Below, one piece after another: positions 1-64,000 of a DNA stretch of 64,000 bases (its first letter is position 1; each line of letters begins with the position of its first letter). Both the position numbers and the translations under genes were made by a program. This DNA comes from Pelagomonas calceolata (lineage: Eukaryota), in the NCBI GenBank assembly GCA_918797485.1, contig CAKKNE010000005.1:1984001-2048000 (forward strand), read 5' to 3'. A model generated the notes under the pieces. That model did no database searches. It worked only from the letters and a program-made list of their open reading frames with translations, and had not been told where the DNA came from.

Positions 1-238
1 CACTCCGCCAGTCGCGCGGCACTTGCGACGGCATCGTCGGCGCGAAGAAGTCGACGCCGTGTCTTTTGCCGATCCTCCGCACGACGCCGCCCAGCGTCGT
101 GCCCGCGACCTTCTTGCCCTTGACGAACAGCACGTCGCAGGGGAAGGTCCGCCCGAAGCCGGCGAGCCAGGGCCTGGCTTCCTTTTCTTGGGCCGCAGCG
201 ATGGCGCCGACCGCCGCGAGGATGATGCATGGCCGCAT
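1..238 (-). CDS. Sulfotransferase-like (Gal-3-O-sulfotransferase type) secretory protein; only the 5' part is in the window
   Basis: Not in the ORF track because it runs off the window edge. My translation from ATG 238: MRPCIILAAVGAIAAAQEKE...VLFVKGKKVAGTTLGGVVRRIG. It has a signal peptide plus an FxKxxKxxxTT 5'-PSB-like PAPS-binding motif. Confidence 0.6.
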   Translation of the reverse strand, partial: MRPCIILAAVGAIAAAQEKEARPWLAGFGRTFPCDVLFVKGKKVAGTTLGGVVRRIGKRHGVDFFAPTMPSQVPRDWRS

Positions 239-522
239 CGATGCGATGGCGGGTCGCTGCCGCGATGGGCAGCCACCGCGTCCAGGCTCGGTGATGCTCA
301 CCCAAAAAATTGGCTCTGCTGGTGTCTTACATCGCTAGCTCGCAACTTGCCAATTTGGGCCGCGTGCGTTGCGCACCAGTGACTAGCTGTAAAAGGGACG
401 CAGCATTCGGCACACGATCGTGCGAAGCTCCTCTGGTGCGCGCAATTCTTACACCAGCTCCGTGCGCCAAGCCAGAGGTCAGCTTTTGAGCTGCGCCGCT
501 GCCAGCGCGAATCGGCCCAGTA

Positions 523-1251
523 ATGACCGAAACCCGTGGCGCTGCTATGCGACAGGCAATGCCATCCCGCCTGCCGCCGCAGCTCATAATTGCTTGGCTA
601 CCGACCCGCGATGTTGCCTCCGCGCTGCGCGTGTCGAAGGATTGGCGCGGTTCCCCAGAACCGATCTTCAAAGCGATCGCGGGCCGCCATGGGCTCCGGC
701 TCGTGGACGCTTCGTGGAGAGAGACGGTGCGGCAGTATAGGTCCTCTTTGGGGGACTTTTCATTTGTACTTACCGGTCATCCCACCCCTCTGCGTTTACA
801 CACGGCGGCAAGGCGCGACGACGTCCCGGCCATCCAAAGACTTATTTCCGAAGGTGTAAATGTAAACCATGCGACTCCTGCCGGCCTGACGGCTCTCCAC
901 TACGCGGCATTGCGGGAAAATTTGAGTGCTCTAAACGCATTAATTGCCGCCGGCGCCGATCTGAACGCACACAACCGGATACTGCGAACGGCTGCTGGCG
1001 GGGGCACGCCGCTCCACGTCGCCGCGAATTCGACGAGGGCACGTCTATCCGCGCGATACTATTGTGCCGCGCGGCTGATCGAAGCCGGTGCCAACGCACG
1101 GCTTTTGAACGGAGACGAACAGGCGCCTTACCAGAGCCAGTTTCCAGCACACGTGCCCGGACCTCAGGAGCCCAGTTTCTTCGATTTTTCTGACGTGGGC
1201 CCCCATAGATTCCGCAAGCTCCTGGAAGACGCCTTCCATGCCCAGCGCTAA
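523..1251 (+). CDS. F-box-like plus ankyrin-repeat protein
   Basis: N-terminal LPPQLIIAWLPTRDVASALRVSKDWR is F-box-like. Ankyrin repeats: LHTAARRDD, GLTALHYAALREN, GGTPLHVAA. Confidence 0.75.
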   Translation: MTETRGAAMRQAMPSRLPPQLIIAWLPTRDVASALRVSKDWRGSPEPIFKAIAGRHGLRLVDASWRETVRQYRSSLGDFSFVLTGHPTPLRLHTAARRDDVPAIQRLISEGVNVNHATPAGLTALHYAALRENLSALNALIAAGADLNAHNRILRTAAGGGTPLHVAANSTRARLSARYYCAARLIEAGANARLLNGDEQAPYQSQFPAHVPGPQEPSFFDFSDVGPHRFRKLLEDAFHAQR

Positions 1252-1376
1252 TGCCAGTGATGTAATTATGATGTCAAGTTCACTAATGATTTCTATAATG
1301 ATTTACTAGCACAGGGCCGCGGTTTTTTTCTGGATTTACTAGCGCAAGAGACAGTAAGTCACAACAAGTCTCCTTA

Positions 1377-2138
1377 TCACAGCACGAGCTCCATGGGCGC
1401 CCGCGCGTTGACCCCCGGGAACTCGGCGGCCGTGTCGCTCGGCCGCCGCGCGCAATCGACGAAGCCGAAGCGCGCGTACCAGTCCCGCTTGACCGGCGGG
1501 CACTCTAGATACAATCGCTCCAGGCTCGACGAGCGCGCCTCAGCTAAAATCTCCCGCAGGATCGCCGAGCCGACGCCTCTCCCCTGAAACGCGGGCGAGA
1601 CGGTCATCTGGCGGACCTCGCCCGTGGCGCGCGTCAGCATGCCGCAGCCCGCGACTTCATCGTCGATCGACGCGATATAGATAAGGCGCGTCGCGAGGTG
1701 CTTCTCCAAATCGCAGAAGCGCCCCAAAATAATCTCTAGCTCCTCCGCTGCATAATGCCGCGACAGCTCGTTCTTCTCGTTAGATTCGCGTACCGTTGTC
1801 GTGATCACCTCCTTGATCGATGCGACCAGTGCAGTATCATCTAAACTCTCCAGGACGCGCACCTCTATCTGATGTGGCTCCCGCTTGATGGGCTCCTCGT
1901 CAATGTTATACACGTTGATCTTCACGGTGCCGCTCAGGTAAAAAATTAGAGCCGCGACGCCGACGGACCAGACGACGTACTCCGTCCAGTCGCTCGCGCT
2001 GCCCTCGAAGCCCTCGCCGATGGCGTACGCGTTCAGCGCGCCTTCATTTATGTGTTTCTGCGCCACGGCGTCGGCCGGCGGGCGGCGCGCCGTCACAGCA
2101 TGAAGGCAGCAACCGGTGAGGAGCAGGCGGAGGCGCAT
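1377..2138 (-). CDS. GNAT-family acetyltransferase with signal peptide and one TM helix
   Basis: Likely start MRLRLLLTGCC (ATG 2138). TM segment YVVWSVGVAALIFYL. GNAT motif A VSPAFQGRGVGSAIL and WYARFGF. Confidence 0.75.
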   Translation of the reverse strand: MRLRLLLTGCCLHAVTARRPPADAVAQKHINEGALNAYAIGEGFEGSASDWTEYVVWSVGVAALIFYLSGTVKINVYNIDEEPIKREPHQIEVRVLESLDDTALVASIKEVITTTVRESNEKNELSRHYAAEELEIILGRFCDLEKHLATRLIYIASIDDEVAGCGMLTRATGEVRQMTVSPAFQGRGVGSAILREILAEARSSSLERLYLECPPVKRDWYARFGFVDCARRPSDTAAEFPGVNARAPMELVL

Positions 2139-2343
2139 CGCTCTCGCACGCGTCCCGAGAGCTTCTGAGCGATTGTACTGATGCCTATGGTGGCCCAATA
2201 GCGCTCGTGGAGCACCAATGCGCCACAGGAGCGGGCTAGCGTCGAGAGACACACTAGGATGAACTGACAAGCTTTGCTTTTCGACGTGCCCACGGGTGGG
2301 CAATGCACGATGCAGCATAACTAACAAACGACATTCATCCATC

Positions 2344-5300
2344 ATGCGCCTCGCGAACGGTGGGCTGGAGCTGGAAGGCCTAGCCCTGCCATTAAAGGGA
2401 GGCAGCCTGAGGATAGAAACGCTGCGAGTCGGCTTGCTAAGCGTGCACGTCCGGGGCGTGCGCCTGAAAACAGCGCTCCCGAACGCGACGAAAAGCAATG
2501 GCCTCGCGAAACCGTTGCGACGGCTCGCCGCGCGATTGGTACAGGTGTCCGTCGAGGGCCCAATCGAGGTGACCATCACCGCAAAAGACGGCGAGATCAC
2601 AGCGAAAGCAATCAATTGTCGGATAGAACACCAGACCCTGCGCGCGCCCGCCGTCTCCATTAGTTTCGAGGGCGCCGAGGCGTCGCTGAGGGAGCTCACC
2701 GTCTCGGCGGACGGCGCGAGCGCCTCCGAGCTGACGGCGACGGCGTCCGCGGCAGGTGTCGAGCGCGCCAAGGCGCTCGTCTCCACCAGAGCCGCGCCGC
2801 CGGGACAACAACTGCCCTGGGCCTCGCTCGCGCTCGTGGCTGCTCTATTAGCGTGGCGGCCTTTGATGGGTGTGGTGGTCGCGGCGCTCTGGGCGCTTTC
2901 AGTATATATGGAGGAACAACCCTCGTCAAAAAAGCCGTATGAATTAGGCGCCGCGCGCGTCGCTGTCACTCTGGGTCATCTATCAGCGACGGCCACGAAG
3001 CTGCGCGTGTCCGGTCACAAAGTGCGGGCCGACGCCGCGACGGTTATGCTACAATCGGATGGCGACGAGGTCCTTTGCGTGCGGGCGATGGACGTCCGAG
3101 CCGAGGGTTTGAGTATTGAGTGCGAGGCGCTGAACGCGACCCTGGACCCGCGCGCATTTCCGAGAGACGACGCCCAACGACAGGGCGCTTGGAGGGTTGA
3201 GCTCGCTGTAAAGAAGAGTGTGGAGACGGTCTTTGTCAAGGCCGATTGCAGTGGCACCGTCGTGCGCCGCGCATTGTTAACAGCAGCAACCAGCTCGGCG
3301 CTCGTCGAACCGGGTTCGATACAATTGAATCTGGCCGCGCTGTGTGTGAATGACGGCGACGGCCGCAACCAGGTACGGGGAAGTTCAATAGCGTTCCGAC
3401 GACGAAAGGCTGAGATAGCAGTGCAACTAAACGGCGGAAACGTCGCCTACGAGCACCGCTTTGTCGCCGACGTGCTGCGGTGGTTCCACGCGGCCCGCAC
3501 TGTGTCCAATGACCCCGCGCCTTCGTTAAAAGTGGACTGTAGCGACGTCGATTTAGTGGTACCGGAGTCGATGGAACGGCGGGGCGCGGCCACCTTCTCA
3601 ATACAAACTCTAAAGGCGCGGCGCGGCGACAAAGATATTCACGTAGAGGCGGACTGTCGCTTGAAATGTCTAGACGACGAGTGCGCTCATTTACCTGATC
3701 TAAACGTGCGAATTGTGAAAAATCGCGTCGACGTGGCGCTGGCGCGGGACGCTCTAGCTCTGCGACTGACGCGCGCGCAGTACGCTTGCTTAGTAGGCTT
3801 GTTTTTTGGGAACGTGGGGGACGACCACGGCGACGGCGCGTCCGAAAAATGGTGGCCCGAGACGGATTCTACAGAAACACAGTTTCCGCAGGATTGGTAC
3901 GAAAGCGGCACGGCGCCCCACGCCCTCGCGAAGACGCTGGGCTTCGCCTGGCGCGTCCGCGTCGCCTGCCCCAATTTGTCAATTGCATTGGTGGATTGTG
4001 GCTGCGCCCTGGAAACGGTTAAGCTACGACTAGACGTGGACCGCGTCGCAAAAGGCGGCGGCTGCGCCTCGGCCTTAGTTCTTGAGACGTTACGCGTCAT
4101 AAACAACGACGACGTGTGGCTCGCCGTTCAGAAGCGAGGAAACGCAGCGTTGAGATACGAGCACCGCACGAACGTCAAATTCACCTGGGCGGGCGTCTTC
4201 CTTGGGAGGCTGGATTTGCGAGCCGTGCCGTCGGACATCTCGTCGTTGTGTGCTTTCTTATGGGGGGGCTTCAAGCGAGCTTCTAGATTAGCTCCCATCA
4301 AAAGGCCGGACGCCGTGAGTCCTCGACGCGAGGCGCATGCCGCTTCATTGGTCGTGGATGTTGTGAATGCGTCCTATACCATCGGCGAGCTCGTTTGTGC
4401 ACTTGACAGAGTCAAGTTTGTGAGAGATGCGTCGTTAACAAGTGGCGAGGCGTCCCTCGAAGGGAGGATCGATTCCATAATAGCGGACGACCGGACCCTC
4501 TCCAAGTCATTTGATGTAGGGTGGAAACGCAAGGCCACGTACGAGGGCGACGTGTGTCAAGCGGAGGCGTCGCTCAAAGTAGATCATATCGATATGTATG
4601 GAGACCGCCACGACCTGAGACGGTGTAGAGATGTCGTAGCGTTACTCAAGCGGCCCCGTCCACCAATTAAGGGAGACGCTCACGCCTGGGCTTTACTGGT
4701 GAATGAAGCGGACGCACCTAATTTGCCGGGACGAACGACCTTCACGGGTGAAGGCTCTATGATCCTCCACGCGTTGCGAGCGGGTGGTAGACGACGCGTG
4801 GCGCGCGGTTTATTGAATTGGAAAGCTCAGGGCGCGGCCGAGACGGATCGCGTCGCGTGTAATGTGGATGTCAAAGTCGAGGCCTCCGCGCGGCCCGAGA
4901 AGAGCTGGGCGCCGGTGCTGGATCGCCACGGTCTTGTTATAGCATTGGAGAGTAGGCACGGCGGCCGCGCGCGGTCTTGTAGAATAGTATCAGCGGAGCC
5001 TTTACATATGTCCTTGGACGTGAAACTCGTCGAGGCCCTGCGGGAGAATGATGATAGACCGGAACGGTGCTGCTCCATTGTGTGTCGGCACCGCATCAAT
5101 TCCAGTAGTTCATTGGACGCGTTCTTGCGGCTGAGTGGCTCTTCTGAGGACTTCGGTGGTACAATACATGTCGAGGCCGACCAGTCGCAAGCCATAGCCC
5201 ATGGCGAGGACTCGGGTGACGAGGATGAGGATGATGATACGCCTTCCATAGTAGTGGACGCGCTCTCAGTAGAAACGGAACATGGTAAGTGGGTCCTGTG

Positions 5301-8300
5301 CGCGGATGATTATGGAGGGGCCGCGCCCGTACTCCTCGAAGGGTCCACGCCACTTCGATTGAGACGTAATGAAGAGGTCGCTTTGTGTTCTGCGACGTGC
5401 GAACGCGTGGGCCCACGGCTCATCTTAACTCTAGCGTCGCGCTTCGCCATCACTAATAGGGGAGACGAAGCACTTGACATACGATGCGGTGGCTTCGAGG
5501 CCACGGTCGGACCTGATAGTACAATACAGCTCCCTTTGATCCCTGAGACAGCAAATCTAGAGGCGCGCCTCACAAAAGATTGGATCGCCTGCGGCCGCGT
5601 CGGTGCATCTAACACTCTTAAAAGATTAGAAGGCGGGTTATGTCGCGGCGGCGCCGACCAACATATCATTCTAAGACCGGCGCTGACCCTTAAAAATGCT
5701 TTACCGTGTGCTATGGCGTGGGAGGCAGCAGTTAACGGTGTCCGCCGGGGGTGTTTACACTCAGCAGAACAGGTATCACTCTACACAACCGCGGAGAAAG
5801 CCACTCTCAGATTGCGGGTGGCCAACTACCAGTGGTCGCGCGGCGTCGCCTTCGACACGAACGCGCTCATCGAGGCCTCCTCCTCTTCTGAGGGAGTCGT
5901 GTCGCGCACCGATCTGATTCTGGACGCCCTCGATGCTAGGGTAGAGAGCGATGATGGCGAGCGCTGGGTCCGCGTCGCGCCGTCGCTACGAGTTACTGTT
6001 TCTGTGGATGCGGCTGGGCTCGTCACATTGCAATGTAGATACGCTCTGGAGAATTTGCTCGAGGCGCCGTGTAGCTACGCGCCCGCCGAGATCCCCGACG
6101 AAAATCAAAGAGTGCTCGCGGTGCAGCAATTAGGCGTGGCGACGGGCTTATCGCGACGGCCGTCTCTTAGTAGGAGGTCGTCCGGGCGGCGCCGCATGCT
6201 GAGCAGCGTGCGCAGCGTCTCGAAAATCGAGGACAAGGAGCCGGACACGCCCCGCATCGAGGTAACTTTGAGGAGAGCGGCGCACCACGAACGATTTATA
6301 CATATACAAGCGAAGACGGCGCGCGAGGCCGTCCGCAAGGTCATACCTGATTATAGCGACGAGTACGACGTGGTCGGCGAGGACACGCATCCCATGGATC
6401 TGGACGCGCCCCTCCTCGAACCTCGTACTTTATACTTGAGACATCGATTGGAGAGGGCCCTCGCGCAGCAGGATGCTTTGGATCTAGACCAGCTCTACCC
6501 GAGCGAGGCGGCGGCGGCGGCGGCCGTGGCCGTGCCCTGGAGTGGTGCGATGCCCTGGGACCCCGTCGCGGGCGGGCCTCGAAGGCACGGGCCCCAGTTA
6601 GCAGTGAGAGCGGTTCTCGTGCACGGCCCGGCGCCTTCTAGAGGTGAAGCTACTGCGAGGATTCGCGTCGACGGGTGCTCGGAATGGTCCGCTCCACTCG
6701 TACTACCTACAAGGTACGATAACAAGTTGGAGGGCACGGCATTAAGGTACGACGACGACGATGCGGAGGCGGCCGACGGCGCTTCTACTCGTTTACAGTT
6801 ACGGGCGCCGGAGCGTTCCCAGAGGAGACCGGTCTATGATTTGAGTTTACGAGTAGAAGCTTGTAGCGACTACGTTGGCGTGGTGTTAACACCGAAGCTG
6901 TCGTTCCGCAACCATACGGACGGCGTGTTAGAGGTAAGGCAGGCGGGCGTTGATGTGGATAGACCCTTGCTGGAGTTGCAACCGACGGAAACGGGCCAGG
7001 TGATCGCGTGGAGCGACGAGCAGGGCCCTCGATTGGTACAATTACGTCTACGGAATAGTGAGGATGCTATACTGAAGAGCGGTGCTCTGAGAGCTGATTG
7101 TTTGGTGGGCCGGGGCGAGACGGTCTTTGCCGCGTTCAATAATGACCATGAAGTCCACCTGCGGTTACGACGAGAAGCGAGGTCATTTACCGATGACGAC
7201 GGCAATGAACTCTCTGATACAAGTATAGAAACTTTATGTATCGTGGAAGAGAGTGATGCAAGGTGGCCGCCCTACCGGTTGGTGAACAAGACCGACATTA
7301 AGCTGAGGTACCGCCAACGATTGGCCAAGCAGAACTTCCCGAAAGAGGTTGCGGACTTTGACGGTGAACTTTCAACAGTAAAAGACACTACATTTACGTT
7401 AGCTTCCCTGAATCATGCCTCCAAACCGAGAGGACCGCGTCCACTCATCGTGCAGCCGCGCAACGACCAGAAGAAGCAGGGCTTGAAGGTGACAGGTAAC
7501 GACGACGAGGCCCCCGACGACGAGATCGGAAACGCGCAGAAATTCGTCAAGCAGTCGTCCATGAGTACGGAGCTGGAGCGGGCCGCGTCCAGTATGTCTT
7601 CCGCCGTGTTTGGGAGTACGTCGAAGCCTCCTACGTCGGCTTCTGATGCCTTGGAACGAGGTGTTAAGTACTTGGGCAAAAAAGCGCGATCCGGTGCGCG
7701 GAAAGTCGGTCTATTGGAAGCGAAACGCGCGGAACAGCGCATCGGGCCCTGGCGGCAGCTGGAACCTGGTGACAGTGCATCGTACGCGTGGGAGCGGCCC
7801 TTGGATGCCGTCGGGTCGTCTACTCGGAGTCAGCGACGAGTGTTAATTGTGGAAGGCTACACCGATAAGGGCTGGACGCAGAGGGTGCAGGTGGCTTTAG
7901 ATGAAGCACAAGGAGAGCTCAAAGGCGACCTACCTTGTGTCGTGAAGGCGGACGGTCCCACTCGAGTGCTAGAGTTCGGTACTAAAGCAACGGATATAAT
8001 CAGACCCGACCTCTCGGCGACGGAGGACGGCGGCGACCGGTTAGTCGCGCACGCGGCGGAGCTCGGGGCGTCTATTTTGATCAGAGGCCTCGACGATAAA
8101 CCGAGGGAACTCGTGAAAATAACGCTCTGCGACGCGCGGGCCGCCTGGACCTGCCTCGAGCAGGGCGGCGTCAACGCCGAGTTCTCGATCCACCACGTGC
8201 AGGTGGACAACTTGCTGAGCCCGAGACCGCTGTACGCGGCGGCTCTAAGGCCGCGATTAGGCGAGGACGACTCGCCTTGTCTAGCCGCATCTGTCAGAAG

Positions 8301-10632
8301 AAGGACCGACACGGATCTCACTACCATACAACACGCCGTCACGTATCTGGATCGCTTTGTGGTGCGTGCTAGGCCTCTCGATGTCCACTTGGACCATGAA
8401 GTAGCGGCTCTCTTAGTAGCTTTATATGCGGACTGTTCGCGGAGCACGGACGACGATATTGAACTCCAATCCACACTTGTGAAAACAACTACTACACAAC
8501 GGCGCAGACGCGAGGTTTCGCGGTTGGTACAACAGCGAAAACGGCCGGCCGTGTTTTGTGCTCAAGTGAGATTGCACCCCGTCGACGCCCGCGTCACGCT
8601 GAAAGGTGGCCTGACACCTTTAACGAGGAAAGAAGTAGCAAGAGCTTGCGGGAACACTTCAGTAGATGCCGTATCAGCGGCCGTCGGCCAGCTCGACACC
8701 GCGCAATTGAAAGTCGACGCTCTGTACCTCGACGATGCATTAGCGCGGACGGCGGAAGGATTGGGTAGGCGGGTCGCGAGGCACTACCTCCAAACGTTAC
8801 TCAAGCAGGCGCATCGGGTTTGTGGAAGTCTCGATATTGTACGAGCGCCGATGTCCGCGGCGTCGTCGCTAGGCGGCGGCGTCATGGATTTAGTATATCA
8901 ACCAGTACAAGGAGCGTCGACGGGCGGCGCCTCGGGTCTGGCTTCCGGTGTTGCGCGCGGAAGTGCTTCGGCCGTCGGCGGCGCGTTCGACGCCGCGACC
9001 GGAGTTGTGTCGTCGGTCACGGCCTCTACCGGTTCCGCGTTGGCTGCCCTGACGATGGACTCGTCCTACCAGACGAGCAGAGCGACAAGACGAGCCCAGG
9101 AGGCGAACAAGGCCCGCGGAGCTTCAGGAAGCTCCACTACCTTAGCCGATAGCGTCCAAAAACATTCCAAGGTCGCCGCGGAGGTTGTTAGGGGTGCCCA
9201 GGACTTAGGTGGAGGCATCTTCGAGGGCGTGACGGGTATTGTGGTGGAGCCGTACAAATCGATCTCGCGCGGAGATGACGCTATTGATGTTGCCAAAGCC
9301 ACCGCGCGCGGATTAGTAGGAGTAGCGATAAAACCAGCCGTCGGTGTGGTGGATATGACGACGCGAGCGGTCGAGGGCGTCCGGACCGCCGGGAAATACG
9401 CGAACGACTCCTTCCAATCGGCGGTGTCCGCGTCGTTAGCGGCGAAGAAGTTGAAAAGGAGATCATCTCTATCGGAGGCGCCGTGGCGTAGAAAAGCTCG
9501 TCTAGATCCGCACTGCCCCTGGTCTCGGTTGTCGCATTCGCGCATGGTTTTGAGTGGTAGTTCGTTCCGCATGCTCGATAGCGAAGCGGCCGAGGCCCAG
9601 CAGTGTTTGCGGCTGACGTCGGATAGCGACGAGCGCCACGCTTTAGCACTGAAATACGGCGCGGCGTTGGACAACTTTGGGGACGTCCGCTGGTTCGGGC
9701 AACGGACGCATAGCATCGAGTACTGTTCCGATGACGACGGTGATGAGGACACTTCTGGCAACCAACGAAGGAAGGCCCGCACGCGTGTCACCCGAAGGTG
9801 GGTCCTCGCGTCCTCTACCAGTTTACAGTACGTCCAGGACCTTGCAGCTGATGATGATCGTAGATGTAGAATCGTCTGGGAGGCGCCTTTGTCAGATATT
9901 GTTGGTGTCGAAAGTGGATCGGACGACGACGACGATGTGAGAGTCGTGTTCGGTGTGCCCGTCGACGAAACACCCAGGAAATGGTGCAAGCGCCACATCC
10001 CCGACCAGAAGAGCAGGGTGTCATGTGTGGTGGGTCTGGAGGTGGCCTGCTTACTGAGAGATGGGTCTGCTTCTCTACCGAGAAGGGCCGCTCCCAACAA
10101 AGCTTTGGTTTCTGACGGCGCGACCTATATCTCAAATCCGCAGAAAGGTGCAAAAAGATCCAAGAGGAGATTAGTATTGAGGGGCGGCTGCCTCTACGCG
10201 TATCGAGACGTCAATAAGAGTCTCGCCGGCAGGGACACTCCAGAGCTGTCGCGAGCTTTGATCTTGCGGGACACCTTCGTCGAGCCCGTCTCCCGGCGCG
10301 CAAATCCGCCCGCTGCGCTACGCCCGGACGAGCGCGACCGCGCGTTACTCTTATTACCGACGGAGGCGCCGAAACTCAGAGCCGTGCGCGTGCGCGCGGC
10401 GTCGGGCGCGTACCTCACGAACGTTTTGGATGACGAGAAACTCGAGCAGGTCTGCCTGCTGTTTGAAAGTGGATCGGACGCGTCCATGTGGCTTGAGGCG
10501 CTGCGCGGCGCCGCGGCGCCTTCACCACTATCGCCGCCGCCGGGCGACGCCGTCGCGCTTTCGTTGGACTGCGCGGGCGTGCCGCGCGACGCGCGGCGGC
10601 TCCTCGCGGCGCGGCTCCGGCGCGGGCTCTAG
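2344..10632 (+). CDS. VPS13: VPS13-like bulk lipid transfer protein (VAB/SHR-BD region, VPS13_C/ATG2_C-like helices, C-terminal PH-like domain)
   Basis: About 2760 aa uninterrupted. Motifs PPYRLVNKT, VKADGPTRVL, IHHVQVDNLL, RHYLQTLLKQAHRVCGSLD, GLVGVAIKPAVGVVD. PH-like RRLVLRGGCLYAY...WLEALR. Confidence 0.8.
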   Translation: MRLANGGLELEGLALPLKGGSLRIETLRVGLLSVHVRGVRLKTALPNATKSNGLAKPLRRLAARLVQVSVEGPIEVTITAKDGEITAKAINCRIEHQTLRAPAVSISFEGAEASLRELTVSADGASASELTATASAAGVERAKALVSTRAAPPGQQLPWASLALVAALLAWRPLMGVVVAALWALSVYMEEQPSSKKPYELGAARVAVTLGHLSATATKLRVSGHKVRADAATVMLQSDGDEVLCVRAMDVRAEGLSIECEALNATLDPRAFPRDDAQRQGAWRVELAVKKSVETVFVKADCSGTVVRRALLTAATSSALVEPGSIQLNLAALCVNDGDGRNQVRGSSIAFRRRKAEIAVQLNGGNVAYEHRFVADVLRWFHAARTVSNDPAPSLKVDCSDVDLVVPESMERRGAATFSIQTLKARRGDKDIHVEADCRLKCLDDECAHLPDLNVRIVKNRVDVALARDALALRLTRAQYACLVGLFFGNVGDDHGDGASEKWWPETDSTETQFPQDWYESGTAPHALAKTLGFAWRVRVACPNLSIALVDCGCALETVKLRLDVDRVAKGGGCASALVLETLRVINNDDVWLAVQKRGNAALRYEHRTNVKFTWAGVFLGRLDLRAVPSDISSLCAFLWGGFKRASRLAPIKRPDAVSPRREAHAASLVVDVVNASYTIGELVCALDRVKFVRDASLTSGEASLEGRIDSIIADDRTLSKSFDVGWKRKATYEGDVCQAEASLKVDHIDMYGDRHDLRRCRDVVALLKRPRPPIKGDAHAWALLVNEADAPNLPGRTTFTGEGSMILHALRAGGRRRVARGLLNWKAQGAAETDRVACNVDVKVEASARPEKSWAPVLDRHGLVIALESRHGGRARSCRIVSAEPLHMSLDVKLVEALRENDDRPERCCSIVCRHRINSSSSLDAFLRLSGSSEDFGGTIHVEADQSQAIAHGEDSGDEDEDDDTPSIVVDALSVETEHGKWVLCADDYGGAAPVLLEGSTPLRLRRNEEVALCSATCERVGPRLILTLASRFAITNRGDEALDIRCGGFEATVGPDSTIQLPLIPETANLEARLTKDWIACGRVGASNTLKRLEGGLCRGGADQHIILRPALTLKNALPCAMAWEAAVNGVRRGCLHSAEQVSLYTTAEKATLRLRVANYQWSRGVAFDTNALIEASSSSEGVVSRTDLILDALDARVESDDGERWVRVAPSLRVTVSVDAAGLVTLQCRYALENLLEAPCSYAPAEIPDENQRVLAVQQLGVATGLSRRPSLSRRSSGRRRMLSSVRSVSKIEDKEPDTPRIEVTLRRAAHHERFIHIQAKTAREAVRKVIPDYSDEYDVVGEDTHPMDLDAPLLEPRTLYLRHRLERALAQQDALDLDQLYPSEAAAAAAVAVPWSGAMPWDPVAGGPRRHGPQLAVRAVLVHGPAPSRGEATARIRVDGCSEWSAPLVLPTRYDNKLEGTALRYDDDDAEAADGASTRLQLRAPERSQRRPVYDLSLRVEACSDYVGVVLTPKLSFRNHTDGVLEVRQAGVDVDRPLLELQPTETGQVIAWSDEQGPRLVQLRLRNSEDAILKSGALRADCLVGRGETVFAAFNNDHEVHLRLRREARSFTDDDGNELSDTSIETLCIVEESDARWPPYRLVNKTDIKLRYRQRLAKQNFPKEVADFDGELSTVKDTTFTLASLNHASKPRGPRPLIVQPRNDQKKQGLKVTGNDDEAPDDEIGNAQKFVKQSSMSTELERAASSMSSAVFGSTSKPPTSASDALERGVKYLGKKARSGARKVGLLEAKRAEQRIGPWRQLEPGDSASYAWERPLDAVGSSTRSQRRVLIVEGYTDKGWTQRVQVALDEAQGELKGDLPCVVKADGPTRVLEFGTKATDIIRPDLSATEDGGDRLVAHAAELGASILIRGLDDKPRELVKITLCDARAAWTCLEQGGVNAEFSIHHVQVDNLLSPRPLYAAALRPRLGEDDSPCLAASVRRRTDTDLTTIQHAVTYLDRFVVRARPLDVHLDHEVAALLVALYADCSRSTDDDIELQSTLVKTTTTQRRRREVSRLVQQRKRPAVFCAQVRLHPVDARVTLKGGLTPLTRKEVARACGNTSVDAVSAAVGQLDTAQLKVDALYLDDALARTAEGLGRRVARHYLQTLLKQAHRVCGSLDIVRAPMSAASSLGGGVMDLVYQPVQGASTGGASGLASGVARGSASAVGGAFDAATGVVSSVTASTGSALAALTMDSSYQTSRATRRAQEANKARGASGSSTTLADSVQKHSKVAAEVVRGAQDLGGGIFEGVTGIVVEPYKSISRGDDAIDVAKATARGLVGVAIKPAVGVVDMTTRAVEGVRTAGKYANDSFQSAVSASLAAKKLKRRSSLSEAPWRRKARLDPHCPWSRLSHSRMVLSGSSFRMLDSEAAEAQQCLRLTSDSDERHALALKYGAALDNFGDVRWFGQRTHSIEYCSDDDGDEDTSGNQRRKARTRVTRRWVLASSTSLQYVQDLAADDDRRCRIVWEAPLSDIVGVESGSDDDDDVRVVFGVPVDETPRKWCKRHIPDQKSRVSCVVGLEVACLLRDGSASLPRRAAPNKALVSDGATYISNPQKGAKRSKRRLVLRGGCLYAYRDVNKSLAGRDTPELSRALILRDTFVEPVSRRANPPAALRPDERDRALLLLPTEAPKLRAVRVRAASGAYLTNVLDDEKLEQVCLLFESGSDASMWLEALRGAAAPSPLSPPPGDAVALSLDCAGVPRDARRLLAARLRRGL

Positions 10633-10657
10633 CTAGTGTTTTTGTGGTCTTCTTCGT

Positions 10658-10866
10658 TTAAGCTTTCTCTGTGTTTACTACTCCTACCCTCTGGACGCGC
10701 CGCGGTGTTAAGTGTTCCTCGAGGAGCGCCGCGATGAGCTTCTTGACCGTGTGATTCGTCACGAGAGACGTGCTCTCGAGCAGCTCGTTCGTCGCGGGCG
10801 AGGTCCCGCGGCCCGTCGCGAGCCACTGTTCGATCGCCACACGCTCATAGGTATGATCGCGATGAA
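10658..10866 (-). pseudogene. U-box domain fragment (C-terminal two thirds)
   Basis: DHTYERVAIEQWLATGRGTSPATNELLESTSLVTNHTVKKLI matches the U-box consensus. The CPI...DPV start of the domain is absent and there is no in-frame ATG. Confidence 0.6.
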
Positions 10867-10869
10867 AAC

Positions 10870-11940
10870 TTACCCCCACGCCCCGTCGAACGCCCCCTCG
10901 AGCGCCACGCGCTGGGACCGCGGGACCTGGCGCCGGCCGCGCCCCGCGGGCTCCACCGTCGACACGAGCCCTTCTTTGGCTCCATACAAGGAATCGCGGA
11001 CGGTGGGATGCGGCTCGACGGGCTCGCGGTAGGGGAAGTCCTGGGGCACGACGAGCGCCTCGTCCTTGAACGACGTCCGCGTGCGCTGCGGGAACTGGTG
11101 GCCCCGCATCTTGTCGGCGCGCACGAGGAACTCGTCGACTTCCCCGGGTACAAAATCTTCTTCGAAATGCGAGGCCCGCGCTTGGGGATTCATGCCGCCT
11201 TTTGATGAAGGCGACACAGACGCGCCTTCACTCGGCATGATCAACTGCCCCCGCTGGAAGGACGAGGACGGCGGCTTGCGGTGGACGCGCGCGGGCTGGG
11301 GCCCGACCGTCGGCACGCCGTCTTCACCAAAGTGGTCGACCCACTTCGGCGCCGGCGTCCTTCCAAAACGCTCCTGCAACAATGGAGAGGCGTGGGCCTC
11401 GAAGTGGCGCCGCGACGTCTGCTGTTCGTTTTGTATTGGTGTCATCGTCGCGTCGAGCTGGGCTTGTGCTCGGCCGTTCGTGGCCCCGTAGTACACAATG
11501 CACTTGTCTTCGTCGCCTTTGCGTGCTATTAACCCGCCGTGGCCGTCGGGAATCAACCCGTCGCCCGTCGGCCGCGCCGTGCCCCGTCTACGTGGCTTCG
11601 GCGGCCAATCGGACACCCCATCCACATTGTCGTCTCTCCTCAGAAGCTTTTTGATCGGCGTCATCTCCGGGAAGCGCGCTGGTATATCCGGTTCGGCCGG
11701 CTGCGTATAGAACACCAGGGAGTCGAGCTCTTGGTTCTGGCGCCGCGGCGGCGGCACCGACAGGGGCCCGCCGCCGGGCGGGTAGGTGATCCTCGCCTTG
11801 TTGGCGCGCGCGTCGAACCAGACCTTGGGTTTCGTGAGCGGCGCCTCCCCTATCGTCGTCGTCTCGTCGGGGACGAAGCCGGGCAGCATCGATGTTGTGT
11901 GTGCGCCGGGCCAGAGGCTGCGGCGGTGGTGGGCCTGCAT
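10870..11940 (-). CDS. Hypothetical Pro-rich protein
   Basis: Long ORF with GC3-biased codons from MQAHHRR (ATG 11940). No family recognised. Confidence 0.55.
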   Translation of the reverse strand: MQAHHRRSLWPGAHTTSMLPGFVPDETTTIGEAPLTKPKVWFDARANKARITYPPGGGPLSVPPPRRQNQELDSLVFYTQPAEPDIPARFPEMTPIKKLLRRDDNVDGVSDWPPKPRRRGTARPTGDGLIPDGHGGLIARKGDEDKCIVYYGATNGRAQAQLDATMTPIQNEQQTSRRHFEAHASPLLQERFGRTPAPKWVDHFGEDGVPTVGPQPARVHRKPPSSSFQRGQLIMPSEGASVSPSSKGGMNPQARASHFEEDFVPGEVDEFLVRADKMRGHQFPQRTRTSFKDEALVVPQDFPYREPVEPHPTVRDSLYGAKEGLVSTVEPAGRGRRQVPRSQRVALEGAFDGAWG

Positions 11941-12300
11941 CGCCGGCGCTCGAGGGGCAGCCCGGCGGCGGCGGCGGGCGTACGGACCACGGCTGGCGTG
12001 TAGTGCTGCCCACGCGGCGCGAGAGCTGGCGCTGTGATCTCGCTGTGGCTCAGAGGCGTTGCAGGACACCCCCTATTCGCGCGCCGCGTGACGCGCGTCG
12101 CAGGCGTGCGGGGCGGTGTCGGACTCTATACGACGGGTCGCAAGGATCCCGGGCTCGCTGTCGCGCGTCGCGGGGCGCGCGACGGGCAGTCGCGCGTCCG
12201 CGGAGGAAGGCTTCCACAGTGGCGCCCACCGTGGAAAGGGGCCGCCTGCTCGTCGATGGCTCCTAGTCGCACGGCGGCGAGTGAAAAATTTCTCTAGAGA

Positions 12301-13887
12301 TCATACCCTATACACGTCGGTCGGATACCCACCACCCCCAACCAACGTCCCGCACGCGCCGCCGTCGTGGCCCTGCCCGGACCAGCGGTTGCCCACGAAG
12401 AGGTCGCCCGTCTCGGAGTACGACGGGTTGTGCAGGTTGCCAAGGCCCTCCTCCTGGGAGAGGATGTCCGAGCCCGTATGCGAGAACCGGTCGATGGACA
12501 GCTCGGGCCCGAGGCCGTCGGACGCCCCCAAGGACCGCGCCGGCGACGTAACGCCCATTGGCATGCGCACGGCGTGCGTGTTCGTCATCGCGCCGGCGAC
12601 GTGGCGCCGCTTCGTGCCGACGAAGGTCACGGACGGCGCCTCGAGGGACAGTGTCTCCAGCCCCGACACCAGGGACGTCTGTCTATCGGGAGAGAGCGCC
12701 GTGTCGAAGCTTGTCACGGACGCGCCGTCCGTAGGTATCCGCACCTCCCGCTTCCCGCGGCCGATCGGCGTCGCGCTTATAAAACCGCCGCGCGGCACGG
12801 AATTCAGCGAACCATCATCAGTAAGCGTCGCCTGCGAGCCCGCGTCCGCGAACGACGCCGCCTCGTGCTCCGTGTCGGCGAAGGCAACACGCTTGACCTC
12901 GTCGCTCAATGGTCTATAAGCGTCCGCGTAGTCGAACGGTTTCTGGTCCACGCCCTCTAACCGTCTCCAGGGACAGTCCTGCCGCAGGTCGGCCTTGTGG
13001 TGCACGCGGATCGCCCGCGCAACGTCGAACTGCGCCCCTCGATGTGGTGACGTTCGTCGGATGCCGGCATGTAAACTACGAGCAGCCTCTAATTGCGCGG
13101 GATAGACCGGTCTCGAATCGGGCAGGGGCCGCGCGTGGTCCTTGACCAGCGGCTTTTGCGCGTCCCAGACGGCGTTCTTATCCCGCAAATTCATCGCTTT
13201 CGCGGCGAGCTCTAAAGGTCCGGACTCGAGGAGGCTCCGCTGTTTATTCGGGTCGCACGTATATACGTTGTTGGCTCTATATGATGTTCCCAGCCTTTCT
13301 AGTGTGCGGGGCGACAATTCCGGCGTCGGTTCCAATACAGTGCGCTGCGGCGAGACGCCCTCCACTCTATCTAGCCGCGGGTAGAGCGCGCCGCAGGGCC
13401 ATTGTTTAGAGACGCCGGCCACGGGGACGGGGACATATACACTATTGTTGAGAGTGCGCATGCGTCTCTTACCGATCGTCTTTGATGATGTTGAAGGGAG
13501 TCTAGCTTGCACCACCTGCACGACTCTCAACAAAGCCCTTGAGTAGTCCCTATGAGCGATCTTCTGGGAGGACCGCCCCTCCGTCCAGCAGACCTGCTCG
13601 ACCCGTAGCTGGATGTCGCTCTCTCTCCGAACCTTGCAGCCGCCGACGACCAAACCCCCGATCTGCTCCATCGTCGTACCTTTGGGCACGCGCAGCTTCG
13701 TCACGACGCCATCCACTTGAGCCCGCACGATCAACGGCGTCTGCACGGGCCCGCGCAGACTGCGGTTCTTGCCTCGCCGCGGGTCGAACTTAAACCCATT
13801 CACCTTGGGCTCGGCGTCTCCGTGTTTGCTGGTTGAGTAGTGGTGCAGGGTGTTGTAGATGGCGCCGCCGACGGTCATGCTTGCCAC
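12301..13887 (-). CDS. Hypothetical protein
   Basis: 528-aa ATG-initiated ORF with mixed composition. No family recognised. Confidence 0.55.
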   Translation of the reverse strand: MASMTVGGAIYNTLHHYSTSKHGDAEPKVNGFKFDPRRGKNRSLRGPVQTPLIVRAQVDGVVTKLRVPKGTTMEQIGGLVVGGCKVRRESDIQLRVEQVCWTEGRSSQKIAHRDYSRALLRVVQVVQARLPSTSSKTIGKRRMRTLNNSVYVPVPVAGVSKQWPCGALYPRLDRVEGVSPQRTVLEPTPELSPRTLERLGTSYRANNVYTCDPNKQRSLLESGPLELAAKAMNLRDKNAVWDAQKPLVKDHARPLPDSRPVYPAQLEAARSLHAGIRRTSPHRGAQFDVARAIRVHHKADLRQDCPWRRLEGVDQKPFDYADAYRPLSDEVKRVAFADTEHEAASFADAGSQATLTDDGSLNSVPRGGFISATPIGRGKREVRIPTDGASVTSFDTALSPDRQTSLVSGLETLSLEAPSVTFVGTKRRHVAGAMTNTHAVRMPMGVTSPARSLGASDGLGPELSIDRFSHTGSDILSQEEGLGNLHNPSYSETGDLFVGNRWSGQGHDGGACGTLVGGGGYPTDVYRV

Positions 13888-14357
13888 TGCTCTTATGGGC
13901 TATTGCCCCGCGATGGCGTCACTGCGTGCTACTGGTGTCGGAGGCTGATGAGCGCTGGACCTATTGCTCCGCGATGGCGTCCGGGCAGCCCGTCGACGCG
14001 ACGATGGCTTTCAGGCGCGCGCGCGCTGTACGGAGAGCAGGCGCTGAGAGGCGCAGGCGCCGCTAGCGTGTCAAATCGCAGCCCCGCCGACGGCTCGCGG
14101 AGCCGCCCTAGGGCTCCTGGGAGCCTTGGGCGCCCCGCTCGCATCGACCCATTTTCAGGCTGGAATTTGGATGGCCTGGTGGCTCTGCGGCGTTGGCTGG
14201 GGTCCGAGACCCACGGTGCACCAATCGTCACCTCGTTGGACGCAGGGACTCCGCACGCGAGTGGTCTCGCGCTCTGCGAGCGCTCGCGCCAGGAGCTGCC
14301 CCCTGTGGGCTGCCTCCAGGAGCCTGTTCCCGCCAGCCCGCCAGGAGCTGAAGGCCA

Positions 14358-16040
14358 ATGGAGGCCGTAGAGCTGCCTCCGGTAGGCATGTCCTGGGCCC
14401 GCGCGGGGCTGCCCGCGCTGGGCCCGCCGCCGCTGAAGAAGGGTCGGTCGCGCCAGGAGCTGATGCAGCGCGAAGCCGAGTTCCAGCGCCGGCGCGGCGC
14501 GGCGCCGGCCCGCGGCCGGCGCCAGCCCCTCGACCCGCTGGCGGAGAGCCGGCGGCGGCCCGACGCGCAGGAGCGCCCCCCGGCGATGGGCCTCGACGGC
14601 TTCGAACGGCCGGACGCCGAGGGCGGCGCCGAGCCGCCCGCCGAGCCGCAGCGGCTCGCGGCGCTGCCGGCGCTGCCGGCGCTCGCCGGCGCGCAGCGCA
14701 GCACGAAGCGCCGCCGCGCGGCGAAGCTGCGGCGGCCGCTGCCGGCCGCGTCGCCGCCGCCGCGCGGGACGCTGCGCGCCAGCGAGAGCGCCTTCGACCT
14801 CGCGCGCGGCGCGCTGCCGGCCGTCGACCCCCTCGACGCGCCCCGCGCCGCGCGCAAGCCGGTCACCGATATGGACGACCCGCGCATCGAGGCGGCCCTG
14901 CGGCGGCTCGAGGGCGACGTGCCTCGACCTGATGCGGAGGAGCGGCCACCAGCCATGGGTTTGGATGGGTTCGAACCGCCCGAGGCGGAGAGGCTGCGCT
15001 TCTCCGAGGCCGATACTGCGTTCAGGCGGCCCGACGCGGAGGAGCGGCCGCCGGCCATGGGCCTGGAGGGCTTCGAGCCGCCGGCCAAGGACTCATTGGT
15101 TGGCCCGGACACGCTAGAACGGAGCGCGACGCTCATGTGCACGCCGAAGCGCCCCGCGGCGCCGCCGCGCGGCACGCGGTCTTTAAGGAGACTCCAGCAC
15201 GCGAATTCACTAAGACGAGAAAAGTCGAAGAAGCTCACCGGCGAGCTCGCGAAGGCGATCTTCAGTCCCGAGAAGCCGCAGAAGCCCATGCCCACGGATT
15301 TGCAATTAGTCTGGCAGGATACTTTTGATTACGAAGGGGCGCCGCATCCGGCGCGGTGGCAATTCCAGTGCGAAGCCAACGACTGGGTCCACGACGCGCA
15401 GCACGGCGAGCGCCAGTGGTACACGGACTCGGTACGGAACTGCCACGTGCGGAACGGGAAATTGCGGATCATCGCGCGGCGCGAGCGGTCGAACTCGTGC
15501 AAGTACACGTCGGCGCGATTGCGCACGAAATATAGAGGAGACTGGTTGTACGGCCGGGTCGAAGTGCGCGCGAGGCTGCCGCCCTCGAAAAGAGGTTTGT
15601 GGCCGGCGATCTGGTTATTACCTACGGATGAAGTGTATGGGGGCTGGCCGCATTCCGGCGAGATCGACGTCATGGAGCACGTGGGCTGGGAGAAGAACGG
15701 TTTGATCCACTCGGCCTGCCATTCGACGCGCCACAACCCGACCGTGGGTCGCCAGCGGTCGAAAGCCAAATTAATTTCAACAGCCCATCGGAAGTTCCAC
15801 GTCTACGCCGTCGACTGGCAGCCGACGCGCATCTCGATTTTCGTGGACAACGAGCTCGTCTTAAAAGTAGACGACAAGGGCTTCGGGGCTCAGTCGTGGC
15901 CCTACGACCAGCGTTTTCATTTATTACTGAACCTGGCGGTCGGCGGGTGGGGCGGCATGAAGGGAATCGATGACCGGGCCTTCCCGGCGTGTTTCAAAGT
16001 GGACTCCGTGCGCGTGTTCCAGAAGCGGGGCGGGCGCTAG
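14358..16040 (+). CDS. Glycoside hydrolase family 16 (laminarinase-like beta-1,3-glucanase) with repetitive N-terminal extension
   Basis: Motifs LVWQDTFD, YTSARL, GRVEVRARLP, WPAIWLLP, catalytic GEIDVME, FHVYAVDW, LLLNLAVGG, VDSVRVFQ. Confidence 0.9.
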   Translation: MEAVELPPVGMSWARAGLPALGPPPLKKGRSRQELMQREAEFQRRRGAAPARGRRQPLDPLAESRRRPDAQERPPAMGLDGFERPDAEGGAEPPAEPQRLAALPALPALAGAQRSTKRRRAAKLRRPLPAASPPPRGTLRASESAFDLARGALPAVDPLDAPRAARKPVTDMDDPRIEAALRRLEGDVPRPDAEERPPAMGLDGFEPPEAERLRFSEADTAFRRPDAEERPPAMGLEGFEPPAKDSLVGPDTLERSATLMCTPKRPAAPPRGTRSLRRLQHANSLRREKSKKLTGELAKAIFSPEKPQKPMPTDLQLVWQDTFDYEGAPHPARWQFQCEANDWVHDAQHGERQWYTDSVRNCHVRNGKLRIIARRERSNSCKYTSARLRTKYRGDWLYGRVEVRARLPPSKRGLWPAIWLLPTDEVYGGWPHSGEIDVMEHVGWEKNGLIHSACHSTRHNPTVGRQRSKAKLISTAHRKFHVYAVDWQPTRISIFVDNELVLKVDDKGFGAQSWPYDQRFHLLLNLAVGGWGGMKGIDDRAFPACFKVDSVRVFQKRGGR

Positions 16041-16164
16041 CTTTGTGTTTGTGTGTGTTGTAATGTTGCTTTTCTTAATGCTAGTATCTTACAGCCGCTA
16101 GCTGATTATGTTGCCGCATTCGTTTGTGGTAAACGCGCCCATACAACGCGAGAGAGGCGCAAAA

Positions 16165-17610
16165 ATGCTTCTCCGCTGCGCCCGACGCGCCGTGGGCCCT
16201 CACCCACGACGCCTGCTGGTCGCTGCCCGCTCCCGGCGCGTCACAACTGCACAAACAAAAAAGACCATACTGGCCAGTGCATCGAGTGCCAGTGCGCACG
16301 CCGACGACGCGGCGCCGCAACTGAGTGCCCAGACGCGAGCCGACGCGGCGCAGAGCAGCAACGACACGAAAGACGACGACAAGGACGGAAGCAGCCTCGC
16401 CGCCGCCTGGGCCGCGCTGCCCCAGGAGCACCGCGCCGGTTTAGGTGTAGTCACCGCAGCCACAGCAGCGCTGAATTTTAGTTTTGGTGCTATCGTGCCC
16501 GTGCTGCCGCAGTACGCGCTCGGTCTGGGTCTAGGGTCGAGCGGCGTCGGGCTCGTGTTGGCGGCGCCGGCGTTCGCGCGCGTCTGCCTCAACTCGCCCT
16601 TTGGTCGATTGGCTGATAGCAGAGGACGACGGCCGCTGATGATCTTCGGCGAGGCCGCGGCGGCCTGCGGCGTGGCCTTGACCGGTATGGCGCCCACCGC
16701 AACAACTATGGTCGCCGCGCGGCTGTTGGTCGGCGCGGGCGGCTCGGCGGCCAATGCTGGCAGCACGGCTTATGTGGGAGACGTTACTGGATTGCCCAAG
16801 GTCCAAAGGCACCGAGGGTTGATACTGGGGGTCCAGTCCGCGGCGACGGCCGGCGCGTGGGTGCTCGGGCCCGCATGTGGTGGAGTGCTCGCTGGACTTT
16901 GGGGCGCGCCGGGGAGCTTCGCGGCGATGGGCGGCCTGGCGATGGCTTGTGCTGGAGGATACTACGCTCTGGTGCCGGAGACGCTCTCACTTGCTACAAA
17001 GGCGGATGAGCCTTCATCATCATCGTCGTCGTTACTACACGAGCCCGCGCAGCGGACCTGTTTAGCTCTAAATGCGGTGCTCCACGCGAACTACGCGGCG
17101 ATCCTCGCGATCATGCCGCTGCGCTGCGCGGACGTCTGGGTGACCGCGGGGCCGCTCGAGATCGGGGCGCTCTTCTCGGCGGTGTCGGCGGTCGGCGTCT
17201 TCGGCGGGCCGTTGGCCGGTAAGATGTCGGACCGGCACGGCCGCGCGCCGGTCGTGTGTGCGGGCCTCGGGCTGGCGGCGTTAGGCGGCGGCGGGTTAGC
17301 CCTGGCGGACGCGGTCGAGCCCTTTACCGCGGCCTTTTTCGCATGGGGGTTCGGCGTGTCCGTGGCCGGGCCGGCGCTCACGGCGCTGACGAACGACGTC
17401 GCTCCACCAAGTAGACGGGGCGAGTCGCTCGCGCTGTCGCGGACGGCGGCGGACGGCGCGCTCTGCGTGGCACCGGTCGCGCTGGGGTTGTTGGCGGACC
17501 TCGCGGGCTCGACGGCGGCGCCTTTTGCGGTCTGCTCGCTGGCTACTGCCGGGGCTGTTGGTTTTCTCGGGACGCGGGCGTCGGACCTTCCCTCAAATGT
17601 AAAGTCATAG
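16165..17610 (+). CDS. MFS transporter (DHA1/tetracycline-resistance-like) with organellar presequence
   Basis: Motif A GRLADSRGRRPL and GKMSDRHGRAP. About 12 hydrophobic segments. Arg-rich N-terminus MLLRCARR. Confidence 0.85.
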   Translation: MLLRCARRAVGPHPRRLLVAARSRRVTTAQTKKTILASASSASAHADDAAPQLSAQTRADAAQSSNDTKDDDKDGSSLAAAWAALPQEHRAGLGVVTAATAALNFSFGAIVPVLPQYALGLGLGSSGVGLVLAAPAFARVCLNSPFGRLADSRGRRPLMIFGEAAAACGVALTGMAPTATTMVAARLLVGAGGSAANAGSTAYVGDVTGLPKVQRHRGLILGVQSAATAGAWVLGPACGGVLAGLWGAPGSFAAMGGLAMACAGGYYALVPETLSLATKADEPSSSSSSLLHEPAQRTCLALNAVLHANYAAILAIMPLRCADVWVTAGPLEIGALFSAVSAVGVFGGPLAGKMSDRHGRAPVVCAGLGLAALGGGGLALADAVEPFTAAFFAWGFGVSVAGPALTALTNDVAPPSRRGESLALSRTAADGALCVAPVALGLLADLAGSTAAPFAVCSLATAGAVGFLGTRASDLPSNVKS

Positions 17611-17626
17611 TTTTGTTGTTCATTAC

Positions 17627-19390
17627 TCATGTGTCTACGTGCAGATAGGGGTCCTCGCCGAAGTCGGCCGAGGTGAGCTCGTCCAGTTCGCCTTCGCCAT
17701 CGTCTTCGTCGAAGTCGGGCAGCGGCGCACCGTCGGCGAAGCCGTCATCGCCGTCGAATTCAAAGTCGGGCTCCTCTGTCGGGGCGAAGAGTCCGTCGGC
17801 CGAGAAGAGCCCTGGATTCCGCAGGGCCCGCTCGCGCGCGAGTTTTGCCACGTCGCTCGCGAGCGCCGCCGTCGGCTGCTCCGGGAGCGTACTACTCGTC
17901 TGCGACTCGTCGTCGTCGGCGTCATCGTCCTTGAACCCGCCCCAGGGCCGCGGCGGCTTCGCGGGCGGCTCCTTCCGGAGCGCCGTGGAAAGCAGCATCC
18001 ACGTCTCCGCCGCGCGCGGCGGCCGGTCCATGCCGCACATCCTCTGGATCTCGCGCAGGTTCTCCTTTTGCTGTTCCTTGATCTCGGCGCGCCAGGCGAG
18101 GGCCTCCTGGCGGTCGAAGGGCAGTTCCTCGACGACGCTTGGTAAATCTGCGTCGTGGTGCGCCGCGGCCAGGTCCCCGTCGATCGTCGCCGCCAGGCCC
18201 CGGCACAAGGCGGCGCGCCGAGACGTCGCCTCGGCCGCGGCGGCCGCCGCGGCCGGGAGCGCGCTCGAGCGACCCATCACGCGGGCAAATAAACCCAGCC
18301 GCTGGTCGTCGAGGGCCCGCGCGAAGTCGTCCGCCTTCAACAGAGCACAGACGCGCTCCACGAACGTCGCGTCGAGCAAACCGCGCCGCCTCCGAAACTC
18401 GCCGTGGAAGTAGTCCGCGGCCCGCAACGCGTCGTGCGCCTTTTCCGCAGTTTCAAAGTCGGGCGCCGCCGCGGCTTCCGCGGCGGCGGCGCGCGCCGCC
18501 GCGGCCGCGGCGGCGGCCCGCTCGCAGAGCTGGCAGCACCCGTGCACCGGCACGAGCGCCTTCGCAGCTTGGAGCGCGGGCCGCTCCAATGGCAAACGAG
18601 GTGCATCGGGCGCGTCGGCCTCCGTTATGGTCCCATCGGCGAGGCGCGCCAGGAGGAGTTCCGTGCGGTCGTCGGCCTCGTTCAGCGCCGCCATGAGCGG
18701 CCCGGGCGCGTACGGCGCGCCGCCCAGCCGCCGCGGCAGCGGATCCTGAGCGAACTCCAGGAACACTCTCGCGTCGCCCGCCTCGACCTCCTCCTCGAGC
18801 TCGCAGGAGAAGTCCGGCTCCGACAGCTCCGAGGCGGGCGGGCTCGGGAGGCTGTCGGGTGTGTCCGCGCTATCGACACTCGCGCGGCCGTCCTCGCTGA
18901 GGCGCGAGCGGCGCCGCTCCGCCGCGACGGACAGAGGCGTGTGGACGTCGTCGAACGCCGCGGACGAGCGCCGCCGCCGCCGCGAGAACTCGGACGGCGA
19001 CGTTGGTACTGGAGAGAGCGGCGGCCGGCCGGGCGTGCGCGGCGTTCTAGGTGGTGTCCGCGGGGGTGTCCGCGGCGGCGTCATCGCCGGTGGTGGAGGC
19101 GCGTCCTCGTAGTCGAATTGGATCTGATCCACAGCTTCGTCGCCGGAGAAGGAGATCGAGAGCGAGGGGGCCGTCGGCCCAGCCCGCTTCGCCAGCATGG
19201 CCTCGAGGGCGCTCGTCTTTTTCGGCGCGGCCGGCGCGGCCGGCTTCGCGGCGGCGGCCGCGCGGCCGGCGAAGAGGTTACTTAGTGCCGCGTGCTTGTC
19301 GTCGGGTTCTTTGGCTTCTTCGGCCGGCGGCGCGGCCGGCGGCCCGGCGCGGGCGGCGAGCATGGCCTCGAGGGCATTTGTGTTGGGCAT
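17627..19390 (-). CDS. Hypothetical Pro-rich/acidic protein with repeated ALEAML(A)xRAG helices
   Basis: About 587-aa ORF. Three short ALxxxxAxRA motifs, TPPR repeats and an acidic tail. Confidence 0.6.
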   Translation of the reverse strand: MPNTNALEAMLAARAGPPAAPPAEEAKEPDDKHAALSNLFAGRAAAAAKPAAPAAPKKTSALEAMLAKRAGPTAPSLSISFSGDEAVDQIQFDYEDAPPPPAMTPPRTPPRTPPRTPRTPGRPPLSPVPTSPSEFSRRRRRSSAAFDDVHTPLSVAAERRRSRLSEDGRASVDSADTPDSLPSPPASELSEPDFSCELEEEVEAGDARVFLEFAQDPLPRRLGGAPYAPGPLMAALNEADDRTELLLARLADGTITEADAPDAPRLPLERPALQAAKALVPVHGCCQLCERAAAAAAAARAAAAEAAAAPDFETAEKAHDALRAADYFHGEFRRRRGLLDATFVERVCALLKADDFARALDDQRLGLFARVMGRSSALPAAAAAAAEATSRRAALCRGLAATIDGDLAAAHHDADLPSVVEELPFDRQEALAWRAEIKEQQKENLREIQRMCGMDRPPRAAETWMLLSTALRKEPPAKPPRPWGGFKDDDADDDESQTSSTLPEQPTAALASDVAKLARERALRNPGLFSADGLFAPTEEPDFEFDGDDGFADGAPLPDFDEDDGEGELDELTSADFGEDPYLHVDT

Positions 19391-19584
19391 TTCCAATGTG
19401 TTTACATGACTTTCACGAGTGGCTCACGCGTTACCCACGGGTCAGTTAGGTACAGACATATCGCAAACATGATAAATTAACACTCAGAAGGCGTCGCTCA
19501 GTTGCGGTAAGCCGGGCTGAAACCTGTTTTTTTTCACCCTTTCAACGCGGACGCCGCGACCCTCACAGACCCCGCCAACGCAAG

Positions 19585-20715
19585 ATGATCCTCACAAACT
19601 GCGCCGCCTGCGCCGCCCCACTGGCCCACAACGCGCCGCGATGCGTTAGATGTCACACGAGATATTGTAACAAGACTTGCCAGCATGACCACTGGCGCCG
19701 CGGCCACAAGCAGATGTGTAAGAAAATACACCGCGGCGGCAACGCAGAACAGTATAATGCCGACAAAAAATACAAGGAGGCCGTCGCGGTCGCGGTCGAG
19801 GCATGCGCGGACGACACGAAGGGCCAGACGTGCTACATCTGCACGCAAGCCCTCCATTGGAAAACGAAGGAGGGCCTCGTGCGCGGTTGCGCGTGCCGCG
19901 GGACTTCGGGCGTCGCGCACGTGTCGTGCCTGGCGGAGCAGGTGAAGATCTTGGTCGCGGAGGCGGAGGAGAACAATTTGGACGTCAAGGTTTTGCAGGC
20001 GAGGTGGGATCGGTGGCACACGTGTAGCCTGTGCGAGCAAGAGTATCACGGCATCGTGCGATGCGCGCTCGGTTGGGCGTGCTGGAAGACGAACGTGGGC
20101 CGGCCGGAGACGGATCGGCTCCATGGCACGGCGATGAACCTGCTTGGGGGCGGTTTATACGCCGCAAGACACCGCGAGGACGCGTTGTCCGTGCAAGAGG
20201 CCGAGTTGGCTATGCGGCGGCGCATTGGCGCGGCAGAAGAAATCATTCTCGCCGTGCAGAGCAATCTTGCGGTCACGTATGACGCGCTCGGGCGGTTCGA
20301 GACAGCCTTACAGATGAAGCGAGACGTACACTCTGGAACCTTGAAGCTATATGGCGAAGAAAGCATCCACACGCTCACACAAGCCAGCAACTACGCGGCG
20401 TCCTTTATCGCTCTACGACGCTTCGCAGAAGCCAAGCCACTGTTTCGAAAGACGATCCCCGTGGCGCGGCGCGTTCTCGGGGAGAGTCATGAGAACACGC
20501 TCAAGATGAGATTGGGTTACGCGGCGGCGATCTATTTCGACGCCGGCGCCACCCTCGACGATCTCCGCGAGGCCGTGACGACGCTAGAGGAGCTGGTTAT
20601 AATCGCACGGCGCGTGTACGGTGGCGCGCACCCGCTGACAGCGAGGATTGAGGGCGACTTGCGAAACGCGCGAGCCGCGCTCCGCGCCCGCGAAACGCCG
20701 CCGAGGAGCGCGTAA
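19585..20715 (+). CDS. MYND zinc finger + RING-CH-like finger + TPR (kinesin-light-chain-like) protein
   Basis: MYND: CAAC...CVRCHTRYCNKTCQHDHWRRGHKQMC. RING-CH-like: CYIC...CACRG...HVSCL...CSLC. TPR-like repeats RRVLGESHENTL. Confidence 0.85.
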   Translation: MILTNCAACAAPLAHNAPRCVRCHTRYCNKTCQHDHWRRGHKQMCKKIHRGGNAEQYNADKKYKEAVAVAVEACADDTKGQTCYICTQALHWKTKEGLVRGCACRGTSGVAHVSCLAEQVKILVAEAEENNLDVKVLQARWDRWHTCSLCEQEYHGIVRCALGWACWKTNVGRPETDRLHGTAMNLLGGGLYAARHREDALSVQEAELAMRRRIGAAEEIILAVQSNLAVTYDALGRFETALQMKRDVHSGTLKLYGEESIHTLTQASNYAASFIALRRFAEAKPLFRKTIPVARRVLGESHENTLKMRLGYAAAIYFDAGATLDDLREAVTTLEELVIIARRVYGGAHPLTARIEGDLRNARAALRARETPPRSA

Positions 20716-20964
20716 GTCCTATCTTCAGTGCACGAACCACCCTACCCCCACGCGCAATATATATCGGGCCGAGCTCTAATCGTCAGAAAACGGGTTTCGC
20801 GGCCCAAAAAACACCCGAGCGCTGCCCAGCATCAATCGCCTGAGAGCCCCGGGCCCCTAGAGCTCGCGCGTTTCGAAGCCGACAGCATTTGCAAAGCGCT
20901 GCGCCCAGTACCGCTCAGCCAAGCCGACCAAGGACTCTGGGGCTGCCCCCAACACAAGGCAGCC

Positions 20965-21294
20965 ATGCGCCTCGTACGCATCTTCATAATCATGACCACG
21001 GCCCTGGCCGACGACGAGAAACGGGACTGGTTGAGGATACGACGCACGCCGGGCGTGAGACGAGCGAAGGGCGAGCGCATGCGCGGCGTCTCGATGACCA
21101 AGGGCCTCAACCCGCCCTCGAAGCACGGCTGGCCCGTCGACCACCCGACCATGCCGCGGCGCGACGACCACCCGGGCCGGCCCTTAAAATCGCGCGCGGC
21201 CCACATTCGACGGAAGCGCGGCGAGACGCGCGAAAAGCACCGCGAGAAGACGAGGAGAGCGAAGGCGCATCGGGACGACGGGGCCCTAAGATAA
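20965..21294 (+). CDS. Small basic, putatively secreted hypothetical protein
   Basis: MRLVRIFIIMTTALA resembles a signal peptide, followed by a K/R-rich body. It converges on the next gene with a 10-bp gap. Confidence 0.4.
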   Translation: MRLVRIFIIMTTALADDEKRDWLRIRRTPGVRRAKGERMRGVSMTKGLNPPSKHGWPVDHPTMPRRDDHPGRPLKSRAAHIRRKRGETREKHREKTRRAKAHRDDGALR

Positions 21295-21304
21295 CATTCA
21301 CACA

Positions 21305-22198
21305 TTACTTACGCCGACGCTTCGCCCTTACCAAAGGCGTCGGCTCCCTTTGTCTTGTCCCGGTCCGCGGCCGCAGTCTCAATGAAGAGAGGTTGCGGTC
21401 CCGCCGTAGCGTCGCCGCCGTCCGCGCTCTACGGTCACCTCCAAAGATGCTTTGAGCGTGCAGCGGCACGCGCGCCGGCTCCCTCCTAGCTCTTTGAAAG
21501 TGCTGCGCCCGGGCCTCGGCGGCGTCCTCCTCAGAAGGTTGTACCAGCTCGACCGCCAAGCCTAGACCCCGCGCCTTCGCCTCATCTACTGAAGCCTCCT
21601 TTCTTTTGGAGCGGTGGCGCCTTCGTAACAACGCATTGGCTCCGTAGTCGTCGTCCGCTCTATCAGAACGGTCGCGCACCCGCTGCAACGCCGCCGCGCG
21701 CTCCCTAGCTCGCTCCCGGTCGTCCTGCTTCCTTTCTAGAGATTGCATCGGGTCCCGCCTCCTAGAAAGCTCTTTCGCCTGGTCGCGGTGGTCCAGTTCC
21801 CCCAGCGCTTTATGACCTTGCTCCTCATCACTAGAATACTCCTCGACCTTCCGCCGCAAATCACCTTCGAACACATAATCGGAATTCTTGGGATCCGTCC
21901 TCACGACGAACGCCCCGCCACATAAACCGGGGCAGCCCATCCCGAACTTCCATATTGTTGTTGAGTGGTACTTGCCATCAGCTTTCTTACTGGCATTAAA
22001 TCGGACGCCCTTCGCCACATGCCGACCACACTTCGTGCACCAGCCGTCGAAGGGCAGCTCGAAGCGGATCAGACCCTTCTGCTCGTACTGGTTGCGGCCC
22101 TTCGTGTGCCCGGTGTGTTGATTGAGTGATTCTTTTGAAGGGTCCCAGCCGGGGGGATAATAAAAATTGTCCGCGCGGGCGGCCGAGAGGGTGGACAT
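21305..22198 (-). CDS. YJU2B: Splicing factor YJU2B/CCDC130 (CWC16 family)
   Basis: Motifs ADNFYYPPGWDP, IRFELPFDGWCTKC, GVRFNASKK, VRTDPKNSDY. Confidence 0.9.
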   Translation of the reverse strand: MSTLSAARADNFYYPPGWDPSKESLNQHTGHTKGRNQYEQKGLIRFELPFDGWCTKCGRHVAKGVRFNASKKADGKYHSTTIWKFGMGCPGLCGGAFVVRTDPKNSDYVFEGDLRRKVEEYSSDEEQGHKALGELDHRDQAKELSRRRDPMQSLERKQDDRERARERAAALQRVRDRSDRADDDYGANALLRRRHRSKRKEASVDEAKARGLGLAVELVQPSEEDAAEARAQHFQRARREPARVPLHAQSIFGGDRRARTAATLRRDRNLSSLRLRPRTGTRQREPTPLVRAKRRRK

Positions 22199-22412
22199 GG
22201 TGCCTTAGCTTGTCCACGGGTGACGCGCTCGGCTGTAAACGTATGTTGCTTTGCCCTCAGGGTAGGAGTCGGGTGGTGTCTCTCTGACGCGTGCGTCACG
22301 CGGCGTCCCGTTACTGCGCGAGCCAGCGTATGCCAGCAGAGCTCTCAGCACGTAGCTGGGTCACGGGGGCGTATGCGCCGCGCGTCGGCCGCGGCTGAAT
22401 GAGCCTCTGCTT

Positions 22413-22452
22413 ATGGTACTACATGGTACTATATGGTACTATATGGTACTAC
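22413..22452. repeat. 10-bp tandem repeat (ATGGTACTAY) x4
   Basis: Sequence reads atggtactac atggtactat atggtactat atggtactac, in a divergent intergenic region. Confidence 0.9.
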
Positions 22453-22752
22453 CGGGTTTTTCGGGACGCGTCGCCGCCTCGCAAGTATACGTGGACGCGC
22501 TCCTCGCCCCGCGCCGCCCGGCGCTAGACAGCCACTTTTTGCTCTCCCGCCTCTCGGCGCTACTCTGCAAAGCGCGCCCTGGCACGCCGCGCGAGCCTAA
22601 GGGGGTCGGGGACGCGCCGTAGGGAGGCACGGGTCCCCGCCGAGACCGCACGTCGTCGTGAAGGGCAGCCCTTGACCTAACGCTGCGGAGGGGCTGCACC
22701 CTCTGGGAGCCAGCTAGAACCAGAGCGGGAGCGCGCGGCGACTGCGGCCACC

Positions 22753-25700
22753 ATGGTCTCCGAGAGCAAAAAGCCCACGACCCACGACAGCCATGAAAAG
22801 CAACTAGACACCAAAATCCTGCGGAGCGTCGTATTGCAGATGCACGAGGCCTTCCCGAAGATTTGTATAGCCTGGAACGTCAAGGGGAGCATGAACAAGA
22901 ACTGGAAGATGCTCTTCGAAAGGCTGGACACGGACGGGAGTGGTCGCTTGGACTACAACGAATTCACCGGAGCCTTGGCCGATGTTCTTAAAATAGACGT
23001 ACCGGAGGACCATCTCAAAGCGCTGTGGGCCTACGTCGACCACGATAAGAGCGAACTTGTAAGCATAGAGGAGTTCCAGCACGCCTGCTATCTTTTGCTA
23101 TTAGAGGACTGGCCTATACTAAGTGAAGAAAGACTCGAACAAATATGTATCATTATCAATGATGCGGCGGTCCACGAATTCTCGAAAGAAGGGTCCGGCG
23201 TGACGTCGGGCAACTGGTTCCAGATTTTTAATAAATTTGACACGGATGAGAGTGGGAGGTTGGGCTTCGAGGAGCTCGAGGGCGTGACGCGCATGCGGGA
23301 TCCGGGTTTGAACCTAAGAGAATCAGACTTATCAACCCACGACCTGAAAGGCCTCTGGAAAGCGATAGATAAAGACTGTAGTGGAGATGTGACAGTAGAT
23401 GAATACATGCATTTCATGAGAGCTAGAGGACCGCAGATGCACGAGCTTACCGACTACTCGAAGAAGATGCGTGGGTTATCACTAGGTAATGAAATTAAAG
23501 TATTGCCGGATTTAGATGACGAAGCAAGGGAGGCCGCCGAAGCTTTACCTGTCTCGGCACTCAGGGAAGTGGTCTTACAGATGCACGAGGCCTTCCCCAA
23601 AATTTGCCTGGCCTGGAACGTGCGCAATAGTATGCGGGGCAACTGGCAGATGTTGTTCGAGAGGTTAGACACGGATGGGAGCGGCATGCTCCACTACGGC
23701 GAGTTCCAGGACGCCATTCGGGAAGTACTGTCCCTAGACGTGGCCGAGGATAAAGTGTGGGGCCTCTGGTGCTACGTCGACAAAGATCGCTCGACACAAG
23801 TCACGATCGGCGAGTTCCAGTCCGCACTCTATCTCTTGTTACTGGATGCGTGGCCTTCACTAGAGACGGAACACTTGAATAGGTTATGTGAAATAATTAA
23901 CGACGCGGCGGTGCATGAATTCAGCAAAGAATCTATAGCCGTATCTAGTGGCAACTGGTTCCAGATCTTTAATAAATTTGATACCGATGAGTCCGGTAGA
24001 CTCGGATGGGAAGAACTAGAAGGCGTCACGCGCATGCGGGACCCTGGATTAAATCTGAGAGAAGAAGATCTCAGTACACATGACCTGAAGGGCCTCTGGA
24101 AGGCCATGGACGCCGATTCTGATGGAAATATCACGGTCGACGAGTTCATGCACTTTATGAAAAAATTCTATGATCCTATGTTAGCGTATACGGGTCCTCG
24201 ACACCGGGAACTCGATGACGAGCAAAAAGCGACAGGCAAAGCCATGACCGAGGAACAATTAAGGCCATTAGTACTAGAAATGCACGACCAATTCGACCGG
24301 ATCTGTTTTGCCTGGGACCTGCGGAACGCGATGAATAAAAATTGGGCGATGCTGTTTGAGCGGCTGGATCTGGACGGTTCGGGCCGATTGGACTTCGACG
24401 AGTTTGCTGCTGCTGTTAATGACGTCCTGAAGTGCCCTTTTGATGATGTACAGTTGTATGGCTTGTGGTGCTTTATCGATACTGATGAGTCCGGTGAGGT
24501 CACTATCAAAGAATTTCAGTCGAGGTTATATATTTTGGTATTGTCCGGATGGCCCATCCTGAAAAAGAAACATATGAAGCGGTTATGTACGAAGATTAAC
24601 GATGCCGCAGTACATGAATTTAGTAAAGACGGTTCTGGTATTACAGAAGGCAACTGGTTCGCGATCTTCAACAAATTCGACACGGACGAGTCGGGTAGAC
24701 TGGGCTTTGAGGAGCTCGAGGGTGTCACGAGGATGAGGGATCCCGGGCTCAATCTCAAGGAGAAGGACATGTCGCAAGACGAGCTCAAAGGTTTGTGGCG
24801 AGCCATCGACGAAGACTCGTCCGGGGACGTCACGGTCGACGAGTTCATGCACTTCATGAAGGTCCACGGGCCGCGATTCGATGGGCAGTTCATCGCACAG
24901 AAAAATATCTCTCATGAGGAGTTCATGCGCAAGACGTCTGAAATGCGCAAGTCCCAGGAGGAGAAGGAGCTCAGAGAAGCTAGGAAGCGGCTCATGAGCG
25001 CGGAACGGCGCCGCAAGAAGCGGGAAGAGAAACATCTGGAAAACGTCGCAAAGTTAAAAAAGTTGCGGGAACTCGATTTTCGAGAAAAGAACTCCCCGGC
25101 CTACAAGAAACGACGTAAGAGGCAGGTCGGGCAGTTGACCAAACTGTCGAAATCTCCACTACTCGCTGGGTGTGAAGATATTATCCCGCACTTACTCAAG
25201 CCGGGCGCGAACATCCCCATGCCGTTATCTGTCACTGGTGGAAGGAATAGAATACTGGCATTGAAAGCTAAAAGGCTGGAGGAGGCGCAGAAACGGGCCG
25301 CGGCTCTCGCGTTAGCTCGGAAGGAAGGTAGCAAGCGAGCCGTGAAATTTGGAGCGGGCGTCGCGTCGGCCTTCGGGGCTGCGGGTGCGGAGCGGGCGGA
25401 GAAGCGGGCCATCGCGGAATCGAATGCCCGCAAGAGCGCCTCGAAGAAGAAGCTCCTGGCGCAGGCCGGCACTTCTGGCAGTTTCCGCAAGGCGGGCGCG
25501 GCGCGCGCGGAGGCTCGCGCAATCGCGGAAGCCGAGGAGGCCGAGCGTTTGGCAAGAGAGGCGGAAGTGCCGCAATCGCCGGCGCGGCCCTACGAATGCT
25601 GGTGCGCGCCGGCGCCGGCGCCGTACGCGGCGCCCGCGCCGGCGCCTTTCGAGGCCGAGGCCGAGGCCTACTCCGAGGAGGAGGAGTTGGCGTTTGAGGA

Positions 25701-25860
25701 CGAGCCGCTCGCCGGCGAGTCGGTCTACGAGCCCGACGACGACGCCGTCGCCAGCGACGGCGACGAGGAGGCCGTCGCCAGCGACGCCGACGAGCCGGCC
25801 GAGGAGGAGCTCGGCGAGGAGCTCATGGAGGAGGAGGTCGTCGACGAGGAGGACGGGTAA
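22753..25860 (+). CDS. Multi-EF-hand Ca2+-binding protein (three ~240-aa repeats, about 12 EF-hands) with coiled-coil and acidic tail
   Basis: Three copies of LFERLDxDGSG..., DxDxSxxVTI, FNKFDTDESGRLG and DxDxxGxxTVDE loops. Confidence 0.9.
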   Translation: MVSESKKPTTHDSHEKQLDTKILRSVVLQMHEAFPKICIAWNVKGSMNKNWKMLFERLDTDGSGRLDYNEFTGALADVLKIDVPEDHLKALWAYVDHDKSELVSIEEFQHACYLLLLEDWPILSEERLEQICIIINDAAVHEFSKEGSGVTSGNWFQIFNKFDTDESGRLGFEELEGVTRMRDPGLNLRESDLSTHDLKGLWKAIDKDCSGDVTVDEYMHFMRARGPQMHELTDYSKKMRGLSLGNEIKVLPDLDDEAREAAEALPVSALREVVLQMHEAFPKICLAWNVRNSMRGNWQMLFERLDTDGSGMLHYGEFQDAIREVLSLDVAEDKVWGLWCYVDKDRSTQVTIGEFQSALYLLLLDAWPSLETEHLNRLCEIINDAAVHEFSKESIAVSSGNWFQIFNKFDTDESGRLGWEELEGVTRMRDPGLNLREEDLSTHDLKGLWKAMDADSDGNITVDEFMHFMKKFYDPMLAYTGPRHRELDDEQKATGKAMTEEQLRPLVLEMHDQFDRICFAWDLRNAMNKNWAMLFERLDLDGSGRLDFDEFAAAVNDVLKCPFDDVQLYGLWCFIDTDESGEVTIKEFQSRLYILVLSGWPILKKKHMKRLCTKINDAAVHEFSKDGSGITEGNWFAIFNKFDTDESGRLGFEELEGVTRMRDPGLNLKEKDMSQDELKGLWRAIDEDSSGDVTVDEFMHFMKVHGPRFDGQFIAQKNISHEEFMRKTSEMRKSQEEKELREARKRLMSAERRRKKREEKHLENVAKLKKLRELDFREKNSPAYKKRRKRQVGQLTKLSKSPLLAGCEDIIPHLLKPGANIPMPLSVTGGRNRILALKAKRLEEAQKRAAALALARKEGSKRAVKFGAGVASAFGAAGAERAEKRAIAESNARKSASKKKLLAQAGTSGSFRKAGAARAEARAIAEAEEAERLAREAEVPQSPARPYECWCAPAPAPYAAPAPAPFEAEAEAYSEEEELAFEDEPLAGESVYEPDDDAVASDGDEEAVASDADEPAEEELGEELMEEEVVDEEDG

Positions 25861-26202
25861 GTAGATTCTATAGAAAAACTTTCTCTCGCCGAGTCTCGAC
25901 GGGATATGTTAGCCCGGCCAGCTGAGAGGCCAGGGGCGCGCACGCGACGGCGTCACGGTAGTGCTTTCGCGTCCTCCGCCCCCGTGGCTAGGTTAAGGCT
26001 CCGCTACTTATCCGTGTCGTCGCCGGCTCTGCGTCGCCCCTTAGTAAATAAATAATAATGCTTACAAATAGCTCTGCGTCGCGCCTCGCGGCGCCCGCGG
26101 GGGTTGCCACCCGCCTGCTCGCATTACACCCAGCGAAAGTGCCGCCGCACTTCCCTTTGTGTTTCCTCTGCTCTCCCTCGCCCGTTCCCGCGCCGTCGAC
26201 CA

Positions 26203-27504
26203 CTACCAAAGATCGATGCACTCCTTGATGTTCTCGAACAAGGCCGCGTCGAACAAGCCCTCGGCGTGCATCTTCTGGACGAACGCGTCGGTCTGCTTCA
26301 TGAACTTCAAGCACGACTCCCGCACCTCGGGCGACGGGTGGCGCATGTTGGACACGCCGGAACACGGGGGCGTCGCGTCGCAGTACACGAAGACGTCCTC
26401 GCGCTCCAGGCCACGGCTTTCCAAAGCGTCCTCCAGGGTCTTCTTCATATCGGCGGCCAGCTCCGCCCACGTGCAGTCGACGGCGTGCCAGACCTCGCCC
26501 TGGTCGTCGCCGATGTCCATGACGTAGCCGTCGCCCGCCTCGCCCAGGACGACGGCCTTGAATTCCTGGACCTCGCCCTCACCGCGCAGCTCCGTCCGCG
26601 CGTTATGGAACGCCTCGCAGGTCCGGCACGCCTCGTAGGTTTTTGCCTTGAGCAACATCGGACCGGCCACGGCGCGCGCGGCTTCGGCGCCGGCGTTGAG
26701 CGCCGCGCCGCAGATGGAGAATTCGACGACCCACTTGCCCTCGGCGCGGTGCTCCTTCATGGCCGCCCGCAGGAACCGGCACGCCGACCGAAAGGGAAAG
26801 GCCCGGTTGATGAAGCGGCAGGGCCGCGTGTCTTTTTTGCGACGCTTAAAGGCCCCTCCCTTTCGGATGACCTCAAAGGCCTCGAGATTGTCTTTCTCGT
26901 CGAAAGACATGAGGCCCAGGCCTATGTCCAGGAGGGTCCCGGTGTTCTTGCGCTTGGCGCCGCGGCGCGCGACGTACGGCCTTCCGTTACTTCTGTACGC
27001 CGTCGCCGGTTGGTCCAGCGTGCGCATGGCCTTAATCCTATAATCGGAATAGGTGCCGATAACCTCGAAACCGTCGACGAGCTTGTCCTTGTACACGCGG
27101 CGTTGGGTCGCTTGCCTTCGGTCCGGAGCCGGCATCTTACAGCCCCACACCTTGATGGCGCGCGTGCGGTCGGACGGGCATTCGTAGTAGGTAAGCTCCA
27201 CTTCTATGGGGCGTCGCGACCGGCGGGTCCGCTTCGTCGGCGTCGTCTTCTTCTTCCAGCGTGGCGTCCTCGGCTTCGTCTTCGTCTTCGTCTGTGGAAC
27301 GTAAGGTTCATCAGAGTCATCAGTTGTCTCGTCCGCGTCCTCGTCCGAGTAAACGTAGACGACCTTTCGGCGTGGACGCAGGTCGTGGTGCGAGGCCGGC
27401 TTGCGCGGACGCAGCTTAGCCAGCATGTCGCCCCGGCCCTCCGTCGCTTGCCTCGCGTCGCGGAGCTTCTTGGACTTTTTTGCACAACTAATAGTTCTAC
27501 CCAT
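26203..27504 (-). CDS. Basic N-terminus plus truncated, divergent C5 cytosine DNA methyltransferase-like domain
   Basis: VVEFSICGAALNAG (motif I-like), CDATPPCSGVS (motif IV, catalytic PC) and LFENI (motif VI) occur in the correct order. The ORF stops 7 codons after ENI. Confidence 0.5.
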   Translation of the reverse strand: MGRTISCAKKSKKLRDARQATEGRGDMLAKLRPRKPASHHDLRPRRKVVYVYSDEDADETTDDSDEPYVPQTKTKTKPRTPRWKKKTTPTKRTRRSRRPIEVELTYYECPSDRTRAIKVWGCKMPAPDRRQATQRRVYKDKLVDGFEVIGTYSDYRIKAMRTLDQPATAYRSNGRPYVARRGAKRKNTGTLLDIGLGLMSFDEKDNLEAFEVIRKGGAFKRRKKDTRPCRFINRAFPFRSACRFLRAAMKEHRAEGKWVVEFSICGAALNAGAEAARAVAGPMLLKAKTYEACRTCEAFHNARTELRGEGEVQEFKAVVLGEAGDGYVMDIGDDQGEVWHAVDCTWAELAADMKKTLEDALESRGLEREDVFVYCDATPPCSGVSNMRHPSPEVRESCLKFMKQTDAFVQKMHAEGLFDAALFENIKECIDLW

Positions 27505-27970
27505 CGTTGCGCTTCCTTTGGTGCAGCGGCGGCGTGTGGCGGTGTTAGTTGTTTCTGGCGTCCAGCTCAGGATGAAGGGGCAGCCTCTCTGGGGCGGCCT
27601 CTCTCCAAGCTGTCTCTCAGTGGAACAGAGGCATCTCAGTGGCACCCGCACGTGCGCCCGGAAGCTATGGGCAAACATATATATAACACAGGGGCGGCCG
27701 GAGTCGATCACGTGCGCGTGGCTTCGGCGGCGGGCTCGTCATGGCCCCGCGGCCCGGCGGTCGGGCAATTCCAGTTTCATACGTCACTCCCCTTCTCGCC
27801 CGCGACCAGGCCTGCGGTAGACCCCCGAGTCGTCCTGGACTACGCTCCGAGAGCTCGCGCTTCACCCCCCCAGCCCGCCCGTTGAGACTCCGTTTGGCTG
27901 CGAAGCTTGCGCGCTAGACGCCGGCGACGCGCGAGGGGCAGCCTGCGTCGCACACGACCCATCAGACACG

Positions 27971-28795
27971 ATGCCAGCCACGCACCTGCGGCGCTGCTAC
28001 GGCTGGCACGGCCGCGGCGAGCGCCCAGAAAAACCTACGAAGCCAGCCCCGGAGGAGGACGAGAAGCCCTGTGCGCTCGACGCCCGGGCCATCTTTAGAG
28101 CAAGACGCAACCCGCCGATCCGCCACTGGCTCTCGCACGCGAGCTGGCGCCACGTCGAGAAGAGGAGGAGAAGGCGGTCGCCGGTTAAGGTGGAGGAGCC
28201 CGCCAAAAAGGCGCCCGCGAAGAGACGTAGGAGACGGTCGACGAAGCCCATCATTGACGTCGAGGCGCCGCCCAGGGACGCGGACCGGTGCTGGCCCGAC
28301 GAGGCGAGCCCGCGCTGGGCGCGGCGGCGCGGCGCGGCCAAGACCGAGGGCCTGAACAGCCGCCACTGGCGCCGCGAGAAAGGTATACAAACGAAGGCGC
28401 GGCGCGCCGCCGAGGCGGCGATGCGCAAGGACGCGCCGCGTAGACCGCCCGTTTCGATAGATGCGGTCCGCGGCCACTTCCTTCTCCGATGGTACCTGGA
28501 TCGCATTCTTAATTACGTGGCGCGGCGCAAGTGGCGCCGCCTGAAGAAGGAGGAGCGCGAGGTTTTAAAAGAGCGGGCCGCGGAGGCGAGCCGCTTCGAC
28601 GAGGACGCGAAGCGCCAGGCGCGGGCTGCGCGGGCGCAGCGCCGGTGGCGCGAGCTGTCCTGGCGCCACGTGAACCGCGTGGAGGGCCTCGGGGGCTCTC
28701 CTGTGGAGTCGCGGCGGCGCCGCGCGGCCGAGCGGAAATTTGAAGGGAGGCGGTGGGATCGGCTGGAACTGGGTTGGGACGCGACGCTTGAGTAA
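27971..28795 (+). CDS. Hypothetical highly basic protein
   Basis: 274-aa ATG ORF, R/K/W-rich, GC3-biased. Confidence 0.5.
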   Translation: MPATHLRRCYGWHGRGERPEKPTKPAPEEDEKPCALDARAIFRARRNPPIRHWLSHASWRHVEKRRRRRSPVKVEEPAKKAPAKRRRRRSTKPIIDVEAPPRDADRCWPDEASPRWARRRGAAKTEGLNSRHWRREKGIQTKARRAAEAAMRKDAPRRPPVSIDAVRGHFLLRWYLDRILNYVARRKWRRLKKEEREVLKERAAEASRFDEDAKRQARAARAQRRWRELSWRHVNRVEGLGGSPVESRRRRAAERKFEGRRWDRLELGWDATLE

Positions 28796-28851
28796 ACGTC
28801 CCCTACGTTTGACGTCGAGGCCGCGTCGATGGCGCATCGCGTCGGTTTCTG

Positions 28852-28872
28852 CTAGTGTCTTACGACGCTAGC
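28852..28872 (+). promoter_or_regulatory. Representative copy of the recurrent upstream motif CTAGTGTCTTAC-Nn-CGCTAGC
   Basis: CTAGTGTCTTACGACGCTAGC about 140 bp before the PEX4 ATG. Ten further copies are listed in the findings. Confidence 0.65.
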
Positions 28873-29010
28873 ACACGCTGGGTGCGGCATTTTTGACGTC
28901 GTCGAGCTAGGGATCCCCGGCCGACGGCGCGGGGTCGCTGCGGCATTTTTCACAGCTCTGCGCAATACTACACGGCCTCCCACGCCATCGACGCAGCCGA
29001 CGAGAAGAAG

Positions 29011-29580
29011 ATGTTCAAGCGCCTGCGCAAGGAGGCCGCCGACGCCCAGCGCTCGACGGAGCCGGACTTAGTGCTGGCACCGCAGCAGGACAACTTACAG
29101 TCTTGGAGGGCGTGGGTCGCCGGCCCCACGGATACGCCTTTTGAAGGAGGCGTCTTCGAGCTCGAATTAAATATAGGTGTGCGCTACCCGCTCGCGCCGC
29201 CTGTCGTAAGAGTGACGACGCCGCTCTTCCACCCGAATATTCACGATAGGACGGGCGAGGTCTGTTTGGACATTCTGAAGGAGGCCTGGAGCCCGGCCTG
29301 GACTTTAGTGAGCGTGGTGCGGGCCGTGCGCGCGTTGCTGGCGGCGCCGAACGCCGACTCACCGCTCAATTGCGACGCCGGCAATCTGCTGAGGGCCGGC
29401 GACGTCGACGGCTTCGCGCGTATTGCGAGGCGCATGGTCGCGGAGCACGCGTCGAAGCCCATGCCCTCGCGGAGGGACCTCTTTCCCTCGTCTTCCGATG
29501 TTCCGAAGGAGTCGTCGTCCTGTACCACTATTACCATTGTGGTAGTAGCAGTCGGGGTACTGTTAATGCTATGTTCTTAG
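29011..29580 (+). CDS. PEX4: Ubiquitin-conjugating enzyme E2, PEX4/UBC21-like, with C-terminal hydrophobic tail
   Basis: FHPNIHDRTGEVCLDILKEAWSPAWTL and DSPLNCDAGNLLRAGD resemble plant PEX4/UBC21. Tail is TITIVVVAVGVLLMLCS. Confidence 0.8.
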   Translation: MFKRLRKEAADAQRSTEPDLVLAPQQDNLQSWRAWVAGPTDTPFEGGVFELELNIGVRYPLAPPVVRVTTPLFHPNIHDRTGEVCLDILKEAWSPAWTLVSVVRAVRALLAAPNADSPLNCDAGNLLRAGDVDGFARIARRMVAEHASKPMPSRRDLFPSSSDVPKESSSCTTITIVVVAVGVLLMLCS

Positions 29581-30360
29581 GGGCTTCAGGCCTAATTTGG
29601 CTCTCAGAGCATTCGTCGCCTCGATGTCCAGGTCGTGGCCGTCCGCGACCCGATCCTCGTCCTGCGCCGGTGCTGCTTCCTCCTCGCGCCGCCTTTTCTT
29701 AGAAGAACCACCCTTCATTTTCAGCCGCCCGACGATCGCCTCCTCTTGGACCACTTCTTCCTCCTCTTCAGAAACTTCCTCGTCACCGTCCAAGCCCGCG
29801 GCAGAGTTCACCCGAGGACCGAGCTGCCCTGCTTTCTCCAAATGCCATCGTTTCGGCAAGTGTGGTAACGCAATGTCGCACGCGTAGTCCTCGGTCAGCA
29901 ATTCATCAATAAATTGATCTAAATGAGTGATGTGCCACCCTTCGAACGTCCGCACTCGCAGCTTCGAGTAGTCCGTATACAACGGTTCCAAATAGCGATA
30001 AATGTCCGCCGGCCGGCCGACGCAGCGCAGGTACAACGCACCCAATGCTCGTACATATTTGTAGTCCTCATTGGTCACAAACTCGACGACGATCTCCAAA
30101 TCGGGCTGGATCTGCAGCATCTTCAGGAGTAAGCACATGAATTTGGTCGGTTTTCTCGTGCCGCCGTACGTGCCTCCCACATGGGATAACTCAATAGCTC
30201 GATCCACCAACGTCTCCGCGGTCAGGCCAAAACAACTTTCCTTCCAGTACTGCGTCGCGTAGACTTTCGTCCTCAAAATTTTCTCAACTATTCTCTGCGG
30301 GTTCGTGCCGTGGACGTTCTCGGACGTGACGTCGGTCGTGTTCGCGGTGGGGCCGCCCAT
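29569..30360 (-). CDS. PRP38: Pre-mRNA splicing factor 38A
   Basis: Motifs VHGTNPQRIVEKILR, YWKESCFGLTAETLVD, LKMLQIQP, KYVRALGALYLR. C-terminal IEATNALRAKLGLKPL. Confidence 0.95.
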   Translation of the reverse strand: MGGPTANTTDVTSENVHGTNPQRIVEKILRTKVYATQYWKESCFGLTAETLVDRAIELSHVGGTYGGTRKPTKFMCLLLKMLQIQPDLEIVVEFVTNEDYKYVRALGALYLRCVGRPADIYRYLEPLYTDYSKLRVRTFEGWHITHLDQFIDELLTEDYACDIALPHLPKRWHLEKAGQLGPRVNSAAGLDGDEEVSEEEEEVVQEEAIVGRLKMKGGSSKKRRREEEAAPAQDEDRVADGHDLDIEATNALRAKLGLKPLRT

Positions 30361-30796
30361 GCTGTTGCTGTGCTGCTTGGCTTTGTTTCGGGCCCCGGCG
30401 GAGCGCGGCGAGGCGCTGCGGCGGTAGCGCGTCTGCAGCGGTGGCTGTGAACGAGCTACAGCGTGCAGCTATACGCGGCTCGGCGTACGGTAGCAATATT
30501 ATTGCCAAGAGTCGGCTGCTGCTAGTGTCCATCGACGCTAGCACGCAATTTTGAGGCGGATTCACGGTTTTTGAGCTCGTAAGGGTGCCGGCTACCAAAT
30601 TCTGGTCGCGCAAGGCATTGCTGCCACTTAGAAGTTGTCACTCATCGCGTCGAGTGAGCTGCAGGCACTCTCGGCACGCGTCTGCAGCCAAAACCGCCCC
30701 ACAAGGCGCACGCGCTCGTTTACACTCGTCGCGCGGCTACGAGTGCTACGCGGCTGCCGCCCTTTTTCTTGCACCCGAGAGGGCCGCGACCCAGCA

Positions 30797-32293
30797 ATGC
30801 GCGACTTCGGCGACGACGCCGAGGCCATTGATGGTGATGACGACTTCTTCGACGGCGTCGACGATTTTAGCGACGATGATGGAGTAAGGCACGACGGCTG
30901 GAGAGAAGACGAGCCCGACACAATAAACGTAGAGCAGACGAGCCCCTTACCAGCCCCAGCATCGCTAGAATCGGCGGGCGAGATCGAGGACGACGATGAT
31001 GATGGGGTGGTCCAGGCGGCCGCGGCCTTAGTAGGCTTCGGTGATAAGGTAGAGGACGACGACGATGATGAAAGGGAGTCGTGCTTCGCGGAGTCGCCGA
31101 GGGCGCGCCAGTCCGAGACGTTCGATAGCGACGACGAGCCAGCAGCAGTGCCGGACTTCGCCTACGAGCTACTAGCCTCAATCGTGGCCGGCCTCGCGTG
31201 GCGCAAGGAGCAGTCCATCCTCATGGAGACCTTTATAAAATGGCTGGAGTTCGCTGGTGACGCCGCGCAGGCCTCGACGCCGCCCGCGTCGCCCTCGAAG
31301 TTCGAGGGCCGGCCGCCCCTCGCGCCCACTTATCCTACGTCACCTGTGAACGAGGACCTGTCCGAGGCGAAGCGTGCCGTCCTGACGAGAGCGAGAGCCG
31401 TCGCGGCGGCCGAGGCTGATGTGGTGCAGCGCGAGGAGCGGTGCGCGGCCGTCGAGGCGGATGCGGTTGAAAGGATGGAGCGTCTGGTCAAGGCGGAGGC
31501 GGATTTGCAGGAGCGCGAGGAAGCCGTGAGGCGGCGAGAAGAGGCGGTTGCAAGTGCGGCCGCCGATCAAGCGATGGCCGGCGCCGATCTTGATGAAAGA
31601 GAACGCATCTTGCGGGAGAAGGAACGTCAATTGTGCACGGCACCACCGGTAAAAGTGGAGCCCAACGAGTGGGCGGACGCCGTCGCGGCGTCGGCCGAGC
31701 ACCATCTCCGGGAATTGTCTTTAGAGAACAAGCAGTTGAAGCGACACCAGCGGCGCACGGCGAAGCGCGGGCGGCGCATTGCTGCCGTGCTGTTGTGGCG
31801 GAAGATGCATGTGCTCGATGCGCGGACGGGGGCGCAGAAGGCGTTCGCGGCGTGGTACGTCTTCTCCCAGAACACGCAGCCGTCGACGAAGCAGAAACGA
31901 GTGAGAGCGGCACGCTTGGCCTTAGAAAGTAGGGCAGGTGCGGTGCTGGACGGCGTGCACGCCCACTACTCCGCGTCCAAGCTCGTAAAAGGTGGTTTGC
32001 GAAGGGAGCTTTCGTTAGAACGGTTCTGGGCGTTGGCAAGGGACTTCCACCTCGCGCCGGCCTTTGCGTCGTACGCGTATCTCATGCATCTGGCTCGTGA
32101 TGTGTTGCGCGGGGATTCTGCTTTATCTCGCGAGCAGTTCGGGCGGGCCCTGGCCCAATTAGCCTTGGAGGCGGCGGGCAAGGCGGGCGAGCCGCCGTCC
32201 GTCGCCGTCGCGCGCGTCCTGGACTGCATGGAGACGTCGAACGGGCTGGCCAAGGTCGGGCTCTCGCGTGCGGTCAAGTTCCGGCACGGCTAA
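30797..32293 (+). CDS. Hypothetical acidic/coiled-coil protein
   Basis: Long ORF from MRDFGDD with an E/R-rich coiled coil. Confidence 0.6.
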   Translation: MRDFGDDAEAIDGDDDFFDGVDDFSDDDGVRHDGWREDEPDTINVEQTSPLPAPASLESAGEIEDDDDDGVVQAAAALVGFGDKVEDDDDDERESCFAESPRARQSETFDSDDEPAAVPDFAYELLASIVAGLAWRKEQSILMETFIKWLEFAGDAAQASTPPASPSKFEGRPPLAPTYPTSPVNEDLSEAKRAVLTRARAVAAAEADVVQREERCAAVEADAVERMERLVKAEADLQEREEAVRRREEAVASAAADQAMAGADLDERERILREKERQLCTAPPVKVEPNEWADAVAASAEHHLRELSLENKQLKRHQRRTAKRGRRIAAVLLWRKMHVLDARTGAQKAFAAWYVFSQNTQPSTKQKRVRAARLALESRAGAVLDGVHAHYSASKLVKGGLRRELSLERFWALARDFHLAPAFASYAYLMHLARDVLRGDSALSREQFGRALAQLALEAAGKAGEPPSVAVARVLDCMETSNGLAKVGLSRAVKFRHG

Positions 32294-32403
32294 GGATTTT
32301 TAGTTTGCATCTTTCCGTACCCATCTTCGGACCCCGCTGCAGCGCGCGAGACTCCCCGCTAGTCGCTTCTAGATATCTTAGTGAAGGGAGCTCTGCACGC
32401 GCT

Positions 32404-33318
32404 CTACGCAGGACCCGAGCGCGCCTTCTCGTAAAAGTCGAGCAGGAACGTCGTGACATCGGCTAGCCGCGATAGACTTCGCTCAGCAGGGCGACGGACA
32501 TTGTCGGGGATGTTGACATGGGTATCATAATGGCCAGTGTGTGTGTTCCGAGGGAGCTGACGCGGACAGCCCTTTAGGAACGCATCGAACATGGGCACTA
32601 CGTGGCCGGCGATCCGCTCTTGCTCGGCCTCATTCATGCTGAGGAAGCATGCCGGGAACTCCTCGACGAAACTCGAGCCCGGTCGAACCCCCGTAGTTCT
32701 TCTATCTCCGCTGTCAACATCATCCAGCGCGAACGAGGCCATGTATAGATATTTCGTCTTCTTACCATCCGGCACGCGGGTATAAATCCTATTGAAGATG
32801 TCCTTGAGACGCTCGATGGTCCCGGCGGCACACATAAAATCTGCTAGCTTGGCAATCTTGGCTATGGCCAGGCACAATCCCGCCGTTTGCCTTTCGTCGT
32901 AACCAATACTCTTGTCCAATACTTCATCAACCAATCCATCAAAGGGGCTGTGCGCAATAAATTCTACAATTTGGCCCTTTGATGCATCGACCTTCTTCGT
33001 AAAGCACGGATAGTTTAGCCACAGGAAGTAGACGACCGTAATTGCATCGGTACATATTGTTCGGTCTATTTTGACCTCAATTTCTTCATCACCAGCTGGA
33101 AGATTTTGTATGAAGACGGAGTTGATGCTGAGGACGGTGCGGCACGCCGGGACGCGGGTCTCCTTGCCGTTCTCATCAGTGACGAGGAACCACAGATCGG
33201 TTTTAAATTGCGGCTCGCTGTGCCACTTGATCCAGTCATCGACACGCTGGCTCTCGTAAGTCTGTAATAGTTGCCACCCATTGGCTGGGTCCTGGTCTCT
33301 CTGGAGTGCTGCAGCCAT
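32404..33318 (-). CDS. BTB/POZ-like domain protein
   Basis: TDLWFLVTDENGKETRVPACRTVLSINSVFIQNL resembles a BTB start; later AKLADFM. Confidence 0.55.
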   Translation of the reverse strand: MAAALQRDQDPANGWQLLQTYESQRVDDWIKWHSEPQFKTDLWFLVTDENGKETRVPACRTVLSINSVFIQNLPAGDEEIEVKIDRTICTDAITVVYFLWLNYPCFTKKVDASKGQIVEFIAHSPFDGLVDEVLDKSIGYDERQTAGLCLAIAKIAKLADFMCAAGTIERLKDIFNRIYTRVPDGKKTKYLYMASFALDDVDSGDRRTTGVRPGSSFVEEFPACFLSMNEAEQERIAGHVVPMFDAFLKGCPRQLPRNTHTGHYDTHVNIPDNVRRPAERSLSRLADVTTFLLDFYEKARSGPA

Positions 33319-33589
33319 GCTTGCTCAGGCTCAGGCGGCGCAGACGCTCAAGGGGCAGCACGAAGGGCAGCGTCCGGCGTCCCACCTTGCGATCTGCGCT
33401 GCGATTGGACCCGTCCGAACACGAATTAGCTTCCGGTGACAAGGGCCTCTGGCAGGCTCTGCGCCGCCGGCGGGCCGCGGACAACTCGCACTGCTCACCA
33501 CACGCGCAACGCCGCCGACGACGACGCACTCAATACTCTACTCCCATAAGATAATACCCCCAGCGCAAAGGATCATAAACCCCACCAAT

Positions 33590-34150
33590 TTACGCCGAGG
33601 CCTCCGGCGCCGCCGCCGCCTTGGCGTCGGCCTTGCGCTTCGCCTTGGCGCGCGCCTTGGACTTGCGCGCCTCGGCCTGCTCGGTGAGCGCCTTCTCGCG
33701 CGCCTTCTCGCCCTTGAGCTTGTGGATCGCCTCCATGAGCACGCGCTTGTTCTTGTACTGGTTGCCCTTCGCCGCGATGTACAGATCGTGGTACAAGTGG
33801 TGGTCGATCTTCTTCGCGTCGCGGTACTTCCGCAACAATCTCCGGAGGACGCGCTGCCGCCGCATCCAGAGCACCTTGACGGGCATGCGCGCGTTGGCCG
33901 AGCCCTTGCGCTTGCCGAGGCCCGTGTGCCGGCCCTTGCGCTTCGCCTCGAGGTGGCGCGTGACGCGGCTCCTAGAATGGACGACGACCGGCTTGCGGAT
34001 CACGAAGCCGTCCTTGATCAGCTTCCTAATGTTCTGGCGCGAGTTCGCCATGGAGATCTCGTTCGCCTCGTTCGGGTCGAGCCAGACGCGGTTCTTGCCC
34101 GTCTTGAGGACGGACGCCGCGAGGCGCTTTTGTAACCTCAGCGACGACAT
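33590..34150 (-). CDS. RPL19: 60S ribosomal protein L19 (eL19)
   Basis: [15 protein letters not shown]...VWLDPNE...[12 protein letters not shown]...[11 protein letters not shown]. Confidence 0.98.
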
Positions 34151-34571
34151 GGCGCTCTCGGCGAGTACCGCAGCCGCGCTGTCCTGTGCTGGCTCGTGCG
34201 GCGCAGCGGTGGTCCTTCGCTGGCTCTGTGGAGCGAGCGGGGGCCTACAAGCAGTCCTAAGACGGCCTTAAAAGCGCAGCGATGCTAAAGCTATCGCGGA
34301 CGGTGTCGGGTTTTACAGCGATTTTAAAAGTCGTCCGACGGCCACAGACCATCGCTCGGGACAGCTCAGACACGGATAAGACGTGTCAAGGTGATTGCCA
34401 CGCTCGAATCGAGTGGTTGGCAGTCTCATGGTGTGAAACGAAATGATGGCTGCTACGCCGCGCCCGCTCGGGCTCTAGAGAACGCCGGGCAGCCTTTTTC
34501 GATCAGTACTCACGCCGCGCCGTCGCGCTGCGCCGTGGCGAGCGGCCGGGGCAGCCGCAAGCTCTGCTGCC

Positions 34572-36530
34572 ATGCGCCTGGCGCTGGCAGTCGTGCTCGT
34601 CGCGTGCGCCAGCGCCGACGAGGCGGCCCGTAGAGCTCGCTGGCGCATGCAGCAACGACGGGGTAGGGAGCGCATGGAACAACTGATGCGAACGAAGCCG
34701 TACTTGTTTACGAAGAAACCGACGCCCCGGCCCTCCCTGAAGCCGACGCCCGCCCCAAGCACCGCGAAACCCACGAAATACCCAACGCCCGCGCCGACGC
34801 CCAAACCGGACCCGACGCGCAAGCCTACGCCGAAGCCTTCGTCGGAACCAACCTTGGTGCCGTCCACATCAGTACCGTCCTTCGCGCCTACAAATGTACC
34901 GGTACCGGCACCCACGTCCCGACACGAACGTGCGATGCGACTCGCGGACCAAGAACCGGCAAACCAGTGCCGCTCGGAGTTATGGAACGCCTTGACGGAA
35001 TCGCGCACGAGAAACGCGTGCTACGCGGGCAATTGGCACTACTACAATAGGTTTGGCACTAGACGAGCGACCCAATCCATCTCCGAGTATAGGAATGCGC
35101 GCTTCACGGCCTCCAAATACGACGCTGTATCCTTGCCGGTCGACGTAAGACGACTGGCCCAGGACGCCCCGGTCTTCGAGAAGCACGCGGCCTGCAATCC
35201 GGGACTAGCTAGACTGCCGAAACGGCTCATGAACGCGCTACAGAAGAAGGGCGGTATCTGGTCAAAGGCTACGTATGTGCTCACTGTGAGGCATTCGTAT
35301 GCGCAATGCTCTATCTTGGGATGGGAAGATACGCAAAGAAGAGACTCTGGTGATAATTTAGGAAGACACTCGTCCGTGTTGATATTGGATGATCAATTAT
35401 GTACCATACAAACAGCCAGGTGGGCGAAAACCGGAGACGCCGAGCAATGGGGCGAGGACGTGCGGCTCATGACCCATAGAGGTAGATTGGTGGCCACTGT
35501 AGTACTCACACCAAAGTTCGAAGACAGAGATATTATACCGCAGAAGTTCGGGGTCTACGAACTCGTGCTAGGTGTGTCAGGGAATGAACTGGTCGCGGCG
35601 TTCGAGCGGGCGCCGCCCTTATTTTTCTCCGAGAAGCATCTAGTAGTAGAATCAAGGTTGAGGAATGTCGGATTGGTCGTACGCCACAAGAAGCTCGAGT
35701 TTTTGGCTTATCTAGGAAAGTCAAAACTAATTCTCAGAGAAAGCCTGCGGGAGGCCACGGCTCATTCAGCCTGTAAGCCGCCCTGGACGAAGTGCGGCGA
35801 AGTCACGGGCAAGAAAACGAAACAACTCGCTGCGGGCAGGTACCACTGGCTCCACAACAACGTCAATCCGTTACTACTGAGAAGGCACGGCTTGCTGCTA
35901 GCTGTTGGACACGACCGACCCTTCAAGAGTAGATGGATCACGCACGACGAACTCCCGGTCAACGGGTATAAGAACATCACCAAAACCACGTCCTGGAACA
36001 CCTATTTACATTATTTTATCTTGTACAATGCCACTACTCTGGACCATGTCGCTACTTCATCACCGTTCTGCTTTCCCTCAGCTCGACTGGACATGAGGCG
36101 CTGCGACTTGGTCCAATTTGTTACTTCGTTGACACGAGGTGATGGCGATGATGTCCTCATTAGCTTCGGCATTAATGACTGCGATTCGGGGATTGTGGCG
36201 TTACCTGCTGATCTCATCGTGGCGTTTTCATTGGGATGCTCGGACCGGAAGGTGCGGTCCACGACCCTCAGACATACTCACGAGGCGGCGGCTCAAATTA
36301 GACAGAAGGAGGAGCGCTGGAACGCTACGTTAGGTATGAAGTGGAGCGCGCTGATGCGGCCCGACCCCCCTGCGAAGCCCGGAGCAGTCTCGAGCATCTA
36401 CGACTGCAAAGGGACGCACGAGAACTGCCCCGAGAATCTGGTGAGTCCCCTCTTCAAAGGTCCCTGCGACCGACGGGGCAACTACTGCGCGAGCTCCCGC
36501 GAGCCGCTGCCCGATCATGCTAGCTTCTAG
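34572..36530 (+). CDS. Secreted/type II protein with Pro-Thr stalk and beta-propeller glyco-enzyme-like domain (GH130/beta-mannosyltransferase-like)
   Basis: Signal/anchor sequence and PT-rich repeats. GEDVRL, SSPFCF and VQFVTSL...ISFGINDC resemble five-bladed propeller carbohydrate enzymes. The family call is weak. Confidence 0.5.
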   Translation: MRLALAVVLVACASADEAARRARWRMQQRRGRERMEQLMRTKPYLFTKKPTPRPSLKPTPAPSTAKPTKYPTPAPTPKPDPTRKPTPKPSSEPTLVPSTSVPSFAPTNVPVPAPTSRHERAMRLADQEPANQCRSELWNALTESRTRNACYAGNWHYYNRFGTRRATQSISEYRNARFTASKYDAVSLPVDVRRLAQDAPVFEKHAACNPGLARLPKRLMNALQKKGGIWSKATYVLTVRHSYAQCSILGWEDTQRRDSGDNLGRHSSVLILDDQLCTIQTARWAKTGDAEQWGEDVRLMTHRGRLVATVVLTPKFEDRDIIPQKFGVYELVLGVSGNELVAAFERAPPLFFSEKHLVVESRLRNVGLVVRHKKLEFLAYLGKSKLILRESLREATAHSACKPPWTKCGEVTGKKTKQLAAGRYHWLHNNVNPLLLRRHGLLLAVGHDRPFKSRWITHDELPVNGYKNITKTTSWNTYLHYFILYNATTLDHVATSSPFCFPSARLDMRRCDLVQFVTSLTRGDGDDVLISFGINDCDSGIVALPADLIVAFSLGCSDRKVRSTTLRHTHEAAAQIRQKEERWNATLGMKWSALMRPDPPAKPGAVSSIYDCKGTHENCPENLVSPLFKGPCDRRGNYCASSREPLPDHASF

Positions 36531-36546
36531 TGTTGTGTAATGTGAA

Positions 36547-37584
36547 TTAGTCAGGTCTCTCGGACAGCACGGACCCGTTCTGCGCGGACCAGGCGTCCAA
36601 CGCCGCGTCCATGGCTTGATAGGCCTGCTCCGCGTTTTTGTTCGCGACGGCCGCTTCCCGGAAGGCCTCAGCTTCTACAGGACAGACCACGGACGCGACG
36701 CAGTGCTGGAGCGCGATGGCGGCGTCGGCGCATTTTTTTTCATCCTCACCACATTTTGATAGAGCCTTGGCCCTCTGTGAGCACTTCTCCCGAATCATCG
36801 CTCTAGGGTCCTCGCTCATCGAAGAAGGCGGCCTTAATGGCAATGCCGGCGACGCCTCACCGGACGAACGCAGCGACGGCATGTGTACGACTCGATCCAG
36901 CACGGCACCTACACTATCAAGCGCGGGCCGCGCGTCGACCGCGATGCTCTTCAGAGCCGCGTAGTCGTGCATCGTCTTCGGCTTCTCGTCCTTGTCACTC
37001 AACCCTTCATCAGAGTAGTAGTCGATGACATACCTTCGCTCTTCATCACCCCTACTAACGACCCAGTCGTGTCGATCAAACGGCTTTGGACACCCAAACA
37101 CGTAGATCTTCAGCAATGCCTTCGGGGACAGGTCGTGGGGCCTTCCAGTAAATCTAACAAGCTCGGGCGGCGGCCCCTGTCGCAACTTCTCCCACTCGAG
37201 AATCTTCGACCAGGTCGCTTCGTTCATCGCGTTGTGTACCGCGACGACCGTGTCCATGTCGGTTTCGTCCGCGCCGTCGGCCTTGTCCTTTCTTACTAAC
37301 GCGTTCCAGAACATTTGCGGGGAGGGGTACTGCCACGTACTTGCTCCTCCTTTCTGTGGTATTGTGGAGGCTTCCCTCTTCGTGTCTAGATTTGTGGTCT
37401 GGCCGGGGGCTTTCGTCTGTTGCGGCGTCGCGGGCATGTTGTTGGAACCCTTGATGGGACAGCCGCCTTGCTCCGATTTGTTGCGTGATTTGATCGGGCA
37501 GCCGTCGGCTTTGACGCGCGCGGCAGCGGTCGTCGCGGCGGCTGCCGCCGCTGACGCGTAGCGGAGCAGGTGCGTCGGTGGCAT
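36547..37584 (-). CDS. HCCS: Holocytochrome c/c1 synthase (heme lyase) with C-terminal twin CX9C extension
   Basis: Two GCPIK heme-regulatory motifs, WQYPSPQMFWNAL, VHNAMNEATW, PFDRHDWVV, RYVIDYY, DARPALD. Confidence 0.95.
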   Translation of the reverse strand: MPPTHLLRYASAAAAAATTAAARVKADGCPIKSRNKSEQGGCPIKGSNNMPATPQQTKAPGQTTNLDTKREASTIPQKGGASTWQYPSPQMFWNALVRKDKADGADETDMDTVVAVHNAMNEATWSKILEWEKLRQGPPPELVRFTGRPHDLSPKALLKIYVFGCPKPFDRHDWVVSRGDEERRYVIDYYSDEGLSDKDEKPKTMHDYAALKSIAVDARPALDSVGAVLDRVVHMPSLRSSGEASPALPLRPPSSMSEDPRAMIREKCSQRAKALSKCGEDEKKCADAAIALQHCVASVVCPVEAEAFREAAVANKNAEQAYQAMDAALDAWSAQNGSVLSERPD

Positions 37585-37954
37585 GATGAGTTGGCTCTTC
37601 TCGCTGTCGCGCGCACCGGTTCGTCAGCTCGATGGCGTGGACTCGACCTTATAGCCACCACGCGACGCTGCGTCGGAAACGCGGCCACCAGTCGCGACCT
37701 GGCCGTTGACCTAGTATGCCGACGGTGCTGCCGTCAATGAAACGACCAGTGATGGCCTCTCTTTTGCGCCTTGCGTCTCCAGCTCGGCCGCCCCGTAGGT
37801 ATGGTATCGGTATGGTACCTTATACCTCGGTGGTAGGGGTCAGAGCCTGAGCCTCTCTTGAGATCTAGTGTGTCGACACAGCCCTACAGACGACGGGCGT
37901 CGTAGTTTGGGGCAGCCCCCCATACGCCCCCGACGCGACATATCCGAGAAATGA

Positions 37955-39640
37955 TTACCCAACGTCCATCGGCGCCGCCTCGGCATCGGGCGTCGGAAGT
38001 TCGCCCTCGGCCCGTCTAGGAGTGACCATCTCGCTCCGCCGCTGCGCCTCGCGCGCCAGCTCCGCCTTGTGCTGCAGTTTGGGAGCATACCCGTCGGGCA
38101 CGTAAGAAGACGGATCTGGTTCTTTTTCGCGCATCTCCTGGATTTTGAGGGCCATGGGCTCGCACACTTTACAAGCGTGCTTGTGCTCCCTGAAATGCTG
38201 ACGTTGGCACTCCCGCGAGCAGTATTTGGCCACTTTACATCTCGAGCACCTATCAAACCTTACGTCGTCCGTTTCTACGTTTGGACATTGCGCGCACTTA
38301 CATCGCGACGCTTCCGGATCAATAGCGTCTCGCAGTTCTCGTGGTAGGTCGATGCACTTCGGGCCCCTCACCTTATAATTGTCGATGGCTTCTTGCAAAG
38401 ATTCGACCGCGGTCGTGACGTCTGGATGAGTTTTACATCGAGCGTAGCCGCACCAGACCTCGTAGTAAATCAACGAAGCTTGGCCTAAATGGTGAATGGC
38501 CGGCGAGAACAACCGACCGTCCCGACAAATACGCCCAACCGCGTAGTGCATCTGCGCCGTCGCCGTCGAGATCCGCCCGTACTTCAACTCGGCCGCTCTT
38601 AACGCTTCGCAAGCGTGTCTCAAGGCTTGCACGAGTTTCTTAGCTTGTTTTGGGAGAAGTGCGTGATTGGCGCACTCCCGCAACTCCCTATACTGCGACC
38701 CGGGTTCGCCTAAGGCCGCCACCGCTAATAAACCGGCGCAGTCGTGGTGGCACGTCGCCAATCTACCAAGATCACCTAGAGTCGTTAACTGCCCGATGGC
38801 CCTTTCATAAATGTCAATGGCGCCCTCGGGGTCGCCCATGGCAGCTGTTGCCGATGCTAAATGCTGCGTCGCCTCCGCTTGTAGTAATTGTGAAGTATAT
38901 CGCATGGACGGGTCCCGCGCACTGAGCCAAGGTAATGATACTTCCCCCTCGAGCTTCACATCCATCAGGTCCTCGCACTTCCGCCGCGCGTGCCGCGCCA
39001 GGCCCTTGTAGTTCGGTAGGTCGTACAAGTCCTCAAACGCGTACAATTGCAACAACAGCAAAGACACGACCTCAGGAGCCTGGCGTCCAAACAGTGTGAT
39101 GGCGGGCTCCACACAAATTTCCAACGACGTCCAGCACTGCTTATGCAGTTCTAGGGAGGACACTAAGTTGCGATACGCACAAGCCTTCATGCAGATATGA
39201 GCGATCCATTCCAAATCGCTTCGATGTCTCGCGTCGTTGACGGACCAGACCGGCGGCGCGTCGCCGTTGCGGATTTGTTGCAGCGTAGCTTTGTTCGCGT
39301 CGCCATAATCCTTGTAAGGTTCGGACTGGCAAATAACATCGTGCAGGTCCTTGGCCGCCTTTTCCAGCTTCTTTGCTTCTTTACGGGCGGGCCGCGCCAA
39401 TAACACTTCATGCAACGGCAGCACCTCGGCCTCCTCATGACCGGGAAAGCGCACCGCTACACTCTCGTCCTGCGGGTCGTGCGCCACGACGCCTCTTCTA
39501 GAACCGTAATGAATGATGGCGCCCTTCCGTATGCCCGTATCATCGATGTCATCAGGATATTGGGCCTTGACCTCGTCGTTGTCCGTGATTAGTAATTCAG
39601 AGAGGACCTCCCCTTGTAGAGCTTCCTGCTGGGCCGCCAT
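37955..39640 (-). CDS. TPR-like helical protein with C-terminal MYND zinc finger
   Basis: CAQC...CSRCKVAKYCSRECQRQHFREHKHAC, preceded by TPR-like helices. Confidence 0.8.
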   Translation of the reverse strand: MAAQQEALQGEVLSELLITDNDEVKAQYPDDIDDTGIRKGAIIHYGSRRGVVAHDPQDESVAVRFPGHEEAEVLPLHEVLLARPARKEAKKLEKAAKDLHDVICQSEPYKDYGDANKATLQQIRNGDAPPVWSVNDARHRSDLEWIAHICMKACAYRNLVSSLELHKQCWTSLEICVEPAITLFGRQAPEVVSLLLLQLYAFEDLYDLPNYKGLARHARRKCEDLMDVKLEGEVSLPWLSARDPSMRYTSQLLQAEATQHLASATAAMGDPEGAIDIYERAIGQLTTLGDLGRLATCHHDCAGLLAVAALGEPGSQYRELRECANHALLPKQAKKLVQALRHACEALRAAELKYGRISTATAQMHYAVGRICRDGRLFSPAIHHLGQASLIYYEVWCGYARCKTHPDVTTAVESLQEAIDNYKVRGPKCIDLPRELRDAIDPEASRCKCAQCPNVETDDVRFDRCSRCKVAKYCSRECQRQHFREHKHACKVCEPMALKIQEMREKEPDPSSYVPDGYAPKLQHKAELAREAQRRSEMVTPRRAEGELPTPDAEAAPMDVG

Positions 39641-39964
39641 GGGTGGGCGGGCTGCCCGCGCGCGCGCGGCGATGCGTCTATGGCTGGGCGAGCTCGCCCT
39701 TGCGACGGGCGACGCGTTGGTGGCGTATCAGCGCCCGATTTTTGTGAAGCGCCAACGATAAGGCGCTAGCGTCCCGTAAGACACTAGCAATTTCCAAGCC
39801 ACCAAGCAAGCCAAGCGCAACTCCGCACCGCGGTGTGCCCGACCACGTCGGGGCAGCCCCAATCAAGACAGGCACCCGCCCCCCGGCGCCCGTCCACGTT
39901 TCAGGAGAAGTGGTGGACCGTAGGGACACTTATCCAGCCACCCCAGATTAGTGAAGGGAGAGCC

Positions 39965-41188
39965 ATGTTCCTCACGAAATGCGCCGCCTGCGCCGCCGAC
40001 TGCACGACAGTAAAAGCGTGCAGCAGGTGCCAGACGGTCTACTGTTCGGTACAATGCCAGAAGACGCACTGGGAGAGCGGCCACGACAAGCTCTGCAAAA
40101 TGATCAAGAAAAAAGGCGGCGCCGAGCAGCTCTATGCTGATAAACAATATAAAGCATCAATCAAGCTAGCCGTAGAAAAATGCGCAAAGGACGCCCGGTC
40201 GCAAGCTCTACTTAACGCGGCCAAGCAGTTAGGTGATTTATCCTTTTGTGACATGGAAGAGAGGAAGCGCTTCCTGGAGTTAAGTGCGGAGGACGCCGAG
40301 ATCGAGGAAGACGAGGTCACTTGTTATATTTGTTTGGATTCAATACATAGTGAGACGAAGGAAGGAGTAGTGAGGGGCTGCGGCTGCAAGGGATCGCAAG
40401 GCCATGCCCATGTCACGTGCTTAGCGAAACAAGCGCAATTATCCGTCGAGGAGGGCGAAACTATGAATGCCGACGACATGTCTGCAAGGTGGAGCAAGTG
40501 GACTCGGTGTGGGATATGCGAGCAGAACTACCGTAGTCTTGTATCATGCGCTCTAGGATGGGCCTGCTGGCGGACCTACGTCCAAAGACCCATGGAGGCG
40601 CCGGCGAAGCGCGCGGCTCTCACAACATTAGGATCTGGACTGATGGACGGCGACCGGGCTGGAGAAGCGCTGACCGTTTTTCAAGCGCAATTAAAACATG
40701 CCTACAAGGAACAGGACGAGGAGTCGATCACGGCGGCCAAGGGGAACTGCGCCATGTGCCTGTCCAACTTGGGGCGAGACGCCGAGGCGGTCGTGATTAA
40801 TCGGGAGTTGTACGCGCAGATACGAAAAGCGAGCGGTCTCGAGGACATCGATACGTTGGTGGCTGCGTTAACGCTGGCCAAGTCATTAAGAGCGTTGTCG
40901 TCTTTTTCTGAAGCTAGAGCATTGTTGCGCGAGGTCGTGCCGGTCGCGATGACATCACTAGGCGGCGACCACGGCGTGACGTTGGAACTCAACTCGAATT
41001 TCGTCCGGGCCATGTGCATGGACCTGAACGCGACGGCGGACCAGTTGAAAGCTGCCGTTGATTTAGCACATTCCACTCACGAGGCCGCGTTGCGTCGCTA
41101 CGGCGACGGCCACGAGCTTACTCACTTGTGTCGCGCGTCGTTGGCCGACGCGCGGGTCGTGGCGCAGAACGCGGGGCTAGAGAGGTAA
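39965..41188 (+). CDS. MYND + RING-CH-like + TPR protein (paralog of 19585..20715)
   Basis: Motifs MFLTKCAACAA, CSRCQTVYCSVQCQKTHW, TCYIC...KEGVVRGCGC...AHVTCLA, ALGWACW, matching the 19585 gene. Confidence 0.85.
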   Translation: MFLTKCAACAADCTTVKACSRCQTVYCSVQCQKTHWESGHDKLCKMIKKKGGAEQLYADKQYKASIKLAVEKCAKDARSQALLNAAKQLGDLSFCDMEERKRFLELSAEDAEIEEDEVTCYICLDSIHSETKEGVVRGCGCKGSQGHAHVTCLAKQAQLSVEEGETMNADDMSARWSKWTRCGICEQNYRSLVSCALGWACWRTYVQRPMEAPAKRAALTTLGSGLMDGDRAGEALTVFQAQLKHAYKEQDEESITAAKGNCAMCLSNLGRDAEAVVINRELYAQIRKASGLEDIDTLVAALTLAKSLRALSSFSEARALLREVVPVAMTSLGGDHGVTLELNSNFVRAMCMDLNATADQLKAAVDLAHSTHEAALRRYGDGHELTHLCRASLADARVVAQNAGLER

Positions 41189-41414
41189 CTTACTAGTAGT
41201 CTAGATAACCCGCACCCGTCCCGCGAGCGGCCCTCGTATGCCGTCGCCCCGGGTGTGAGACACCTTCTTCAGCAGCTGGCCGACGTCGCGCGATGCGAAG
41301 GATACTCGGACATTGCGGAGTTGCTCACCTAATGTTGTTTTTCAGACAAGTAGTAGCACCGTGGCGCCCGCGAGGTGCATGTGATTAGTGACGGATATCT
41401 TCCTTAGACAGACT

Positions 41415-41553
41415 ACTGAGCGGGGCGACGCCTCCTCGACGGCGACGAGCAGGTGGCCGATCGTCGGGGCTTCACTCTCTCGCGGACGGCGCGCTCCATG
41501 GCCGTGTAGACGCGCATGAGGTCCGCGCCGGAGAAGCCCTCCGTCTCCTTGGC
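41415..41553 (-). pseudogene. AAA+ ATPase lid-domain fragment
   Basis: My translation: AKETEGFSGADLMRVYTAMERAVRE, then after an apparent frameshift PTIGHLLVAVEEASP. No AAA+ core upstream. Confidence 0.5.
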
Positions 41554-41646
41554 TTGGGGTCCGAGTCGCGCGATTGCTGAGGGCCGCCGTCTCTCGCTGG
41601 GGCGTCCCCTTTCTTTTGAAGCACCAATCCGAGAGAAGATCCCTAC

Positions 41647-42312
41647 TTACTCGAGATGCACGGGGCCACCGTCGCGCGCAGGCGAAGTCTTCGCACCTCG
41701 TTTTGCGCGAAGCTCTCCGTCGCCGCCCTGATGCACCTTCACCGGAGTCCCCCCAGGTGGCTTCGACGAAGCCGGCCGCGCGGCCCGCGACGGAGAGTGC
41801 GACGCCGCTGGCGCCGGTGCGTGGGGCGAATCGCTCGTCCGCGCGCCTTGTTTCCTCGCCTTGAAGGCGGCGAGCAATGCACGGCCGCGCTGCATCCGGT
41901 TTTCTAGCGGGGCTGATCCCTCGAGCGCTTCCGCCGTCGCCGTCTCCGCGGTTATCGCGCCCTTGGCGTCGCCGTTTTTGAGGGCGGTCCGGGCGTCTTG
42001 TTGTGATTTGCGGACGCGTGCGACCGTATCGTCCTGCGCGCGGCTTACTGGCGGCGGCGAGGTCGGGACTTCCAGTGATGAGGCGGTCAAACCGTCCAGA
42101 GAGTCGCGCCCGCCCGCGGCGCGGCTCAAAAGAGGCGGCGCCGGCGGCATATTATCGTCCCGCGACTGGTCAATCATCTTTAGTACGCGCAGGCGCCGCG
42201 CCGGCCGATATTGCTGCAAAACCCGTTTTTTTTCTGACGTCGTATACGGCCGTACATATATGTATATATATAAGACGAACATGTCCTTGGGGAAACACTG
42301 GTAGGCCTCCAT
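41647..42312 (-). CDS. Hypothetical low-complexity ORF
   Basis: 221-aa ORF with an atypical AT-rich 5' end. It may be spurious or start at 42177. Confidence 0.25.
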   Translation of the reverse strand: MEAYQCFPKDMFVLYIYIYVRPYTTSEKKRVLQQYRPARRLRVLKMIDQSRDDNMPPAPPLLSRAAGGRDSLDGLTASSLEVPTSPPPVSRAQDDTVARVRKSQQDARTALKNGDAKGAITAETATAEALEGSAPLENRMQRGRALLAAFKARKQGARTSDSPHAPAPAASHSPSRAARPASSKPPGGTPVKVHQGGDGELRAKRGAKTSPARDGGPVHLE

Positions 42313-42677
42313 AGCTAGTGCAGCATATAGCTAAAATCAATATCTATACCTTTCTCTCTAGTAGCTCTGAGGGTACCTAACTTTGTGCCTCTCCATCGGC
42401 CGTGGCGACCCTGTGCGGAGATCTACGCCCGATAGTCCCAGGAAGTACCCCCGCCCCGTCCAGCCACTCCCGAACAGCCGTGAACTCGACCACTCAGACC
42501 GGCCCCGCGGGCGTCTCCGGGACGCAGACCCTTCGTGGCGTCTCTGTAGCTCACGCCGCTGCCAGTAGTTCGTTCATGAGATTTGCTTCCCGGCGCCTCG
42601 CGCCCGTAGCGACGCGAGGGTCTGTCGCCCTTCGAGGAGTCGAGGAGCTCTACGAGACTACGACCGGTGCAGCACTT

Positions 42678-42940
42678 GGTGCCTAGACCTGTAATTATTC
42701 AAACGAGAGTAAGCGGCATTTCCTAGCCGCCGCGAGGGAAACAGTGGGAAGCCCCTGCCGGCGGGTGAGGCTAAATCTATAAATACCAATATATAGATAT
42801 AAATATCTCCCACGTGCGGTGCCAAGGACCCAAGGTATAATTCAAACGAGAGTAGAAGCCGCACTTCCTAGCCGTCTAGGGGGAACGCTGGGTGGCCTCC
42901 GTAGGAGCAACGCCGTAAATTACTGAGATAAAATCTACTT
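42678..42940. repeat. Imperfect direct repeat, period about 143 bp
   Basis: ATTCAAACGAGAGTA at 42697-42711 and 42840-42854. Each is preceded by GGTGCC..GACC and followed by TTCCTAGCCG...GGGAA...TAAATCTA. Confidence 0.8.
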
Positions 42941-43189
42941 AGATATGTCTCGGTCGGCTTCCTAGTGTCTTACTTGCCGCTAGCTCGAGCTCTTGGGCCG
43001 AGGCTTGGATAAGCGCTGCAAGCGACCTGCGCTATAGCACGCGCAACGCGTCCGAGCGATTCCTGCCGGTCGCCAACGCACCGCTGCGCCCGTGGCGCGT
43101 CCAGTAACAAAACAAAGCCGCACCTCTTCCAAGCCGGCCAAGCCGTCAAACTCGCGAGATCGCAGCCGTCCGAGCGCTGCGCCGCAGCC

Positions 43190-46100
43190 ATGCCTCTACC
43201 TGTAATGGCCACCATCCTCCTCGTGATCGCCAGCGGCGCCGCCGCGGCCGCCGCGTGGTTAGCCGTCCTCGCCTGGTGGAAGGCGCACTTAATACTCATT
43301 CTACTCATCTGGGCCGGAATACTCCTGAAGAAATGGCACAAGTGTCGCGGCGATATCTTCGCCACAGTAGGCGGCTGCATCATGGCGATTCTCGTCGTCA
43401 CGCTGCTGGGCAAAACTACGGCCGAGCGCGTGGCGCGCGTCGTAACCATCACCAACATACACTACGACCCGGAGCTCCGCAAGAAGCGGGGCAAGTGGAA
43501 AATTCGAACGCCGCAGCGGCGGAACTCGTCGGGCGCCGCGTCTCTTTCCTCGACACTTTCGTATCTGACCTCAAAACGCTCACTCACACAGGCTCGGCGA
43601 CATGGCCATTGATGTGCTCCACACTTTCGTCATGGGTGTCCTCATCAATTTACAAAGAGGCGGTTCGTTAGTAGCTTTTCCTGATGCTGCTGTCTACGGG
43701 ACGATGTTGCTGCACTGGGGCCTCATCAAATTGGCTCGACATGTCGAGGCGGGCTACAAGAGCGGGGACTTCGTCGACAACGTCAACATATTACTAGGCG
43801 CCATGGGCATAGAGCAGAAGCACTTCACCACCCACTCCGCGGTCGTGCTCATGTGCTTCCACCTGTCCATGGGCGACACCTTCGCCAAGCGCTTGATTCT
43901 AAGGATCATCAAGCCCTGGTGCTACTGGGGCGACGTGGGCAACAAAGCTCCGTTGCTCTCTGAAGATCTTTTAGTAGTTTTACTGGCCATCGCCGAGGAG
44001 CTAGAAGCCGACGTCGAGCAGTTCTTCGAGGCGTTAGCTGAGGCGTTCCCCGAGGGCTTGGAGCCGGGCATCGACCCGGCAAGCGTCGACTCGCTCTGCC
44101 AGGCCGCCGTCCCGAAGAAAGTCGCGGAGGTCTGCCGCCTCGCCCTCGTCATCAAGGACAACTGCGTGGACCGCGCGGGGCTCGTCATGGAGGTCTACAA
44201 CAATCACAAGCAGCAGAACCTGCTGGGCGAGGTATCATGCAGAGTCGCATCGAAGAGGCCTTCGACTCGTGGCGTTATTTGATCTATTGGTACTGAGCCG
44301 AGCCTGGATCGGAGCTCGGCGGGCGGCGCCACTCGTGCCGGAGCGCGTGGCCCCGGAGGCACGTCGATGGCGTCGCGTCGACGGCGTCGCGTCGATGGCG
44401 TCGCGTCGATGGCGTCGCGTCGACGGCGTCGCGTCGCGTCGATGGCGTCGCGTCGATGGCGTCGCGCGTCGCGTCGACGGCGTCGCGTCGATGGCGTCGC
44501 GTCGATGGCGTCGCGTTGATGGCGTCGCGTCGATGGCGATGGCGTCGCGTCGATGGCGTCGCGTCGACGGCGTCGCGTCGATGGCGTCGCGTCGCGTCGA
44601 TGGCGTCGCATCGACGGCATCGCGTCGCGTCGATGGCGTCGTGACGAGATAACTTCACAATTCGATTTCCACACAGGTCGCAGTCGATTTACACGCGCAC
44701 GTCGCCAACAAGCCGGCGTGGCTGGCGCGGGTGCGGGCCATGGGGCGGTGTTCGATGATCGTCGTGATCGGGCCGACGGAGCAGGATCCGGGCGCGCCGC
44801 CGCTGCCGCCGCACGTGTTGAAGTTCGATGAGTGCCAGGGCGACGACTTCGCGAGTTTCCGATCACGAGGAGATCCAGACCGCATCGCCGCCTTTCTTTC
44901 GCGAGCACCAGCTGCACTCGTGTGCGCGACCCTAGCTGCTACCGACGGCGACATCGACTCGTTACCCGAGACCGATACGCCTGCGGAGCTTTACTCCCTG
45001 ACCAGGAGCATCTTGAAAGGTAATTTACCACTTGTTGCTGGGGCCTTGGAGGACGTGCACGTTGTTCCGGTGACGGATCGGGGCGAGCTAGTCTTCGGAG
45101 ATGTGGCCTCGTGGGTGCGGGAGGGCCAGCACGGGTTGAACGTCCCCGATTCCGTGCGGTCGTTGTACGACAGAGCGACCAATGGCTGGGAGCTGGGCTC
45201 CGTCGTGGCGCTGCACGCGTACGTGCACGAGTCCACGCAGTCGCGACGCGAAGCATTCGCCGCCGAGTTGGCCGAAGCCGACGCTCTGAACTCGCGCGCC
45301 GTCGTGGCGCTCGACGAGGCGCGCGCGGTGGGCAAGATCTCTACTTATTCCGCGGTGCTCTACGAACCGTCGCACATGAGTCTCGCCGCGTTAAATGATC
45401 CTGAAGAGGTCGAGCGGCGGACCTTTGGAGACACTACTTACGAAGCATTATTGATGGCTTTGTCGGGTGAGGCCGTGGCCTGCCTCGACGCACGAGTCGG
45501 TAGCCATCAAGTGGCGCGTCGCATAGGCGAGCGGGCGGGTCTGTTGGTCGAGCGGCTGCGGGAAAACGACGCAGAGGCCGGAAGCGACATTATTTTTGTT
45601 GTAGCGGACGGTTATGCATTTGAACCAAATATACAGAGTCTTCAAGGCACGCCGCTTTACGATGCTGCTCGCAGGAAGCTGGTGTTTGTGGCCGGCGTCG
45701 TCGATGCTATCGTGGCGAATCCGGGCGTGGATTTAGGTGATCATCGGTTGGACCCATATAGAGCCTACGTTGATCTCCCCCAAGAGAAAGTACAAGAGCT
45801 CAGGGCACGGGGTGTGAGGCCCCAAAATATGCCCACCGTTGTATGTAACGAAAGCCCCAGAATTAGAACGGTCGAGGGCTACGCGCGGGAGCTGCAAGAG
45901 AAGCGGAGGGCGGAGCGCGAGGCCGAGGCCGCGCGGCAGGAGGCGGCTAGAGCGGCGGGAGAGCCGGACGTGCACTCGAGGAAGGGCCCTTCGAGCGGCG
46001 CGCGCGCGAAGAAGACGAACATCGACTTTGCTGCCGTGCTCAAACCGAACGACACGTGGGACCGGGCGGCGTTGGAGGACCTTTTGAGCAAATTAGATGA

Positions 46101-46293
46101 TGAGATCACGGCTAAAAAAGCCGATTCTTCTCATAGTTTCAATTGGCCGGGCGGCAATGTCAAACATGTGTCATCCTCGCTCAATCCATTGATAGTAGCT
46201 GCCGGGGGCGAAGGTTACGGGAGGAAGAAAGGCCTCGAGCTCGCGGAACACTTTGCGAAGGAGCTGACGAAGATCAAAGACGCCTGCGCGTGA
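43190..46293 (+). CDS. Three-exon orphan membrane protein (~853 aa; exons 43190-43494, 43592-44231, 44677-46293)
   Basis: GT..AG introns 43495-43591 (phase 2) and 44232-44676 (phase 0), both ending in CACACAG, join three track ORFs in frame. N-terminal TM helices. Weak mannitol-dehydrogenase-like motifs. Confidence 0.6.
44362..44640. repeat. Intronic CG-rich satellite of ~14-bp units CGCGTCGA(T/C)GGCGT
   Basis: Directly visible tandem array inside intron 44232-44676. Confidence 0.95.
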
Positions 46294-46673
46294 TGGCGTG
46301 GCAGGGCGTGGCTCCCCCCCCCTCGAGGCCCTGTGATAAGTATATGGTGCTAGGACTGAGGGTGGAGCCCCTGGGGAGACGCGTTCGCTGATTCATCGGC
46401 GGCGGGCGAGGTCCAAAAAAGGGCACCGACGCATGGAAACGGTTTGTTCGAGCCGCGCGAGAACGCGACGGCCGAGTAGCCGTTCCGGTGCTCCTGGAGG
46501 AGCTTCCCCGTAATGCCGGGCTCGCCGTTGTGCGTCCCACGGGAAGCGGATGACGGCGTCGAGGTCGAGGTAGTAGGAAGGCCCGGAAGATCTGCGTCGA
46601 GTGTTAGCTCTCGTGTCCGCGCCGTCGCCCTGAGTGTTCACGAGCGGATAAGTACTACCCTTACCCACCTAGA

Positions 46674-49600
46674 CTAGATCACCGAGAACACCTTCTTCAG
46701 CTTGATCACCAGCCGCCAGTCCGCGTCCTGCATGTCGTCCTTGAAGTACTTCTTGAGGGCGTCGATCGACGCCCGGTTCACCTTCGAGAACAGCTGGTGG
46801 TTGTGGTCGAACTGCCGCCCGTACGTCATGTTCGGGTTGCCGTGGTTCACGATTTTGATGGCGCACTCCTGGCCCTTGCGAGCCGTCTGCACATCTTTAT
46901 GATTGCACTCGATCGACTGCACGACGCCGACATCCAAGAACCCGAGATGAGGGATACATAATGGAGTACCAACCTTCAGAATACCATCGACGACCTCCCC
47001 CCCGAGGATGATGGGGTCCTTCATGTTAAACACATGATTCTTCGAGATCTTGAACAAGGAGGGAAAGACCGCGACGTCCCGCGCCTCGTTCCGCTTGCGT
47101 TCCATGATTTCATCTAGATGTCTCGTGAAATGACCCTCGAGATGGTAAATGATGTCCGCCGTGAAGATCTTGACCTGGTTCTTGTCCGCGTAGGCCTGCG
47201 CTTCGGGGTCCACCGGGACGTCAAAGCCCAAAATGCACGAGTACTCCTCCGAACCCTTCTGGGCCATGATCGCCGCCTTGATGACGTCCTTCTTGTGGAT
47301 GGGACCGACCGTGGCGCCGGACACGGGTATTGGTGGGCGTTCTTTGCCCTGTCTATCTTTCCCGGGGTTTCGCAGGAACTCGAGCAAGGCTTCTAGCGCA
47401 CCTAGCGTGGAAGCCTGCACGGTAACGCCCTTCGCTTCCGTCGCTAACGTATCTGAGAGATTGGCGATGTCCTTCATGCACTCCTCCTGCGTGGCACATA
47501 TACAATGTTCGTTCGCGAGACGCGTAGGCTCTCACGGCATCGCGTCGGCGGCGTCGCGGCGACGGCGTCGGTGCGAGCGACCTCACGCCATCGCGGCGAC
47601 CCCCAGACGACGCGCGTCGATGGCGTAAGGATATCCACGCTGTGTGACGGACCTTGAGGTCCTCGACGTCGTCGTCCTGGTGCATCACTAGTATACCCGT
47701 GCCTGGTACGACTTTCGTGAGTTCCGGATCGCCCGTGATCTTCAATCCAATAGCACCTTCCAGCGACTCGTGTTTTATTAACTCAGACTTGACCCTTGTC
47801 TCGCGAGAAGGTGGCGGTGTCAACAACGCTCGCGCAGTAGTAACGATGGGACCGTCCTGCGTGCACAGGACCATCGTATCACCAGCGTGCAAGCACCCAT
47901 TCACGAGGATGACATCTAGAGTAGCGCCGAGACCTTCTACGACCTTGACCTCGAGCACAGTACACTGTAGGTTGTACCCGAACATGAGCTTGGCCGCTAG
48001 TCGTTGTTGTGTCAAAGATAACACAACTCTCAATAGATCAGGGACACCTTCCCCCGTGATGGCGGACGTAGGGACCACGCTCACGGTGCTCCCGGGGTCG
48101 TCGTTGTCCCAATACAAAGCTACGTTCAAGCTCTGTTCATTGAGCTCCGTGAAGGCGTTCGCCTTCTTCTGCTCGAACTCGTCTAGAGTGTTTTGGGCTT
48201 GTTTGGCGAGAGCTTCGCGAATAGAAGCCCCTTCGGTCGGGGACCAGTCGTAGCACCTGTCTACTTTATTGAGAGCTACGACGAAGGGCGTGCGCTTCCT
48301 CTTGAGCATGCTAATCGATTCAAGCGTCTGCGGCTCTAAACCGTGCATCAAATCCACGACCAGTATAGCCATGTCACAGAGCGACGAGCCTCGACTTCTC
48401 AAGTTACTGAACGACTCGTGGCCTGGGGTATCGATCACTAACAACCCAGGTAGAGTTAAACGAGGAGCATCCGGGTCCGGCCCGAGAATAGCGTCCACAT
48501 ACGACGACGACTGATCCTTGATCGAAGCGAGATGAGCGGCCACGGGTCGTATCTTCTCCTTCAGAGTTGCATCATCAAAAAACGTCGCGCCGATCTGCTG
48601 CGTGATGCCGCCGGCCTCGCCGTCCTGGACGTTCGTCTGCCTTATCTTATCCAACAGCTTCGTCTTTCCCGTATCAACGTGACCCATGATACAACAGATC
48701 GGAGACCTCAAACGACTCTCGCTTCGATCATCATCCCTACGCTTCTCCCGCGCCAGCCGCTTCTGGCGGCACTCGAGCTTCTTCAGCTCGGCCTCCCGCT
48801 TCGCGCGATCCGCCTCCGCGGCGGCCTCGGCCTCGAGCTTCGCGCGGGCCTCCTCCTCCTCCCGGGCCTTGCGTTCCCGCTCCTTGAGCTTGCGGCCGGC
48901 TTCTTTGAGCTTCTCGGCCTCGGCCTTCGCCTCGAGCTCGGCCTCGTCTTCCACTTCTTCGTCGATGGCCTTGCTCTCGTTCGCGAGCTTCTCGAGGTTC
49001 GCGCCGACGTCGCCGGACTCCCAGTCGTCCACCGCCTCCCAGTCGTCGACGGGCTCCTCGGCCGCGGGCTCCGGCTCCGGCTCGGGCTCGGGCTCGGGCT
49101 CGGGCTCCGGTTCAGGCGCCTTCTCCACGACCTTCTTCTTCTTCCGTTCGAACTTGGGCTTCGACGGCTTCGTGTCCGCACTGATCATGCCCGACGCGAG
49201 CATGGAGGCCCTTCTACGTTCGGCAGCGAGTCGAGCCTCGCGCTGTTTTTTGGTTTCATAAGTGCCGTTCTTCCGGGCCTCCTCGCGCGCCGCGGCCTTG
49301 CGCGCGAGCTTCTCCTCGCGCTTCCTTTTTTCCTCGTCCAACTTGCGCTGCTCGGCTTCTTCCTCGGCGCGGATCTTGTCCTCGGCCGCCTTCTTCTCGG
49401 CCGCGAGCTTCTCCTCGGCGGCTTTTTGTTCGGCCAAGCGCGCGGCGATCTCGGCGCCTCTCTTAGATTGCTTCTTTTCTTCTGGAGCATCATCGCTTTT
49501 CTTCGGCGGCGGCTTCTTGCCTTTTTTCTTCTTCTTCTTGTCGTCCTTTTTTGGTGCTGGGGCGTCGCCACCCATCGATGCTAAAAATGCGGCGGCGGCG

Positions 49601-49764
49601 TCGGAGCCGTCCGCTTTCGCTGGTTCTGCGGGTGCAGGCGCCTCGGCCTTCGGTGGCGGCGGCGGTTGCGGGGCTTGATTGGCTTGTTCGGCGTCCAGCA
49701 AGGCGTCCCAGTCGTCGTCATCTGCCGCGGCGGCCTTGCCGCCCTTCTTCTTCGCTTTACCCAT
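46674..49764 (-). CDS. eIF5B: Eukaryotic translation initiation factor 5B (exons 49764-47653, 47486-46674; ~974 aa)
   Basis: Motifs LRSPICCIMGHVDTGKTKLLD, GEAGGITQQIGATF, DTPGHESF, NKVD, VQASTLGALEALL, ADIIYHL. Removing intron 47487-47652 gives EDLK|EECMKD. Confidence 0.97.
47487..47652 (-). other. Spliceosomal intron (166 nt, phase 0) carrying the CGCGTCGATGGCG repeat
   Basis: AAG|GTCCGT...CCACGCAG|GAG restores the eIF5B frame. Confidence 0.9.
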
Positions 49765-50033
49765 GGCTAATTCGTAATTGCTGCGGCTGCAATGCCACCT
49801 GCATGCAGCGTCTCCGTCGCCGGCTGCGGTGCTCGCTGCGCGGCGTCGTCGTGATGTACTGCGAGCGTGACGACGACAGCTTGCCGATCGCTTCTTGCAG
49901 CGGTGCCTGGAGTCGACGTGAGGTGGCTCCAATCAAATCGCTCGACAACACACCTAGCGTTAAAGACCACTAGAAAATTTTTAACAGTACTTATATGCGT
50001 GCGTAAAACACAACCCGAGCGCATGCGTCGTCG

Positions 50034-50094
50034 CGGCCGTATTTCAACGCCGCGGCGGAAACGAAGTCCCGCCGCGGCGCGTCATCGACGGCCG
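50034..50094 (-). promoter_or_regulatory. Eukaryotic SECIS element
   Basis: Minus strand: CGGCCGT-CG-ATGAC-GCGCCGCGGCGG-GACTTCGTTT-CCGCCGCGGCGT-TGAA-AT-ACGGCCG. This gives a 7-bp helix I, an AUGA/GA tandem G.A core and a 12-bp helix II, about 70 nt after the TAA. Confidence 0.85.
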
Positions 50095-50161
50095 ACAGGG
50101 GCCAGGGGCCGTGCGGGGCCCATGAACACAAAAACAACGACGAGCGCCTCGAGTAGCGCAC

Positions 50162-50860
50162 TTAGAGTTCGTCCGTGACGGCGGCCCAATGCATCTGATC
50201 GAGTAGCTTCCGCCGCGCCTTCATCCACGATAGTACGTCGGAGCTGAGCTTGGATTGGTCGCCGGCCAGCATCTTGTCGATGCGAGCCATCTGCGACGCG
50301 TAGTCCTCCCGCGTCTTTCCGGTCCACTTTGCGATGTAGGTCTTCTGCTTGTCGGAGCACCCTTGGCCGTCTAACGAACAGAGGGAAGTGGAGGCCGCCT
50401 TCTCGACGTAGGCGAACATGTTATCCTCATCTTTGAGCTCCTCGCACATGGCCTTATCTGTTACCTTTTCATAAGGGGCGCCCCCTGGACCGGTATCAGA
50501 GTTGAAATATCGTATGGTCGGCCAGCCGCCCGCGCCCGGGTTAAATTGAACGCCGTGCCGCTCCCTGATCGGGTTCTCTGACAGATTGACGTCCCCGAAC
50601 ACCACATCCTTATTATCCTTGAACGCCGAGAGGGCCGCACCCCAACCCGACGACTGCTTGACTCATCAGCCTCAGCCCTCCGACGCGATCCAGCGGACCA
50701 TCGCCGTCTTACCCGCACTCAGAGCGTCATTGATGAAGGAGTCAAACGTAGCATCTGTGAGCTTCACGTACTGGGCGCCGTTGCTGAGGTCTGGGTAGGC
50801 GCCACCGGCATTTGTGGTGCCCAGCGCCAGCGCTAGCGCTGTGGTTCGGAGGAGCGCCAT
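50162..50860 (-). CDS. ER thioredoxin/PDI-like selenoprotein with GUGUU motif (three Sec; 232 aa)
   Basis: Signal peptide, then VKLTDATFD..VRWIASEG-TGA-GGC-TGA-TGA-VKQSSGW..VVFGDVNL..GWPTIRYF, ending in TDEL. Track ORFs 50672..50860 and 50162..50605 are in the same frame. SECIS downstream. Confidence 0.9.
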
Positions 50861-51107
50861 GGCTCCCTCTTAACTGGCCAGAGAGCTGCACGCGCGCAGC
50901 GCTGCGGCCGCTGCGATTCCTTCCTATGCCTAGTATGTCTGAGACGCTAGGCGCATTGCGCGAGTTTTTGGACCTGCTAGCGCTAGAAATCGGCCGCTGG
51001 CACATCGCACGAAGCTAAGACGTCAGCATCGCTGCGCAGCGCTGCGCCAGAGCAGCCCTGCGCCGCAGATTAGCAATAGCAGCTACGGAGAGCATCCATC
51101 ACAAGCG

Positions 51108-51902
51108 ATGCCCAAGCCCCAGAAGAAGCGCCAACATGTAGCGACCGAGGAGCCGGTGAAGGAAGGCCTGGCAAGAGACAAGCTCGACGACAAAGGACGG
51201 GAAGACATCAAACGAAGGCTCACGACCGCGAGCGACGCTTTGATAGTAACGCAGGAGGGCAAGGAGGCGTCGAGGTGCATCGACGAGGCTGTGGCCTTCG
51301 TGCACATGGGCGCCTACGTGAAGGCCCGGGGCTCGTTGTTACTCGCGAAGAAGTGCTTTGAAGACGAGGCCTTCCTCACGAAGTTCGGCCAGCAGCAGCA
51401 TGCGATAGATGAGGTATTACGGGAGCTGCCTGCTAACGACGCCAAGGTCGAGACCGAGCCTGTTGAACAGTCGGAGGACGAGGTGGGGCGGTTTGATCAG
51501 GAGCCGCATAGCACCGATTGTACCATGGTGTTAGAGGTACCTGCTACTACTTCTACGGAGGATGTTAAAGTGGTTATAAAGCGCGACTTCCTGTCGGTCC
51601 ATGTCAGAGGACATAAAAAACAACCCCATGTGTTATATGGGTATCTGTCGGGGAACGTCGAGGTCGACGCGTGTGCTTGGACTCTGGACGGCAATGAGTT
51701 AGTAATAAACCTGGAGAAGGAGACGGACCACCCGTGCTGGCCCAAGCTCCTCAAGGAGCCTGTGAATTATTGGGAGGACTCGCGAGGGCTGGAAGGTGAT
51801 TTATCTCATTTGAACCTCGCGCCGGACGAGGCCACGGCAAAAGTCTGGGTGTCGCGCGACGAGGCTATTAAATTAGCGGGGAGGGAAGAAAGGCAACAGT
51901 AA
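51108..51902 (+). CDS. CS (NudC/p23-like) domain protein
   Basis: VPATTSTEDVKVVIKRDFLSV...GYLSGNVEVDACAWTLDGNELVINLEKE...WPKLL. Confidence 0.75.
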   Translation: MPKPQKKRQHVATEEPVKEGLARDKLDDKGREDIKRRLTTASDALIVTQEGKEASRCIDEAVAFVHMGAYVKARGSLLLAKKCFEDEAFLTKFGQQQHAIDEVLRELPANDAKVETEPVEQSEDEVGRFDQEPHSTDCTMVLEVPATTSTEDVKVVIKRDFLSVHVRGHKKQPHVLYGYLSGNVEVDACAWTLDGNELVINLEKETDHPCWPKLLKEPVNYWEDSRGLEGDLSHLNLAPDEATAKVWVSRDEAIKLAGREERQQ

Positions 51903-52049
51903 TACACAACATTGTCCTTAGTAGTAGTTCATTTCTCGACGACGACGCGACCGTGCTGCACGCCGTCGAGCAGGCGTCGGGGCGATGGCGTGGGGGCCAC
52001 GACGGACGCCATCGACGCGTTCCCAGAATCATCGAGCCGCCGGACGCAG

Positions 52050-53441
52050 TCACGAGGACTCCGGCACGACAACACCCTTGAGCGCCCGCCAGAGCGCTGC
52101 GCGACCGATACCTTCTTTAGAGGAAGTAGAAACGACGCGCGCCGCCGGCGCCGCTTGACGTACAGCGGCGAGGACCTCGGCGGCCCGCGCGCTCTTCTTG
52201 TCGACCTTCGTCAGCACGATGATCACGTCCCCCGCGAAGCCCGACTCCCCTATCAACTCAAACAACTCCAGGTCCGTCTTCTGCAGACCCACTCTAGAGT
52301 CGACGAGGTGGCAGACCGCTTCCAAATTATCTCTAGTACCAAGATACTCCCTCAGAAAGACCTTCCACTCGTCCCGATACGATTCCGAGACCTTGGCGTA
52401 GCCCGAACCGGGCACGTCTACTAGCCTAAAGCGGCCCGACGGACTCCACGGTGAAGACTCCTCAACGACCGACGACGCCCGTCGCGAGTCGACAGACGCG
52501 CTATTCACGTCAAAAACATTGAACTGCCGCGTCTTGCCCGGTTTTTTCGATACGTAGGCCGCCTTCGTGCGTCCCAGGAACATGTTCACCAAAGAACTTT
52601 TGCCGACGTTGCTTCTACCGACAAAGGCGACCTCCTTGACTTCTGTGGAGGGGAGTTGTTTGGACGACACGGCTCCCACGATGAATCGGACACTTCGTGC
52701 GAAGATCGACGAGATCTCCCTCGACAAATCGGCGTGGTCCTCACACGAAGAAGCGTCGAACGCGTCTAGGACCAAATAAGCCGCGTCCAGGTCCTTGCTT
52801 CGTCGACAAGCTTCTAGAGCTTTGGCGAAGGGGATATGTGATGGGGGTTCGCAGTTTTCAGATGTATCACTCTCAGCTTGTACCCAGTCCCTCAACAGAT
52901 CGTAGGGCCTTCTTCTTTTGTCAAGCAAGCCCGCGACGATGGGACCGTAGATGCGCCCCGGCCTTGCAACACCTTCCCCCAAAACGTCTTCGATAAGAGG
53001 CACGCACGCTTTCGGTGCTGCGGCTCGGCACAACGCGGTCACGGCGGTCGTGAGCGACCGCGGGTCCCGCGCCAGGCTCCGTAATTGAATAGCCTCGATG
53101 GCCAGATCTCGCCTCTGAGACGCGCATAATGAAGCGACGCCAGCAGCCAACGTCGGCGCGTCTATTTCATTTGATTGCAATGCGGCGAGCGTCGCCTCCG
53201 GTGTCGTCGGCGCTCCCAGCTTCTCGAGCCCGGGGTGGGCTTTAGATCGTGCCTTCGGCTTGGGTTTTGAAACCTCGGAGAAGTCGAGCGTGCGGAGCTC
53301 GTGGCGCTGGCGGCGGCTGCCGCGCTTGCCGCCCTTGTTGATCGGTACGGCTTGTAAAGCGACGCGGCGCGTCGCTCGTGGCGCCCGTGGCACGAGCGCG
53401 CGCGCCGCGGCGAGCCAGAGCATGGCTGCGGCGAGGCGCAT
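52050..53441 (-). CDS. engB: EngB/YihA-type GTPase, probably plastid-targeted, with PPR-like helical N-region
   Basis: Motifs EVAFVGRSNVGKSSLVN, SKKPGKTR, LVDVPGSGYAKVS, LVDSR, VLTKVDK. N-terminus resembles signal plus transit peptide. Confidence 0.9.
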   Translation of the reverse strand: MRLAAAMLWLAAARALVPRAPRATRRVALQAVPINKGGKRGSRRQRHELRTLDFSEVSKPKPKARSKAHPGLEKLGAPTTPEATLAALQSNEIDAPTLAAGVASLCASQRRDLAIEAIQLRSLARDPRSLTTAVTALCRAAAPKACVPLIEDVLGEGVARPGRIYGPIVAGLLDKRRRPYDLLRDWVQAESDTSENCEPPSHIPFAKALEACRRSKDLDAAYLVLDAFDASSCEDHADLSREISSIFARSVRFIVGAVSSKQLPSTEVKEVAFVGRSNVGKSSLVNMFLGRTKAAYVSKKPGKTRQFNVFDVNSASVDSRRASSVVEESSPWSPSGRFRLVDVPGSGYAKVSESYRDEWKVFLREYLGTRDNLEAVCHLVDSRVGLQKTDLELFELIGESGFAGDVIIVLTKVDKKSARAAEVLAAVRQAAPAARVVSTSSKEGIGRAALWRALKGVVVPESS

Positions 53442-53797
53442 GTGCTGCTGTTCCCCCAGCTCGCCGTTTCAGTGCTGCAGCGATGGGTGGGCGTCCGAAT
53501 AGTCACGATTATGAGCTGTACGCGGCTCTGGTGTCGTATGCCTTGCAGCTTCAAGCTGAAGCAATTAGCGGGCGGGCGAGCTAGCGTCCTGTAAGGCACT
53601 AGCAGACCACCCCGCGCCCTCGATCGAATCGCGGCTATTCTTGCGCGCTGGTGCCTTGCACAGCTCAACAGGCTACACACGTGCACAGTTCAGCCGGCTA
53701 CACACGCCAGCCGAAGCGCGTTGCTCGTCGCTGCGCCGCGGCGGCAAACCAAGCCCTCGCCACCACAAGGCAGATATAAAAAACCGCGCCGTAGACG

Positions 53798-56146
53798 ATG
53801 CCCTCGGTCTTCAACAATTTAAGGTTAGAAGGCGCGGGCCGCCAGGGCTCTTTACAGATAGCAGGCGACGGCGCCGCCTACACCTGTAGATCCGGCCGGT
53901 CCGACGGGAAGGTCACGGCGGTGAAGGGCGTCAAGCGGGCGACGTGGACGGTCTTCGGCAAGTACGCGAATGTGGTGCTCTTAGATGGGGACGACGGCGT
54001 GTTGATGCGGCTCGACGGCTTCACGGCGAAGAACAAAGAAGCTTTGCGGACCGACCTCCAATCGATCGGCGTCAAATTAGAAGATCTGGAATTTTGTTCC
54101 TCAGGAGCCAATAGAGGCAAGCACTTCTTCGAGGCGCAAGGGAAAAGATTTGTGGTCGAGCAGACGGAGCCTGAGACCGAGGGTAAAGAGCCAAAAACGA
54201 AGCGATTGTTTGATCTGGATTTATCTAGAGTGTCGCAATGTGTCGTACCGACCAATACGAGGGCCGGCGCCGTGCCCAAGGAAGTCTCCATACAATTCAA
54301 CGAGGACCGAAGGGAGGGCGCCGCCGAGCACCAGTTGGTCGAATTGCGATTGTACGTCCCGCCCGGTTCTGGCCGGGACGGCGACGAGGAGAACGAGGAC
54401 GAGTCCGACGCCTTGCGGATCCAGCAGCAGATCACGCAGGCGGCCAACCTCAAAAGTGTTACTGGCTCTTTGTTGGCGGAGTTTGCGCCGTCAGAGGGCG
54501 TTTTCGTCCTACCTAGAGGTAGGTATGCGGTAGAAATGTACGCCGACTTCTTCCGGATGCACGGCAACATGTACGACTACAAGATTGCGTATAGCGATGT
54601 GGAGCGATTTATTTTGTTGCCTAGAACGGATGACGTCCATTACGCGTTCATCGTAGCTCTAGACCGACCCATAAGACAAGGGCAACAACGCTATCCTCAC
54701 TTAGTCTGGCAACTGAAGAAGACCGAGGCCGAGATCATGGTCAAGTTGACTGAAGAGCAGATCACGAGTAAGTACGGTGCGAACTGCGGCCTCAAACCTG
54801 AATTGAGCGGTGCTCTCTATCAATTAGTTGCGAGGGTCTTCAAGGTGCTGTCGGGCAAGAAGGTCTTCACCACTGGTAAATTCAGAAGTTCTGATGGTAG
54901 ACACGCGGTGTCGTGTTCCGTAAAAGCGTCGACGGGCCAACTATACCCTCTGGAGCGCTCCTTAGCCTTCATCCACAAGCCGACACTCATCATAAAGTTC
55001 GAGGACATTAGTGCCGTGGAGTTTGAAAGATTTACGGGCTACGGGCAGTCGTCCGCGACCAAAAACTTCGACCTCAAGATTTCTACTCGCGGTCTGTCGC
55101 GGCGTCCTCTTTGATTTCGACCCTGCGTGGCGCGATGCCGCCGCGCCGCGGGGACCCGTCGCGTCGATGGCGTGGAGGTGGACGTCCGAACTTGCTCCAC
55201 GCCATCGCCGCAACGCGACGGCCACGTCGGCGGCGTCGAGGCGGCGCGGGTTCGTGACGACGCCCTCGACGCGACCGTTTCCGCCCCGCGCGCGCGTCCC
55301 GGCGGCGAGCGACCCCCGCCGCGCGCGCAGGCGACGGCAAGGAGCACACGTTCACGTCGATCGACCGCAACGAGTACAAGGGGCTCCTCGAGTTCCTCAC
55401 GGCCAAGGGCCTGAAGATCCGGAACCTGGTGGAGACGGCCGCGGCCGAGAACGAAGCTAGAAAACGCGCCATGGGCCTCGACGGCTCCTCCAGCGACGAG
55501 GACATGCCGCAGCGCGGGCCCGCCGACAGTAACGACGAGGACTCGCCGGACGAGGACTTCGTCGCGCCCAAGGACGCCTCGGATGATGACGACGATGATG
55601 ATGATGACGATGATGAAGATGGTTCCGGGAGTGATGAGGAAGAAGAGAAGCCGAAGAAGAAGAAGGTACGTTATACATATATGTATCGTATCTCACGAGT
55701 ACCCCCCCCCTCGCAGAAGAAGGCCAAGAGCCCCTCGCCGGAAAAGAAGAAGAAGAAGGTACTTGCGCGGCGTCCGTTACATGTATCGCACGTGGTATCT
55801 GCCCCACCGGTACGCCATGCGACCCCCCTCGCAGAAGAAGCGCAAAGCTGATGAAGAGGAGTCCACCAAGAAGCCCGCGAAGAAGGCCAAGAAGAAGAAG
55901 GATCCGAACGCGCCGAAGGGCAAGAGCTCGGCGTTCATCTTCTTCGGGAGCGCTACTCGCGCGGAGATCAAGGCCGCGCACCCGGACTGGTCCTTGGGCG
56001 ACGTCGGCCGCGAGCTCGGCAAGCGCTGGAAGGAGTTGACTGAAGATGACAAGAAACCTTATCATGATCTCGCGGCCAAGGACGCGGAGCGCTACAAGAC
56101 GGAGATGGAGGCGTACAAGGCCAAGCAGGCTGCTGACGAGGAGTAG
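53798..56146 (+). CDS. SSRP1: FACT complex subunit SSRP1/Pob3 with C-terminal HMG box (exons 53798-55091, 55331-55665, 55717-55758, 55835-56146; ~660 aa)
   Basis: Motifs PRGRY, PIRQGQQRYP, LYPLERS, FIHKP. Splicing gives FDLKISTR|GDGKEHTFTSIDRNEY. Acidic tract, then KKKKDPNAPK...HMG box. All introns are GT..AG and frame-consistent. Confidence 0.95.
55092..55330 (+). other. Spliceosomal intron (239 nt, phase 1) with internal hairpin
   Basis: G|GTCTGT...GCGCAG|GC. Perfect 13-bp inverted repeat CGATGGCGTGGAG (55165-55177) / CTCCACGCCATCG (55195-55207). Confidence 0.9.
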
Positions 56147-56169
56147 ACTACACTAACGTGCATTCATTA

Positions 56170-57621
56170 TTAGTCCCAGCGCCCCTCGACCAACCTCGTC
56201 GGCCCGTCGTCGTCGTACTCCTTCTTCGACAGCCACATCTGCTGGAACGACCCTAATGAACTAAGAATGGAGCCGCCGATCCACACCCCAAATTTCCTCT
56301 CAAAGGCCGCCGGCGCGACGATCTTCGCCTTGAAGGGCGCGCACAATGACAGCGCAACATCAGAATGCAAGCGTTCCGCCGTGCCCGGCGCGCACGAGCC
56401 CCCACCGCTTAGGACAATGTTGAGCAGTAGATCTTTTCGGACGTCCACGTCGACTCTTTCGAGAGAACCCTTGACCATCTCCGGGAGAGCCGCCACGACC
56501 GGATCGTTTATCGGTGGCTGTATCTGGGGCGGCTGAAGCGCTCTTTGACCGACTCGAGCATCTCTCACAACTTTGATGGAAGGCTCCTCCTCCTCCTTCT
56601 TCACGACCTCTTCCTCCTCAACGCCTTCAAACAGCTGCTCCGGCGCCCTTACGAGATCCGTCGTCACGTCGACGATCGTGCCATCGGGTAGGAAGAACTG
56701 GCGCTTGTCCTCTTTGAGGCCTACCGCGAGGCCCCACTTCTTCGGGATGACGCCGTAGGACTCCTTCAGATCTCTCACCGTCTCCCGTTGCGTGAATTTC
56801 CGGAAGGCTTCCGGCCAGCTCTCATATGTTTTTCTCCCTTCCCTACGTACTGCTGCTCTAGGAACCGGTTCCGTGCCGCCGCACAACTTCGTGAGTAGCT
56901 CGTGGGCGTGCGCATCCACATGATCGCCTCCTCTCTTACTTGTACGAATACCCTTCATCAATACATAACCGTCCACGACCGGAACTACAGAGGTCGTCCC
57001 CGCGCCGCAGTCTACCACTAACGCCGACGCCCTACCAGCCGCAAAGGCCGCCAACGTCGCGTTCCTCGCCAGATACGCCGCGCGACACCCAAAGGTCTCG
57101 AACAGCAACTCCAGATACTGCGCCCGATGCTTGGGAGTCGCGTCTGATGGGGTTGCGGCTAACACCGGTTGCTCCGCACCACTTGTCTTGGCCCGTTCGA
57201 AGGCTTCGCGCCACAGTTCCTCGATGGTGTCCCAGTCATCTAATTCGCCATCGACGAGTGGTGACCTAACAACACAACTCTCGCCCTTGTCGAACCGAGC
57301 AGCACCCAAACTTGAGACGTCGCCGTGCAGCCACTTGGCGACGCACTGCTGGTTTTGTGGGGGTGCGACGAAGGGAGACCGCGTATGCAATCGAGCCGGA
57401 TAGTCGTCCGGGACTTTGTAGTCCTCCGCCGTCAGCTCCCTCAACAAAGGTACACCGTTACTGCCTTTGACGTAGGCTTGATTTTGATCGAACACGCAGC
57501 CCAGTCTCGACGACAACACTCCTTTTGGGGCATCCTCGCCGCCGAAGCCGAATTTGGACACCGCAGTACCAACATCCCCCACGAAGCCGCCCGTCTCGTC
57601 GCCGCCCATGGCGACGGACAT
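56170..57621 (-). CDS. ARP4: Nuclear actin-related protein 4 (ARP4/BAF53)
   Basis: GGDETGGFVGDVGT..FGFGGEDAPK, ALVVDCGA, PVVDGYV, WIGGSILSSLGSFQQMWLSKKEY. Confidence 0.9.
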   Translation of the reverse strand: MSVAMGGDETGGFVGDVGTAVSKFGFGGEDAPKGVLSSRLGCVFDQNQAYVKGSNGVPLLRELTAEDYKVPDDYPARLHTRSPFVAPPQNQQCVAKWLHGDVSSLGAARFDKGESCVVRSPLVDGELDDWDTIEELWREAFERAKTSGAEQPVLAATPSDATPKHRAQYLELLFETFGCRAAYLARNATLAAFAAGRASALVVDCGAGTTSVVPVVDGYVLMKGIRTSKRGGDHVDAHAHELLTKLCGGTEPVPRAAVRREGRKTYESWPEAFRKFTQRETVRDLKESYGVIPKKWGLAVGLKEDKRQFFLPDGTIVDVTTDLVRAPEQLFEGVEEEEVVKKEEEEPSIKVVRDARVGQRALQPPQIQPPINDPVVAALPEMVKGSLERVDVDVRKDLLLNIVLSGGGSCAPGTAERLHSDVALSLCAPFKAKIVAPAAFERKFGVWIGGSILSSLGSFQQMWLSKKEYDDDGPTRLVEGRWD

Positions 57622-57998
57622 CTTGGCCTTGTGTAGCGCGCCGCCGCGTTTGTGCTATGAGTGTCTACGCGTAGACCGCGGCGCGCCCAGGCTCAGGCCC
57701 AGGCTATCTACGTCGCGGTCCCCAGCGGTTGCCCGAAAGTGGCGGCGTCGTTTGCGCACTACGGAGAGCTGTCAAAACAGTGGCACCGCGTTACGGCCTG
57801 CGCAGCCTGCCAGCGGCCGCGACCGCGAGAGAGCAATAATCTGGTTGAGCTAGCGGTAAGACACTAGAAAGCGTTCTACGGACGTCTCGAGGACGACAGG
57901 GTCCCGGCGGGACCACTCGCGGCAAGAGAGTAGGCGAAACGAGCTTACTGGAACGCGGGACGGAACCGCGTGCCGCGACGCCACCACCGCCGAACTCC

Positions 57999-58343
57999 CT
58001 ACTGCTCGACGTTGATGAAGAGGAAGGCGCCCGCGATCAAACCCAAAGCAAGCACGGCCCCCGCCCCGATGGCGATCAGGCCGCCGCCAGACGCGCCCGC
58101 GTCCTGATCGACCGCCATCTTCGGCTCGACGGCCCAGATGTTGCTCTTGCCGTCCTGGTCGACGCTCGAGCCGAGGCGGCCCTTGGGCGGCGGGCTCGGC
58201 GCGACGTAGGCGTCGGGGTCGTCGAAGGGGCCGGCCTTGGGTGCCGTCCGTCTTGTGGACAGCGCCAGCGGTGATCTGGCAGGCGCGAACGCGGCACAGC
58301 CGACGACAGCCGCCGCAGCAACGAGGAAGGAGTAACGGGCCAT
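57999..58343 (-). CDS. Small plastid-targeted single-TM thylakoid protein (Psb34/Ssl1498-like N-motif)
   Basis: Bipartite presequence with an AAFAP cleavage motif. DQDGKSNIWAVEPKM resembles the DExGxxNxFAxEPK motif. C-terminal TM helix. Confidence 0.65.
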   Translation of the reverse strand: MARYSFLVAAAAVVGCAAFAPARSPLALSTRRTAPKAGPFDDPDAYVAPSPPPKGRLGSSVDQDGKSNIWAVEPKMAVDQDAGASGGGLIAIGAGAVLALGLIAGAFLFINVEQ

Positions 58344-58534
58344 GTCTGGACGACCCCTAGCACGTCTAGGTGATGATAAAAGCTAGACCTTGCACTCTGA
58401 CTAGGTCTAGTGTCTTTGAACGCTAGCGAAAAAAAATAAAGTGTTCACGTCAGCTGCCGCAACCTCGTTATACACTTCTGGTCGCATTTTACAGTCGCTG
58501 ACTTGCCGCATTCATCGGCCCATAAGAGTCTGGC

Positions 58535-59122
58535 ATGCATCGCCTGCTGCGGAGACCCCTATCAACACCATCCTTCACTGAGGCCGCCGCACGCCTCGTG
58601 CGAGGCGCCACGAAAGCAAATAGGGAGGCGCGGGGCGCCACAAAACAAAATAGGGACGCGACACCAAAACGGCCGGAGGCCACCCACAAACGCGCTGCAT
58701 CAATCGTCCAGCGCAAGGCCGAGGCGCGCGTCGAGCACGCGCTCGCCGCGGCCGTCGCCGAGCGGCGCCGCCGCGACGCCTGGCGCCCCCCACTGACGGA
58801 GGTGGAGGTGTCCGCGGTGCGCCTCAGCCCGGACTTTCGCGAGGCGACCGTGACGTGGCGCCTCGCTGAGAGCCTGCGACCGCCGCGGAGCCGCTTCTTC
58901 GCCGACGCGGCGCCTCCTCTCCAAAACCCGGACCGCCTCGAGGCGGCGGAGGCGGCCCTCGCCCGCGTCGCCGGTGGTCTGAGAGCGGAGGTCGCGCGCC
59001 GCGCGCGGCTCCGGTTCGCGCCGGCGCTCGTCTTCCGCCACGACGCGCGGCGGAGCGCCGAGGGCTTCGCGCCGGAGCACCTCGCGGGGCTTGTAGTGGG
59101 GGAGGGGCTCGGGCCTCGCTGA
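58535..59122 (+). CDS. rbfA: Ribosome-binding factor A-like protein, probably mitochondrial
   Basis: VEVSAVRLSPDFREATVTW and LRAEVARRARLRFAPALVFRHD. Arg-rich presequence. Confidence 0.75.
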   Translation: MHRLLRRPLSTPSFTEAAARLVRGATKANREARGATKQNRDATPKRPEATHKRAASIVQRKAEARVEHALAAAVAERRRRDAWRPPLTEVEVSAVRLSPDFREATVTWRLAESLRPPRSRFFADAAPPLQNPDRLEAAEAALARVAGGLRAEVARRARLRFAPALVFRHDARRSAEGFAPEHLAGLVVGEGLGPR

Positions 59123-59490
59123 GCTGACTGTGGTGTCTAAGGTGTTGTTCTTGTGATCAGGAAGCTTGCCCGGGCGTCGAGCCAGTAGCTCCACAGGGCC
59201 TCCCTCGGCCGGAGAGTGGTGCCGCGGAGAGGCGCACGGGCGCCGGGCTCTAGCGCTTCTGAGCGCTGTGGCGACGACACGACTCCTGCTCTCTCTGTTT
59301 CCCAGCGCGAGCCGCCGCCCCCACCGCGACGCAGCGGCCCAACCCTCGCCTCACATCCCCACCCACCGCTCCGGCCGTTCAAGTTCAGCGCCGGCCGCGG
59401 GGCAGCCCGCACAGCACCTCAGCACCTCAACACTCCGGCCCGAGCCCCGTGCGCCGCAGCGCCACGACGGACAAAGCGCCGCAACAGGGA

Positions 59491-60369
59491 ATGGCGGCCC
59501 AGGCGGCGACGCCCGCCCGGGCCGACGTCATCGACGAGGTCTTCCAGGAGCGCGGGATCACTGAGCCCACGCCCACGCCGCCCGCGCCCGCGGAATCGAA
59601 GCCGCCGGTCCCGCCGATCGCCGACCCGGCCGAGGGCGAGGAGCAATTCTTCGACGCCAAGTCGCCGGCTCAACAGCCCACGACACCGCGCAAGTACCGG
59701 TTTGCGTTGGACGAACTACCCCCATCACCAAGTATGCGCAAGAAGGGCATCACCTCACCCACACCGGCCGCGCAGTCGCCAGTCGTCAAGGCCTTTGAAG
59801 CCAATCTGGAGGAGATGCAGAAGTGGCGCAAGCGAGCTTTAGATGCGGAATCTAAATTGTGGGGCTCGGCGAAGGAGCAGTCGCTAGCTTTCCAGGCCGC
59901 GACGAAGTGGAAAGGCTTTAAGAAAGGCGCAGGGACGCCACCGACGCGGTCCAAGTCTCCCGTGCGATCTAGAAGCCCACAACGCTACTCGCGGGACAAC
60001 GCGTCGGAGGCGCGACGCCTGGCGAAGAAATTACTAGGTGAATTGGAGGGTCTCGGTGAGGACCACGCGTCGATCCGCGCGTCCCTACGATGGCAGCTCA
60101 AGGAATTGGCAGGTGTGAAATCAACATCACCACCACCTGCCTCTAGGTCGGCGGGCATCTTCGAGGACTTTAAAGCCTCACCGAGAGCCCGACGGACGCC
60201 TTCCGTAAGAACGCCGTCGGACTACGTCATCTCGGGCAAGCGCCGGTCCCACTACGAGAAGGCCATCGCCGCGGCGCGCACCGTCGGGACCCGTAGGAAA
60301 GAAAGAGCGTCCTTCGGCAGCCCGCCGCACAAGCGCGCGTCCGCGAAGGCGCCGCCCGTAAGTACCTGA
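59491..60369 (+). CDS. Hypothetical Pro/Ser-rich protein
   Basis: ORF from MAAQAATP with a short coiled coil and many SP/TP sites. Confidence 0.55.
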   Translation: MAAQAATPARADVIDEVFQERGITEPTPTPPAPAESKPPVPPIADPAEGEEQFFDAKSPAQQPTTPRKYRFALDELPPSPSMRKKGITSPTPAAQSPVVKAFEANLEEMQKWRKRALDAESKLWGSAKEQSLAFQAATKWKGFKKGAGTPPTRSKSPVRSRSPQRYSRDNASEARRLAKKLLGELEGLGEDHASIRASLRWQLKELAGVKSTSPPPASRSAGIFEDFKASPRARRTPSVRTPSDYVISGKRRSHYEKAIAAARTVGTRRKERASFGSPPHKRASAKAPPVST

Positions 60370-60432
60370 CACTAGTTACATCTCCGAGTCTTATTCACAA
60401 AGTTAAAAGACAGGACTCATGTACCGCATGCT

Positions 60433-61107
60433 CTAGATGAGCGCGGTCTGCGTCTGGCAGTGGTCGCCCATGTAGCCCTCGAAGCACTCGCACTCGCCGG
60501 AGGAGTAGTCGCACTTGCCGCGGCGGCCGCACTCGTAGGAATTGTGGTCGGCCGGGACCGTCTGCTTGACGTTAGAGAGGATGTCTGGGTGCGCGCCGCC
60601 GCCGAAAACGCCCGCGGTCAGGAATTCGACCGTGTCCCCGTCGTTGTGCGTAACATCGGTCGTGCCTGCCTGGCCACGCACGACGGTCAGCGCATCACCA
60701 TTGGTGGCAGTGGCGGTGACCTTGATCACCTCGTTGTTGATCAGGATGTAGAAGGGAGCGGTGGGCTCGGTCGATCCGTCACCAAGCTTAACGCCGTCAC
60801 CGGTCACTAAATTAATCGTCGTCGAACCAGCAGCACCCGACCCGCCGGTCGTCGACTCGATGGCGCCAGCCGCGGACCCGCCCACGAAGGCCGTAGCAGC
60901 ACCAGCAGCCGTCGAGGCCACGAGGGCGGACTTGAGCCGGACCGGGTTCGACAGCTGGGGCGTGCAGCCGGAGTCGCACTTGTCGGCCTCGACCTCGAGG
61001 AGGTACTGGGGGCCCGCGACGGACGGCCCGGTGAACTCCACCTCGCAGTGCACGGACGGGTAGATCGCGTTGACGCCCGTGACCCAGGCATACGAGCATA
61101 TAAATAT
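60433..61107 (-). pseudogene. 5'-truncated tubular mastigoneme protein-like (Ocm/Sig family) C-terminal fragment
   Basis: Motifs HCEVEF, DKCDSGCTPQL and terminal EGF-like YECGRRGKCDYSSGECECFEGYMGDHCQTQTALI. The frame opens after a TGA at 61108-61110 and has no upstream in-frame ATG. Confidence 0.6.
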
Positions 61108-61275
61108 TCACAACACATTAGTCGGCGGCGTCGTGCGGGTACTAGTATTTTCCGAGTCACGGTCGCACTCGGCTCTCCGACTCAGGCTCGTTATGTGCTG
61201 TGAACATACATCTCCCGCCTGCGGGGAGCGTTGCGCCGTCGACGACTCGACGCGACCGGGACAACGAACAGCACA

Positions 61276-62259
61276 TTAGTCAGAACCAGCAGGCGCCTCC
61301 GGCCGCCGGCTCCGCACGCGCTTCACGACCTCCAGCGTGGCGACGGCGCAGCGCCGCTCCAGCAGCGCGCGGTAGGGCACGGTCAGCCCCAGACCCGCAA
61401 ACAGCCAGAAGCCGCCCGGCGTCCAGAGCGCGCCCGGCGCGCCGAGCGGCCGCCTGACACCCAACATGCGCTCGTCTAGATCCCAGTCCTTTAACCTGTA
61501 AGACTGTTCGACCGACAGGTGCACGTCGCGGTGCCGATGCGCCCGCGCGAAGGCCGCGAGCTGGCCGTGGTAGTCCCGCTCCGTCGCGCGGTCGTCGAAG
61601 ACCAATGCTTTCCTTAACCGTATTTTCACGAGGGACGGTCGCGCTGCTCGACCCGTAAAGCAGGCGTCGCGCCACCTGCTGGCTAAAGCATCGAGGCCGC
61701 CGGACGCGTCGCGCCACGCGCCGAAGCTCCACGCGTCCCTATTGACCGACGTGACGACGCGCCTGGATGAAGCATCCGTCGTGCGCCGACTGCGCTCGTA
61801 GTGGTACGACGACGCCGCCCACGTGATTACCGGTGGAGCATCTAACGCATTCTTCAAAAAGCCGTCGACGGCCTCGGCGGCGCGGACGTCCCGGACATAT
61901 CTTAAAGTGCTTGAGCGGCCACACTCTAAAACGTAGAAGCACGCGACGATGCCCACGGAGACCCAGCGCGCCCGCCGGCTCTCGCAGTCGACGCTGATAT
62001 AACTTAGCCATTTAGAGAGGCCGCAGGGGCACCCTACAACCGCCGACCGGACCGAACCAATTAGTAACGCGGAGAAGAAGCAGGCCTTCCAATGCTTCGG
62101 CGTGGCGCGTTCCATGACGAGCGCCGCGGGGTCGCTCGGCCAGGGCGACCGGCGCGGCGGCGGCGGCGGTTTCGGCGGGCCCGGCGGCGGTCTGCTGGTC
62201 GTGGTCTGCAGGTTTGAGGAAGCGTGCGTTACTGCGGCGTAGAGGAGGAGACGCATCAT
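61276..62259 (-). CDS. TMEM151-family membrane protein
   Basis: FYVLECGRSST, PPVITWAASSYHYE and FWLFAGLGLTVPYR resemble TMEM151 conserved blocks. Confidence 0.7.
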   Translation of the reverse strand: MMRLLLYAAVTHASSNLQTTTSRPPPGPPKPPPPPRRSPWPSDPAALVMERATPKHWKACFFSALLIGSVRSAVVGCPCGLSKWLSYISVDCESRRARWVSVGIVACFYVLECGRSSTLRYVRDVRAAEAVDGFLKNALDAPPVITWAASSYHYERSRRTTDASSRRVVTSVNRDAWSFGAWRDASGGLDALASRWRDACFTGRAARPSLVKIRLRKALVFDDRATERDYHGQLAAFARAHRHRDVHLSVEQSYRLKDWDLDERMLGVRRPLGAPGALWTPGGFWLFAGLGLTVPYRALLERRCAVATLEVVKRVRSRRPEAPAGSD

Positions 62260-62558
62260 GATTGCTGCTCAGTGTGCTGCAGCACTGGCAGCTCTGGCAC
62301 TGCGGTGCGCGCAGCGCCTGTGGTGCGTGAGAATTGTGCCGCACTGCTGCGCGTTTGTTTTTTCGGTGCACGAGCGTCGACACAGCTCATAGCTCTCCGG
62401 TGCCATCGAGAGCTGCTTGTCGAGCGACAGATTTGAAGCGCCGCGCGGGTACGAATAACTGGAACCGCAGACTTTTGCAACGCGTTCTCAGGGCCGCGCA
62501 TAGATCGGCAAGCGCTTTTTACTGCTCACGGGCGCTCGTGCCACTCGTTTGCTGCCAC

Positions 62559-63776
62559 ATGGGTCTCCTCGCCGCCTCGGACTCAGGCGGCGCGCTCGTC
62601 GTCGGCATTGGCAGCGGCGCCGTGCTCTGGCGCGTGGGAACGGCGACGACGCTGCGCGGTGCCGACGACGAGCGCTGCGTCGCCGTGGCAATAAGTGGAG
62701 ACGGCGCCACGGTCGCGACGGCGTCCGACACGAAGCGCCTGCGCTGCTGGCACGGCGACGGCCTCAGCGAGGCGGAGGCGCCGCGGCGCGTGAGTGGCTT
62801 GTGCATCGCGCCCTACGGCGCCGGCCAGGTCCTGCTGGCGTGCTGCGCCGGCGAGTTGTACGCGTTCCCGCTCCCGGCGCTGGACAAGCCGCCGCGGCGG
62901 CTCCTCGCGCACACGTCGAGCGTCCTGACGGGCGTCAGTTATGCGAATGGCCTCGTCGCGACCGCCGACCGCAACGAGAAGGTGCGGATATCCCAGTTCC
63001 CCCGCTGCGAGGAGATCGAGAGCTTCTGTCTGGGCCACACGGACTTCGTCTCCGGCGTCGAGTTCTTGTCCGGGACGCGGCTCGTGTCCTGCGGCGGCGA
63101 CGGCTATCTGCGGGTCTGGGACGCGGCGACGGGCGACTGCGTCGCCGAGCGGCGCGTCGGCGGCGTGTGCACCTGCCTCGCCGTGTCGACGGCCGCCGTC
63201 GCCGTCGCTACGCAATACTGCCTGAATGTGCACGTCTATCCATTTGTAGAGGGCGTTCTAGCAGAGGAACCGTTTATGCTGGACCAGTGTCCCGACGACG
63301 GCGCGCCGCCGTCGGACCTGTGCTTCCGCGGTCCGTCGCTCGTGGCCCTCTTGCCAGGGGAATGGGAGGGCGGTCCCCTCGTCGAGTGGCCTAGGCCGAC
63401 GGTGCCGCCTGATGAACTGTCCGGCGCTGACGTGGAACATGTGGCCGGGCCGGCGGTGCAGGACGCCGCCGCGGGCCTGGGCGCCGTCGCCCCGTCGGCC
63501 CTCTTCCAGGCGCTCGAGCGCGACCACGCGCACGCGACGCCCGCCCGCGACGGCGACGACGCGGACAAGCCGTCCATCCTGCGCAAGCACGCGCTCGAGG
63601 CGCGCTACGACGTCTCGCAGCTAGGAGTGGTCCCCAAGAAGCAGATCGTCGAGGACATGGCGCGGCGGCGCGGGCGTGAACCCGCTCCAACACCCGAATC
63701 GCCTGCGCCACCACCAGCGCGACGGCGGCGCGGCGGCCGGCGCCACCGGCGCGACGAGCCAGAAAGTAAAGACTAA
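62559..63776 (+). CDS. WDR4: tRNA m7G46 methyltransferase non-catalytic subunit TRM82/WDR4
   Basis: WD40 repeats. LLAHTSSVLT and TADRNEKVRISQFP...IESFCLGHTDFVS...SCGGDGYLRVWD. Confidence 0.9.
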   Translation: MGLLAASDSGGALVVGIGSGAVLWRVGTATTLRGADDERCVAVAISGDGATVATASDTKRLRCWHGDGLSEAEAPRRVSGLCIAPYGAGQVLLACCAGELYAFPLPALDKPPRRLLAHTSSVLTGVSYANGLVATADRNEKVRISQFPRCEEIESFCLGHTDFVSGVEFLSGTRLVSCGGDGYLRVWDAATGDCVAERRVGGVCTCLAVSTAAVAVATQYCLNVHVYPFVEGVLAEEPFMLDQCPDDGAPPSDLCFRGPSLVALLPGEWEGGPLVEWPRPTVPPDELSGADVEHVAGPAVQDAAAGLGAVAPSALFQALERDHAHATPARDGDDADKPSILRKHALEARYDVSQLGVVPKKQIVEDMARRRGREPAPTPESPAPPPARRRRGGRRHRRDEPESKD

Positions 63777-63784
63777 CCACTCTC

Positions 63785-64000
63785 TTAGTAAGAACGCCCC
63801 CAGAGGCACCAGCACGTCGCTTCTTCACCGGTAAAGAAGCACTTGGTACCCGCCGGGAGCGGAGGTTGATCGTGCGGCACGCATAAAGTTTTCGCGGCCA
63901 ATGAGGTCGCCGTCCGTTCATCCTCCGCCTCGAGGCCCAACAGAGCCAGCGACTCTTCCCGCGACCGCTCCTTGACCTGGTCCTCCGCCTCCTGATTCTT
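63785..64000 (-). CDS. ProRS: Prolyl-tRNA synthetase, eukaryote/archaeal type; only the C-terminal end is in the window
   Basis: My translation: ...SLAAKTLCVPHDQPPLPAGTKCFFTGEEATCWCLWGRSY*. AKTLCxP and terminal GRSY are typical of this family. Confidence 0.9.
   Translation of the reverse strand, partial: KNQEAEDQVKERSREESLALLGLEAEDERTATSLAAKTLCVPHDQPPLPAGTKCFFTGEEATCWCLWGRSY

What the first reader, a model, noticed from the sequence alone, without database searches (positions are those of the whole stretch)
50162..50860. Hidden triple-selenocysteine (G-U-G-U-U) PDI/thioredoxin-like protein split by the ORF caller
Seen: the 62-aa ORF (50860-50672) and the 147-aa ORF (50605-50162) are one frame interrupted only by TGA-GGC-TGA-TGA (codons 63, 65, 66; + strand tca at 50672, 50666, 50663). 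These fall exactly where the WCGHC/CxxC site of a thioredoxin fold lies: after VKLTDATFD..VRWIASEG and before VFGDVNL and the cis-Pro loop GWPTIRYF. The product has a signal peptide and ends in TDEL. Established: UGA plus a 3' SECIS encodes Sec, and pelagophyte algae are selenoprotein-rich. Inference: a UxxU-type site with an extra adjacent Sec needs three UGA recodings within four codons, including two consecutive ones, from apparently one SECIS, which is mechanistically and chemically unusual. From memory, a GUGUU PDI-like family (PDI_e) was predicted in an algal selenoproteome survey, so the family may not be new; I know of no biochemical characterisation.
Basis: partly seen in the sequence, partly recalled or inferred. 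Interest (0 to 1): 0.92.

Follow-up and report, generated by a model that had tools for sequence, protein, structure and literature searches.

The report
Triple-selenocysteine ER redox enzyme gene
An expressed, intronless eukaryotic gene carries three in-frame UGA 'stop' codons, two of them back to back, at the active site of a predicted endoplasmic-reticulum redox protein; they are likely read as selenocysteine, which makes it a new member of the already predicted but untested algal PDI_e family.

Summary
One frame (50860-50162, minus strand) is open except for TGA at codons 63, 65 and 66 (G-U-G-U-U), in register with the C-G-H-C site of PDI. Stranded poly(A) reads cover the codons 46-93-fold with no splice, indel or edit. 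All 80 of 80 related loci examined, picked on downstream peptides, keep TGA-GGN-TGA-TGA. A Corethron homologue has Cys at all three places. The only strict SECIS-pattern hit in the 64-kb window lies in this 3' UTR.

The family is known from prediction: PDI_e (Jiang 2020), tied here through its Fistulifera homologue. I found no biochemical test in the papers searched.

Features not in the main text of that paper: an ERp29/Wind-type a-D architecture that keeps residues matching ERp29's calreticulin/calnexin-binding surface; a SECIS with GGA where AA is usual; no GGU before the first and second UGA (0 of 116 codons); and an SRE-like hairpin after the UGAs in part of the family (weak in this gene).

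Sec insertion, ER location and activity are inferred. Verdict: new member of a known kind, and a good test case for consecutive UGA recoding.

The parts
50162..50860 (-). Intronless coding sequence, 232 aa if UGA63/65/66 are read as Sec; TAA stop
50804..50860 (-). Predicted signal peptide (about residues 1-19; cleavage site not computed)
   Evidence: hydropathy; low-pLDDT N-terminus; hydrophobic N-termini in homologues
50456..50773 (-). Thioredoxin-like a domain (about residues 30-135) with the cis-Pro-type loop GGWPT (P114 invariant)
50663..50677 (-). GGC-TGA-GGC-TGA-TGA = G62-U63-G64-U65-U66; U63 and U66 in the CxxC positions, U65 in place of His of CGHC
50622..50654 (-). Possible SRE-like coding hairpin starting about 8 nt after the last UGA; strong in part of the family, weak here (7 Watson-Crick, 10 with G-U, of 13 pairs; z -0.67)
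50174..50389 (-). ERp29/Wind-type all-helical D domain (about residues 158-229); K178, R193 and M197 align with ERp29 K208, R223 and L227
50165..50176 (-). TDEL, KDEL-type ER retrieval signal; most homologues end in xEL
50034..50094 (-). SECIS-like element: helix I, AUGAC (A at 50085) / UGAA core, 11-12 bp helix II, apical GGA with no AA; 76 nt after the stop codon
49986..50910 (-). Approximate transcript span (3' ends at 49986-49987; coverage fades at about 50910)

Best explanation
This is an expressed, unspliced gene of the PDI_e family whose three in-frame UGA codons are likely all decoded as selenocysteine, giving a predicted ER-luminal thioredoxin-plus-D-domain oxidoreductase with a U-G-U-U active site. 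Shown: the frame, the transcript, the conservation of the three TGAs, the SECIS-like hairpin inside the mRNA, and purifying selection on both halves. Inferred: (1) the single 3' UTR SECIS, probably helped by local codon context and in some lineages a hairpin just after the UGAs, supports three Sec insertions within four codons; (2) the signal peptide and TDEL keep the protein in the ER; (3) U63 is the attacking selenol and U66 the resolving one, as in CGHC and in the UxxU protein SelL, and U65, which replaces His, most likely lets the very stable Se-Se bond be exchanged or reduced again; (4) the protein acts as a disulfide reductase/isomerase, and its ERp29-type D domain likely docks it on the P-domain of calreticulin or calnexin so that it works on glycoproteins in the folding cycle. 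Steps 1-2 are well supported (about 0.9), step 3 moderately (about 0.65 for a redox enzyme with this pair; the role of U65 is a guess), step 4 is a prediction (about 0.4).
For: No splice, indel or edit at depth 46-93. Residues 67-137 lie between the UGAs and the next in-frame ATG (M138), yet hold 13 of the invariant columns, so they need read-through. dN/dS is low on both sides, e.g. against L001: N-part 0.047/0.546, C-part 0.013/0.349. TGA at all three sites in 80 of 80 loci (the best 80 of 385 confirmed; 58 clusters at 90% identity, 30 at 70%), while the flanking Gly, Ser and Ala codons vary. Real stops are TAA or TAG in 54 of 58 clusters, and all 210 downstream Trp codons are TGG. All-Cys form GCGCC in Corethron pennatum, 42% identical; a WCGHC paralogue has the same layout. 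SECIS pattern in 44 of 76 UTRs (window included) against 12 of 380 shuffles; only strict hit in the 64-kb window; fold z -4.68. Model pLDDT 87; Foldseek hits are ERp46, PDI and thioredoxin domains and full-length Drosophila Wind; Pfam ERp29 C-terminal domain in 8 of 74 members. R193 is kept in 66 of 66 proteins and 57 of 58 locus clusters, K178 in 61 of 66 and M197 in 64 of 66; their ERp29 counterparts K208, R223 and L227 bind the P-domain (PMC7687155 passages).
Against: No protein-level evidence that Sec is inserted. No genome was held, so this organism's Sec machinery was not checked. The SECIS lacks the usual apical AA and matches no Rfam SECIS model, and its covariation among 7 distinct close relatives is not above shuffles (78 of 500). 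26 of 58 clusters gave no SECIS hit with my pattern. Distant homologues that have lost the motif are still kept, in Fistulifera and others, so the fold has a role without Sec. The ERp29 sequence match is weak (profile E 0.13), and ERp29 R226 is mostly Gly here (42 of 66). The four RNA runs are one sample.
Confidence: 0.85

Rival explanations
1. The three Sec are made, but the U-G-U-U site is not a disulfide-exchange centre. It binds a soft metal or reduces peroxides, and the protein works mainly as an ERp29-like chaperone.
For: CxCC-like clusters are typical metal ligands (own knowledge). Motif-less homologues persist (PMC7539508). ERp29 and Wind, the best full-length fold matches, are redox-inactive chaperones.
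Against: U63 and U66 sit exactly in the CxxC register at the start of the helix, and the cis-Pro-type loop is invariant. CGHC and CxxC versions exist in the same family.
Confidence: 0.2
2. The UGA cluster acts mainly as a selenium-sensing gate. Most ribosomes stop at codon 63, and full-length protein is made only when selenium is plentiful.
For: Three recodings in four codons from one SECIS should be inefficient (inference). Synonymous constraint next to the UGAs and a hairpin in some lineages show selection on the decoding step.
Against: The mRNA is well covered along its length in four runs, with no sign of instability. The all-Cys homologue keeps three chalcogen residues, which points to chemistry rather than gating. 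This reading is compatible with the best explanation as an added layer.
Confidence: 0.15
3. The UGAs are read through as Trp or Cys (code change or leaky read-through), not Sec.
For: 27 of 120 database hits are recorded as (G/Q)WGWW.
Against: Those records are gene-caller readings of TGA: three such proteins match loci whose DNA has TGA at 95-100% over 85 residues. True Trp is always TGG downstream, 4 of 58 clusters end on TGA, and a SECIS-like element is present.
Confidence: 0.03
4. Artefact: a pseudogene, two separate ORFs, or an intron or editing event that removes the stops.
For: Databases record the halves separately, and dinoflagellate annotations skip the motif (P0032, P0035, P0064).
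Against: No joints or edits in the reads; 80 of 80 loci conserve the codons; both halves are under purifying selection.
Confidence: 0.01

Closest known systems
PDI_e selenoprotein family (GUGUU), Jiang et al. 2020, PMC7539508 (seen: abstract, outline, passages including the whole PDI_e paragraph; figures and supplement not readable)
   Same: GUGUU motif in a thioredoxin-like fold, 3' SECIS, single-celled eukaryotes; a Fistulifera solaris homologue that lost the motif (38% identical to this protein, E 1e-45), as the paper describes.
   Different: The paper lists 12 genes in 10 algae; here at least 58 clusters at 90% identity. Its main text has no mention of ERp29, signal peptide or endoplasmic, nor, in the passages seen, an all-Cys form, an AA-less SECIS or a downstream hairpin. 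The supplement could not be read and may cover some of this.
ERp29 / Drosophila Wind (b-D) and a-D PDIs such as Chlamydomonas CrPDI-2 (PMC7687155 and PMC3017771, passages)
   Same: One thioredoxin-like domain plus a C-terminal helical D domain and an ER signal; K208, R223 and L227 equivalents kept.
   Different: ERp29 and Wind lack a redox motif; the a-D and a-a-D PDIs are redox-active Cys enzymes (CGHC in the wheat D-domain PDI). This protein has UGUU and three extra invariant Cys (139, 161, 168).
Selenoprotein L (two Sec; diselenide in a redox motif; PMC3473315 passage and reference title; the UxxU label is recalled)
   Same: Two Sec in a thioredoxin-type redox motif, predicted diselenide.
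   Different: No third, adjacent Sec; no homology to this protein was tested.
SELENON Sec redefinition element (PMC6844570, passages)
   Same: Coding-region stem-loop close to the Sec codon, proposed to raise recoding.
   Different: Here it is patchy (13 of 58 clusters with 9 or more of 13 pairs), clustered on the tree, untested, and weak in this gene.

Membership tests
PDI_e (Jiang 2020) | GUGUU motif with three in-frame TGA, two adjacent | tested here: met
PDI_e (Jiang 2020) | Thioredoxin-like (PDI-like) fold around the motif | tested here: met
   no Pfam hit for this sequence itself
PDI_e (Jiang 2020) | Homology to the proteins the paper assigns to the family | tested here: met
   Indirect: Fistulifera solaris motif-less homologue GAX11191.1, 38% identity, E 1e-45. 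The paper's own alignment (Fig. 2a, supplement) could not be seen.
PDI_e (Jiang 2020) | [quoted passage not shown] | tested here: met
   Core UGAC/UGAA and helices I and II present within the transcript; the apical AA is missing and no Rfam SECIS model matches, so it is a non-canonical candidate
PDI_e (Jiang 2020) | Confined to single-celled eukaryotes | tested here: inconclusive
   No viral hit (0 of 19 candidate stretches); 1 of 95 prokaryote stretches, a 44-residue partial match; named relatives are diatoms, dinoflagellates and a chlorarachniophyte; most hits are unnamed
Eukaryotic selenoprotein | Sec/Cys pairing with a homologue | tested here: met
   GCGCC in Corethron pennatum P0193 and two cluster members; their DNA was not seen
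Eukaryotic selenoprotein | Host encodes tRNA-Sec, eEFSec, SBP2, SecS | not testable with these tools
   no genome held; no tRNA-Sec in the window
Eukaryotic selenoprotein | Se incorporated in the protein | not testable with these tools
   needs 75Se labelling or MS
ERp29/Wind (b-D) family | Thioredoxin-like domain plus helical D domain | tested here: met
ERp29/Wind (b-D) family | Redox-inactive N-terminal domain without CxxC | tested here: not met
   UxxU/CxxC-type site present; so it has the ERp29 layout but is not an ERp29
ERp29/Wind (b-D) family | Binding of the calnexin/calreticulin P-domain | not tested

The most novel reading that the evidence does not exclude
PDI_e is a widespread marine-protist selenoenzyme of the calnexin cycle. 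An ERp29-type D domain docks a three-selenium U-G-U-U redox centre on calreticulin or calnexin, and its mRNA uses a dedicated recoding cassette (no GGU before UGA, a hairpin after UGA-UGA, one SECIS that in this lineage works without the apical AA) to insert three Sec in four codons.
Probability: 0.3. Interest if true: 0.8.

Novelty: new member of a known kind. Interest (0 to 1): 0.52.

Why it matters
PDI_e was reported as the first selenoprotein family with two consecutive Sec, from computation alone. Gene callers split, truncate or mis-read it everywhere: none of 120 top database hits carries the motif correctly. This compact, intronless, well-expressed gene with one SECIS is a clean substrate for two open questions: whether a eukaryotic ribosome can insert Sec at back-to-back UGAs from one SECIS, and what a three-selenium thioredoxin site does chemically. 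The natural all-Cys Corethron form gives an easy-to-express comparator. The breadth of the family in marine metagenome and metatranscriptome data suggests an overlooked selenium demand in plankton.

Tried and rejected
Pfam gave nothing for the protein itself. Rfam gave no SECIS match for the window or for 20 loci, so the SECIS call rests on my own pattern with shuffles. A MAFFT alignment of 24 diverse SECIS candidates was too poor for a covariance model; none was built. Covariation of the window-type SECIS among 9 close relatives was not above shuffles. RNAalifold on all clusters gave no consensus hairpin after the UGAs; the hairpin register was chosen from these same data, the strong members cluster on the tree (3 changes against 9.2 shuffled, quick tree), and the window's own hairpin is not significant alone. 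The Fisher p of 8e-13 for GGU avoidance treats related sequences as independent and overstates the evidence. Contigs of four other runs laid at 80% identity list differences at third positions of neighbouring codons but none in the TGAs; that table may be cut, so it is not counted as evidence. The second structural aligner never ran and the protein Atlas search was not obtained, so remote look-alikes rest on Foldseek and HMMER only. The Aureococcus selenium paper (PMC3695291) is not held, so I cannot say whether AA-less SECIS elements are already described for such algae. Literature searches. Of the 12 papers holding 'algal selenoproteomes', I searched two citing ones (PMC13235717, PMC13652914) for PDI and found no mention; the other nine citing papers were seen as listings only.

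Full report
Observation. The minus-strand frame from ATG 50860 to TAA 50162 is open apart from three TGA codons at positions 63, 65 and 66, in SEG-TGA-GGC-TGA-TGA-VKQ. Read through, it gives 232 residues with a hydrophobic N-terminus and C-terminal TDEL. The neighbours are ordinary eukaryotic genes: an eIF5B/IF-2-type GTPase downstream and a divergent CS-domain gene upstream.

Expression. Four stranded poly(A) RNA-seq runs of one sample (6-12% of each read) cover the gene from about 50910 to 49986, where 3' ends pile up in two of the runs. Mean depth over 50626-50682 is 46-93. No joints and no indels are listed, and the three differing letters listed at the 2% threshold lie elsewhere. The TGAs are therefore in the mature mRNA, neither spliced out nor edited.

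Conservation. I searched metagenome contigs with an alignment of the part downstream of the motif only, so the search did not presuppose TGA. Of 486 pattern matches 385 were confirmed and the best 80 returned. All 80 have TGA-GGN-TGA-TGA in frame (79 parsed, L023 read from the printed translation), while neighbouring codons vary synonymously. The 79 parsed loci plus the window fall into 58 clusters at 90% and 30 at 70% identity. Their terminal stops are TAA 27, TAG 27, TGA 4, and all 210 downstream Trp codons are TGG. Both halves show dN far below dS against nine relatives, most clearly for the seven closest; the N-part of the two most distant is weaker. Residues 67-137 precede the next in-frame ATG yet hold 13 invariant columns, so they can only be made by read-through. 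Viruses gave no relative; prokaryote genomes gave one 44-residue partial match.

Protein databases mis-handle the family. Of 120 listed hits (of 326), 92 lack the motif region because they start after it or skip it, 27 read (G/Q)WGWW and one is partial; none has Cys. Three W-type records match loci whose DNA has TGA, so these are code-4 readings. Among the best 150 of 475 representatives, 27 span the site. One, from the diatom Corethron pennatum, has G-C-G-C-C, Cys at all three places, as do its two cluster mates. Others have CxxC-like or no redox residues, including the Fistulifera solaris cluster. A WCGHC paralogue with the same overall layout (31% identity; a cluster mate is from Partenskyella) fixes the register: U63 and U66 are the two Cys of CGHC and U65 replaces His; PDI A6 and A3 alignments agree.

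SECIS. 76 nt after the stop, inside the transcript, lies AUGAC, an 11-12 bp G+C helix, and UGAA, closed by a 7-bp helix I (z -4.68, 0 of 200 shuffles). The core fits the UGAN/KGAW consensus (PMC3753652 passages; PMC2647825 first part of the text). A strict pattern finds it as the only hit on both strands of the 64-kb window. A looser pattern hits 44 of 76 UTRs (window included) against 12 of 380 shuffles; by cluster 27 have one, 5 two, 26 none. The apex has GGA where most have AA, and the eight closest loci with a UTR also lack AA; only the UGA/GA core is described as invariable. Against it: no Rfam SECIS match and no significant covariation among so few close sequences.

Signals around the UGAs. 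GGU is never used for G62 or G64 (0 of 116 codons) but makes up 121 of 503 codons at the other conserved Gly columns and 24 of 119 Gly codons before a TG-codon downstream. The first 15 codons after UGA-UGA fold better than synonymous controls (mean z -1.28 over 58 clusters; -0.21 to 0.21 in eight other windows). The cause is a hairpin of fixed register with a 7-nt loop: 9 of 58 clusters have 10 or more of 13 Watson-Crick pairs against means of 0.3-1.5 in three controls, with G-C/U-A swaps at several pairs. It resembles the SELENON SRE in position (PMC6844570 passages). Limits: the register was picked on these data, the strong members cluster on a quick tree, and the window's copy has 7 Watson-Crick pairs and is not significant alone. 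An earlier AI note on a foraminiferan gene reports a similar hairpin; I saw it after my tests and do not count it as evidence.

Structure. The model (Sec as Cys or Trp in the alignment; pLDDT 87, pTM 0.77) has a thioredoxin fold with the motif at the start of the long helix, followed by a helical domain. Foldseek matches ERp46, PDI and thioredoxin domains and, over the full length, Drosophila Wind (E 2e-5). Pfam's ERp29 C-terminal domain matches 8 of 74 members (best E 8.6e-5). The weak profile alignment to human ERp29 (E 0.13) puts ERp29 K208, R223, R226 and L227 on K178, R193, K196 and M197. A review names these as calnexin/calreticulin P-domain contacts, R223 being essential (PMC7687155 passages). 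R193 is kept in 66 of 66 proteins, K178 in 61 and M197 in 64; position 196 is mostly Gly. An a-D layout is known for Chlamydomonas CrPDI-2 (PMC3017771 passages).

Mechanism. Most likely the ribosome inserts Sec three times within four codons under one SECIS, the protein enters and stays in the ER, U63 and U66 cycle as a selenol/diselenide pair, and U65 helps exchange or re-reduce that very stable bond. The protein would act as a reductase or isomerase, possibly held on lectin chaperones by its D domain. The gene, transcript and conservation are shown; Sec insertion and location are strong inferences; the catalytic roles and the partner are predictions. Rivals are a metal-binding, peroxidase or chaperone role, a selenium-sensing gate, read-through as Trp or Cys, and artefact; the last two are nearly excluded.

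Comparison and verdict. Jiang et al. 2020 (PMC7539508; abstract, outline and passages; supplement unreadable) named PDI_e for this GUGUU motif in 12 genes of 10 algae and noted the Fistulifera loss, which ties this gene to that family. It was the only paper found with GUGUU, selenoprotein and algae together, and searches for consecutive Sec and for citing papers showed no experimental follow-up in the listings or in the two citing papers opened; subscription papers are largely missing from the library. The finding is real and well supported, but it is a new member of a predicted family. Its value lies in being a clean test case and in the added features: D domain, Cys counterpart, AA-less SECIS, and codon and hairpin signals. 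Interest 0.52.

Noticed in passing
window 50663-50677 and L001-L080: GGU is never used for the Gly codons before UGA63 and UGA65 (0 of 116) and GGG is rare at G62 (1 of 58); a guess is selection against slippage or termination during slow Sec decoding.
   Followed up: partly
L025, L027, L029, L037, L038, L043, L047, L052, L058-L062, L067, L080 (tree group with an Effrenium protein): This probably dinoflagellate group keeps the three TGAs but gave few or atypical SECIS hits; it may use a divergent SECIS.
   Followed up: no
L016, L029, L054, L057, L070 3' UTRs: Two SECIS-like hits per UTR; both look canonical (AA apex) in L070.
   Followed up: no
P0032, P0035, P0064 (NCBI Effrenium and Symbiodinium records): The annotated proteins skip nine residues around the motif, probably gene models that avoid the TGAs.
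   Followed up: no
window 50113-50226: RNA depth falls from about 47-81 to 18-35 at the stop codon, and one run has 14 molecule ends at 50175; library bias at the G+C-rich UTR or a shorter SECIS-less isoform cannot be told apart.
   Followed up: no
window residues C139, C161, C168: Three Cys are invariant in all 66 proteins and 58 locus clusters; two may form a structural disulfide at the start of the D domain and one may be free.
   Followed up: no
window 14612-14703 (-): ARAGORN calls a tRNA-Ala(GGC) inside a glycosyl hydrolase 16 reading frame on the other strand; probably spurious.
   Followed up: no
window 2263-10632 (+): A 2789-codon open frame without any Pfam match.
   Followed up: no
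window 19450-20715, 37955-39727, 39788-41188: Three MYND-finger genes, two with TPR repeats.
   Followed up: no
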